Below are positions 1-49,941 of a DNA stretch of 49,941 bases, in pieces. The DNA is from a virus (taxonomy: Duplodnaviria > Heunggongvirae > Uroviricota > Caudoviricetes), in IMG/VR virus record IMGVR_UViG_2529293060_000008; one strand, given 5' to 3'. Every line of letters begins with the position of its first letter. Position 1 is the stretch's first letter. Made by a program: the position numbers and the translations under genes. Below the pieces are notes generated by a model. The model saw nothing but the letters and a program-made list of their open reading frames with translations, was not told where the DNA came from and made no database searches.

Positions 1-1284
1 TTACTTCTTCGCCTCTGCAACCACTTTACTACCCACGCCGCGGTTATTGTATTCCCACATGCGGTTGTAGTTAGTGTCATTCAGATTGCGCTGTATTTCG
101 TCGTTATCATCTACGCTGCCGGTATTACCCGCAAACGGACGATTAGAGATCACCGCATCGGCCCACGGTTTAGCCGTGTTAAAACCTTCGTTGATGGCGC
201 TATCACGGATCACCACCTGACCGTTGGTATTGGCATCAACATCCAGCGAGCGGCCCAGTTGCGCCACACCATCACCGAAAGCATTGAAACGGCTGTTTAC
301 GGCGAGGAAACCGTAGTAAATGTTGGACAGCGTAGCCGGTGCAAACACATACGCTTCTTGCTGAGTACGTGAGTTCACCACGCGGAATTCGGTGTTATCG
401 AACACCACTGCGCCGCGACCAGAAACGATATCCACATCCCCTTCAATGTAGCTGTTGGTCACCAGCGTACGCGGCTGACGATTCGTTTCCAGACGGTTCT
501 GCACACCGCTGTTGGTGACAAAGAAGGTGTTCTGACGACCGAGAATGTTAACGTTGTTAATCTGTACCTGGTCACCATCAGTACGCAGTGCCACCGCCGG
601 ATGGTTACCTGCATCTACGCTATCGCCCAGCGTGTTTTCGATGGTCAGATTTTGCAGTTGCAGGCCATTGTTTTGTGACCAGAAGACCGCAGAGCAGAGA
701 ACACCGATACTGTCGCTGCGTTTGCTCTGGCAGCTATCGTACATATACCACGCTGGTTTACCTGGCATATATTTGCCGCGCGGGTTGACGTCGTGACGCC
801 AGTCGGCAGGGCTCATGCCACCATCAAGGGAAAGCCCAATCTTCACATCAATCGGTTTTTCACCTGTACCGTACAGAGTAATTCCACCCGGAGCGGCAGG
901 GACATATACCGTTCCCTGATACTCACCAGGCATCACGGCAATATACTGGCGCTTGTTGGTACGCTTGATAATTGCCGCATCTACCGCCGCCTGAATCGTG
1001 GTATGCGTTACACCTTGAGTGCCCGCCGGGCCGACAACAAAGTCAGGTTGCGCAGGCAGGGTAATCGGGGAAGGATTCCACGCTGCTGCACCTGGTGTCA
1101 GGGATGCAAAATAGTGTTGAGCATCGAAATTCTGCGCTTCTTTTGCCGACAGAATCGGGCGAGAAGAGGTACCAGGCGCGGTTTGATCAGAAGGACGTTG
1201 ATCGGGCGGGGTTGAGCTACAGGCGGTCAGCGTCACGCCAAAAGCCAATGCCAGCGCCAGACGGGAAACTGAAAATGTGTTCAC
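1..1284 (-). CDS. ybhC: Host outer-membrane lipoprotein YbhC (pectinesterase-like), the gene flanking lambda attB
   Basis: 427-aa ORF with lipoprotein signal (LTACSS) matching E. coli YbhC from memory; lies immediately beside the att core. Confidence 0.85.
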   Translation of the reverse strand: MNTFSVSRLALALAFGVTLTACSSTPPDQRPSDQTAPGTSSRPILSAKEAQNFDAQHYFASLTPGAAAWNPSPITLPAQPDFVVGPAGTQGVTHTTIQAAVDAAIIKRTNKRQYIAVMPGEYQGTVYVPAAPGGITLYGTGEKPIDVKIGLSLDGGMSPADWRHDVNPRGKYMPGKPAWYMYDSCQSKRSDSIGVLCSAVFWSQNNGLQLQNLTIENTLGDSVDAGNHPAVALRTDGDQVQINNVNILGRQNTFFVTNSGVQNRLETNRQPRTLVTNSYIEGDVDIVSGRGAVVFDNTEFRVVNSRTQQEAYVFAPATLSNIYYGFLAVNSRFNAFGDGVAQLGRSLDVDANTNGQVVIRDSAINEGFNTAKPWADAVISNRPFAGNTGSVDDNDEIQRNLNDTNYNRMWEYNNRGVGSKVVAEAKK

Positions 1285-1315
1285 AGGTTGCTCCGGGCTA
1301 TGAAATAGAAAAATG

Positions 1316-1420
1316 AATCCGTTGAAGCCTGCTTTTTTATACTAAGTTGGCATTATAAAAAAGCATTGCTTATCAATTTGTTGCAACGAACAGGTCACTA
1401 TCAGTCAAAATAAAATCATT
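1316..1420. other. attL: attL: lambda-type core GCTTTTTTATACTAA (1331..1345) with phage P' arm to the right
   Basis: Exact lambda core at 1331..1345; downstream sequence gttggcattataaaaaagcattgcttatcaatttgttgcaacgaacaggtcactatcagtcaaaataaaatcattatttg matches the lambda attP P' arm as I recall it; int follows directly. Confidence 0.85.
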
Positions 1421-2489
1421 ATTTGATTTCAATTTTGTCCCACTCCCTGCCTCTGTCATCACGATACTGTGATGCCATGGTGTCCGACTTATGCCCGAGA
1501 AGATGTTGAGCAAACTTATCGCTTATCTGCTTCTCATAGAGTCTTGCAGACAAACTGCGCAACTCGTGAAAGGTAGGCGGATCCCCTTCGAAGGAAAGAC
1601 CTGATGCTTTTCGTGCGCGCATAAAATACCTTGATACTGTGCCGGATGAAAGCGGTTCGCGACGAGTAGATGCAATTATGGTTTCTCCGCCAAGAATCTC
1701 TTTGCATTTATCAAGTGTTTCCTTCATTGATATTCCGAGAGCATCAACATGCAATGCTGTTGGGATGGCAATTTTTACGCCTGTTTTGCTTTGCTCGACA
1801 TAAAGATATCCATCTACGATATCAGACCACTTCATTTCGCATAAATCACCAACTCGTTGCCCGGTAACAACAGCCAGTTCCATTGCAAGTCTGAGCCAAC
1901 ATGGTGATGATTCTGCTGCTTGATAAATTTTCAGGTATTCGTCAGCCGTAAGTCTTGATCTCCTTACCTCTGATTTTGCTGCGCGAGTGGCAGCGACAGG
2001 GTTTGTTGTTATATGGCCTTCAGCTATTGCCTCTCGGAATGCATCGCTCAGTGTTGATCTGATTAACTTGGCTGACGCCGCCTTGCCCTCGTCTATGTAT
2101 CCATTGAGCATTGCCGCAATTTCTTTTGTGGTGATGTCTTCAAGTGGAGCATCAGGCAGACCCCTCCTTATTGCTTTAATTTTGCTCATGTAATTTATGA
2201 GTGTCTTCTGCTTGATTCCTCTGCTGGCCAGGATTTTTTCGTAGCGATCAAGCCATGAATGTAACGTAACGGAATTATCACTGTTGATTCTCGCTGTCAG
2301 AGGCTTGTGTTTGTGTCCTGAAAATAACCCAATGTTGGCCTGTATAGCTTCAGTGATTGCGATTCGCCTGTCTCGGCCTAATCCAAACTCTTTACCCGTC
2401 CTTGGGTCCCTGTAGCAGTAATATCCATTGTTTCTTATATAAAGGTTAGGGGGTAAATCCCGGCGCTCATGACTTCGCCTTCTTCCCAT
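1419..2489 (-). CDS. int: Lambda-type integrase (tyrosine recombinase)
   Basis: 356 aa, near-identical to lambda Int as recalled (MGRRRSHERRDLPPNLYIRNNGYYCYRDPRTGKEF...); adjacent to attL. Confidence 0.95.
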   Translation of the reverse strand: MGRRRSHERRDLPPNLYIRNNGYYCYRDPRTGKEFGLGRDRRIAITEAIQANIGLFSGHKHKPLTARINSDNSVTLHSWLDRYEKILASRGIKQKTLINYMSKIKAIRRGLPDAPLEDITTKEIAAMLNGYIDEGKAASAKLIRSTLSDAFREAIAEGHITTNPVAATRAAKSEVRRSRLTADEYLKIYQAAESSPCWLRLAMELAVVTGQRVGDLCEMKWSDIVDGYLYVEQSKTGVKIAIPTALHVDALGISMKETLDKCKEILGGETIIASTRREPLSSGTVSRYFMRARKASGLSFEGDPPTFHELRSLSARLYEKQISDKFAQHLLGHKSDTMASQYRDDRGREWDKIEIK

Positions 2490-2685
2490 TTCTGATCCTC
2501 TTCAAAAGGCTACCTGTTACTGGTCGATTTAAGTCAACCTTTACCGCTGATTCGTGGAACAGATATTCTCTTCCATCCTTAACCGGAGGAGGGAATATCC
2601 TGCATTCGCGCACCCATCGACGAACTGTTTCAAGGCTTCTTGGGCGTCGCTGGCGAGCGTTCCACTCCTGAAGTGTCAAGTACAT
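2467..2685 (-). CDS. xis: Excisionase
   Basis: 72 aa (MYLTLQEWNARQRRPRSLETVRRWVRECRIFPPP...) matching lambda Xis; overlaps int 5' end as in lambda. Confidence 0.95.
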   Translation of the reverse strand: MYLTLQEWNARQRRPRSLETVRRWVRECRIFPPPVKDGREYLFHESAVKVDLNRPVTGSLLKRIRNGKKAKS

Positions 2686-2900
2686 CGCAAAGTCTCCGCA
2701 ATTACACGCAAGAAAAAACCGCCATCAGGCGGCTTGGTGTTCTTTCAGTTCTTCAATTCGAATATTGGTTACGTCTGCATGTGCTATCTGCGCCCACAGC
2801 ATCCAGTGGTCATAGCAGTCGCTGATGTTCTCGGCTTCGATAACTCTGTTGAATGGTTCTCCATTCTATTCACCTGTAACTCGGAAGTGCATTTATCATC

Positions 2901-2960
2901 GCCATAAAACAAAACTCGCCGTAGCGAGTTCAGATAAAAGAAAACCCGCACTCGGCGGGT
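2901..2960 (-). terminator. Two tandem stem-loops each followed by a T-run on the minus strand (leftward-transcript terminators)
   Basis: Hairpins ACTCGC-cgta-GCGAGT (2914..2929) and ACCCGC-actcg-GCGGGT (2944..2960); minus strand reads GGGTTTTCTTTTAT and TTTGTTTTAT after the stems. Confidence 0.45.
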
Positions 2961-3240
2961 TCGCATTCGTTCAAATTGCGTTTACTTCTTGGCGTTCTGT
3001 TCATCCATATCGATATACCATGGGTTGCTTCCCTTGGGCATGTTTAACGACTGCTCGCGATAGTATCTGATGCGCTCCATGAAATACTCGCGTGAGTGCT
3101 CAGGTTGCTCTCATGATACCTGCTCAGTGATAACAGGTATGTTAAGGCGCTCTCTGTACTCCATGCCTGATGCTGCAAGGTCAACGTTTACCTTGTTCTG
3201 TTTTTCTTTCGATTTCTCGGCGATGTTATGCCTGACATTG

Positions 3241-3483
3241 TCAACCCGCCTCCTTCTGAACATAACGGTTATAAATCAGTCCCTGAGGGCCATAAGGAAG
3301 CGGGATGTGCAACTCCTCTGGTTCAGAAACTATCCATTCCCCGGCCATCTCCGCTGGAGAGGTAATGATAAGTTGTTTGCTAATAAAAGGACCACTCCTC
3401 TCAACAACAAGCTTACCATCTTCATTAATAAAAGCTTGGATGTCAGGTGTGCTTCCACACTTGGTGATGCAGCGTTTGAACAT
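3241..3483 (-). CDS. Hypothetical small protein (lambda ea8.5 position)
   Basis: ORF in the int-proximal accessory region; start chosen at the Met preceded by a GGGGGGA Shine-Dalgarno-like run; identity not recognised. Confidence 0.35.
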   Translation of the reverse strand: MFKRCITKCGSTPDIQAFINEDGKLVVERSGPFISKQLIITSPAEMAGEWIVSEPEELHIPLPYGPQGLIYNRYVQKEAG

Positions 3484-3609
3484 TTTGTGTCCCCCCATTT
3501 TATGGACGGGGTAATTATAACACATTGAAATATAGTAATATTTGACGTAGATTTCTTTTGATCTATAAGCGATTTTTTAATGCTTTTAAGTTATAAATAC
3601 TTGTTTTCA

Positions 3610-4185
3610 TCACCCATCTTGCTGCGGTGCTACTATTGAAAAGTACTCACACCCTTTAGCCCAAATAGTTTTGATAGTTGTCCAACTGACTGGAACCTTG
3701 ATTTCGATTCTTCCGCTGCCGTCACAAGTTTCGCAATCATCATCACCAAAGCATTCCGGGCAGCTTATAAACGTAGTTTCTGAAAATTCACCGGATAGCA
3801 CACCCTTAGCGCCGTTCTCAGCGGTTAGTTTCTTCGGCACTATAACCCAACCATCCGGAGTTACCGGAGAGTTGCCATTTATATCGAAGTTTGGCTCTGC
3901 GTCCTGAACCAGGAGGATGTAACCATTCTTGGCAGTATCAAGTTCTAACGCCTCGGTGACGGTACCGAAATAGCGATTACCTAAATCCGCATCACAAGTG
4001 CTTACATCAATGGAAACCTCCATGCCTTCGATTAATTCTGGCAAGTTGTAAGTTTGGCTTACAGGTTCTGCTCCCAGTGATGCCAGTGCAATTCGTGCCA
4101 GTTCCATTTGTTCGCCACGAGTAAGCCCGTTTTCAAGCGGATTTTTAATGAACAATTCAATACGTTCTTTGGTAATAGTGGTCAT
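3610..4185 (-). CDS. Hypothetical protein with C-terminal CxxC...CxxCxGxG zinc-finger-like motif
   Basis: 191-aa ORF; CPECFGDDDCETCDGSG resembles a DnaJ-type zinc-finger repeat; same strand as neighbouring early-left genes. Confidence 0.5.
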   Translation of the reverse strand: MTTITKERIELFIKNPLENGLTRGEQMELARIALASLGAEPVSQTYNLPELIEGMEVSIDVSTCDADLGNRYFGTVTEALELDTAKNGYILLVQDAEPNFDINGNSPVTPDGWVIVPKKLTAENGAKGVLSGEFSETTFISCPECFGDDDCETCDGSGRIEIKVPVSWTTIKTIWAKGCEYFSIVAPQQDG

Positions 4186-4195
4186 TTGTTAGTCC

Positions 4196-4951
4196 TTAAA
4201 CTGCTAGTTGCAATTGCATTTCAAAGCGGTCGCGTTGTTCACAATACGCAAGAGAACCAGGGCTATTGTGTGCCTCAATCCGTTCTACCATTAATGCTGC
4301 GCGTGTCTCTTTACTTGCAGGTGCATAAGCCCCAGACCAGGCTTTATCAATACCGATGTTTCGAGCGACGTTCGTACTATCTGCGCTGGCTAAGGGTAAT
4401 TTTGTGAATATCAGCGGATTTAACATGCGCAATCCATGTAGTTTCGTAACCGGCTGACCATGCCCATCAACAATGTGACGAATCAGGTCTTTCATTCTGG
4501 CTACCGCAAGAGTTGGGCGCTTTACGTCATAGTCGCCACAACTACCGATAGCCACTCGCGGAAACTCATTGCACAAATGAATAAATCGCTCGTCACTTTC
4601 ATTCATGTGCCACACTGGAACGCCAGCTAGTTTTCCGTGAGGCCACTCATTCAGAAGCGCATCATTTTCCTCCTCTCCGCCATCAATAACATCCGGGATA
4701 ATGGCAAAATCGAATCCTGGGTGATTCTTCCAGCGAGCAACAAAATCGTAGTAATCGCTCCAGTCGATTTTGTTTTTGCCAGCTGCTTTCCAGGCGGTGA
4801 ATGCACCGTTGTCCAGCGCGAACGACTGACAGTATTCAGCCGCGAGATTGATCTGGCCTGAATGCGCAAAACTGATAAACGCATGTCGCCCTTTCCATGC
4901 TCTCATTGCGCACGTATCAGGAGTAATAGGCCCACCGTGGTAGTGAATCAT
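4196..4951 (-). CDS. Hypothetical protein, possible TGT-fold (tRNA-guanine transglycosylase / DpdA-like) enzyme
   Basis: 251 aa from MIHYHGGPITP...; motifs LDNGAF and FDFAIIPDV loosely resemble TGT-family Asp-containing motifs; assignment from memory only. Confidence 0.4.
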   Translation of the reverse strand: MIHYHGGPITPDTCAMRAWKGRHAFISFAHSGQINLAAEYCQSFALDNGAFTAWKAAGKNKIDWSDYYDFVARWKNHPGFDFAIIPDVIDGGEEENDALLNEWPHGKLAGVPVWHMNESDERFIHLCNEFPRVAIGSCGDYDVKRPTLAVARMKDLIRHIVDGHGQPVTKLHGLRMLNPLIFTKLPLASADSTNVARNIGIDKAWSGAYAPASKETRAALMVERIEAHNSPGSLAYCEQRDRFEMQLQLAV

Positions 4952-4952
4952 C

Positions 4953-5360
4953 TCACTCTCCTTTGATGCGAATGCCAGTAGCGCGGATTGCATCGATGAC
5001 TTCAGAAACTTTGTATGCCATTACCGTTTGGTAATCATCGTGAAAATCTGTTCGATGAAGCATGCTGCTACGTTCCGGGAGCAGTATTTCCCGCGCTTCC
5101 AATTCTGCAATGCGCTTTTTTGCTGCTTCCAGTGAATCCAGTAATTCCAGCACGGTAGCCGGATTAGCCTTGGCAACAAAATCCCGGACTGGCTTACAAT
5201 CAATCTCCGCAATGGGTTGATACGATGTGTAGCCATGCTGTCTTGTATAACTACCGTGACGAATAACGAAAAAATCACCATTTATTTTTTTAGCCTGCCA
5301 CTTATCTTCACCGGCTTTCTCTGCCGCTTCACGCAGTGCCTGAGAGTTAATTTCGCTCAC
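4953..5360 (-). CDS. Ead/Ea22-like prophage protein
   Basis: 135 aa with coiled-coil-like ATVLELLDSLEAAKKRIAELEAREILL segment typical of Ea22-like proteins; tight spacing to the downstream gene. Confidence 0.45.
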   Translation of the reverse strand: MSEINSQALREAAEKAGEDKWQAKKINGDFFVIRHGSYTRQHGYTSYQPIAEIDCKPVRDFVAKANPATVLELLDSLEAAKKRIAELEAREILLPERSSMLHRTDFHDDYQTVMAYKVSEVIDAIRATGIRIKGE

Positions 5361-5578
5361 TTCGAACCTCTCTGTTTACTGATAAGCTCCAGATCTTGCT
5401 GGCAACTGGCACAAGTCCGACAACCCTGAACGGCCAGTCGTCTTCGTTCATCTATCGGATCGCCACACTCACAACAATGAGTGGCAGATATAGCCTGGTG
5501 GTTCAGGCGGCGCATTTTTATTGCTGTGTTGCGCTGTAATTCTTCAATTTCTGATGCTGAATCAATTATGTCTGCCAT
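5357..5578 (-). CDS. DksA/TraR-family C4 zinc-finger protein
   Basis: 73 aa with CCECGDPIDERRRLAVQGCRTCASC (C4 zinc finger) as in phage TraR homologues; ATGA-type overlap with the downstream gene. Confidence 0.7.
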   Translation of the reverse strand: MADIIDSASEIEELQRNTAIKMRRLNHQAISATHCCECGDPIDERRRLAVQGCRTCASCQQDLELISKQRGSK

Positions 5579-5676
5579 CTTTCATTAATCCCTGAATTGT
5601 TGGTTAATACGCTTGAGGGTGAATGCGAATAATAAAAAAGGAGCCTGTAGCTCCCTGATGATTTTGCTTTTCATGT

Positions 5677-5892
5677 TCACCGTTCCTTAAAGACGCCGTT
5701 CAACATGCCGATCGCCAGGCTTAAATGAGTCGGTGTGAATCCCATCAGCGTTACCGTTTCGCGGTGCTTCTTTAGTACGCTACGGCAAATGTCATCGACG
5801 TTTTTATCCGGAAACTGCTGTCTGGCTTTTTTGATTTCAGAATTAGCCTGACGGGCAATGCTGCGAAGGGCGTTTTCTTGCTGAGGTGTCAT
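5677..5892 (-). CDS. Hypothetical protein
   Basis: ORF in the same operon orientation; start placed at the internal ATG (MTPQQENALRS...); no recognised family. Confidence 0.35.
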   Translation of the reverse strand: MTPQQENALRSIARQANSEIKKARQQFPDKNVDDICRSVLKKHRETVTLMGFTPTHLSLAIGMLNGVFKER

Positions 5893-5968
5893 TGAACAAG
5901 CCCCATGTCGGCAAGCATAAGCACACAGAATATGAAGCCCGCTGCCAGAAAAATGCATTCAGTGGTTG

Positions 5969-6160
5969 TCATACCTGGTCTCTCTCATCTGCTTCTGCTT
6001 TCGCCACCATCATTTCCAGCTTTTGTGAAAGGGATGTGGCTAACGTATGAAATTCTTCGTCTGTTTCTACTGGTATTGGCACAAACCTGACTCCAATTTG
6101 AGCAAGGCTATGTGCCATCTCAATACTCGTTCTTAACTCAACAGGAGATGCTTTGTGCAT
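5969..6160 (-). CDS. Small conserved lambdoid protein (lambda orf63-like)
   Basis: 63 aa, [23 protein letters not shown]...; position directly before exo as in lambda. Confidence 0.5.
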   Translation of the reverse strand: MHKASPVELRTSIEMAHSLAQIGVRFVPIPVETDEEFHTLATSLSQKLEMMVAKAEADERDQV

Positions 6161-6321
6161 ACCGTCTCCCGTTTATTATTTATCTTCTCAGCCAGCCGCT
6201 GTGCTTTCAGTGGATTTCTGATAACAGAAAGGCCGGGAAATACCCAGCCTCGCTTCTTAACGGAGTAGACGAAAGTGATCGTGCCTACGCGGATATTATC
6301 GTGAGGATGTTTCATCGCCAT
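6133..6321 (-). CDS. Small conserved lambdoid protein (lambda orf61-like)
   Basis: 62-aa ORF immediately upstream of exo on the same strand; overlaps neighbours as in lambda. Confidence 0.4.
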
Positions 6322-6992
6322 TGCTCCCCAAATACAAAACCAATTTCAGCCAGTGCCTCGTCCATTTTTTCGATGAACTCCGGCACCATCTCGTCAAAAC
6401 TCGCTATATACTTTTCATTCCGCTCAATCACGACATAATGCAGGCCTTCACGCTTCATACGCGGGTCATAGTTGGCAAAGTACCAGGCATCTTTTCGCGT
6501 CACCCACATGCTGTACTGCACCTGGGCCATGTAAGCCGACTTTATGGCCTCGAAACCACCGAGCCGGAATTTCATGAAATCTCGGGAGGTAAACGGGCAT
6601 TTCAGCTCAAGGCCATTGCCGTCACTGCATAAACCATCGGGAGAGCAGGCGGTGCGCATACTTTCGTCGCGATAGATTATCGGGGATTCAGTAACATTCA
6701 CGCCGGAAGTAAACTCAAACAGGGCTCTGGCGTCGTTCTCGTACTGTTTTCCCCAGGCCAGCGCCTTAGCGTTAACTTCCGGAGCCACACCGGTGCAAAT
6801 CTCAGCCAGCAGGGTGTGAAAGTAGGACATTTTCATGTCAGGCCACTTTTTTCCGGAGCGGGGTTTTGCTATCACATTGTGAACTTCTGAAGCCGTGATG
6901 ACGCCGAGTCGTAATTTGTGCCACGCATCATCTCCCTGTTCGACAGCTCTCACGTCGATCCCGGTACGCTGCAGGATAATGTCCGGTGTCAT
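6312..6992 (-). CDS. exo: Lambda exonuclease (Red alpha)
   Basis: 226 aa, matches lambda Exo as recalled ([58 protein letters not shown]...). Confidence 0.95.
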
Positions 6993-7774
6993 GCTGCCAC
7001 CTTCTGTTCAGTGGCTTTTTGTTTCAGGAATCCAAGAGCTTTCACTGCTTCGTCCTGTGTCAGTTCTGACGATGCACGAATGTCGCGGCGAAATATCTGG
7101 GAACAGAGCGGCAATAAGTCGTCATCCCATGTTTTATCCAGGGCGATCAGCAGAGTGTTAATCTCCTGCATGGTTTCATCGTTAACCGGAGTGATGTCGC
7201 GTTCTGGATGACGTTCTGCAGTGTATGCGGTATTTTCGACAATGCGCTCGGCTTCATCCTTGTCATAGATACCAGCAAATCCGAAGGCCAGACGGGCACA
7301 CTGAATCATGGCTTTATGCCGTAACATCCGTTTGGGATGCGACTGCCACGGTCCGGTGATTTCTCTGCCTTCGCGGGTTTTGAATGGTTCGCGGCGGCAT
7401 TCATCCATCCACTCGGTAACGCAGATCGGATGATTGCGGTCTTTGCGGTAAATCCGGCACGTACATGATTCATTGTCCTGCTCAAAGTCCATGCCATCAA
7501 ACTGCTGGTTTTCATTGATGATGCGGGACCAGCCATCAACGCCCACCACCGGAACGATGCCGTTCTGCTTATCAGGGAAGGCGTAAATTTCTTTCGTCCA
7601 CGGATTAAGGCCGTACTGGTTGGCGACGATCAACAATGCGATGAACTGCGCATCGCTGGCATCACCTTTAAATGCCGTCTGGCGAAGAGTGGTGATCAGT
7701 TCCTGTGGGTCGACAGAATCCATGCCGACACGTTCAGCCAGCTTCCCAGCCAGCGTTGCGAGTGCTGTACTCAT
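6989..7774 (-). CDS. bet: Red beta single-strand annealing protein
   Basis: 261 aa, matches lambda Bet; ATGA overlap with exo. Confidence 0.95.
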
Positions 7775-7779
7775 CCGTT

Positions 7780-8076
7780 TTATACCTCTGAATCAATATC
7801 AACCTGGTGGTGAGCAATGGTTTCAACCATGTACCGGATGTGTTCTGCCATGCGCTCCTGAAACTCAACATCGTCATCGAACGCACGGGTAATGGCTTTT
7901 TTGCTGACCCCGTGGCGTTGCAAATGATCGATGCATAGCGATTCAAACAGGTGCTGGGGCAGGCCTTTTTCCATGTCGTCTGCCAGTTCTGCCTCTTTCT
8001 CTTCACGGGCGATCTGCTGGTAGTGACGCGCCCAGCTCTGAGCCTCAAGACGATCCTGAATGTAATAAGCGTTCAT
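7780..8076 (-). CDS. gam: Gam (RecBCD inhibitor), short form only
   Basis: 98 aa [61 protein letters not shown]...; an in-frame stop lies 18 codons upstream, so the long isoform is not encoded. Confidence 0.9.
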
Positions 8077-8151
8077 GGCTGAACTCCTGAAAATGGCTGT
8101 GAAAATATCGCCCGCGAAATGCCAGGCTGATTAGGAAAACAGGAAAGGGGG

Positions 8152-8562
8152 TTAGTGATTCAGGCCGTTGCCGCGTCCGTCGAGAAAAACTTCCACGAGC
8201 AAGTCACGGGTATAAGTGCGCTCGATGCCGCGATGCAGATAAAGCCGTCCGCGTAAATTAGCTGATGCAGTCCAGGTACCATCTTTGTGTTTGACCAGCA
8301 TTCCTGGCATGACCGCACCGCGATTAACGGTCTGCGTTCCGTAATGTTGATGAACCATAAAAACTCCTGCCCGTAAGCTGGGCTGCTGAACATATAAAGA
8401 CTTCTGCGCGTATTCAGGCGGTGGATGGCCGCCGGTTGTCATAACTAAGCCGCCTCGTTGAAGCGACTGAGGTATGAAGTGTTGAGTTGATTTCAGCTGG
8501 TCACACCGACGTTCACGCGTCCGCTTCACCCCTCGCACTCCCCGGAGCCTGCTGAAATTCAA
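8152..8562 (-). CDS. Hypothetical early-left protein; Arg-rich N-terminus if the non-ATG start is used (possible N-like antiterminator), alternative ATG start at 8442
   Basis: Track ORF starts at TTG; Arg-rich segment [18 protein letters not shown] resembles an arginine-rich RNA-binding motif; the ATG at 8442 has a GAGG upstream; the rest is not similar to lambda N as I recall it. Confidence 0.3.
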
Positions 8563-8635
8563 GCTGCGGATCTAAGCGGTCATCGCAACGGTGAATCAGG
8601 TGATTGCCGTATCGTTGTGTTGTTGCGACATGGTG

Positions 8636-8690
8636 ACAATAGCTATTGCTATTGATGATATCAATACTTATTGCTATTGCTAGATGTGTT
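8636..8690 (-). promoter_or_regulatory. Candidate OL/pL: operator-like palindromes overlapping a leftward promoter
   Basis: Perfect palindrome CAATAGCTATTG (8636..8647), inverted repeat ATTGAT-gat-ATCAAT, repeated TTGCTATTG; on the minus strand TTGATA-17 nt-TATTGT fits -35/-10; the same 9-mer recurs in the cI-cro intergenic region. Confidence 0.4.
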
Positions 8691-8800
8691 TTGATATTAA
8701 ATATTTGATAGCAAAAAGAATTAATTTTGTGACTTGCATCGCATAGCGATAACTGAAGCGGGGTTGTGGTGGTTTTTTGAACGGTGTGTGTGATGAGGGG

Positions 8801-8831
8801 AGGCAAAAGAAAACCCGGCACGGTGGCCGGG
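8801..8831 (-). terminator. Rho-independent terminator ending the cI-side leftward operon
   Basis: Stem CCCGGC-acggtg-GCCGGG followed on the minus strand by TTTTCTTTTG, a few bases after the stop of the PIN-like gene. Confidence 0.6.
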
Positions 8832-8836
8832 ACGTT

Positions 8837-9349
8837 TTATTTCAAAGAAAAATTATGACTAGCGTATCTTGGAAGAAATTCATATAGTGTTAATGTCTTA
8901 ACGCCGTGAGAAGCAGCAGCATCCGGGATCATTATTCTTTTTTTAGGTTTGCCACCGGATGGTTTCTCATGGGTAATAATAGTATATCCATGTGTCATCG
9001 CATGGGCTATTAAAAAAGCATCTGCTTTTTCATGGCTTGCAAAATCAAACTTTGCCTTTTCGGTAACATCTAATTTAGTTGACCAATTTATTAACTTTGC
9101 ATAATTTTCTATTGAACTATGCTCATCTTCGAAGAATGATGATGGTAACTCTTCTTTAATCCATTTACACAATGGATCATCTTTTGCACATAGTTCTTTT
9201 TTTACAGCATTAATGCTATAAATCAGACCATTAATGTGTAAAGCGAGAAGAAAATCCCAAAATATTTTGCAATAATTGAAGTTATATGCAAAGTTTTTTG
9301 CCTCTATGAAGACATTACTATCAATTAAGAATTTTCCATTATGAATCAT
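8837..9349 (-). CDS. PIN-like nuclease (DUF4411-like), putative toxin or effector
   Basis: 170 aa; N-terminal FLIDSNVFIE and C-terminal DAFLIAHAMTHGYTIITHE resemble PIN-domain motifs; start ATG overlaps the upstream stop (ATGA); visibly AT-rich. Confidence 0.6.
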   Translation of the reverse strand: MIHNGKFLIDSNVFIEAKNFAYNFNYCKIFWDFLLALHINGLIYSINAVKKELCAKDDPLCKWIKEELPSSFFEDEHSSIENYAKLINWSTKLDVTEKAKFDFASHEKADAFLIAHAMTHGYTIITHEKPSGGKPKKRIMIPDAAASHGVKTLTLYEFLPRYASHNFSLK

Positions 9350-10485
9350 AGAGATTCTCGTTTTTTATAAAATTCAACAACTGTATCTGCTTTTACATTT
9401 AGCAGTACGCCTGCTTCCCTTAATGGTAATTGTTGAGACATTGCTTTGGAAATTATTATATTCGTAAGTTTTGGACTGTTACGAACAGGTAATGTGTTAA
9501 AGAAAGAACCACCATTAGATTCTTTTTTGGGCTTATTGTAAGCTTGATCTTTAATTATCTCCAAAGTGTTTCTTTCTATCAAATCTAATTGTAACGCTTT
9601 GATTGCACAAGCGAAATCACTAACCTTAAATAACTTAGAAACCTCTTTTACTCGATAATAATTATTATCGCTGGATGCATTAAGCCAGAAAGATTTGAAG
9701 AGATTATCAGGCATTAAGATTTCAGCAGCAACTTTATTACAAAAAGATTCTATGTTTTTTTCTGTGTCCCACCCAGAGACTCCATCGACTCCAAGCCAAA
9801 GATGAGCCACCTCATGAAATAATGTAAATACCTGCGCAGATAACGCGTCCGAGCTATTTACAAAAATGATCGGAGCAACGCTATCAGATATACAGAAACC
9901 ACGAAACTCTCGCGTGTCAAGTTTTCTTTTATTATTATTACCCACAACACCATTCTTGAAAACTAATACGCCAGTGTCTTCTATTAATTTTGCCACTTTA
10001 GAAAAATAGCTCTCAAAAGTGACATTTTTTATCTCTTTTTGTATATCAAAATGTATTGTGTTTGCTATGTCTGTAGCAACAACCTTATAATTTAATTTTC
10101 TATTAAATTTAAATTTACCAATAAAATCGAGTGGATCATCATTACCATTTTCTCTTAAATAGTCTTTGTACCACTCAAGTTTATATTCTATATCATAGTA
10201 AACATCAAAAAAATCTTTTCCTAACTCACGGCTATTTATAGCTTGCCTTAAGTCAGGGATCTTGGGTTTGGCTGGAGTTGGTGGCGTTTCAAGAAATAAA
10301 AAACCGAAAGGGATTCCTCCAATTTTTGCCAGTTTTTCTGCTGCGGATTTACTTACCACTCCGTTAAGAAATTTATTAATCTTTTTGGGCATGACTTGGT
10401 CAGCAAGAGTTTCGATAGAAACTCCTTGAGAATTTGCTATCCAATCAATCATCTTCCTAGACAATTGAAATTCAACCGCTGCCAT
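9346..10485 (-). CDS. ImmA/IrrE-family Zn-metallopeptidase with N-terminal possible DNA-binding region, putative antitoxin or sensor
   Basis: 379 aa; HExxH in FTLFHEVAHLW followed by ESFCNKVAAEILMP, characteristic of ImmA/IrrE (COG2856) peptidases; AGGTGA Shine-Dalgarno 5 nt before the ATG; AT-rich. Confidence 0.65.
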   Translation of the reverse strand: MAAVEFQLSRKMIDWIANSQGVSIETLADQVMPKKINKFLNGVVSKSAAEKLAKIGGIPFGFLFLETPPTPAKPKIPDLRQAINSRELGKDFFDVYYDIEYKLEWYKDYLRENGNDDPLDFIGKFKFNRKLNYKVVATDIANTIHFDIQKEIKNVTFESYFSKVAKLIEDTGVLVFKNGVVGNNNKRKLDTREFRGFCISDSVAPIIFVNSSDALSAQVFTLFHEVAHLWLGVDGVSGWDTEKNIESFCNKVAAEILMPDNLFKSFWLNASSDNNYYRVKEVSKLFKVSDFACAIKALQLDLIERNTLEIIKDQAYNKPKKESNGGSFFNTLPVRNSPKLTNIIISKAMSQQLPLREAGVLLNVKADTVVEFYKKRESL

Positions 10486-10614
10486 GTTATCACCTAGTTA
10501 AAAAAAACTATTATTCAACAATTATTGTTGTGCACCTGATAGCTAACGTCAAGCCTAATTTATTGCCTTACTACAGTAAGCTGAAAAGCGAAGTGCATAA
10601 TTTTGTTCTGATTT
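10486..10614 (-). promoter_or_regulatory. Intergenic region with candidate promoter and 15-bp near-palindrome CAACAATTATTGTTG (10517..10531)
   Basis: Minus strand shows TTGACG then an AT-rich -10-like segment; inverted repeat CAACAA-tta-TTGTTG could be an autoregulatory operator. Confidence 0.3.
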
Positions 10615-11307
10615 CTACCCATGCTTTCTATATGTCTGCGGCATGCTCCCGATGACTTTCCCGAAGATGAACACGCGGTTCATCTCGTCTTTCTCGATCG
10701 GGTCCCACGGTGAGTAGCTCTTGTTATCAGAGATAACCAGCAGCTTATCCTTCATCATTTGCAGGCGTTTTACATGGGCGGTGTCGTCATACAGAAACGC
10801 ATAGATACCATCACCGTCGAAAGATTTAACCGTGATATCAACGAACAGCAGATCACCTGGTTCGATCGTTCCTGACATGCTGTCACCACGCACGTTAATG
10901 ATGCGGATATTTTCCGCCTTCCTGCCATCGAACATGTGACGAGCATCGTCAAACGAGTATTCAACCGAGCGTAGAACTTCTACAAACTCACGGTTGATTA
11001 CACCCGGCCCGGCACTGACTTCTATATCAAGAACGTCAATTTTGAAGTATTTGGAATGGCTGACAGCAGGCTTCCCTGATTGTTGACCGTCATTTCTCAT
11101 CGGGCCTATGCCTGAAGAGAGCCATTCTGTTCGAACACCCAATGCATTAGCTATTTCAACAATTTTTGTTGAGCCGCGCGCGTTGCCGCTTGTCAGTCTC
11201 CAGATTGTGGGTTGAGCTACGCCAGACGCCTTTGCAAGAGCGCCTTGAGACATTCCAGATTGTTCCATCGCTAGATTTAAGCGATCAGCAAGAGTTTCTT
11301 TTTTCAT
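10615..11307 (-). CDS. cI: CI-like repressor (HTH plus LexA/S24 autopeptidase domain)
   Basis: HTH segment SQGALAKASGVAQPTIWRL; S24 motifs VSAGPG (Ala-Gly cleavage site), GDSM (Ser), VKRL (Lys); ATG at 11307 preceded by TATAAA about 9 nt upstream (near-leaderless); divergent from cro. Confidence 0.85.
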   Translation of the reverse strand: MKKETLADRLNLAMEQSGMSQGALAKASGVAQPTIWRLTSGNARGSTKIVEIANALGVRTEWLSSGIGPMRNDGQQSGKPAVSHSKYFKIDVLDIEVSAGPGVINREFVEVLRSVEYSFDDARHMFDGRKAENIRIINVRGDSMSGTIEPGDLLFVDITVKSFDGDGIYAFLYDDTAHVKRLQMMKDKLLVISDNKSYSPWDPIEKDEMNRVFIFGKVIGSMPQTYRKHG

Positions 11308-11417
11308 AAGTTTTAATTTATACGCTTGCGTATTGATGGTCAAAACACGTTTTGCTATTGCTTGGATTAATACGCATTGCTATTATTCATTCATTGCAAT
11401 ACCAATAGGAATTGATA
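11308..11417. promoter_or_regulatory. Candidate OR with divergent pR / pRM between cI and cro
   Basis: Repeated TTGCTATTG-type motifs (11352.., 11377..); TTGCTT-17 nt-TATTAT on the plus strand upstream of cro; TATAAA on the minus strand upstream of cI; ATTGC...GCAAT inverted repeats. Confidence 0.45.
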
Positions 11418-11645
11418 ATGACAAATCAAACCATTCAACTCGCAATCAGTATTACAGGCAGTCAAAAACGACTGGCAGATCTATGCGGTGTAGCCCAACC
11501 CACAGTTTGGCGTTGGCTACACGGTGGCGGAATTGATGCCCGCTATGTAATGAAAATTGTCTCAGCCACTGGTGGAAAGATTAAACCAGCAGATATTCGT
11601 CCCGACCTCGCACCATTGTTTAACGCGAGTAATTCTGCCGCCTAA
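11418..11645 (+). CDS. cro: Cro-like HTH repressor
   Basis: 75 aa with HTH (SQKRLADLCGVAQPTVWRWLHG); AGGA Shine-Dalgarno 8 nt upstream; divergent from cI. Confidence 0.75.
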   Translation: MTNQTIQLAISITGSQKRLADLCGVAQPTVWRWLHGGGIDARYVMKIVSATGGKIKPADIRPDLAPLFNASNSAA

Positions 11646-11669
11646 ACTGCGGCGTTAACTGATAAGGCA

Positions 11670-12215
11670 ATGACTATGCAACCACTTACATACCAACAGA
11701 CTAGCGGATTTAGCCCGACTGCGGTGATAAATCGTTCTCAAACAAAACAGGTGGCAGGCCACGAAAAAATCCGTGATGCCGTCCGCGCCTGGTCGGCTGT
11801 AGATAATCAGGATGTCGTTGCCACACTCATTGTGAATGAGTATCGGGAGCAGGGCGGCGGCACCATCGATTTCCCTGATGATGTCAGCCGTGCACGCCAG
11901 AAGCTGTTCCGCTTCCTCGATAACAAATTCGATTCTGAAAAATACCGAAATAACGTGCGTGAACTGACCCCGGCAATTCTGGCGGTACTACCGCTGGAAT
12001 ATCGCAGTTACCTGGTTGAGCAGGATAGCTTCATGGCTAGGTTGGCTGAAATGGAAAAGGAACTCAGTGAGGCAAAACAGGCTGTCATTCTCAACGCACC
12101 ACGCCACCAGAAACTGAAGGAAATTAGTGAAGGTATTGTATCGATGTTTCGTGTGGACCCGGATCTGGCTGGTCCATTGATGGCGATGGTTACTACCATG
12201 CTGGGGGCGATATGA
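11670..12215 (+). CDS. YdaT-family protein in the cII position
   Basis: 181 aa; segments NEYREQGGG and LTPAILAVLPLEYR resemble Rac-prophage YdaT as I recall it; sits between cro and O. Confidence 0.45.
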   Translation: MTMQPLTYQQTSGFSPTAVINRSQTKQVAGHEKIRDAVRAWSAVDNQDVVATLIVNEYREQGGGTIDFPDDVSRARQKLFRFLDNKFDSEKYRNNVRELTPAILAVLPLEYRSYLVEQDSFMARLAEMEKELSEAKQAVILNAPRHQKLKEISEGIVSMFRVDPDLAGPLMAMVTTMLGAI

Positions 12216-12301
12216 CAGGTTCAGAAATGGCGAAAGCCGGTCTGCTGGAACAGAACCGACTTTCAGGTGCAAATCGTAACACACTCATTGCGGGAGGAAT
12301 T

Positions 12302-13231
12302 ATGGCAAACACTGCTGAGATATTCAATTTTCCAGTGCCGGATGCGGCACAAAAGGAGCCGCGCGTGGCAGATCTCGATGATGGTTATACGCGCATTGCA
12401 AATGAGTTGCTGGAAGCTGTGATGCTGGCCGGATTAACACAGCACCAGCTTCTGGTCTTCCTGGCTGTCATGCGCAAAACATATGGCTTTAATAAAAAAC
12501 TGGATTGGGTGAGCAACGAGCAACTGTCCGGATTGACCGGGATATTACCGCACAAGTGTTCTGCTGCAAAAAGTGTTCTGGTAAAGCGTGGGATTTTGAT
12601 TCAGAGCGGGCGGAATATCGGTATTAATAATGTGGTCAGTGAATGGTCAACATTACCCGAATCAGGTAAGAAAAATAAAGTTTACCTGAAAGAGGTAAAT
12701 TTACCTGAATCAGGTAAGAAAAGTTTACCCAAATCAGGTAAAGGCGTTTACCCGAATCAGGTAAACACAAAAGACAAACTAACAAAAGACAATATAAAAC
12801 CTTTTTCGTCCGAGAATTCTGGCGAATCCTCTGACCAACCAGAAAACGATCTTCCTGTGGTGAAACCAGATGCTGCAATTCAGAGCGGCAGCAAGTGGGG
12901 GACAGCAGAAGACCTGACCGCCGCAGAGTGGATGTTTGACATGGTGAAGACCATCGCACCATCAGCCAGAAAACCGAATTTTGCAGGGTGGGCTAACGAT
13001 ATCCGCCTGATGCGTGAACGTGACGGACGTAACCACCGCGACATGTGCGTGCTTTTCCGCTGGGCATGCCAGGACAACTTCTGGTCCGGTAACGTGCTAA
13101 GTCCGGCCAAACTCCGCGACAAGTGGACCCAACTCGAAATCAACCGTAACAAGCAACAGGCAGGCATGATAGCCAGCAAACCAAAACTCGACCTGACAAA
13201 CACTGACTGGATTTACGGGGTGGATTTATGA
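12302..13231 (+). CDS. O: Replication initiator O
   Basis: N-terminus MANTAEIFNF...VADLDDGYTRIANELLEA aligns with lambda O (MTNTAKILNF...VADLDDGYARL); GGAGG before the ATG at 12302; iterons inside the gene; the track ORF extends to 12212, which I treat as upstream read-through. Confidence 0.85.
   Translation: MANTAEIFNFPVPDAAQKEPRVADLDDGYTRIANELLEAVMLAGLTQHQLLVFLAVMRKTYGFNKKLDWVSNEQLSGLTGILPHKCSAAKSVLVKRGILIQSGRNIGINNVVSEWSTLPESGKKNKVYLKEVNLPESGKKSLPKSGKGVYPNQVNTKDKLTKDNIKPFSSENSGESSDQPENDLPVVKPDAAIQSGSKWGTAEDLTAAEWMFDMVKTIAPSARKPNFAGWANDIRLMRERDGRNHRDMCVLFRWACQDNFWSGNVLSPAKLRDKWTQLEINRNKQQAGMIASKPKLDLTNTDWIYGVDL
12654..12800. repeat. Replication origin: four palindromic iterons TTACC(C/T)(G/A)AATCAGGTAA plus AT-rich tract, inside O
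   Basis: Iterons at 12654, 12701, 12725, 12748 and a degenerate copy TTTACCTgaaagAGGTAAA; followed by aaaagacaaactaacaaaagacaatataaaac; same layout as ori-lambda. Confidence 0.8.
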
Positions 13232-13929
13232 AAAACATCGCCGCACAGATGGTTAACTTTGACCGTGAGCAGATGCGTCGGATCGCCAACAACATGCCGG
13301 AACAGTACGACGAAAAGCCGCAGGTACAGCAGGTAGCGCAGATCATCAACGGTGTGTTCAGCCAGTTACTGGCAACTTTCCCGGCGAGCCTGGCTAACCG
13401 TGACCAGAATGAACTGAACGAAATCCGCCGCCAGTGGGTGCTGGCTTTTCGGGAAAACGGGATCACCACAATGGAACAGGTTAACGCTGGAATGCGCGTA
13501 GCCCGTCGGCAGAATCGACCATTCCTGCCATCACCCGGGCAGTTTGTCGCCTGGTGCCGGGAAGAAGCATCCGTTAACGCCGGGCTGCCAAACGCCAGCG
13601 AGCTGGTTGATATGGTTTACGAGTATTGCCGGAAGCGTGGCCTTTATCCGGATGCAGAGTCTTATCCATGGAAATCAAACGCGCACTACTGGTTGGTTAC
13701 CAACCTGTATCAGAACATGCGGGCCAATGCGCTGACTGATGCGGAATTACGGCGCAAGGCTGCCGATGAACTGACTTGTATGACCGCGCGAATTAATCGT
13801 GGTGAGGCGATACCTGAACCAGTAAAACAACTTCCTGTCATGGGCGGTAGACCACTTAACCGGGCTCAGGCTCTGGCGAAGATCGCAGAAATCAAAGCTA
13901 AGTTCGGACTGAAAGGAGCCAGTGTATGA
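13228..13929 (+). CDS. P: Replication protein P (DnaB loader)
   Basis: 233 aa, near-identical to lambda P as recalled; ATGA overlap with O. Confidence 0.95.
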   Translation: MKNIAAQMVNFDREQMRRIANNMPEQYDEKPQVQQVAQIINGVFSQLLATFPASLANRDQNELNEIRRQWVLAFRENGITTMEQVNAGMRVARRQNRPFLPSPGQFVAWCREEASVNAGLPNASELVDMVYEYCRKRGLYPDAESYPWKSNAHYWLVTNLYQNMRANALTDAELRRKAADELTCMTARINRGEAIPEPVKQLPVMGGRPLNRAQALAKIAEIKAKFGLKGASV

Positions 13930-14219
13930 CAGGCAAAGAGGCAATTCTTCACTACCTGAAAACGCACCGGACTTTCTGCGCGCCGGATGTAGCTGCGGCA
14001 ACAGGCGTGACTGTAACCAGCATCAATCAGGCAGCAGCCAAAATGGCACGGGCAGGAATCCTGGTCGTTGATCGCAAGGTCTGGCGAACGGTGTATTACC
14101 GGTTCGCTACCAGGGAGGAGCGGGAAGGAAAGGTGAGCACGAACCTGATTTTCAAGGAGTGTCGCCAGAGTGCCGTGATGAAACGGGTATTGATGTTTTG
14201 GGGGAGGGGAGGGGTATAA
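13926..14219 (+). CDS. ren: Ren
   Basis: 97 aa (MTGKEAILHYLKTHRTFCAPDVAAATGVTVTSINQAAAKMARAG...) matching lambda Ren; overlaps the P stop. Confidence 0.9.
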   Translation: MTGKEAILHYLKTHRTFCAPDVAAATGVTVTSINQAAAKMARAGILVVDRKVWRTVYYRFATREEREGKVSTNLIFKECRQSAVMKRVLMFWGRGGV

Positions 14220-14507
14220 GCGAAACGTTATGAGTGTGTGGGTATTCGTGCCATTGCGATGTGGTAGAGAGTGCTGAGGGCGTCATGGTTGTGTTGCGAA
14301 AACTACGTTGCACTTGAGCAGGATCTTGCAGAATTTGAGCGCGAGTTCCGTGTTGCTGATGCGACTATACCCTCGATGTAGAGGAACTTAATTAGCTGAT
14401 TGTAATTCAATATGCCTACTAAGACCGGTTGGGTATGAACTAGTAAAGGCTGCAAAATCCTATAGAGTGTTAACGCAACCAAAAACGTTAAGCACGGAGA
14501 AAAAAAT

Positions 14508-15037
14508 ATGGATCCTAAATTACTGTATGCCACGTTTAAACGAAATGACGCACCAGCTTGGCGCTGCCCGAACTGTATGAATGAAACACTGGAGATTGTC
14601 GCTGATAGTTTTGTAGAAACTGATTCAAGCGCAACAACTCAGTTTAGAGATGAAGTATGGTTTGATGAGGAAATGTCGGGAGGAGTATTCAGTTGCGTGC
14701 TGCGCTGTACCCGCCAAGCCTGCCAGGAGAAGGTTGCTTTGTCTGGGCAGGTTGTTGCTGTAGAATGCTTCAATGACGAAATGACGGAGCGTTGGTATGT
14801 TTCTGGTTTCCGTCCTAAGTATTTCTATCCACCACTTCCTCTATTCCTGTTTCCTGAAAAGTGCCCTGAAGATATAGCTGATCTCTTGGCGGAAGTATCA
14901 GCTCTGATCCCCTCGCACCCAGCTTCAGCGGTGAACACCATGAGAACCATACTGGAGATGATGCTTGATAGTCTTGATGTACCAAGAGAGAAAACAGTTA
15001 AAGGCAAGATAATACGTCTTTCTACGCATGAAAGAAT
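14508..15037 (+). pseudogene. 5' part of a zinc-ribbon protein gene interrupted by the IS66-family element
   Basis: ORF with CPNCMN...CVLRCTRQAC (two CxxC pairs); reading frame stops at a TAA created by the IS left end; GGAG Shine-Dalgarno 7 nt upstream; inverted repeat TTAACG-N10-CGTTAA at 14470..14491. Confidence 0.6.
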
Positions 15038-15067
15038 GTAAGCGTCAACGGAGCACCGTATTGACGC

Positions 15068-16681
15068 TTATTTATTGGTGAGTACTACGTTCCATGGCAG
15101 GAGTTCATCAACTCGGTTGGAAGGCCATTCCGGCAGTACGCTCAGGATATGGCGCAGATACGCTTCCGGATCGATACCGTTCAGACGGCAGGTGCCGATC
15201 AGCCCGTACAACAGTGCTCCACGCTCGCCGCCGTGATCGCTGCCAAAGAACATAAAGTTTTTCTTTCCGAGACAGACTGCACGAAGCGCTCTTTCCGCAG
15301 CATTATTATCCGCCTCCGCCAGACCGTCATCACTGTAATAACAGAGGGCATCCCACTGATTCAGTACATAGCTGAACGCTTCGCCCAGTCTGGATTTTTT
15401 CGACAGCGTACAATTCTTCTCCACCATCCATTCATGCAGCGACGTCAGTAACACTTTGCTTCGCTGCTGCCTGACGGCAAGACGCTCTGACTCCGGTAAT
15501 CCCCGTATTTCATCCTCGATGGCGTACAGTTCACTGATTCGCTTCAGTGCTTCTTCTGCCGTCGCACTTTTGCTGCTGATGTATACATCGTGGATTTTTC
15601 GCCGGGCATGGGCCCAGCACGCAACTTCTGTCAGTGCACCACCTTCACGTTCTGCACTGAACAACCTGTCGTAACCTGTGAACGCATCCGCCTGCAGGAT
15701 ACCCCGGAAGGGGCGGAGGTGTTGCTCCGGGTGTTTCCCCTGCCGGTTCGGCGAGTACGCGAACCAGACCGCTGGAGGAGATGACGAACCCACATTGCGA
15801 TCATCCCGGACATACGTCCAGATACGCCCTGTTTTCGCCTTTTTCTGACCCGGTGCCAGTACCTTTACCGGTGTGTCATCAGTGTGAATCTTGCGGGTGT
15901 TCATTACATAACGGTACAGGGCATCATTCACCGGTGTCATTAACTGGCAGCACGCGTCAACCCAGTTGGAGAGTAAGGCCCGGCTCAGTTCGACACCCTG
16001 GCGGGCAAAGATTTCACTCTGACGATACAGTGGCAGATGTTCGCAGTATTTTCCCGTTAACACGCGGGCAAGTAATCCGGGGCCCGCGATACCACGCTCT
16101 ATCGGGCGGGACGGCGCCGGTGCTTCAACAATACAGTCACATTTTGTACAGGCTTTTTTTACCCGTTCTGTGCGGATCACTTTCAGGGCACTGCTCACCA
16201 GTTCCAGCTGTTCAGCGCTGACTTCCCCCAGATAATCCAGCTCACCGCCACACTCCGGGCAACAGCTTTCTTCTGGCTCCAGGCGGTGTATTTCACGGGG
16301 AAGGTGTGCCGGTAACGGACGACGATGGCGCGACTGTCGCAACTGGCGGGGAACCTGAGGATCGTCTTCCCGCCCACTGTAACGATCGCTGTCCTGTTCA
16401 CGTTGTTTCAGCAGAGCCTCAGCCAGTTCAACTTCACGACGCAGTTTTTCAGAACGGGTACCGAACAGCATCCGGCGCAGTTTTTCTATCTGAGCCCGCA
16501 GATGTTCTATTTCCCGTTCATCTTCTTCGATCTTTTCTTCGGCACGTGTCAGTGCAGAGCGCAGGAAGGCTTCCGTCTCTTCAACCAGACTCAGTTGCTG
16601 GTCTTTCTGACGGAGGGCTTCAGCCTGCTCAGAGAGCAACCTTTCCAGCTCTGCGATGCGAATGAGGTATTTCTGACTCAT
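15068..16681 (-). CDS. tnpC: IS66-family transposase (TnpC)
   Basis: 537 aa with N-terminal coiled coil and Cys-rich segment (CCPECGGEL...CTKCDC), typical of IS66 transposases. Confidence 0.8.
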   Translation of the reverse strand: MSQKYLIRIAELERLLSEQAEALRQKDQQLSLVEETEAFLRSALTRAEEKIEEDEREIEHLRAQIEKLRRMLFGTRSEKLRREVELAEALLKQREQDSDRYSGREDDPQVPRQLRQSRHRRPLPAHLPREIHRLEPEESCCPECGGELDYLGEVSAEQLELVSSALKVIRTERVKKACTKCDCIVEAPAPSRPIERGIAGPGLLARVLTGKYCEHLPLYRQSEIFARQGVELSRALLSNWVDACCQLMTPVNDALYRYVMNTRKIHTDDTPVKVLAPGQKKAKTGRIWTYVRDDRNVGSSSPPAVWFAYSPNRQGKHPEQHLRPFRGILQADAFTGYDRLFSAEREGGALTEVACWAHARRKIHDVYISSKSATAEEALKRISELYAIEDEIRGLPESERLAVRQQRSKVLLTSLHEWMVEKNCTLSKKSRLGEAFSYVLNQWDALCYYSDDGLAEADNNAAERALRAVCLGKKNFMFFGSDHGGERGALLYGLIGTCRLNGIDPEAYLRHILSVLPEWPSNRVDELLPWNVVLTNK

Positions 16682-16711
16682 GACCGTTTTTATAATGCGG
16701 TCAGGAGTTTT

Positions 16712-17062
16712 TTACAACATTGTCAGTGAGTTACGGCTGGATGTTTTTGGCTGACGCCAGTCCAGCTTATCGAGGAGCATTGCCAGTTGCGAGCGGGTAA
16801 TGGATACCTTGCCGTCACGTACCGCAGGCCAGATAAACTGGCCTTCCTCCAGGCGTTTGGTGAACAGGCACAGACCATCAGCATCAGCCCAAAGAATTTT
16901 GACGGTGTCACCCCGTCGGCCACGGAAGATAAACAGGTGACCGGAGAAGGGATTATCATTCAGCACATGTTGTACCTGTTCTCCCAGTCCGTTGAAGGAT
17001 TTACGCATATCGGTAACGCCGGCAACGAGCCAGATACGGGTACCTGATGGGAGTGAGATCAT
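16712..17062 (-). CDS. tnpB: IS66 Orf2 (TnpB)
   Basis: 116-aa ORF, middle gene of the IS66 three-gene unit (MISLPSGTRIWLVAGVTDMRKSFNGL...). Confidence 0.75.
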   Translation of the reverse strand: MISLPSGTRIWLVAGVTDMRKSFNGLGEQVQHVLNDNPFSGHLFIFRGRRGDTVKILWADADGLCLFTKRLEEGQFIWPAVRDGKVSITRSQLAMLLDKLDWRQPKTSSRNSLTML

Positions 17063-17484
17063 CTTCCCCTCCCGGTCAGTTCACGGATCAACACTGTGAG
17101 CAGCTCTGGCGATGGATTTTCCAGCGTCATGTTACCGTGACGGAATTCCACCTTGCAGGAACTGGCACTGACTCTGGTCTGAGTGGAAGTGGATAAAGAC
17201 GGCGCAATGGCCGCCACAGGTTCTTTCTGCTCATCCGGCGTTATTTCTACAGGTAATAATTCAACGCCAGTGTCAGAAGAGGTCGTTACCGGAAGACGCC
17301 GCGAAACACGCCCTTCGTTCTGCCAGAGCCTGAGCCATTTGAAAATAACATTATCATTGACGCCATTTTCACGTGCAATCTGTGCAACACAAGCTCCAGG
17401 TTGTGATGCCAGTTCCACCATACGAAGTTTGAATTCATTCGAATAGTTTTTACGAGGTTCTTTTCGCCAGTCCTGTAATTCCAT
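17059..17484 (-). CDS. tnpA: IS66 Orf1 (TnpA, HTH)
   Basis: 141-aa ORF with HTH-like segment (ACVAQIARENGVNDNVIFKW); first gene of the IS66 unit; ATGA overlap with Orf2. Confidence 0.75.
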   Translation of the reverse strand: MELQDWRKEPRKNYSNEFKLRMVELASQPGACVAQIARENGVNDNVIFKWLRLWQNEGRVSRRLPVTTSSDTGVELLPVEITPDEQKEPVAAIAPSLSTSTQTRVSASSCKVEFRHGNMTLENPSPELLTVLIRELTGRGR

Positions 17485-17569
17485 ACTTAGATGTCCGTCT
17501 ATATCAGATGGGCGTCTAAGTTACCAATTCTCGTCTGATGGCTACATACGGCGGTCAGTTTACGCTTAC

Positions 17570-17799
17570 GAAAGAATCACAAATTATTCAGATAAACTGG
17601 GACCAAATAAAGATGCATTCATGGCGTTAAAGTGGTTGGGGAATCACGGCAGTCATGGAGGGATTAAAGTCACAAGGTCCTCTATTAATGATGCCTGCAT
17701 TCTCATTGGTCATTTGATTGACTTCTTATTCTTAGAAAGCCCGGATGTAACTATTCATATTGAACGGATAAACAACGTGTATGCACCCAAAAAGGAGTA
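17570..17799 (+). pseudogene. 3' part of the zinc-ribbon gene split by IS66
   Basis: Frame continues in register across the duplicated GAAAGAAT (…HER | ITNYSDKLGPNKDAFMALKWLGNHGSHGG… stop near 17799); the intact protein would be about 250 aa. Confidence 0.55.
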
Positions 17800-18056
17800 A
17801 AACGTAACGCCATGTCGAAGCGGAATATTGCCGCTAAAACACAAGAAGAGCGCGAGAAGGTTAACGTTGACCTTGCTGTCTCCTGAGTTACCTACAAAGA
17901 GCGCCTTAATATACCGGTTATTGCCGAAGCGGTGATGCGTGAGCAGCCTGAGCATTTGCGGGACTATTTTTTGGAGCGGCCACGACATTACCGCGAGCAG
18001 AGCATCGCGCTGCCCAAGGCATCCGCTCCTCGACATCTTAAGCAGGAAGGTGAAAA

Positions 18057-18539
18057 ATGATAAGTGCAGAAGGACTGCAGCGGTTACTTAATTTATCGGA
18101 GCCTCCATCTGATGAACTGATTGATGTTTATCTTCAATTCTGCATGATTTTTCCTAGGGTCGAGCAAAGTTTTTTTGGTGGCTTTGCTAAGGGGGAAGAC
18201 AGTTTAAATTATGCGCGAACGTTACTTGACGCCGGGATAAAGGTGCCCAACGAACTTTTTCACGATTTTAAGCAGAGATACATTTTGAATGGGGATGCGC
18301 AGGAAAGACTTGACGCCCTCTGTGTCGGTCGAGAGAGAGATAGGCGGGGAATAGTTAATGGACTTCAAAATGACGCAGCAACAGATCTAAACACCATGTC
18401 TACAGTATTAAAGATAGTTATAAGGATAAGAAATAACCTTTTCCACGGAAATAAAGACGCTTATCTTTTTGTTGATTCTCAAGAGCAAGCGCAACTATTG
18501 AGGTGGTGCGTGAGATTTCTCCAAGGATTATTAAATTAA
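18057..18539 (+). CDS. Hypothetical protein with C-terminal Rx4H (HEPN-like) motif
   Basis: 160 aa; ATG preceded by GGAAGG; C-terminal [15 protein letters not shown] contains Rx4H as in HEPN nucleases; family not confirmed. Confidence 0.5.
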
Positions 18540-18728
18540 TCTACCTTTGATTTTCCATAATCAACCAGCAATAATAATGTCACCGGAGCCTGAACAACAT
18601 CGGTGACTTCTGCGCTAAACGGGGACGTTTATGCGCACATACAATCTAAACTCTCTTTTGCTGTCACAGATGCAGAAATGCACCTGCGATTTTTTGCATC
18701 CAGCGTTTGACCTCTGCGGAGGTGAATC

Positions 18729-19184
18729 GTGAACCTCCTACAAGATGGCATCAAATTGCATCGTGGTAACTTCACCGCTATCGGTCAGCAGATCCAGCCT
18801 TATCTGGAGGACGGCAAATGCTTTCGCATGGTGCTTAAACCGTGGCGCGAGAGACGCAGTCTTTCCCAGAATGCACTCAGCCACATGTGGTACAGCGAAA
18901 TCAGTGAATACCTCATCAGCAGGGGTAAAACGTTCGCCACTCCACCTTGGGTAAAAGATGCTCTCAAACACACTTATCTCGGTTATGAAACCAAAGAACT
19001 GGTTGATGTCGTAACCGGTGAAATCACCACCATTCAGTCATTACGTCATACCTCCGATCTCGATACCGGAGAGATGTATGTCTTCCTGTGTAAGGTTGAA
19101 GCCTGGGCGATGAATATTGGCTGCCACCTGACTATTCCGCAGAGCTGCGAGTTCCAGCTGCTCCGCGACAAGCAGGAGGCGTAA
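18729..19184 (+). CDS. ninB: NinB-family recombination protein (YbcN-like)
   Basis: 151 aa, GTG start with GGAGG upstream; [17 protein letters not shown] resembles the NinB motif RSLDQN...LW; followed by ninE as in DLP12. Confidence 0.6.
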
Positions 19185-19354
19185 TGGCTACACCGCTTAT
19201 TCGTGTCATGAACGGACACATCTACAGAGTATCTAATCGTCGTAAGCGTAAGCCTGAGCTGAAGCCATCCGAAATACCAACACTGCTCGGATATACCGCT
19301 AGCCTGGTTGATAAAAAATGGTTGCGACTGGCAGCAAGGAGGAATCATGGCTGA
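19184..19354 (+). CDS. ninE: NinE
   Basis: 56 aa ([56 protein letters not shown]); ATG overlaps the ninB stop (TAATG). Confidence 0.6.
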   Translation: MATPLIRVMNGHIYRVSNRRKRKPELKPSEIPTLLGYTASLVDKKWLRLAARRNHG

Positions 19355-19637
19355 TTTGAGAAAAGCAGCGCGTGGTCGGGAATGCCAGGTAAGAATCCCT
19401 GGCGTATGTAATGGCAATTCTGAGACGTCTGTACTGGCACATATCCGGCTGGCTGGATTGTGCGGTACCGGTATCAAACCGCCAGACCTGATTGCCACCA
19501 TTGCATGTTCTGCCTGCCACGACGAAATCGACCGCCGCACGCATTTTGTTGACGCTGGATATGCAAAAGAATGCGCGCTGGAAGGTATGGCGAGAACGCA
19601 GGTTATCTGGCTGAAAGAGGGGGTAATTAAGGCGTGA
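19347..19637 (+). CDS. YbcO-like protein (DUF1364-like)
   Basis: 96 aa from [23 protein letters not shown]... with AAGGAGG upstream; Cys/His-rich; DLP12-like gene order. Confidence 0.55.
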
Positions 19638-19996
19638 ATACTTACCACATCACACTACCCTGGCCGCCGAGCAATAACCGCTACTACCGCCATAATCGAG
19701 GGCGCACGCACATCAGCGCAGAAGGGCAGGCATACCGCGATAACGTCGCCCGAATCATTAAAGGCTCAATGCTGGATATCGGTCTGGCTATGCCTGTGAA
19801 AATCCGCATTGAGTGCCACATGCCGGATCGCCGTCGCCGTGACCTGGATAATCTGCAAAAAGCCGCTTTTGACGCACTCACTAAAGCAGGTTTCTGGCTG
19901 GATGATGAGCTGGTCGTTGATTACCGCGTTGTGAAGATGCCTGTTACCAAAGGTGGGAAGCTGGAACTGACCATCACTGAACTGGGAGATGAATGA
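19634..19996 (+). CDS. rusA: RusA Holliday-junction resolvase
   Basis: 120 aa ([42 protein letters not shown]...[25 protein letters not shown]) matching RusA. Confidence 0.85.
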
Positions 19997-20133
19997 TGTT
20001 TGAGTCTTATATGGCAGAACTTCTTCGCCACCGCTGGATGCGCCTGCGCTTATATCGTTTCCCCAGTTCTGTTTTGACCGATTACCGAATACTGAGGAAT
20101 TACGCCAAAACCCTGACAGGAGCAGGAGTATGA
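19993..20133 (+). CDS. ylcG: YlcG-like small protein
   Basis: 46-aa ORF overlapping the rusA stop ([26 protein letters not shown]...), in the DLP12-like position before Q. Confidence 0.45.
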
Positions 20134-20218
20134 AGTCAGAGATAACAATCAACTAATACTGTTTTATTGATTTTTGCTTGTAATTGGCGTTCTGGTCTGA
20201 TTTTTGTGGAGTAAGTTG

Positions 20219-20602
20219 ATGCGTGATATTCAGATGGTTCTTGAGCGTTGGGGAGCGTGGGCGGCTAATAATCATGAAGATGTGACCTGGTCGTCCATTG
20301 CCGCCGGTTTTAAGGGATTAATTACTTCAAAAGTAAAATCTCGCCCGCAATGTTGTGACGATGACGCTATGATCATTTGCGGGTGCATGGCCCGTCTGAA
20401 AAAGAACAACAGCGATTTGCACGATTTATTAGTAGATTATTATGTAGTCGGTATGACATTCATGTCACTGGCAGGTAAGCATTGCTGCTCTGATGGTTAT
20501 ATCGGGAAAAGGTTACAGAAGGCTGAGGGCATAATTGAAGGGATGTTAATGGCATTAGATATCCGGTTAGAGATGGATATCGTTGTTAATAACTCTAATT
20601 AA
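20219..20602 (+). CDS. Q: Late antiterminator Q (QuuD-like)
   Basis: 127 aa from [34 protein letters not shown]... with Cys-rich segment; lies just upstream of the lysis region. Confidence 0.7.
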
Positions 20603-20634
20603 TATGCCAATTGTTTACTAAAAATTATTAAAAA

Positions 20635-20772
20635 TGGGGCGTTGAGACGCCCCCAAAAATAAAGGGTAATATATAACAGAAGGTTTATATAGTTAGAAGC
20701 AAGGTTGTGCTTCTAAAGGAAGTGGCTTGAGGGAGCCACTTATATGTTGGGGAGGCAATGCCTCCCGCAACA
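20635..20772 (-). terminator. Cluster of stem-loops between Q and the porin gene
   Basis: GGGGCGTtgAGACGCCCC (20635..20653) followed on the minus strand by ATTTTTAATAATTTTT; further hairpins GAAGTGGCTtgagggAGCCACTT and GGGAGGCAatgCCTCCC just after the porin stop. Confidence 0.4.
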
Positions 20773-20791
20773 TATCTTTTTCGTAATCAGA

Positions 20792-21889
20792 TTAGAACTG
20801 GTAAACCAGACCTACAGCAACGATGTCATCAGTGCTTACACCGAGTGCTTTAGTGAAGTCATTTTTGTCAAGCAGGTTGATTTTGTAATCAACGAAAGTA
20901 GACATATTTTTGTTGAAGTAATAGGTTGCACCTACATCAACATATTTGACTAAGTCCTGATCGCCCCATACTCCAAGATCCTTACCTTTAGATTGCAGGT
21001 AAGCAACGGACGGACGCAGACCGAAATCGAACTGATATTGTGCAACAGCTTCGAAGTTTTGGGCTTTATTAGCAACGAAGTGATCAGCAAATACAGTCAT
21101 ATTCTGGGTTTCAGAATAGGTAGTGGCCAGGTAAATGTTGTTAGCGTCATATTTCAGACCTGCGGCCCAAACTTCTGCATTTTTACCGGAAGCAAATACT
21201 TCAGGAAGAACTTTCCCTGCATTAACTTGAGTGTCGGTACGATCAGATTTTGCATAAGTTGCACCGATACCGAATCCTTCGTATTCATAGGTAGCAGAGA
21301 AACCGAAGCCATCACCGTTACCTTCGGTGTAGTTATCGAAATCGCTACGATCGTTTTTGCCTTGGTACTGAGCAGCAAAGTTCAGACCATCAACCAGGCC
21401 AAAGAAGTCGTTGTTACGATAGGTTGCAACACCAGTGGTGCGACCAGTCATGAACACATCTGTTTGGGTCCAGGTATCGCCACCGAATTCTGGCAGAACG
21501 TCAGTCCACGCACCGATGTCGTATGCTACACCGTAGTTACGGCCGTAATCGATTGAGCCGTAGTCACCGAATTTCAGGCCTGCAAATGCAAGACGGGTTT
21601 TGTCTTTGGAGGAACCTTGAGATTCAGCGCGGTTGCCTTTGAATTCATATTCCCACTGACCGAAACCAGTCAGTTGATCGTTGATTTGGGTTTCACCTTT
21701 GAAGCCAAGACGGGCATAAGTAGTATCACCATCATCTGCATCATTAGAGGAGAAGTAGTGCTTAGCATTAACTTTCCCGTACAGATCCAGCTTGTTACTG
21801 TCTTTATTATAAATTTCAGCTGCCTGAGCAGACATCGCCATCAGTACTGATGCAGCTACAGCAGAAATTGCCACTGTTAATTTTTTCAT
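20792..21889 (-). CDS. nmpC: Outer-membrane general porin (NmpC / Lc / OmpC family), lysogenic-conversion gene
   Basis: 365 aa with signal peptide ([23 protein letters not shown]), AEIYNKD...GKVNAKHYF start and C-terminal ...VGLVYQF, typical of enterobacterial porins; antisense to the late operon as nmpC is in DLP12. Confidence 0.85.
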
Positions 21890-22477
21890 CGTGAGCCCTT
21901 TTTTTTGAACTATTATTAAAAAATGATGTCACTGCGCGATAAATATTCATCTAATCAATGTGATTATTTCAAGATGTAAGTTTTAGTTTCTCATTTAATT
22001 TGTGAAGTAGATCTCTATTTTTATCTGAACTTTTTCTATCGAAACCTATTTATGGCTCTTATTTGAACAAAAATAAACCTATTAGCTAATTTATATTAAT
22101 GGCTGTTATTTATGGGGGTTCTATAATTCGGCAGTTTAATTTAAATCAACTAAAAATAACGTCTGAAATTATTTATTGGTTATTTGTTGAGGTTTTCTTA
22201 TGTATTTGTGGTGGAGTTTTGAACACTCGGTAGCATTCTCATAAATATCATTCAGTGGTTTACGTACGTAAAAAATTGGTTATGCTGTTAAGAGTGGTTA
22301 CTTCGTCACACAGCTTAAACCCGCCGTCGAGCTGGTTTTTCCATTTTTTGAGTCTCGATATTAGCTGATAACTCAATACCTGAGTTATTCACTGACTCCG
22401 AGTCTGTTACGTTTCTGCTTTTTTGCGATACGTTGTATTCCCTCAATTTACACCCGCTTTGTCTGCGAGGTGGGGTT

Positions 22478-22693
22478 ATGAAATCCATGGATAAGTTAAC
22501 AACGGGTGTCGCCTATGGCACCTCAGCAGGTAGTGCCGGTTACTGGTTTTTACAGCTGCTCGATAAAGTCACGCCCTCACAGTGGGCAGCAATAGGTGTG
22601 CTGGGTAGCCTGGTATTTGGCCTGCTGACGTACCTGACAAACCTTTATTTCAAGATTAAAGAAGATAAGCGCAAGGCTGCGAGAGGTGAATAA
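22478..22693 (+). CDS. S: Holin (phage-21 S-type pinholin)
   Basis: 71 aa [71 protein letters not shown], closely resembling S21; GAGG upstream; dual-start Met pattern (M1/M4). Confidence 0.85.
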
Positions 22694-23190
22694 TGCCTCC
22701 ATCATTACGAAAAGCCGTTGCTGCTGCTATTGGTGGCGGAGCAATTGCTATAGCATCAGTGTTAATCACTGGCCCAAGTGGTAACGATGGTCTGGAAGGT
22801 GTCAGCTACATACCATACAAAGATATTGTTGGTGTATGGACTGTATGTCACGGGCATACAGGAAAAGACATCATGCTCGGTAAAACGTATACCAAAGCAG
22901 AATGCAAAGCCCTCCTGAATAAAGACCTTGCCACGGTCGCCAGACAAATTAACCCGTACATAAAAGTTGATATACCGGAAACAACGCGCGGCGCTCTTTA
23001 CTTGTTCGTTTACAACGTGGGCGCTGGCAATTTCAGAACATCGACGCTTCTTCGCAAAATAAACCAGGGCGATATCAAAGGCGCATGTGATCAGCTACGT
23101 CGCTGGACATATGCTGGCGGTAAGCAATGGAAAGGTCTCATGACTCGTCGTGAGATTGAGCGTGAAATCTGTTTGTGGGGTCAGCAATGA
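22693..23190 (+). CDS. R: SAR endolysin (lysozyme)
   Basis: 165 aa with N-terminal hydrophobic signal-anchor segment ([18 protein letters not shown]) and lysozyme-like core; overlaps the holin stop. Confidence 0.85.
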
Positions 23191-23648
23191 ACAGAGTAAC
23201 CGCGATTATCTCCGCTCTGGTTATCTGCATCATCGTTTGCCTGTCATGGGCTGTTAATCATTACCGTGATAACGCCATTACCTACAAAGCCCAGCGCGAC
23301 AAAAATGCCAGAGAACTGAAGCTGGCGAACGCGGCAATTACTGACATGCAGATGCGTCAGCGTGATGTTGCTGCGCTCGATGCAAAATACACGAAGGAGT
23401 TAGCTGATGCGAAAGCTGAAAATGATGCTCTGCGTGATGATGTTGCCGCTGGTCGTCGTCGGTTGCACATCAAAGCAGTCTGTCAGTCAGTGCGTGAAGC
23501 CACCACCGCCTCCGGCGTGGATAATGCAGCCTCCCCCCGACTGGCAGACACCGCTGAACGGGATTATTTCACCCTCAGAGAGAGGCTGATCACTATGCAA
23601 AAACAACTGGAAGGAACCCAGAAGTATATTAATGAGCAGTGCAGATAG
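23187..23648 (+). CDS. Rz: i-spanin Rz
   Basis: 153 aa with N-terminal transmembrane segment and coiled coil; matches lambda Rz. Confidence 0.85.
23407..23589 (+). CDS. Rz1: o-spanin Rz1 (lipoprotein) embedded in Rz in the +1 frame
   Basis: 60 aa [24 protein letters not shown]...PPPPPAW, lipobox VVGC and proline-rich, as lambda Rz1. Confidence 0.85.
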
Positions 23649-23679
23649 AGCTGCCCATATCGATGGGCAACTCATGCAA

Positions 23680-23973
23680 TTATTGTGAGCAATACACACG
23701 CGCTTCCAGCGGAGTATAAATGCCTAAAGTAATAAAACCGAGAAATCCATTTACGAATGTTTGCTGGGTTTCTGTTTTAACAACATTTTCTGCGCCGCCA
23801 CAAATTTTGGCTGCATCAACAGTTTTCTCCTGTCCAATTCCCGAAACGAAGAAGTGATGGGTGATGGTTTCCTTTGGTGTTACTGCTGTCGGTTTGTTTC
23901 CAACAGTAAACGTCTGTTGAGCACATCCTGTAATAAGCATTGCCAGAGCGGCAGAAAACAACATTTTTTTCAT
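23680..23973 (-). CDS. bor: Bor lipoprotein (serum-resistance, lysogenic conversion)
   Basis: 97 aa from MKKMLFSAALAMLITGCAQQTFTV... matching lambda Bor; lipobox ITGC. Confidence 0.9.
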   Translation of the reverse strand: MKKMLFSAALAMLITGCAQQTFTVGNKPTAVTPKETITHHFFVSGIGQEKTVDAAKICGGAENVVKTETQQTFVNGFLGFITLGIYTPLEARVYCSQ

Positions 23974-24335
23974 CTTATTATCCTGCATTGTTAAAAACGG
24001 CAGAATCCTATGTGACAACAATTAAACGATAGTTAAATGGATTGATGAAAATTAAAACTATATAGGTGTACGCTCAGACTATTGGAGGAAGTTGGGGACA
24101 CTCAGAATCCTGTGGAATGAAATAAACCGGTCTATCCGTCTATTACCCTTTTAGCTGCGCTGTATCGTCGCCGTATTCCCGCATTAACCATGACCGTAGC
24201 CCGACGGGGAATTCCTTCTGCGTGAGTGTGCGGGAATAATCAAAAACGATGCACACCGGGTTTTACTGTGCTGACAGACGCAGGGTTACCCTCATAGTCG
24301 CTTTTCCGGTGCGATGGTGGAAGAAACCGGGATGT

Positions 24336-24530
24336 TCATCCATCATCACTTTGGATTGATGTATATGCTCTCTTTTCTGACGTTAGTCTCCGACGGCAGG
24401 CTTCAATGACCCAGGCTGAGAAATTCCCAGACCCTTTTTGCTCAAGAGCGATGTTAATTTGTTCAATCATTTGGTTAGGAAAGCGGATGTTGCGGGTTGT
24501 TGTTCTGCGGGTTCTGTTCTTCGTTGACAT
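24336..24530 (-). CDS. Hypothetical small protein, possible ribbon-helix-helix fold
   Basis: 64 aa; RNIRFPNQMIEQINIALEQKGSGNFSAWVIEACRRRL resembles the beta-strand plus two-helix layout of Arc/CopG proteins; lies in the bor-cos interval. Confidence 0.3.
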   Translation of the reverse strand: MSTKNRTRRTTTRNIRFPNQMIEQINIALEQKGSGNFSAWVIEACRRRLTSEKRAYTSIQSDDG

Positions 24531-24729
24531 GAGGTTGCCCCGTATTCAGTGTCGCTGATTTGTATTGTCTGAAGTTGTTTTTACGTTAAGTTGATGCAGA
24601 TCAATTAATACGATACCTGCGTCATAATTGATTATTTGACGTGGTTTGATGGCGTAGATGCACGTTGTGACATGTAGATGATAATTATTATCATTTTTCG
24701 GGTCCTTTCCGGCGATCCGACAGGTTACG

Positions 24730-24900
24730 GGGCGGCGACCTCGCGGGTTTTCGCTATTTATGAAAATTTTCCGGTTTAAGGCGTTTCCGTTCTTCTTCGT
24801 CATAACTTAATGTTTTTATTTAAAATACCCTCTGAAAAGAAAGGAAGCGACAGGTGCTGAAAGCGAGCTTTTTGGCCTCTGTCGTTTCCTTTCTCTGTTT
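24730..24900. other. cos: cos site: cosN cohesive end GGGCGGCGACCT (24730..24741) followed by cosB
   Basis: Sequence ...ggttacgGGGCGGCGACCTcgcgggttttcgctatttatgaaaattttccggtttaaggcgtttccgttcttcttcgtcataacttaatg... matches the lambda left end as recalled; nu1 starts just downstream. Confidence 0.9.
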
Positions 24901-24918
24901 TTGTCCGTGGAATGAACA

Positions 24919-25438
24919 ATGGAAGTCAACAAAAAGCAGCTGGCTGACATTTTCGGTGCGAGTATCCGTACCATTCAGAACTGGCAGGAACAGGGAATGC
25001 CCGTTCTGCGAGGCGGTGGCAAGGGTAATAAGGTGCTTTATGACTCTGCCGCCGTCATAAAATGGTATGCCGAAAGGGATGCTGAAATTGAGAACGAAAA
25101 GCTGCGCCGGGAGGTTGAAGAACTGCGGCAGGCCAGCGAGGCAGATCTCCAGCCAGGGACTATTGAGTACGAACGCCATCGACTTACGCGTGCGCAGGCC
25201 GACGCACAGGAACTGAAGAATGCCAGAGACTCCGCTGAAGTGGTGGAAACCGCATTCTGTACTTTCGTGTTGTCGCGGATCGCAGGTGAAATTGCCAGTA
25301 TTCTCGACGGGATCCCCCTGTCGGTGCAGCGGCGTTTTCCGGAACTGGAAAACCGACATGTTGATTTCCTGAAACGGGATATCATCAAAGCCATGAACAA
25401 AGCAGCCGCGCTGGATGAACTGATACCGGGGTTGCTGA

Positions 25439-25464
<26 letters not shown>
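24919..25464 (+). CDS. nu1: Terminase small subunit Nu1
   Basis: 181 aa matching lambda Nu1 as recalled (MEVNKKQLADIFGASIRTIQNWQEQGMPVLRGGGKGN...). Confidence 0.95.
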
Positions 25465-29145
<3,681 letters not shown>

Positions 29146-29165
<20 letters not shown>

Positions 29166-30465
29166 TCTCCCGCATATTGCCAGTATGGCCTTTAATGAGC
29201 CGCTGATGCTTGAACCCGCCTATGCGCGGGTTTTCTTTTGTGCGCTTGCAGGCCAGCTTGGGATCAGCCGCCTGACGGATGCGGTGTCCGGCGACAGCCT
29301 GACTGCCGGAGAGGCACCCGCGGCGCTGGCGTTATCCGTTGATGATGACGGACCACGACAGGCCCGCAGTTATCAGGTCATGAACGGCATCGCCGTGCTG
29401 CCGGTGTCCGGCACGCTGGTCAGCCGGACGCGGGCGCTGCAGCCGTATTCGGGGATGACCGGTTACAACGGCATTATCGCCCGTCTGCAACAGGCTGCCA
29501 GCGATCCGATGGTGGACGGCATTCTGCTGGATATGGACACACCGGGCGGGATGGTGGCGGGAGCATTTGACTGTGCTGACATCATCGCCCGTGTGCGAGA
29601 CATAAAACCGGTATGGGCGCTGGCCAACGACATGAACTGCAGTGCAGGTCAGCTGCTTGCCAGCGCCGCCTCCCGGCGTCTGGTCACGCAGACCGCCCGG
29701 ACAGGCTCCATCGGCGTCATGATGGCTCACAGTAATTACGGTGCTGCGCTGGAGAAACAGGGCGTGGAAATCACGCTGATTTACAGCGGCAGCCATAAGG
29801 TGGATGGCAACCCCTACAGCCATCTACCGGATGATGTCCGGGAAACACTGCAGTCCCGGATGGATGCAACCCGCCGGATGTTTGCACAGAAGGTGTCGGC
29901 ATATACCGGCCTGTCCGTGCAGGCTGTGCTGGATACCGAGGCTGCAGTGTACAGCGGTCAGGAGGCCATTGATGCCGGACTGGCTGATGAACTTGTGAAC
30001 AGTACCGATGCGATCACCGTCATGCGTGATGCACTGGATGCACGTAAATCCCGTCTCTCAGGAGGGCGAATGACCAAAGAGACTCAATCAACAACTGTTT
30101 CAGCCATTGCTTCGCAGGCTGACGTTACTGGCGTGGTGCAAGCGACGGAGGGCGAGAACGCCAGCGCTGCGCAGCCGGACGTGAACGCGCAGATCACCGC
30201 AGCGGTTGCGGCAGAAAACAGTCGCATTATGGGGATCCTCAACTGTGAGGAGGCTCACGGACGCGAAGAACAGGCATGCGTGCTGGCCGAAACCCCCGGT
30301 ATGACCGTGGAAACGGCCCGCCGTATTCTGGCCGCAGCACCACAGAGTGCACAGGCGCGCAGTGACACTGCGCTGGATCGTCTGATGCAGGGGGCACCGG
30401 CACCGCTGGCTGCAGGTAACCCGGCATCTGATGCCGTTAACGATTTGCTGAACACACCAGTGTAA
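29146..30465 (+). CDS. C: Prohead protease / scaffold C (with in-frame Nu3)
   Basis: GTG start at 29146 gives VTAELRNLPHIASMAFNEPLMLEPAYARVFF..., matching lambda gpC; the track ORF extends further upstream into B. Confidence 0.9.
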
Positions 30466-30474
30466 GGGATGTTT

Positions 30475-30807
30475 ATGACGAGCAAAGAAACCTTTACCCA
30501 TTACCAGCCGCTGGGCAACAGTGACCCGGCTCATACCGCAACCGCGCCCGGCGGGTTGAGTGCGAAAGCGCCTGCAATGACCCCGCTGATGCTGGACACC
30601 TCCACCCGTAAGCTGGTTGCGTGGGATGGCACCACCGACGGTGCTGCCGTTGGCATTCTTGCAGTTGCTGCTGACCAGACCAGCACCACACTGACGTTCT
30701 ACAAGTCCGGCACGTTCCGTTATGAGGATGTGCTCTGGCCGGAGGCTGCCAGCGACGAGACGAAAAAACGGACCGCGTTTGCCGGAACGGCAATCAGCAT
30801 CGTTTAA
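30475..30807 (+). CDS. D: Capsid decoration protein D
   Basis: [43 protein letters not shown]... matches lambda gpD. Confidence 0.95.
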
Positions 30808-30828
30808 CCTGACCCTTCATCACTAAAG

Positions 30829-30849
30829 GCCGCCTGTGCGGCTTTTTTT
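30829..30849 (+). terminator. Short stem-loop plus T-run between D and E (possible attenuator)
   Basis: GCCGC-ctgt-GCGGC followed by TTTTTTT. Confidence 0.35.
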
Positions 30850-30862
30850 ACGGGATTTTTTT

Positions 30863-31888
30863 ATGTCGATGTACACAACCGCCCAGCTGCTGGCGGCAAA
30901 TGAGCAGAAATTTAAGTTTGATCCGCTGTTTCTGCGTCTCTTTTTCCGTGAGAGCTATCCCTTCACCACGGAGAAAGTCTATCTCTCACAAATTCCTGGA
31001 CTGGTAAACATGGCGCTGTACGTTTCGCCAATTGTTTCCGGTGAGGTTATCCGTTCCCGTGGCGGCTCCACCTCTGAATTTACGCCGGGTTATGTCAAGC
31101 CGAAGCATGAGGTGAATCCGCAGATGACCCTGCGTCGCCTGCCGGATGAAGATCCGCAGAATCTGGCGGACCCGGCTTACCGCCGCCGTCGCATCATCCT
31201 GCAGAACATGCGTGACGAAGAGCTGGCCATTGCTCAGGTCGAAGAGATGCAGGCAGTTTCTGCCGTGCTCAAGGGCAAATACACCATGACCGGTGAAGCC
31301 TTCGATCCGGTTGAGGTGGATATGGGCCGCAGTGCGGCGAACAACATCACGCAGTCCGGCGGCACGGAGTGGAGCAAGCGTGACAAGTCCACGTATGACC
31401 CGACCGACGATATCGAAGCCTACGCGCTGAACGCCAGCGGCGTGGTGAATATCATCGTGTTTGATCCGAAAGGCTGGGCGCTGTTCCGTTCCTTCAAAGC
31501 CGTCAAGGAGAAGCTGGATACCCGTCGCGGCTCTAATTCCGAGCTGGAGACAGCGGTAAAAGACCTGGGCGAAGCGGTGTCCTATAAGGGGATGTATGGC
31601 GATACGGCGATCGTCGTGTATTCCGGACAGTACGTGGAAAACGACGTCAAAAAGAACTTCCTGCCGGACAACACGATGGTGCTGGGGAACACTCAGGCAC
31701 GCGGTCTGCGCACCTATGGCTGCATTCAGGATGCGGACGCACAGCGCGAAGGTATTAACGCCTCTGCCCGCTACCCGAAAAACTGGGTGACCACCGGCGA
31801 TCCGGCGCGTGAGTTCACCATGATTCAGTCAGCACCGCTGATGCTGCTGGCTGATCCTGATGCGTTCGTGTCCGTACAACTGGCGTAA
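30863..31888 (+). CDS. E: Major capsid protein E
   Basis: MSMYTTAQLLAANEQKFKFDPLFLRLFFRESYPFTTEKVYLSQIPGLVNMALYVSPIVSGEV... matches lambda gpE. Confidence 0.95.
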   Translation: MSMYTTAQLLAANEQKFKFDPLFLRLFFRESYPFTTEKVYLSQIPGLVNMALYVSPIVSGEVIRSRGGSTSEFTPGYVKPKHEVNPQMTLRRLPDEDPQNLADPAYRRRRIILQNMRDEELAIAQVEEMQAVSAVLKGKYTMTGEAFDPVEVDMGRSAANNITQSGGTEWSKRDKSTYDPTDDIEAYALNASGVVNIIVFDPKGWALFRSFKAVKEKLDTRRGSNSELETAVKDLGEAVSYKGMYGDTAIVVYSGQYVENDVKKNFLPDNTMVLGNTQARGLRTYGCIQDADAQREGINASARYPKNWVTTGDPAREFTMIQSAPLMLLADPDAFVSVQLA

Positions 31889-31929
31889 TCATGGCCCTTC
31901 GGGGCCATTTTCTCTCTGTGGAGGAGTCC

Positions 31930-32325
31930 ATGACGAAAGATGAACTGATTGCCCGTCTTCAGGTGCTGGGTGAGCAACTGAACCGTGATGTCAGCCTGAC
32001 GGGGACGAAAGAAGAACTGGTGCTCCGTGTGGCAGAGCTGGAAGAGGAGCTTGATGACACGGATGACGCTGCCGGTCAGGACACATCTGTCAGCCCGGAA
32101 AATGCGCTGACCGGACATGAAAATGAGGTGGTATCAGCGCAGCCGGATACCGTGATTGATACGGCTGCTCTGGTCACGGTCGTGGCACTGGTGACGCTGC
32201 ATACTGATGCACTTCACGCCACGCGGGATGAGCCTGTGGCATTTGTGCTGCCGGGAACGGCGTTTCGTGTCTCTGCCGGTGTGGCAGCCGAAATGACAGA
32301 ACATGGCCTGGCCAGAATGCAATAA
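31930..32325 (+). CDS. FI: DNA-packaging protein FI
   Basis: MTKDELIARLQVLGEQLNRDVSLTGTKEELVLRVAELEEELDD... matches lambda FI; start at the ATG after GGAGG. Confidence 0.9.
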   Translation: MTKDELIARLQVLGEQLNRDVSLTGTKEELVLRVAELEEELDDTDDAAGQDTSVSPENALTGHENEVVSAQPDTVIDTAALVTVVALVTLHTDALHATRDEPVAFVLPGTAFRVSAGVAAEMTEHGLARMQ

Positions 32326-32336
32326 CGGGAGGCGCT

Positions 32337-32690
32337 GTGGCTGATTCCGATAACCTGTTCGATGCTGCCATTGCCCGCGCCGATGAAACGATACGCGGGT
32401 ACATGGGAACGTCAGCCACCATGACATCCGGTGAGCTGTCCGGTGCTGTGATACGTGGTGTTTTTGATGACCCTGAAAATATCAGCTATGCCGGACAGGG
32501 GGTGCGCGTTGAAGGCTCCAGCCCGTCCCTGTTTGTCCGGACTGATGATGTGCGGCAGCTGCGGCGTGGAGACACACTGACCATCGGCGAGGAAAACTTC
32601 TGGGTGGACCGGATTTCGCCGGATGATGGCGGAAGCTGTCATCTCTGGCTTGGGCGTGGCGTGCCGCCTGCCGTTAACCGTCGCCGCTGA
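32337..32690 (+). CDS. FII: Head completion protein FII
   Basis: 117 aa matching lambda FII (MADSDNLFDAAIARADETIRGYMGTSATMTSGELSGAVIRGVFDDPENISYAGQGVRVEG...). Confidence 0.95.
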   Translation: MADSDNLFDAAIARADETIRGYMGTSATMTSGELSGAVIRGVFDDPENISYAGQGVRVEGSSPSLFVRTDDVRQLRRGDTLTIGEENFWVDRISPDDGGSCHLWLGRGVPPAVNRRR

Positions 32691-32701
32691 AAGGGGGATG
32701 T

Positions 32702-33280
32702 ATGGCCATAAAAGGTCTTGAGCAGGCCGTTGAAAACCTCAGCCGTATCAGCAAAACGGCGGTGCCTGGTGCCGCCGCAATGGCCATTAACCGCGTTGCG
32801 TCATCCGCGATATCGCAGTCTGCGTCACAGGTTGCCCGTGAGACAAAGGTACGCCGGAAACTGGTAAAGGAAAGGGCCAGGCTGAAAAGGGCCACGGTCA
32901 AAAATCCGCAGGCCAGAATCAGGGTTAACCGGGGGGATTTGCCCGTAATCAAGCTGGGTAACGCGCGGGTTGTCCTTTCCCGCCGCAGACGTCGTAAAAA
33001 GGGGCAGCGTTCATCCCTGAAAGGTGGCGGCAGCGTGCTTGTGGTGGGAAACCGTCGTATTCCCGGCGCGTTTATTCAGCAACTGAAAAATGGCCGGTGG
33101 CATGTCATGCAGCGTGTGGCCGGGAAAAACCGTTACCCCATTGATGTGGTGAAAATCCCGATGGCGGTGCCGCTTACCACGGCGTTTAAACAGAATATTG
33201 AACGGATACGGCGTGAACGTCTTCCGAAAGAGCTGGGCTATGCGCTGCAGCATCAACTGAGAATGGTAATAAAGCGATGA
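32702..33280 (+). CDS. Z: Tail completion protein Z
   Basis: 192 aa matching lambda gpZ (MAIKGLEQAVENLSRISKTAVPGAAAMAINRVASSAISQSASQVARETKVRRKLV...). Confidence 0.95.
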   Translation: MAIKGLEQAVENLSRISKTAVPGAAAMAINRVASSAISQSASQVARETKVRRKLVKERARLKRATVKNPQARIRVNRGDLPVIKLGNARVVLSRRRRRKKGQRSSLKGGGSVLVVGNRRIPGAFIQQLKNGRWHVMQRVAGKNRYPIDVVKIPMAVPLTTAFKQNIERIRRERLPKELGYALQHQLRMVIKR

Positions 33281-33672
33281 AACATACTGAACTCCGTGCA
33301 GCCGTACTGGATGCACTGGAGAAGCATGACACCGGGGCGACGCTTTTTGATGGTCGCCCCGCTGTTTTTGATGAGGCGGATTTTCCGGCAATTGCCGTTT
33401 ATCTCACCGGCGCTGAATACACGGGCGAAGAGCTGGACAGTGATACCTGGCAGGCGGAGCTGCATATTGAAGTTTTCCTGCCTGCTCAGGTGCCGGATTC
33501 AGAGCTGGATTCGTGGATGGAGTCCCGGATTTATCCGGTGATGAGCGATGTCCCGGCACTGTCAGATTTGATCACCAGTATGGTGGCCAGTGGCTATGAC
33601 TACCGGCGCGACGATGATGCGGGCCTGTGGAGTTCAGCCGATCTGACTTATGTCATTACCTATGAAATGTGA
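33277..33672 (+). CDS. U: Tail terminator U
   Basis: 131 aa matching lambda gpU ([54 protein letters not shown]...). Confidence 0.95.
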
Positions 33673-33679
33673 GGACGAT

Positions 33680-34420
33680 ATGCCTGTACCAAATCCAGTA
33701 ATGCCGGTGAAAGGGGCCGGGACCACACTGTGGGTTTATAAGGGGAACGGTGACCCTTATGCGAACCCGCTTTCAGACGTTGACTGGTCGCGTCTGGCTA
33801 AAGTTAAAGACCTGACGCCCGGCGAACTGACCGCTGAGTCCTATGACGACAGCTATCTCGATGATGAAGATGCGGACTGGACTGCGACCGGGCAGGGGCA
33901 GAAATCTGCCGGAGATACCAGCTTCACGCTGGCGTGGATGCCCGGAGAGCAGGGGCAGCAGGCGCTGCTGGCGTGGTTTAATGAAGGGGATACCCGTGCC
34001 TATAAAATCCGCTTCCCGAACGGCACGGTCGATGTGTTCCGCGGCTGGGTCAGCAGTATCGGTAAGGCGGTGACGGCGAAGGAAGTGATCACCCGCACGG
34101 TGAAAGTCACCAACGTGAGACGTCCGTCGATGGCAGAAGATCGCAGCACGGTAACAGCGGCAACCGGCATGACCGTGACGCCTGCCAGCACTTCGGTGGT
34201 GAAAGGGCAGAGCACCACGCTGACCGTGGCATTCCAGCCGGAAGGCGCAACCGACAAGAGCTTCCGTGCGGTGTCTGCGGATAAAACAAAAGCCACCGTG
34301 TCGGTCAGTGGTATGACCATCACCGTGAAAGGTGTTGCTGCAGGCAAGGTCAACATTCCGGTTGTATCCGGTAATGGTGAACTTGCTGTGGTTGCAGAAA
34401 TCACCGTCACCGACAGTTAA
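33680..34420 (+). CDS. V: Major tail protein V
   Basis: [67 protein letters not shown]... matches lambda gpV. Confidence 0.95.
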
Positions 34421-34435
34421 TCCGGAGAGTCAGCG

Positions 34436-34858
34436 ATGTTCCTGAAAACCGAATCATTTGAATATAACGGTGTGAGCGTCACGCTTTCTGAACTGTCAGC
34501 CCTGCAGCGAATTGAGCATCTCGCCCTGCTGAAACGACAGGCAGAACAGGCGGGATCCAGTCTCAATCGACAGGTGAGCGTGGAAGATCTCGTCAGAACC
34601 GGTGCTTTTCTGGTGGCGATGTCCCTGTGGCATAGCCATCCGCAGAAGACAAAGATGCCGTCCATGAATGAAGCCGTTAAACAAATTGAGCAGGAAGTGC
34701 TTACCACCTGGCCCACAGAGGCAATTGCTCAGGCTGAAAATGTGGTAATGCGTCTGTCCGGTATGTCTGAGTTTGTTGTGAATGATGCACCTGAACAGGC
34801 AGATGACGCCGGGCCAGCAGAGCCTGTTTCTGCGGGAAAGTGTTCGACGGTGAGCTGA
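34436..34858 (+). CDS. G: Tail assembly chaperone G
   Basis: 140 aa matching lambda gpG (MFLKTESFEYNGVSVTLSELSALQRIEHLALLKRQAEQAGSSLNRQVSVEDLVRTGAFLVAMSLW...). Confidence 0.95.
   Translation: MFLKTESFEYNGVSVTLSELSALQRIEHLALLKRQAEQAGSSLNRQVSVEDLVRTGAFLVAMSLWHSHPQKTKMPSMNEAVKQIEQEVLTTWPTEAIAQAENVVMRLSGMSEFVVNDAPEQADDAGPAEPVSAGKCSTVS
34834..34840 (+). other. Programmed -1 ribosomal frameshift slippery heptamer GGGAAAG (G to G-T fusion)
   Basis: GGGAAAG sits in the G frame as G-GGA-AAG, 6 codons before the G stop; the -1 frame continues as VFDGELSFALKLAREMGRPDW... (T). Confidence 0.85.
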
Positions 34859-35274
34859 GTTTTGCCCTGAAACTGGCGCGTGAGATGGGGCGACCCGACT
34901 GGCGTGCCATGCTTGCCGGGATGTCATCCACGGAGTATGCCGACTGGCACCGCTTTTACAGTACCCATTATTTTCATGATGTTCTGCTGGATATGCACTT
35001 TTCCGGGCTGACGTACACCGTGCTCAGCCTGTTTTTCAGCGATCCGGATATGCATCCGCTGGATTTCAGTCTGCTGAACCGGCGCGAGGCTGACGAAGAG
35101 CCTGAAGATGATGTGCTGATGCAGAAAGCGGCAGGGCTTGCAGGAGGTGTCCGCTTTGGCCCGGACGGGAATGAAGTTATCCCCGCTTCCCCGGATGTGG
35201 CGGACATGACGGAGGATGACGTAATGCTGATGACAGTATCAGAAGGGATCGCAGGAGGAGTCCGGTATGGCTGA
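34840..35274 (+). CDS. T: T portion of the G-T frameshift product (tail assembly chaperone)
   Basis: -1 frame ORF VFDGELSFALKLAREMGRPDWRAMLAGMSSTEYADWHRFY... matches lambda gpT; no independent start expected. Confidence 0.85.
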   Translation: MFDGELSFALKLAREMGRPDWRAMLAGMSSTEYADWHRFYSTHYFHDVLLDMHFSGLTYTVLSLFFSDPDMHPLDFSLLNRREADEEPEDDVLMQKAAGLAGGVRFGPDGNEVIPASPDVADMTEDDVMLMTVSEGIAGGVRYG

Positions 35275-37828
35275 ACCGGTAGGCGATCTGGTCGTTGATT
35301 TAAGTCTGGATGCGGCCAGATTTGACGAGCAGATGGCCAGAGTCAGGCGTCATTTTTCCGGTACGGAAAGTGATGCGAAAAAAACAGCGGCAGTCGTTGA
35401 ACAGTCGCTGAGCCGACAGGCGCTGGCTGCACAGAAAGCGGGGATTTCCGTCGGGCAGTATAAAGCCGCCATGCGTATGCTGCCTGCACAGTTCACCGAC
35501 GTGGCCACGCAGCTTGCAGGCGGGCAAAGTCCGTGGCTGATCCTGCTGCAACAGGGTGGTCAGGTTAAGGACTCCTTCGGCGGGATGATCCCCATGTTCA
35601 GGGGGCTTGCCGGTGCGATCACCCTGCCGATGGTCGGGGCCACCTCGCTGGCGGTGGCGACCGGTGCGCTGGCGTATGCCTGGTATCAGGGCAACTCAAC
35701 CCTGTCCGATTTCAACAAAACGCTGGTCCTTTCCGGCAATCAGTCGGGTCTGACGGCAGATCGCATGCTGGTCCTGTCCAGAGCCGGGCAGGCGGCAGGG
35801 CTGACGTTTAACCAGACCAGCGAGTCACTCAGCGCACTGGTTAAGGCGGGAGTAAGCGGTGAGGCTCAGATTGCATCCATCAGCCAGAGTGTGGCGCGTT
35901 TCTCCTCTGCATCCGGCGTGGAGGTGGACAAGGTCGCTGAAGCCTTCGGGAAGCTGACCACAGACCCGACGTCAGGGCTGACAGCGATGGCACGCCAGTT
36001 CCATAACGTGACGGCGGAGCAGATTGCGTATGTTGCTCAGTTGCAGCGTTCCGGCGATGAAGCCGGGGCATTGCAGGCGGCGAACGAGGCCGCAACGAAA
36101 GGGTTTGATGACCAGACCCGCCGCCTGAAAGAGAACATGGGCACGCTGGAGACCTGGGCAGACAGGACAGCGCGGGCATTCAAATCCATGTGGGATGCGG
36201 TGCTGGATATTGGTCGTCCTGATACCGCGCAGGAGATGCTGATTAAGGCAGAGGCTGCGTTTAAGAAAGCAGACGACATCTGGAATCTGCGCAAGGATGA
36301 TTATTTTGTTAACGATGAAGCGCGGGCGCGTTACTGGGATGATCGTGAAAAGGCCCGTCTTGCGCTTGAAGCCGCCCGAAAGAAGGCTGAGCAGCAGACT
36401 CAACAGGACAAAAATGCGCAGCAGCAGAGCGATACCGAAGCGTCACGGCTGAAATATACCGAAGAGGCGCAGAAGGCTTACGAACGGCTGCAGACGCCGC
36501 TGGAGAAATATACCGCCCGTCAGGAAGAACTGAACAAGGCACTGAAAGACGGGAAAATCCTGCAGGCAGATTACAACACGCTGATGGCGGCGGCGAAAAA
36601 GGATTATGAAGCGACGCTGAAAAAGCCGAAACAGTCCGGCGTGAAGGTGTCTGCGGGCGATCGTCAGGAAGACAGTGCTCATGCTGCCCTGCTGACGCTT
36701 CAGGCTGAACTCCGGACGCTGGAGAAGCATGCCGGAGCAAATGAGAAAATCAGCCAGCAGCGCCGGGATTTGTGGAAGGCGGAGAGTCAGTTCGCGGTAC
36801 TGGAGGAGGCGGCACAACGTCGCCAGCTGTCCGCACAGGAGAAATCCCTGCTGGCGCATAAAGATGAGACGCTGGAGTACAAACGCCAGCTGGCTGCACT
36901 TGGCGATAAGGTCACGTATCAGGAGCGCCTGAACGCGCTGGCGCAGCAGGCGGATAAATTCGCACAGCAGCAACGGGCAAAACGGGCCGCCATTGATGCG
37001 AAAAGCCGGGGGCTGACTGACCGGCAGGCAGAACGGGAAGCCACAGAACAGCGCCTGAAGGAACAGTATGGCGATAATCCGCTGGCGCTGAATAACGTCA
37101 TGTCAGAGCAGAAAAAGACCTGGGCGGCTGAAGACCAGCTTCGCGGAAACTGGATGGCAGGCCTGAAGTCCGGCTGGAGTGAGTGGGAAGAGAGCGCCAC
37201 GGACAGTATGTCGCAGGTAAAAAGTGCAGCCACGCAGACCTTTGATGGTATTGCACAGAATATGGCGGCGATGCTGACCGGCAGTGAGCAGAACTGGCGC
37301 AGCTTCACCCGTTCCGTGCTGTCCATGATGACAGAAATTCTGCTTAAGCAGGCAATGGTGGGGATTGTCGGGAGTATCGGCAGCGCCATTGGCGGGGCTG
37401 TTGGTGGCGGCGCATCCGCGTCAGGCGGTACAGCCATTCAGGCCGCTGCGGCGAAATTCCATTTTGCAACCGGAGGGTTTACGGGAACCGGCGGCAAATA
37501 TGAGCCAGCAGGGATTGTTCACCGTGGTGAGTTTGTCTTCACGAAGGAGGCAACCAGCCGGATTGGCGTGGGGAATCTTTACCGGCTGATGCGCGGCTAT
37601 GCCACCGGCGGTTATGTCGGTACACCGGGCAGCATGGCAGACAGCCGGTCGCAGGCGTCCGGGACGTTTGAGCAGAATAACCATGTGGTGATTAACAACG
37701 ACGGCACGAACGGGCAGATAGGTCCGGCTGCTCTGAAGGCGGTGTATGACATGGCCCGCAAGGGTGCCCGTGATGAAATTCAGACACAGATGCGTGATGG
37801 TGGCCTGTTCTCCGGAGGTGGACGATGA
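35267..37828 (+). CDS. H: Tail tape-measure protein H
   Basis: 853 aa, lambda gpH-like (MAEPVGDLVVDLSLDAARFDEQMARVRRHFSGTESDAKKTAAVVEQSLSRQALAAQKAGISVGQYKAAM...). Confidence 0.95.
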   Translation: MAEPVGDLVVDLSLDAARFDEQMARVRRHFSGTESDAKKTAAVVEQSLSRQALAAQKAGISVGQYKAAMRMLPAQFTDVATQLAGGQSPWLILLQQGGQVKDSFGGMIPMFRGLAGAITLPMVGATSLAVATGALAYAWYQGNSTLSDFNKTLVLSGNQSGLTADRMLVLSRAGQAAGLTFNQTSESLSALVKAGVSGEAQIASISQSVARFSSASGVEVDKVAEAFGKLTTDPTSGLTAMARQFHNVTAEQIAYVAQLQRSGDEAGALQAANEAATKGFDDQTRRLKENMGTLETWADRTARAFKSMWDAVLDIGRPDTAQEMLIKAEAAFKKADDIWNLRKDDYFVNDEARARYWDDREKARLALEAARKKAEQQTQQDKNAQQQSDTEASRLKYTEEAQKAYERLQTPLEKYTARQEELNKALKDGKILQADYNTLMAAAKKDYEATLKKPKQSGVKVSAGDRQEDSAHAALLTLQAELRTLEKHAGANEKISQQRRDLWKAESQFAVLEEAAQRRQLSAQEKSLLAHKDETLEYKRQLAALGDKVTYQERLNALAQQADKFAQQQRAKRAAIDAKSRGLTDRQAEREATEQRLKEQYGDNPLALNNVMSEQKKTWAAEDQLRGNWMAGLKSGWSEWEESATDSMSQVKSAATQTFDGIAQNMAAMLTGSEQNWRSFTRSVLSMMTEILLKQAMVGIVGSIGSAIGGAVGGGASASGGTAIQAAAAKFHFATGGFTGTGGKYEPAGIVHRGEFVFTKEATSRIGVGNLYRLMRGYATGGYVGTPGSMADSRSQASGTFEQNNHVVINNDGTNGQIGPAALKAVYDMARKGARDEIQTQMRDGGLFSGGGR

Positions 37829-38154
37829 AGACCTTCCGCTGGAAAGTGAAACCCGGTATGGATGTGGCTTCGGTCCCTTCTGTAAGAAAGGTGCGCTTTG
37901 GTGATGGCTATTCCCAGCGAGCGCCTGCCGGGCTGAATGCCAACCTGAAAACGTACAGCGTGACGCTTTCTGTCCCCCGTGAGGAGGCCACGGTACTGGA
38001 GTCGTTTCTGGAAGAGCACGGGGGCTGGAAATCCTTTCTGTGGACGCCGCCTTATGAGTGGCGGCAGATAAAGGTGACCTGCGCAAAATGGTCGTCGCGG
38101 GTCAGTATGCTGCGTGTTGAGTTCAGCGCAGAGTTTGAACAGGTGGTGAACTGA
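37825..38154 (+). CDS. M: Tail tip protein M
   Basis: 109 aa matching lambda gpM (MKTFRWKVKPGMDVASVPSVRKVRFGDGYSQRAPAGLNANLKTYSVTLSVPREEATVLESFLEEHGGWKSFLW...). Confidence 0.95.
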   Translation: MKTFRWKVKPGMDVASVPSVRKVRFGDGYSQRAPAGLNANLKTYSVTLSVPREEATVLESFLEEHGGWKSFLWTPPYEWRQIKVTCAKWSSRVSMLRVEFSAEFEQVVN

Positions 38155-38852
38155 TGCAGGATATCCGGCAGGAAACACTGAATGAATGCACCCGTGCGGA
38201 GCAGTCGGCCAGCGTGGTGCTCTGGGAAATCGACCTGACCGAGGTCGGTGGAGAACGTTATTTTTTCTGTAATGAGCAGAACGAAAAAGGTGAGCCGGTC
38301 ACCTGGCAGGGGCGACAGTATCAGCCGTATCCCATTCAGGGGAGCGGTTTTGAACTGAATGGCAAAGGCACCAGTACGCGCCCCACGCTGACGGTTTCTA
38401 ACCTGTACGGTATGGTCACCGTGATGGCGGAAGATCTGCAGAGTCTGGTCGGCGGAACGGTGGTCCGGCGTAAGGTTTACGCCCGCTTTCTGGATGCGGT
38501 GAACTTCGTCAACGGAAACAGTGACGCCGATCCGGAGCAGGAGGTGATCAGCCGCTGGCGCATCGAGCAGTGCAGCGAACTGAGCGCGGTGAGTGCCTCC
38601 TTTGTACTGTCCACGCCGACGGAAACGGATGGCGCTGTTTTTCCGGGACGTATCATGCTGGCCAACACCTGCACCTGGACCTATCGCGGTGACGAGTGCG
38701 GTTATAGCGGTCCGGCTGTCGCGGATGAATATGACCAGCCGACGTCCGATATCACGAAGGATAAATGCAGCAAATGCCTGAGCGGCTGTAAGTTTCGCAA
38801 TAACGTCGGCAACTTTGGCGGCTTCCTTTCCATTAACAAACTTTCGCAGTAA
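38154..38852 (+). CDS. L: Tail tip protein L
   Basis: 232 aa matching lambda gpL (MQDIRQETLNECTRAEQSASVVLWEIDLTEVGGERYFFCNEQNEKGEPVTWQGRQYQPYP...). Confidence 0.95.
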   Translation: MQDIRQETLNECTRAEQSASVVLWEIDLTEVGGERYFFCNEQNEKGEPVTWQGRQYQPYPIQGSGFELNGKGTSTRPTLTVSNLYGMVTVMAEDLQSLVGGTVVRRKVYARFLDAVNFVNGNSDADPEQEVISRWRIEQCSELSAVSASFVLSTPTETDGAVFPGRIMLANTCTWTYRGDECGYSGPAVADEYDQPTSDITKDKCSKCLSGCKFRNNVGNFGGFLSINKLSQ

Positions 38853-38856
38853 TCCC

Positions 38857-39600
38857 ATGACAGAGACAGAATCAGCGATTCTGGCGCACGCCCGGCGATG
38901 TGCGCCAGCGGAGTCGTGCGGCTTCGTGGTAAGCACGCCGGAGGGGGAAAGATATTTCCCCTGCGTGAATATCTCCGGTGAGCCGGAGGCGTATTTCCGG
39001 ATGGCTCCGGAGGACTGGCTGCAGGCAGAGATGCAGGGTGAGATTGTGGCGCTGGTCCACAGCCACCCCGGTGGTCTGCCCTGGCTGAGTGAGGCTGACC
39101 GGCGGCTGCAGGTGCAGAGCGATTTGCCGTGGTGGCTGGTCTGCCGGGGGGCGATTCACAAGTTCCGCTGTGTGCCGCATCTCACCGGGCGGCGCTTTGA
39201 GTACGGGGTGACGGACTGTTACACACTGTTCCGGGATGCTTACCATCTGGCGGGGATTGAGATGCCGGATTTTCATCGCGGGGATGACTGGTGGCGTCAC
39301 GGTCAGAATCTCTATCTTGACAATATGGAGGCTACTGGTTTTTACCGTGTCGCACTGACAGAGGCGCAGCCGGGCGATGTGCTGCTGTGCTGTTTTGGTT
39401 CATCGGTGCCGAATCACGCCGCCATTTACTGCGGCGACGGTGAGCTGCTGCACCATATTCCTGAACAACTGAGTAAACGAGAGAGGTATACCGACAAATG
39501 GCAGCGACGCACACACTCCCTCTGGCGTCACCGGGAATGGCACGCATCTGCCTTTACGGGGATTTGCAACGATTTGGCCGCCGCATCGACCTTCGTGTGA
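38857..39600 (+). CDS. K: Tail tip assembly protein K
   Basis: MTETESAILAHARRCAPAESCGFVVSTPEGERYFPCVNISGEPEAYFRM...HSHPGG (JAB/MPN-like and NlpC-like segments) matching lambda gpK; ATG 5 nt after the L stop. Confidence 0.9.
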   Translation: MTETESAILAHARRCAPAESCGFVVSTPEGERYFPCVNISGEPEAYFRMAPEDWLQAEMQGEIVALVHSHPGGLPWLSEADRRLQVQSDLPWWLVCRGAIHKFRCVPHLTGRRFEYGVTDCYTLFRDAYHLAGIEMPDFHRGDDWWRHGQNLYLDNMEATGFYRVALTEAQPGDVLLCCFGSSVPNHAAIYCGDGELLHHIPEQLSKRERYTDKWQRRTHSLWRHREWHASAFTGICNDLAAASTFV

Positions 39601-40139
39601 AAACGGGGGCTGAAGCCATCCGGGCACTGGCCACACAGCTCCCGGCGTTTCGTCAGAAACTGAGCGATGGCTGGTATCAGGTACGGATTGCCGGGCGGGA
39701 TGCAGGAGAAACCGAATTATCATCCCGTCTTAATGAGCCGCTGGCAAATGGTGCCGTGATCCACATCGTGCCGCGTCTTGCGGGAGCAAAAAGTGGCGGT
39801 GTGTTTCAGGCGGTGCTGGGTGCGGCGTTGATTGCTACGGCAATCTGGATGCCGGGGATCAGTATCGCTTTCAGTGACATTCTCTTTTCAATGGGTGCGG
39901 CGATGACGCTTGGTGGTGTGGCGCAGATGCTGGCACCGAAAGCCAGAACTCCCCGTACACAGACAACGGATAACGGCAAACAGAACACCTATTTCTCCTC
40001 ACTGGATAACATGGTTGCCCAGGGCAATGTCCTGCCTGTTCTGTACGGTGAAATGCGCGTGGGGTCACGTGTGGCATCTCAGGAGATCAGCACGGCAGAT
40101 GAAGGGGATGGTGGTCAGGTTGTGGTAATTGGGCGGTAA
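39498..40139 (+). CDS. I: Tail tip assembly protein I
   Basis: MAATHTLPLASPGMARICLYGDLQRFGRRIDLRVKTGAEAIRALATQLPAF... matches lambda gpI; overlaps the K 3' end as in lambda. Confidence 0.9.
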   Translation: MAATHTLPLASPGMARICLYGDLQRFGRRIDLRVKTGAEAIRALATQLPAFRQKLSDGWYQVRIAGRDAGETELSSRLNEPLANGAVIHIVPRLAGAKSGGVFQAVLGAALIATAIWMPGISIAFSDILFSMGAAMTLGGVAQMLAPKARTPRTQTTDNGKQNTYFSSLDNMVAQGNVLPVLYGEMRVGSRVASQEISTADEGDGGQVVVIGR

Positions 40140-40212
40140 TATTATTTTACTCATGTTCTAACTAATTTAATATTTATATCGAACACTGATAATTATTCTA
40201 TTGGTTAGCTAT

Positions 40213-40551
40213 ATGAACAAAACGATTTTATTCTGCACGATTATTGCCTTAACAGGATGTAAATCTTTGGATTACGTAAAATCCGGAAAACCTGTAATGG
40301 AAGGTAATTCATTAAAAAATATTGATGAATTGTCAGGCTGCATATCCAGACAATGGGCTGGTAATGGAACACCTATAACATCCCTTCCTATTGAGAATGG
40401 GGTAAGCCTTTTAGTTCCACAGGCTATGGGGGGATATGATGTTGTGCTTGATATCAAAAAAGCAGGAAATGGCAGTAGTTTTACTCTTTATGAACGTGTA
40501 CCAGCATTAACGCCAAAAATTTTTGCTGATAGTGTTAATGCATGTAAATAA
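40213..40551 (+). CDS. Small lipoprotein encoded between I and J
   Basis: 112 aa from MNKTILFCTIIALTGCKSLDY... (signal peptide plus lipobox LTGC); AT-rich; own downstream terminator; lambda has no gene between I and J as far as I recall. Confidence 0.55.
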   Translation: MNKTILFCTIIALTGCKSLDYVKSGKPVMEGNSLKNIDELSGCISRQWAGNGTPITSLPIENGVSLLVPQAMGGYDVVLDIKKAGNGSSFTLYERVPALTPKIFADSVNACK

Positions 40552-40574
40552 TAGTTAATCCTGTCGTAACTCAT

Positions 40575-40600
40575 GAGCCGCCTTTTGGGCGGCTTTGTTG
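40575..40600 (+). terminator. Rho-independent terminator after the lipoprotein gene
   Basis: AGCCGCC-tttt-GGGCGGCT followed by TTGTTGTTT. Confidence 0.5.
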
Positions 40601-40617
40601 TTTATGGAGTGTGAGGA

Positions 40618-43600
40618 ATGGGTAAAGGAAGCAGTAAGGGGCATACCCCGCGCGAAGCGAGGGACAACCTGAAGTCCACGCAGCTGCTGAGTGTGATCGA
40701 TGCCATCAGCGAAGGGCCGGTTGAAGGTCCGGTGGACGGATTAAAAAGCGTGCTGCTGAACAGTACGCCGGTGCTGGACAGTGAGGGGAATACCAATATA
40801 TCCGGTGTCACGGTGGTGTTCCGGGCAGGTGAGCAGGAGCAGACACCGCCGGAGGGATTTGAATCCTCCGGCTCCGAGACGGTGCTGGGTACGGAAGTGA
40901 AATATGACACGCCGATCACCCGGACCATCACGTCGGCAAACATCGACCGTCTGCGCTTTACCTTCGGTGTGCAGGCACTGGTGGAAACCACCTCAAAGGG
41001 GGACAGGAATCCGTCGGAAGTCCGCCTGCTGGTTCAGATCCAGCGTAACGGTGGCTGGGTGACGGAAAAAGACATCACCATTAAGGGCAAAACCACCTCG
41101 CAGTATCTGGCCTCGGTGGTGGTGGATAACCTGCCGCCGCGCCCGTTTAATATCCGGATGCGCAGAATGACGCCGGACAGCACCACAGACCAGCTGCAGA
41201 ACAAAACGCTCTGGTCGTCATACACCGAAATCATCGATGTGAAACAGTGCTACCCGAACACGGCACTGGTCGGCGTGCAGGTGGACTCGGAACAGTTCGG
41301 CAGCCAGCAGGTGAGCCGTAATTATCATCTTCGCGGGCGCATTCTGCAGGTGCCGTCGAACTATAACCCGCAGACGCGGCAATACAGCGGTATCTGGGAC
41401 GGAACGTTTAAGCCAGCATACAGCAACAACATGGCCTGGTGTCTGTGGGATATGCTGACCCATCCGCGCTACGGCATGGGGAAGCGTCTCGGTGCGGCGG
41501 ATGTGGACAAATGGGCGCTGTATGTCATCGGCCAGAATTGCGACCAGTCGGTGCCGGATGGCTTTGGTGGCACGGAGCCGCGCATCACCTGTAATGCCTG
41601 GCTGACCACACAGCGCAAGGCGTGGGATGTTCTCAGTGATTTCTGCTCGGCGATGCGCTGTATGCCGGTATGGAACGGGCAGACGCTGACGTTCGTGCAG
41701 GACCGACCGTCGGATAAGGTGTGGACCTATAACCGCAGTAATGTGGTGATGCCGGATGATGGTGCGCCGTTCCGCTACAGCTTCAGCGCCCTGAAAGACC
41801 GCCATAATGCTGTTGAGGTGAACTGGATTGACCCGGATAACGGCTGGGAGACGGCGACAGAGCTTGTGGAGGACACGCAGGCCATTGCCCGTTACGGTCG
41901 TAACGTCACGAAGATGGATGCCTTTGGCTGTACCAGCCGGGGGCAGGCACACCGCGCCGGGCTGTGGCTGATTAAAACGGAACTGCTGGAGACGCAGACC
42001 GTGGATTTCAGCGTGGGTGCTGAAGGGCTTCGCCATGTACCGGGCGATGTCATTGAAATCTGCGATGATGACTATGCCGGTATCAGCACCGGTGGTCGCG
42101 TGCTGGCGGTGAACAGCCAGACCCGGACGCTGACGCTCGACCGTGAAATCACGCTGCCATCCTCCGGTACCACGCTGATAAGCCTGGTTGACGGTCAGGG
42201 TAATCCGGTCAGCGTGGAGGTCCAGTCCGTCACCGACGGCGTGAAGGTGAAAGTGAGCCGTGTTCCTGACGGCGTTGCAGAATACAGCGTGTGGGGGCTG
42301 AAGCTGCCGACGCTGCGCCAGCGCCTGTTCCGCTGCGTGAGTATCCGTGAGAACGATGACGGCACGTATGCCATCACCGCCGTGCAGCATGTACCGGAGA
42401 AAGAAGCCATCGTGGATAACGGGGCGCACTTTGACGGTGACCAGAGCGGCACGGTGAATGGTGTCACGCCGCCAGCAGTGCAGCACCTGACCGCCGAAGT
42501 CACTGCAGACAGCGGGGAATATCAGGTGCTGGCGCGATGGGACACACCGAAGGTGGTGAAGGGCGTGAGCTTCCTGCTCCGTCTGACCGTAACAGCGGAC
42601 GACGGCAGTGAGCGACTGGTCAGCACGGCCCGGACGACGGAAACCACATACCGCTTCACGCAACTGGCGCTGGGGAACTACAGGCTGACAGTCCGGGCGG
42701 TAAATGCCCGGGGGCAGCAGGGCGATCCGGCGTCGGTATCGTTCCGGATTGCCGCACCGGCAGCACCGTCGAGGATTGAGCTGACGCCGGGCTATTTTCA
42801 GATAACCGCCACGCCGCATCTTGCCGTTTATGACCCGACGGTACAGTTTGAGTTCTGGTTCTCGGAAAAGCGGATTGCGGATATCAGGCAGATTGAAACC
42901 GCAGCCCGCTATCTTGGCTCGGCGCTGTACTGGATAGCTGCCAGTATCAATATCAAACCGGGCCATGATTATTATTTTTATATCCGCAGTGTGAATACTG
43001 TTGGCAAATCGGCATTCGTGGAGGCTGTCGGTCGGGCGAGCGATGATGCGGAAGGTTACCTGGATTTTTTCAAAGGAGAAATCGGGAAAACACATCTGGC
43101 CCAGGAGTTGTGGACGCAGATTGATAACGGTCAGCTTGCGCCGGACCTGGCTGAAATCAGGACGTCCATTACGAATGTCAGCAATGAAATCACGCAGACC
43201 GTCAATAAAAAAATGGAAGACCAGAGTGCGGCAATCCAGCAGATACAGAAAGTTCAGGTTGATACAAATAATAACCTGAACAGCATGTGGGCCGTGAAAC
43301 TGCAGCAGATGAAGGACGGACGCCTTTATATTGCGGGTATCGGTGCCGGTATTGAGAACACCCCTGACGGCATGCAGAGTCAGGTGCTTCTGGCTGCTGA
43401 CCGGATTGCGATGATTAATCCTGCGAATGGCAACACAAAGCCGATGTTTGTTGGTCAGGGCGATCAGATATTCATGAACGACGTGTTCCTGAAACGCCTG
43501 ACGGCTCCGACCATTACCAGCGGCGGTAATCCTCCGGCATTTTCCCTGACACCGGACGGGCGGCTGACGGTGAAAAATGCCGATATCAGCGGTAACGTGA

Positions 43601-44097
43601 ATGCGAACTCCGGGACGCTCAACAACGTCACGATTAACGAGAACTGTCGGGTTCTGGGAAAATTGTCCGCGAACCAGATTGAAGGCGATCTCGTTAAAAC
43701 AGTGGGCAAAGCTTTCCCCCGGGACTCCCGTGCACCGGAGCGGTGGCCATCAGGAACCATTACCGTCAGGGTTTATGACGATCAGCCGTTTGACCGGCAG
43801 ATTGTTATTCCGGCGGTGGCATTCAGCGGCGCTAAACATGAGAAAGAGCATACTGATATTTACTCCTCATGCCGTCTGATAGTGCGGAAAAACGGTGCTG
43901 AAATTTATAACCGTACCGCGCTGGATAATACGCTGATTTACAGTGGTGTTATTGATATGCCTGCCGGTCACGGTCACATGACACTGGAGTTTTCGGTGTC
44001 AGCATGGCTGGTAAATAACTGGTATCCCACAGCAAGTATCAGCGATTTGCTGGTTGTGGTGATGAAGAAAGCCACTGCAGGCATCACGATTAGCTGA
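40618..44097 (+). CDS. J: Central tail fibre / host-specificity protein J
   Basis: 1159 aa; N-terminus [54 protein letters not shown] matches lambda gpJ. Confidence 0.95.
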
Positions 44098-44115
44098 ATT
44101 TTATAACCCAGATAC

Positions 44116-44141
44116 GGGCGCCAGAAATGGCGCCTTTTTTA
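44116..44141 (+). terminator. Rho-independent terminator after J
   Basis: GGCGCC-agaaat-GGCGCC followed by TTTTTTATT. Confidence 0.6.
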
Positions 44142-44164
44142 TTGCAGAAAAGCGAGAGGTAATT

Positions 44165-44764
44165 ATGCGTAAATTATGTACTGTTATTTTGTCCGCAGTA
44201 GTCTGGCAGGTCGCCGCTGCTACGCCAGCGAGTGCAGCAGAACATCAGTCCACGCTGAGCGCGGGGTATCTCCATGCCTCGACGAACGTTCCCGGTAGTG
44301 ATGATCTGAACGGGATTAACGTGAAATACCGTTATGAGTTTACGGACGCGCTGGGGCTAATTACGTCCTTCAGTTATGCCAATGCTGAGGATGAGCAAAA
44401 AACGCGCTACAGCGATACCCGCTGGCATGAAGATTCCGTGCGTAACCGCTGGTTCAGCGTGATGGCGGGGCCGTCTGTACGCGTGAATGAATGGTTCAGC
44501 GCGTATTCGATGGCGGGTGTGGCTTACAGCCGTGTGTCGACTTTCTCCGGGGATTATCTCCGCGTAACTGACAACAAGGGGAAAACGCACGATGTGCTGA
44601 CCGGAAGTGATGACGGTCGCCACAGCAACACGTCTCTGGCGTGGGGGGCTGGCGTGCAGTTTAACCCGACCGAATCCGTGACCATTGACCTTGCTTATGA
44701 AGGTTCCGGTAGTGGCGACTGGCGATCGGATGCATTTATTGTTGGTATCGGATACCGTTTCTGA
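44165..44764 (+). CDS. lom: Lom outer-membrane protein (Ail/Lom family, lysogenic conversion)
   Basis: 199 aa matching lambda Lom (…EHQSTLSAGYLHASTNVPGSDDLNGINVKYRYEFTDALGL…AYEGSGSGDWRSDAFIVGIGYRF). Confidence 0.95.
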   Translation: MRKLCTVILSAVVWQVAAATPASAAEHQSTLSAGYLHASTNVPGSDDLNGINVKYRYEFTDALGLITSFSYANAEDEQKTRYSDTRWHEDSVRNRWFSVMAGPSVRVNEWFSAYSMAGVAYSRVSTFSGDYLRVTDNKGKTHDVLTGSDDGRHSNTSLAWGAGVQFNPTESVTIDLAYEGSGSGDWRSDAFIVGIGYRF

Positions 44765-44870
44765 CAACAGACGCCGATTTATCTTCTGTAAATATTGTTA
44801 TGATACGCAGGTTCATCCACCTTATGGGGTGAACTGCGTTTGAGGAAACGTAAAGTTACACTGTCCTGAA

Positions 44871-44901
44871 GCCCGTGGCGTCACTGCTGCGGGCTTTTTT
44901 T
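44871..44901 (+). terminator. Rho-independent terminator after lom
   Basis: GCCCG...CGGGC stem (gcccgtggcgtcactgctgcgggc) followed by TTTTTTTATT. Confidence 0.55.
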
Positions 44902-44915
44902 ATTGGTGGAAAAGT

Positions 44916-47900
44916 ATGACAGTAAAAATTTCTGGCGTGCTTAAAGATGGCACAGGAAAACCAGTACAGAACTGCACCATTGTGCTGAAGGCCAGACGAA
45001 CCAGCAGCACGGTGGTGGTGAACACGGTGGCCTCTGAAAATCCGGATGAAGCCGGACGTTACAGCATGGATGTTGAGCATGGTCAGTACAGCGTCACCCT
45101 GCTGGTTGAAGGTTTTCCGCCTTCACATGCCGGGACCATTACCGTCTATGAAGGTTCCAGACCAGGTACGCTGAATGATTTTCTCGGTGCCATGACGGAG
45201 GATGATGTCCGACCGGAGGCACTGCGCCGCTTTGAGCAGATGGTGGAAGAAGTGTCACGTAACGCCTCCGCGGTTGCACAGAATACGGCAGCCGCGAAAA
45301 AATCAGCCAGCGATGCCAGTGCATCAGCCAGCGAGGCGGTAACTCATGCAACCGATGCTGCAGCCTCAGCACGTGCCGCCAGCACGTCAGCCGGACAGGC
45401 CGCGTCGTCGGCTCAGTCAGCGTCTTCCAGCGCAGGAACGGCATCAACAAAGGCCAGTGAAGCATCGAAAAGTGCTGCTGCTGCAGAGTCCTCAAAAAGC
45501 GCGGCAGCTACCAGTGCCGCTGCGGCGAAAACGTCAGAAACGAATGCGGCAGCGTCACAACAATCAGCAGCCACTTCTGCATCCGCCGCGACCACGAAGG
45601 CGTCAGAAGCAGCCACCTCAGCCCGGGATGCGGCGGCCTCAAAAGAGGCAGCGAAATCATCAGAAACGAACGCATCATCAAGCGCCAGTAGTGCCGCTTC
45701 CTCGGCAACGGCGGCAGGCAATTCCGCGAAGGCGGCAAAGACGTCTGAGACAAACGCCAGGTCTTCTGAAACGGCAGCGGGACAGAGCGCCTCAGCTGCG
45801 GCAGACTCAAAAACAGCGGCTGCATTATCTGCCAGTGCCGCGTCAACAAGTGCCGGGCAGGCCTCAGCCAGTGCCACCGCCGCCGGAAAATCGGCAGAAA
45901 GTGCTGCATCGTCTGCTTCAACAGCCACAACGAAGGCTGGCGAAGCCGCTGTACAGGCCAGCGCAGCAGCGAGGTCTGCTTCCGCAGCGAAGACATCCGA
46001 GACGAACGCGAAAGCGTCGGAAACCAGCGCAGAATCCTCAAAAACGGCTGCCGCATCGTCCGCCAGTTCGGCGGCGTCATCGGCATCATCTGCGTCTGCT
46101 TCAAAAGATGAGGCGACCAGACAGGCGTCAGCAGCAAAGGGCAGCGCCACGACGGCATCCACGAAGGCGACAGAGGCAGCTGGCAGTGCGACGGCGGCAG
46201 CTCAGAGCAAAAGTACGGCGGAATCCGCGGCAACGCGCGCTGAGACAGCGGCAAAACGGGCAGAGGATATTGCATCCGCCGTGGCGCTTGAGGATGCGAG
46301 CACGACGAAAAAGGGGATAGTACAGCTCAGCAGTGCGACTAACAGCACTTCCGAGTCACTGGCGGCAACGCCAAAAGCCGTTAAGGCCGCGTATGAGCTG
46401 GCTAACGGGAAATACACCGCACAGGATGCAACGACAGCACAGAAAGGGATAGTTCAGCTTAGCAACGCGACCAACAGCACATCTGAAATGCTGGCGGCAA
46501 CGCCAAAGTCGGTAAAGGCAGCCTATGACCTTGCTAACGGGAAATATACTGCTCAGGACGCTACGACAGCACAAAAAGGAATTGTCCAGCTCAGTAGTGC
46601 AACCAACAGCACATCTGAAATGCTGGCGGCAACGCCAAAGTCGGTAAAGGCAGCCTATGACCTTGCTAACGGGAAATATACTGCTCAGGACGCTACGACA
46701 GCACAAAAAGGAATTGTCCAGCTCAGTAGTGCAACCAACAGCGCATCTGAAACGCTTGCCGCGACACCGAAAGCAGTGAAAGCAGCTAATGATAATGCGA
46801 ATGGTCGGGTACCTTCTGCCCGTAAGGTGAATGGTAAGGCGCTTTCAGCGGATATAACACTGACGCCGAAAGATATTGGTACGCTTAACTCAACAACAAT
46901 GTCATTCAGCGGTGGTGCTGGTTGGTTCAAATTAGCAACGGTAACCATGCCACAGGCGAGTTCTGTTGTTTCAATTACGTTGATTGGTGGCGCGGGATTT
47001 AACGTGGGGTCACCTCAACAGGCAGGTATATCTGAACTTGTTTTGCGTGCAGGTAATGGTAATCCGAAGGGGATTACTGGTGCTTTATGGCAGCGCACAT
47101 CGACAGGGTTTACAAATTTTGCCTGGGTCAATACATCTGGTGATACTTACGATATTTACGTTGCAATCGGAAATTATGCGACTGGTGTAAATATTCAATG
47201 GGATTATACCAGTAATGCCAGCGTGACGATTCATACGTCACCAGCATATTCTGCTAATAAGCCGGAAGGGTTAACGGACGGTACAGTTTATTCACTCTAT
47301 ACGCCATCAGAGCAGTTTTATCCGCCTGGCGCACCAATCCCGTGGCCATCAGATACCGTTCCGTCTGGCTATGCCCTGATGCAGGGGCAGACTTTTGACA
47401 AATCTGCATACCCGAAACTTGCAGCCGCTTATCCGTCAGGCGTGATCCCTGATATGCGTGGCTGGACGATTAAGGGCAAACCCGCCAGTGGTCGTGCCGT
47501 ATTGTCTCAGGAACAGGACGGCATTAAATCGCACACCCACAGCGCCAGCGCATCCAGTACGGATTTGGGGACGAAAAACACATCGTCGTTTGATTACGGA
47601 ACCAAATCCACGAATAACACCGGGGCGCATACGCACAGTCTGAGTGGCTCTACGGGGTCTGCCGGTGATCATACTCATGGTAATGGTATTCGTTGGCCAG
47701 GAGGCGGCGGTTCTGCGTTAGCATTTTATGATGGCGGTGGGTTCACTTATGTCCAGGATTCACAGTATCAAGTAAGCCCGGGGACTTCTTCCCGTAGATC
47801 GTATTATCAACGTATTCAGACACAGTCAGCAGGTGCTCATACCCACTCGCTGTCTGGTACTGCAGCAAGTTCTGGCGCACATGCACATACTGTAGGTATT

Positions 47901-48023
47901 GGTGCGCATACGCACTCCGTTGCGATTGGTTCACATGGACACACCATCACCGTTAACGCTGCTGGTAACGCGGAAAACACCGTCAAAAACATCGCATTTA
48001 ACTATATTGTGAGGCTTGCATAA
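44916..48023 (+). CDS. stf: Side tail fibre protein
   Basis: 1035 aa; N-terminus [60 protein letters not shown]... as lambda Stf; long Ala/Ser-rich tract, tandem fibre repeats and His-rich C-terminal motifs (GAHTHS). Confidence 0.9.
46302..46800 (+). repeat. About 3.7 tandem copies of a 132-bp (44-codon) repeat inside stf
   Basis: Units begin at about 46302, 46431, 46563 and 46695 (…[44 protein letters not shown]…); copies 2 and 3 are near-identical over about 85 nt. Confidence 0.9.
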
Positions 48024-48607
48024 TGGCATTCAGAATGAGTGAACAAGCACGGACCATAAAAATTTATAATCTGCTGGCCGGAACTAATGAATTTATTGGT
48101 GAAGGTGACGCATATATTCCGCCTCATACAGGTCTGCCAGCAAACAGTACCGATATTGCACCACCAGATATTCCTGCTGGCTTTGTGGCTGTTTTCAACA
48201 GTGATGAGGCATCGTGGCATCTCGTTGAAGACCATCGGGGTAAAACGGTTTATGACGTAGCGTCAGGGGACGAGTTATTTATTTCTGAACTCGGTCCGTT
48301 ACCGGAAAATGTTACCTGGTTATCGCCGGAAGGGGAGTTTCAGAAGTGGAACGGCACAGCCTGGGTGAAGGATACGGAAGCAGAAAAAATGTTCCGGATC
48401 CGGGAGGCGGAAGAAACAAAAAACAACCTGATGCAGGTAGCCAGTGAGCATATTGCGCCGCTTCAGGATGCTGCAGATCTGGAAATTGCAACGGAGGAAG
48501 AAACCTCATTGCTGGAAGCCTGGAAAAAGTATCGGGTGTTGCTGAACCGTGTTGATACATCAACTGCACCTGATATTGAGTGGCCTACGAACCCTGTCAG
48601 GGAGTAA
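48023..48607 (+). CDS. tfa: Tail fibre assembly protein
   Basis: 194 aa matching lambda Tfa ([80 protein letters not shown]...); ATG overlaps the stf stop. Confidence 0.95.
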
Positions 48608-48621
48608 TCATTGGGATTATG

Positions 48622-48670
48622 CCGCAGCACGTCTTAAGCAAGAACGTGCTGCGGTTAGATGCTATTTTTT
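48622..48670 (+). terminator. Stem-loop plus T-run after tfa
   Basis: CCGCAGCACGT-cttaagcaagA-ACGTGCTGCGG followed a few bases later by TATTTTTT; the same hairpin recurs at about 49670..49700. Confidence 0.45.
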
Positions 48671-49330
48671 CCCTGAAGCGGAAAACATTACTACAGTACC
48701 TTGAACCTTGGTTTTAACATTCTCGAAATGCTCTGAGAGTATATGTGTTAAGCCTTCTTCGGAATCTTTTGTGTTTGAAAAGATGCCTTTCTGATTGTAA
48801 ATGCGCATCAGTTTTTGACCGAAGCTATTGTGCACAACTCCATCGCCAAGAATTGTGGCTCCGTATAGAGTTCCATCGTCAGTTAAGGCCTGCGCCGCAT
48901 TGCGTATTACACAGCTTTTTGTAGATATATTTCCAGGCAGGCAGTGAAGAAGGTAAAACATGGAAATGGAATCAAATTGACCATGTAACGCCGCGGGATA
49001 AGGTTCAAAAACATCATGGCTAATTTTATGTTTAATTTTTGATTCCCCAGCCCTTGTAGATGCCGCGTTCAGGCTAGCTTCGTTCAAATCCATTAAAGAT
49101 ATCAGACTACTCTCAGGTACGTGAGTAAGGTAAAACCCAGTTCCAACACCAATATCCAGATGGTTGTTACCTACATGTTCCAGAAAGTGTGGAAGAAGGT
49201 GTTCCTTTGTAGGACATCCCCATGCAAGCCGATTTGATACTCCCAAAACCCACCAGTCATAAAGCTTTAGGGTAAGTGGTGTGTAAATTTTAGCCCCATC
49301 ATCTGTGTTTTTTTTCATTGATTTCACCAT
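48662..49330 (-). CDS. Class I SAM-dependent methyltransferase (substrate unknown)
   Basis: 222 aa with motif I LDIGVGTGFY; opposite strand to the tail fibre genes; flanked by duplicated tfa 3' ends. Confidence 0.6.
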   Translation of the reverse strand: MVKSMKKNTDDGAKIYTPLTLKLYDWWVLGVSNRLAWGCPTKEHLLPHFLEHVGNNHLDIGVGTGFYLTHVPESSLISLMDLNEASLNAASTRAGESKIKHKISHDVFEPYPAALHGQFDSISMFYLLHCLPGNISTKSCVIRNAAQALTDDGTLYGATILGDGVVHNSFGQKLMRIYNQKGIFSNTKDSEEGLTHILSEHFENVKTKVQGTVVMFSASGKK

Positions 49331-49386
49331 GTTATAGTTTTATTTGTGAATTAAATCAATTATGGCGATGAATTACAAGGGGTTAA

Positions 49387-49656
49387 ATGCTGCCGCAGCA
49401 TAGCGATATTGAAATAGCCTGGTATGCTTCGATACAGCAGGAGCCGAATGGCTGGAAGACCGTCACCACACAGTTCTACATCCAGGAATTCAGTGAGTAT
49501 ATTGCGCCACTGCAGGATGCTGTAGATCTGGAAATCGCAACGGAGGAAGAAAGATCGTTGCTGGAGGCATGGAATAAATATCGGGTATTGTTGAATCGTG
49601 TTGATACATCAACTGCACCTGATATTGAGTGGCCTGCAAATCCTGTCAGGGAGTAA
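49387..49656 (+). pseudogene. Tfa C-terminal fragment (duplicated 3' part of tfa)
   Basis: C-terminal 50 residues ([51 protein letters not shown]) near-identical to the Tfa C-terminus; N-terminal part unrelated. Confidence 0.6.
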
Positions 49657-49770
49657 TCATTGGGATTATGCCGCAGACACGTCGTATGCAGGAACGTGCT
49701 GCGGTTAGTTTGTGAGCTTTCGATAGTGGTTGTTATTTTTGCCCTTATTTGTTCCGGAGGCCATGGTTCA

Positions 49771-49941
49771 ATGGTCCGTCTGCCCCCTGTGGTGATGTCA
49801 GCAAAATCAGCCACTGCGCGAACCACAATAGCCCGGGAAGATGCTGAAGATCACCAGGTAAAGCTATCAGCGCAGAAACTGGAAGAACTGCTCGCATCAA
49901 TGGTTAAGGATGAGGTTGATCGCAATGATGGGATTTATTGA
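49771..49941 (+). CDS. Hypothetical protein, 5' partial (continues beyond the window)
   Basis: ORF open to the window end; in-frame ATG at 49771 preceded by GGAGG; no recognised family. Confidence 0.25.
   Translation: MVRLPPVVMSAKSATARTTIAREDAEDHQVKLSAQKLEELLASMVKDEVDRNDGIY

Follow-up and report, generated by a model that had tools for sequence, protein, structure and literature searches.

An apparently intact ybcY–tfaX module, cargo of DLP12-type lambdoid prophages: a methyltransferase gene between two tfa 3' ends

In the window, the whole stretch of 49,941 nucleotides of tailed-phage DNA that was analyzed here, the tail fibre assembly gene tfa is followed by a methyltransferase gene on the opposite strand and by a second, incomplete tfa 3' end. 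The locus raises the questions of how this gene came to lie between two tfa 3' ends, whether the arrangement is private to this phage and which kind of substrate the enzyme modifies. In our judgment it is likely, with a probability of about 0.8, that the region carries, in intact form, the ybcY–tfaX module known as cargo of DLP12-type lambdoid prophages, that this module encodes a YbcY of the small-molecule or lipid type and that it was assembled in two steps. As a discovery this matters little, as the locus is already known: it is annotated in E. coli K-12 DLP12 (ybcY, tfaX) and in PHROGs, and it is present in most E. coli genomes. It constitutes a worked example of a conserved domain segment, the Tfa C-terminal domain, that serves as portable homology through which cargo can be gained and scarlessly lost, and the analysis explains the nature of "tfaX" and maps a crossover to a 15-nt interval. 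The features of the region are collected in Table 1.

Table 1. Features of the tfa–ybcY–tfaX region in the window and the evidence on which each was assigned.
Feature	Position	Strand	Evidence
tfa, full-length tail fibre assembly gene, 194 aa	48023..48607	+	Pfam Caudo_TAP 1.3e-44
Repeat copy 1: part of tfa coding for the C-terminal (trimerisation) domain, plus 3' hairpin	48431..48658	+	alignment to copy 2
GC-rich hairpin (CCGCAGCACGT...ACGTGCTGCGG) separating tfa from the convergent methyltransferase gene	48621..48656		RNA folding
ybcY-type class I SAM-dependent methyltransferase, 218 aa from the probable start	48662..49318	-	Pfam, phrog_2132, identity to K-12 ybcY
AT-rich divergent control region	49319..49479		co-linear with the methyltransferase in every locus; GC 41.6%
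"tfaX"-type chimeric ORF, 89 aa	49387..49656	+	match to phrog_2341 throughout, to phrog_3893 on aa 3-37 and to Tfa profiles confined to aa 29-87
Repeat copy 2, mosaic: tfa 3' coding part plus hairpin	49480..49708	+	position-by-position comparison with PhiR26_1, EDL933, K-12 and PigCaeca_2
DUF4376/tail-fibre gene remnant (pseudogene)	49709..49941	+	matches to phrog_7703 and phrog_1141; RefSeq pseudogene annotation

The closest known counterpart is the cryptic prophage DLP12 of K-12, in which tfaD – ybcY (b0562, a pseudogene) – tfaX (b0563) – appY – ompT follow each other in the same order and orientation as in the window. Both share a methyltransferase gene of ~99% nucleotide identity, the orf79'::tfa junction at the start of the second tfa end and a divergent spacer with the promoter-like sequence TTGATT-17-TATAAC, and the record of phage PhiR26_1 names the protein YbcY. 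The order tfa → ← ybcY | tfaX → is the same in K-12, PhiR26_1, strain 120899 and O104:H4. Three differences were found. In the window ybcY is intact, whereas in K-12 its start codon was lost by a 2-nt deletion; the second tfa end of the window comprises all 229 nt of the repeat including the hairpin, as it has recombined with the resident tfa, whereas the repeat sequence in K-12 tfaX extends for about 155 nt, beyond which it diverges in the direction of appY; and the prophage carrying the window's copy is complete and resides in ompW, while the K-12 copy lies in a cryptic prophage at the DLP12 site.

The methyltransferase gene, counted at a nucleotide identity of at least 95%, is present in 3832 of 5426 complete E. 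coli genomes (71%) with up to four copies per genome, which places ybcY among the commonest prophage cargo genes of E. coli. It is also found in several lambdoid phages that differ in their tail-fibre genes, and it remained intact in Nissle 1917, whose DLP12 prophage is otherwise reduced to a remnant. The query 48400-49941 was matched over 80% or more of its length in 1280 genomes. The gene is under purifying selection with dN/dS values of 0.11-0.29, and finding the YbcY substrate would show what this very widespread lysogenic-conversion gene does. Chromosomal homologues of 56-68% identity are solitary and lack restriction partners. No conserved neighbour of the gene was detected in Salmonella, Enterobacter, two Citrobacter species, Yersinia, Aeromonas, Erwinia and one Pasteurellaceae genome, so that the genomic context gives no clue to function. 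The arrangement, though common, is missing from some relatives, no longer tail-fibre duplication includes it, and the homologues share no conserved neighbourhood; the moron interpretation of the earlier note is therefore not refuted on these grounds.

The behavior as cargo is borne out further by orientation, composition and patchy occurrence. The gene runs antisense to the late operon, and its GC content of 41.2%, like that of the adjoining spacer (41.6%), is far from the 54-57% of J, lom and stf and from the 51.0% of the window. In analogy to the lambdoid morons such as lambda lom and bor, for which the concept was developed by Hendrix and Juhala, ybcY is an extra gene of deviant composition between otherwise adjacent genes, it has a putative promoter of its own, it is missing from related phages and it is dispensable for lytic growth. 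In contrast to these morons, which sit at bare gene boundaries, ybcY is bordered by portable homology of about 230 bp, and it is antisense to the late operon with a putative terminator that is non-canonical.

The two tfa ends form a direct repeat enclosing the methyltransferase gene. Its copies are identical at 203 of 229 positions (88.6%) in a local alignment, with a single 1-nt indel that lies within the hairpin, and they match each other by BLAST with an E-value of 1e-81. The repeat of about 200 bp recognized before at 48453-48658 and 49499-49706 is real, with coordinates ~20 nt short on the 5' side. The last 177 nt of tfa, a gene with 92% nucleotide identity to lambda tfa, constitute the coding part of copy 1. 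They encode the conserved C-terminal domain of Tfa, to which a role in trimerisation is ascribed in PMC9608196 (citing North et al. 2019).

A strong hairpin closes both copies. In copy 1 RNA folding yielded -34.5 kcal/mol (z -6.8) on the plus strand and -27.0 kcal/mol (z -5.3) on the minus strand, and in copy 2 -29.6 kcal/mol (z -3.8). Its earlier designation as a terminator is unproven, since a consensus terminator scan made no call for the hairpin of copy 1 and called just a 5-bp sub-stem in copy 2; on the methyltransferase strand it has no canonical U-tract. The hairpin of copy 1 may act as a bidirectional transcription stop for the two convergent genes.

A simple explanation of the repeat would be that a moron inserted at the tfa terminator, that ~200 bp of the tfa 3' end were duplicated in situ in this event and that the downstream copy is a decaying left-over. 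The direct repeat does enclose a compositionally foreign antisense gene, and the insert is missing from lambda, in which the sequence after the hairpin continues straight from tfa, as well as from the sister prophage PigCaeca_2. However, the 11.4% divergence of the copies is found chiefly at synonymous sites (dN/dS 0.18, dS 0.41), which is unexpected for a decaying duplicate and indicates that the copies derive from two different functional tfa alleles. Furthermore, the right copy starts within a truncated foreign gene and is itself a mosaic of tfaX and the resident tfa. The orf79'::tfa junction is common to K-12, EDL933, PhiR26_1, 2G7b and about 3500 genomes; the event that formed it is thus old and not specific to the phage of the window. 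Duplication in situ was rejected on the grounds of the synonymous bias and the mosaic structure; it is already largely refuted and we regard it as unlikely.

The origin of the junction becomes apparent from the 89-aa ORF that spans it. Residues 1-37 correspond to the N-terminus of a family of phage proteins of ~79 aa (phrog_3893) and residues 32-89 to the conserved alpha-helical C-terminal (oligomerisation) domain of Tfa, with positions 75-130 of the Caudo_TAP profile matching residues 31-86 (E 6e-25) and with 45-80% identity of the Tfa-like part to the Tfa C-termini of lambda, P2, P1 and Mu. The N-terminal fibre-binding domain is absent, and residues 1-31 show no homology to Tfa; they match phrog_3893 and a Citrobacter gene of 79/80 aa, which in Citrobacter freundii is present at full length and is divergent from the methyltransferase gene. 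Full-length members of the family are also found in HK225, phiES15 and other phages. In E. coli, about 3500 genomes carry the first 91 nt of the small gene alone, and in 28 it is nearly full-length (at least 80% of the query covered). In the junction alignment the homology to Tfa begins abruptly inside the reading frame of the small gene. The ORF is consequently a truncated small phage gene of the phrog_3893 family (~31-37 codons) fused to a tfa 3' end, and it is probably a pseudogene. The Tfa C-terminal fragment previously read at these positions exists as an ORF, of which residues 32-89 are Tfa-like, while the N-terminus stems from the phrog_3893-family gene.

The post-tail-fibre region of HK97/HK225-type phages is instructive in this respect. 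There, the order is tfa → ← dinI, small gene (gp28 family) →, invertase/umuD-like gene → and attP; in Citrobacter the small gene is divergent from the methyltransferase gene, which is followed by dinI. As in the window, a phrog_3893 small gene is divergent from a minus-strand cargo gene just 3' of tfa. The window differs in that only about 31-37 codons of the small gene remain, joined to a tfa 3' end, and in that dinI and the umuD-like gene are lacking.

Repeat copy 2 is composed of two parts. Positions 49480-49611 are DLP12-type tfaX sequence, and from 49597 onwards the sequence is that of the resident prophage's own tfa 3' end, which places the crossover in the interval 49597-49611 (15 nt). 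The sister prophage PigCaeca_2, integrated at the same ompW/yciE locus, contains no cassette and has a single, hybrid full-length tfa, with about 20 mismatches to the window across tfa. The empty state therefore exists; the direction of the event is not given by PigCaeca_2. The cassette-free hybrid tfa together with the mosaic copy 2 suggests that the tfa 3' ends act as homology arms for both gain and loss of the cassette. The duplicated segment encodes the conserved Tfa C-terminal domain, and matching sequence is present in 5225 of 5426 E. coli genomes; its two copies can therefore fill this role.

We propose that the architecture arose in two steps. In the first, an old illegitimate join at a short microhomology, at about 49482-49495, would have fused the 5' end of the divergent ~79-aa neighbour of the methyltransferase gene to a tfa 3' end, generating "tfaX" and placing the cassette between two tfa 3' ends of different alleles. 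In the second, homologous recombination with the tfa of any resident lambdoid prophage could install the cassette, with the right crossover in the present case within the 15-nt interval. Recombination between the two copies could delete it scarlessly, leaving one hybrid full-length tfa as in PigCaeca_2. The order of the two steps is a proposal beyond proof from extant sequences. Acquisition by recombination at the tfa terminator, as it had been formulated, is in part retained: recombination did take place inside tfa, while the cargo is an old ybcY–tfaX module present in 71% of E. coli genomes and not a private acquisition.

The second tfa end was also considered as the remnant of an alternative tail-fibre module, comparable to invertible stf/tfa cassettes, with the methyltransferase gene merely lying between two modules. 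Related prophages, including HK225, do have invertible stf/tfa segments with a Pin-type invertase adjoining DinI and the small gene, and a tail-fibre-related DUF4376 remnant is located 3' of copy 2. In PigCaeca_2, however, this remnant is 99% identical and directly follows the single tfa, and it is thus a normal tfa neighbour and not part of a second module. It constitutes the native sequence 3' of tfa in the ompW-integrating prophage, i.e., the right flank of the cassette, outside of it. Moreover, the repeats are direct and not inverted, no stf homology is found beside copy 2 and the Tfa homology sets in abruptly within the small-gene frame. The arrangement in PigCaeca_2 led us to discard this explanation, which is very unlikely.

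The enzyme encoded by the cassette belongs to the class I SAM-dependent methyltransferases. The longest ORF (48662-49330, minus strand) encodes the 222 aa described in the earlier note, including the SAM motif HLDIGVGTGFY. Translation probably starts at the second ATG at 49318 (MKKNT..., 218 aa), as the homologues and the 218-position PHROG profile begin there and the K-12 pseudogene lost exactly this ATG; phrog_2132 is matched over profile positions 1-218 by residues 5-222 of the longer ORF (E 4.2e-157). In a Pfam profile search, four methyltransferase models pass their gathering scores, i.e., Methyltransf_12 (37.5, cut-off 30), Methyltransf_23 (29.0, 27), Methyltransf_25 (27.7, 27) and Methyltransf_11 (24.6, 21.2), and no model of a DNA methyltransferase does. 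The AF2 model (pLDDT 91) has the seven-stranded beta-sheet alpha/beta fold of the class. In an alignment of 25 homologues the glycine-rich motif I (DIGVGTG) is invariant, as are YDWWVL, YLLHCLPG, GATILG and YNxKGIFSN, for which no counterpart was found in any characterised enzyme.

It had been stated that the type of substrate cannot be told from the sequence. This is too cautious in view of the missing DNA-methyltransferase motifs and of the fold matches, the best of which are small-molecule and lipid methyltransferases: juvenile hormone acid methyltransferase (7ec0), UbiG (4kdr), Coq5 (4obw), PmtA (8ys9), MM_2633 (3dtn) and DhpI (3ou2), at identities of 10-21% and TM scores of about 0.6, which point to a class and to no single substrate. 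PmtA is a bacterial phosphatidylethanolamine N-methyltransferase. The NCBIfam equivalogs PmtA, RquA and CpaM scored below their cut-offs (15.7, 16.9 and 18.0 bits versus 390, 175 and 180). No specific function could be assigned from sequence searches of NCBIfam, PADLOC and PDB, and the viral fold search in BFVD returned generic methyltransferases alone.

Dam-like orphan DNA methyltransferases are encoded by P1 and T-even phages. As such enzymes are common in temperate phages, YbcY might be an orphan DNA or RNA methyltransferase acting in anti-restriction protection or host epigenetic regulation; like them it is phage-borne, SAM-dependent and without a partner gene, and the low ranks of the fold-match lists include a few methyltransferases of tRNA and mRNA caps. 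However, YbcY differs from them in the absence of a DPPY/NPPY or PCQ motif, of a DNA-methyltransferase Pfam match and, in its 218 aa, of a target-recognition domain. A regular-expression scan found neither (D/N/S)PP(Y/F/W) nor PC[QH] and a lone ENV at residue 203, and no DNA methyltransferase was matched at the level of profile or fold. The solitary chromosomal homologues without restriction partners and an insignificant PADLOC match likewise speak against this function, which we consider highly improbable. YbcY would rather be a self-contained orphan methyltransferase of the small-molecule or lipid type, as suggested by the modeled fold; we would guess that it methylates a metabolite, a lipid head group or an exogenous toxic compound at an O, N or S atom. 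Literature searches for ybcY, tfaX and for moron, methyltransferase and tail-fibre terms retrieved no functional study, just a SELEX promoter listing, descriptions of the locus and a negative phenotype in a Hha toxicity screen. This silence can be attributed to the ybcY pseudogene in K-12, the subject of most work.

The expression of ybcY can be addressed from the spacer of 159 nt, which always accompanies the methyltransferase gene, even in Citrobacter where any tfa repeat is lacking. A minus-strand promoter was predicted with TTGATT at 49359-49354 (-35) and TATAAC at 49336-49331 (-10), and an alternative one, TTAACC-16-CATAAT, at 49386-49359. As the TATAAC box abuts the first ATG, a transcript from this promoter would be almost leaderless. 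In a genomic SELEX study the same TTGATT-17-TATAAC sequence is listed for ybcY, an H-NS site and RNA polymerase binding are reported in the K-12 ybcY/tfaX spacer, and a divergent promoter is listed for tfaX (PMC3946193). The gene thus appears to have an AT-rich promoter region of sigma-70 type for itself, from which transcription would run against the tail operon. This orientation and the H-NS binding reported in K-12 suggest that any expression would take place in the lysogen and serve lysogenic conversion.

The divergent promoter also bears on the question of whether the 89-aa TfaX might itself be functional. Made in lysogens from this promoter, a protein combining the orf79 N-terminus with the Tfa oligomerisation domain might have a dominant-negative effect as a decoy, entering oligomers with the Tfa of superinfecting lambdoid phages and disturbing the assembly of their side tail fibres, the methyltransferase being a passenger. 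If this was true, ybcY–tfaX would be a two-gene lysogen-benefit cassette spreading via its own tfa homology arms. The ORF is intact in the window, a Shine-Dalgarno-like GGGG precedes its ATG at a distance of 5 nt, it has a PHROG of its own (phrog_2341), and it keeps the oligomerisation domain while the fibre-binding N-domain is missing (domain roles as given in PMC9608196). Against a function, the C-terminal end varies by carrier, with 61 aa in K-12 and 101 aa in PhiR26_1 and ev243, the 2G7b copy is frameshifted by a 7-nt deletion, just 132 nt of tfa homology are left in most carriers, RefSeq flags the gene as a pseudogene, and it is missing in Nissle, where the intact methyltransferase gene was retained. 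A functional TfaX is very unlikely. A further locus, in APEC-O117H42, which matches the 5' end of the methyltransferase gene plus tfaX, was considered as a possible full-length tfa containing this sequence; according to its annotation it is a DLP12 remnant in which most of ybcY was deleted.

A complete lambdoid prophage has its right arm at the end of the window. There, a methyltransferase gene and its divergent spacer lie between two tfa 3' ends, the second of which forms part of the plus-strand ORF tfaX (gene, spacer and tfaX are together called the cassette). The arrangement belongs to a module already known and annotated, ybcY–tfaX of the cryptic prophage DLP12 (PHROGs 2132 and 2341). MG1655 shows the same arrangement of tfaD, ybcY (b0562, minus strand, pseudogene), tfaX (b0563), appY and ompT, K-12 ybcY has ~99% nucleotide identity to the methyltransferase gene of the window, and the record of phage PhiR26_1 names the same protein "YbcY". 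Of 5426 complete E. coli genomes, 3832 carry the gene at ≥95% identity, in up to four copies each, and a query spanning 48400-49941 is covered to at least 80% in 1280 genomes. Carriers include O157:H7 EDL933, O104:H4 and Nissle 1917 as well as sequenced lambdoid phages with unrelated tail-fibre genes, e.g., 2G7b and ev243. In strain 120899 and O104:H4 the carrier prophage sits in ompW, adjoining yciE and trp, and the cassette is less than ~1 kb from the right attachment site. The earlier note's description of the locus is confirmed and its interpretation is right in part; it overlooks how common the module is and that annotations of it exist. The genomic finding is not surprising; the question worth experiments is which substrate the enzyme has and which benefit the gene confers on the ~70% of E. 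coli genomes that carry it.

Coordinates of the genes at the right end of the prophage
Feature	Position	Strand	Match
J	40618-44097		
lom	44165-44764		
stf	44916-48023		
tfa	48023-48607		Pfam Caudo_TAP, 1.3e-44
Methyltransferase ORF	48662-49330	minus	
Tfa-fragment ORF (tfaX)	49387-49656	plus	

The direct repeat reported at 48453-48658 and 49499-49706 was recovered by alignment with a start ~20 nt further upstream, the other coordinates being right: 48431-48658 (copy 1) and 49480-49708 (copy 2) are identical at 203/229 positions (88.6%) with one 1-nt indel, and BLAST matches them with an E-value of 1e-81. Each copy ends in a strong hairpin within ~76 nt (copy 1: -34.5 kcal/mol, z -6.8; copy 2: -29.6 kcal/mol, z -3.8). 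Folding thus bears out the claimed hairpin, whereas its designation as terminator is an assumption, as a consensus terminator scan did not call the hairpin of copy 1 and called only a 5-bp sub-stem in copy 2. A 45-aa ORF at 48580-48717, annotated in RefSeq as 'hypothetical protein' (WP_001309429.1, strain 120899), extends over the tfa stop and the hairpin into the methyltransferase 3' end and is most likely a spurious call. Upstream, the stf interior contains a tandem repeat at 46309-46756 (132 nt, 3.4 copies, 88% matches) encoding repeated protein units, preceded by a long Ala/Ser-rich low-complexity stretch; stf length varies among otherwise similar prophages (3108 nt in the window, 3414 nt in strain 120899).

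Within their coding parts, copy 1 and copy 2 show 22 differences in 174 positions and only 8 in 58 residues (dN/dS 0.18, dS 0.41), which indicates that they diverged inside functional tfa genes. The copies therefore come from different tfa alleles that were joined later, rather than from a duplication in place, a point missing from the earlier interpretation, as is the mosaic nature of copy 2. Compared position by position, 49480-49611 is identical to tfaX of EDL933 and differs from that of PhiR26_1 only at 49599, while 49597-49760 matches, without a mismatch, the end of tfa and the DNA beyond it in E. coli PigCaeca_2, which places a crossover within the 15-nt interval 49597-49611. A related prophage occupies the same ompW site in PigCaeca_2; its stf is equally long and it lacks the cassette. 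In the only tfa of this prophage, which is full-length, the 5' part resembles copy 1 and the 3' part is identical to copy 2, and a DUF4376 remnant follows directly. In the window this remnant is an ORF of 93 codons (49660-49941) whose end coincides with the window edge and whose residues 34-93 match the tail-fibre families phrog_7703 and phrog_1141; RefSeq lists it as a DUF4376 pseudogene interrupted by an internal stop. In the ompW-integrating prophage this remnant natively adjoins tfa, and ~0.3-0.6 kb separate it from the truncated ompW of the right attachment site.

The left boundary of the cassette is variable, consisting of a full tfa in the window, K-12 and PhiR26_1, of a 164-170-nt tfa stub behind unrelated tail-fibre genes in 2G7b, ev243 and Nissle, and, in EDL933 with its inserted katN–yciEFG-like block, of nothing but the hairpin. 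The mosaic copy 2, the empty site of PigCaeca_2 and these variable boundaries together show that tfa 3' ends function as arms for homologous recombination. The cassette can be installed wherever a lambdoid prophage has a tfa of the lambda type, and it can be lost without a scar, since recombination between the copies regenerates an intact tfa. Of the proposed acquisition of a moron by recombination at the tfa terminator, the moron-type cargo and the recombination at the tfa 3' end stand and the terminator stays an assumption. The repeat segment encodes the conserved C-terminal trimerisation domain of Tfa, and fibre binding resides in the variable N-terminal domain (PMC9608196, citing North et al. 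2019), which accounts for the conservation of this segment at the DNA level. A query containing it matches 5225 of 5426 E. coli genomes, at a median of three places per genome. The EDL933 block (NZ_CP124740.1, extracted locus 2331-4544), on the minus strand between tfa and the hairpin preceding the methyltransferase gene, encodes a manganese catalase and yciE-, yciF- and yciG-like genes and is co-linear, at 74% nucleotide identity, with the chromosomal yciEFG beside ompW, where the window-type prophage attaches; aberrant excision from an ompW-type site of another enterobacterium may have captured the block as cargo.

The ORF claimed as a Tfa C-terminal fragment exists and is not a simple Tfa remnant. 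Pfam and phage-wide tblastn confine Tfa homology to residues ~27-89 of its 89 aa, and residues 3-37 match phrog_3893, a 79-residue family of unknown function. A full-length member (79/80 aa) is divergent from the methyltransferase gene in Citrobacter freundii, with 76% identity to the window ORF over the first 37 residues. Full-length genes also lie among the post-tail cargo of HK225 (as gp28, divergent from dinI), phiES15, vB_EcoS-733R5 and Klebsiella and Erwinia phages, and one E. coli prophage has such a gene next to a tail-fibre segment that is invertible. Of the small gene, ~3500 E. coli genomes have just the first 91 nt, and only 28 have a nearly full-length version (≥80% of query). In the DNA alignment the homology switches at ~49482-49495, at a microhomology patch CAGGnA....AG. 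The two-part homology, this junction and the widespread 91-nt remnant show tfaX to be a long-standing join between a truncated small gene and the 3' part of a tfa. The tfaX product has 61 aa in K-12 and 101 aa in PhiR26_1 and ev243, the ORF is frameshifted in 2G7b and absent in Nissle, and RefSeq labels it a pseudogene; owing to this variable 3' end and the RefSeq flag, tfaX is treated here as presumably non-functional. The E. coli prophage with the invertible segment (SC476, NZ_LR778151.1, extracted locus 1-4638) has the order stf-tfa, inverted tfa'-stf', Pin-type recombinase, dinI and full-length small gene, the last either next to or fused with a frameshifted gene for an S24 (UmuD-like) peptidase; this order is probably the ancestral neighbourhood of the small gene truncated in tfaX.

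The methyltransferase was confirmed as a minus-strand ORF with the SAM motif (HLDIGVGTGFY) and four Pfam methyltransferase models above their gathering scores. The protein is likely 218 aa long, starting at 49318 (MKKNT...), rather than 222 aa as first described: a 2-nt deletion in K-12 ybcY takes out exactly this ATG, the phrog_2132 profile of 218 positions (E 4e-157) aligns from residue 5 of the long ORF onwards, and all 25 aligned homologues, most of 218-224 aa, align from this methionine. The AlphaFold model built on these homologues is confident (pLDDT 91.4, pTM 0.88). No specific NCBIfam family was matched (CpaM, RquA and PmtA at 16-18 bits against cut-offs of 175-390), PADLOC gave no significant match, and searches of PDB by sequence and by profile got no further than juvenile hormone acid methyltransferase (5.5e-6, family profile) and UbiG. 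DNA methyltransferases are absent from the matches of sequence and fold searches, the protein contains neither (D/N/S)PP(Y/F/W) nor PCQ, and no Pfam DNA-methyltransferase family was hit. The choice between DNA, RNA and small molecule, considered undecidable before, can thus be answered reasonably firmly at class level only, in favour of a small-molecule or lipid type, and a DNA-methyltransferase role is unlikely. A literature search for ybcY found no functional study.

The gene is under purifying selection, dN/dS being 0.17-0.29 in comparison with other E. coli alleles, 0.21 with Citrobacter freundii and 0.11-0.17 with the homologues of Salmonella, Citrobacter braakii and Enterobacter. Homologues at 56-68% identity stand alone, in chromosomal or island surroundings unrelated to one another; no neighbour is conserved among those in Salmonella, Enterobacter, Citrobacter, Yersinia, Aeromonas, Erwinia and a Pasteurellaceae genome, which suggests that the enzyme acts on its own, and the neighbourhoods checked yield no clue to its substrate. 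The gene and its spacer are co-linear in every locus examined, including Citrobacter freundii, which has no tfa repeat. GC content is 41.2% in the gene and 41.6% in the 161-nt spacer up to copy 2, compared with 51% in the window and 54-57% in J, lom and stf. The spacer contains a promoter-like TTGATT-17-TATAAC on the minus strand (49359-49331) and a second such site, TTAACC-16-CATAAT (49386-49359). A genomic-SELEX catalogue of constitutive sigma-70 promoters lists ybcY with the same TTGATT/TATAAC pair and places an H-NS site between ybcY and tfaX, in their spacer (PMC3946193). The module fits the moron concept on three counts: absence in relatives, deviant composition and a putative own promoter.

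In Nissle 1917 (NZ_CP022686.1, extracted locus 3135-6025) a DLP12 remnant at the tRNA-Arg site retains an integrase fragment, a tfa fragment, the intact 218-aa methyltransferase and ompT; the methyltransferase has outlasted extensive prophage decay and tfaX is gone. A 57%-identical homologue of the methyltransferase in Testudinibacter sp. (CM131636.1, extracted locus 4001-5589), at the edge of an AlpA-type phage-like island, directly adjoins an ompW-family gene; the E. coli cassette prophage is inserted in ompW, and this parallel may be a coincidence.
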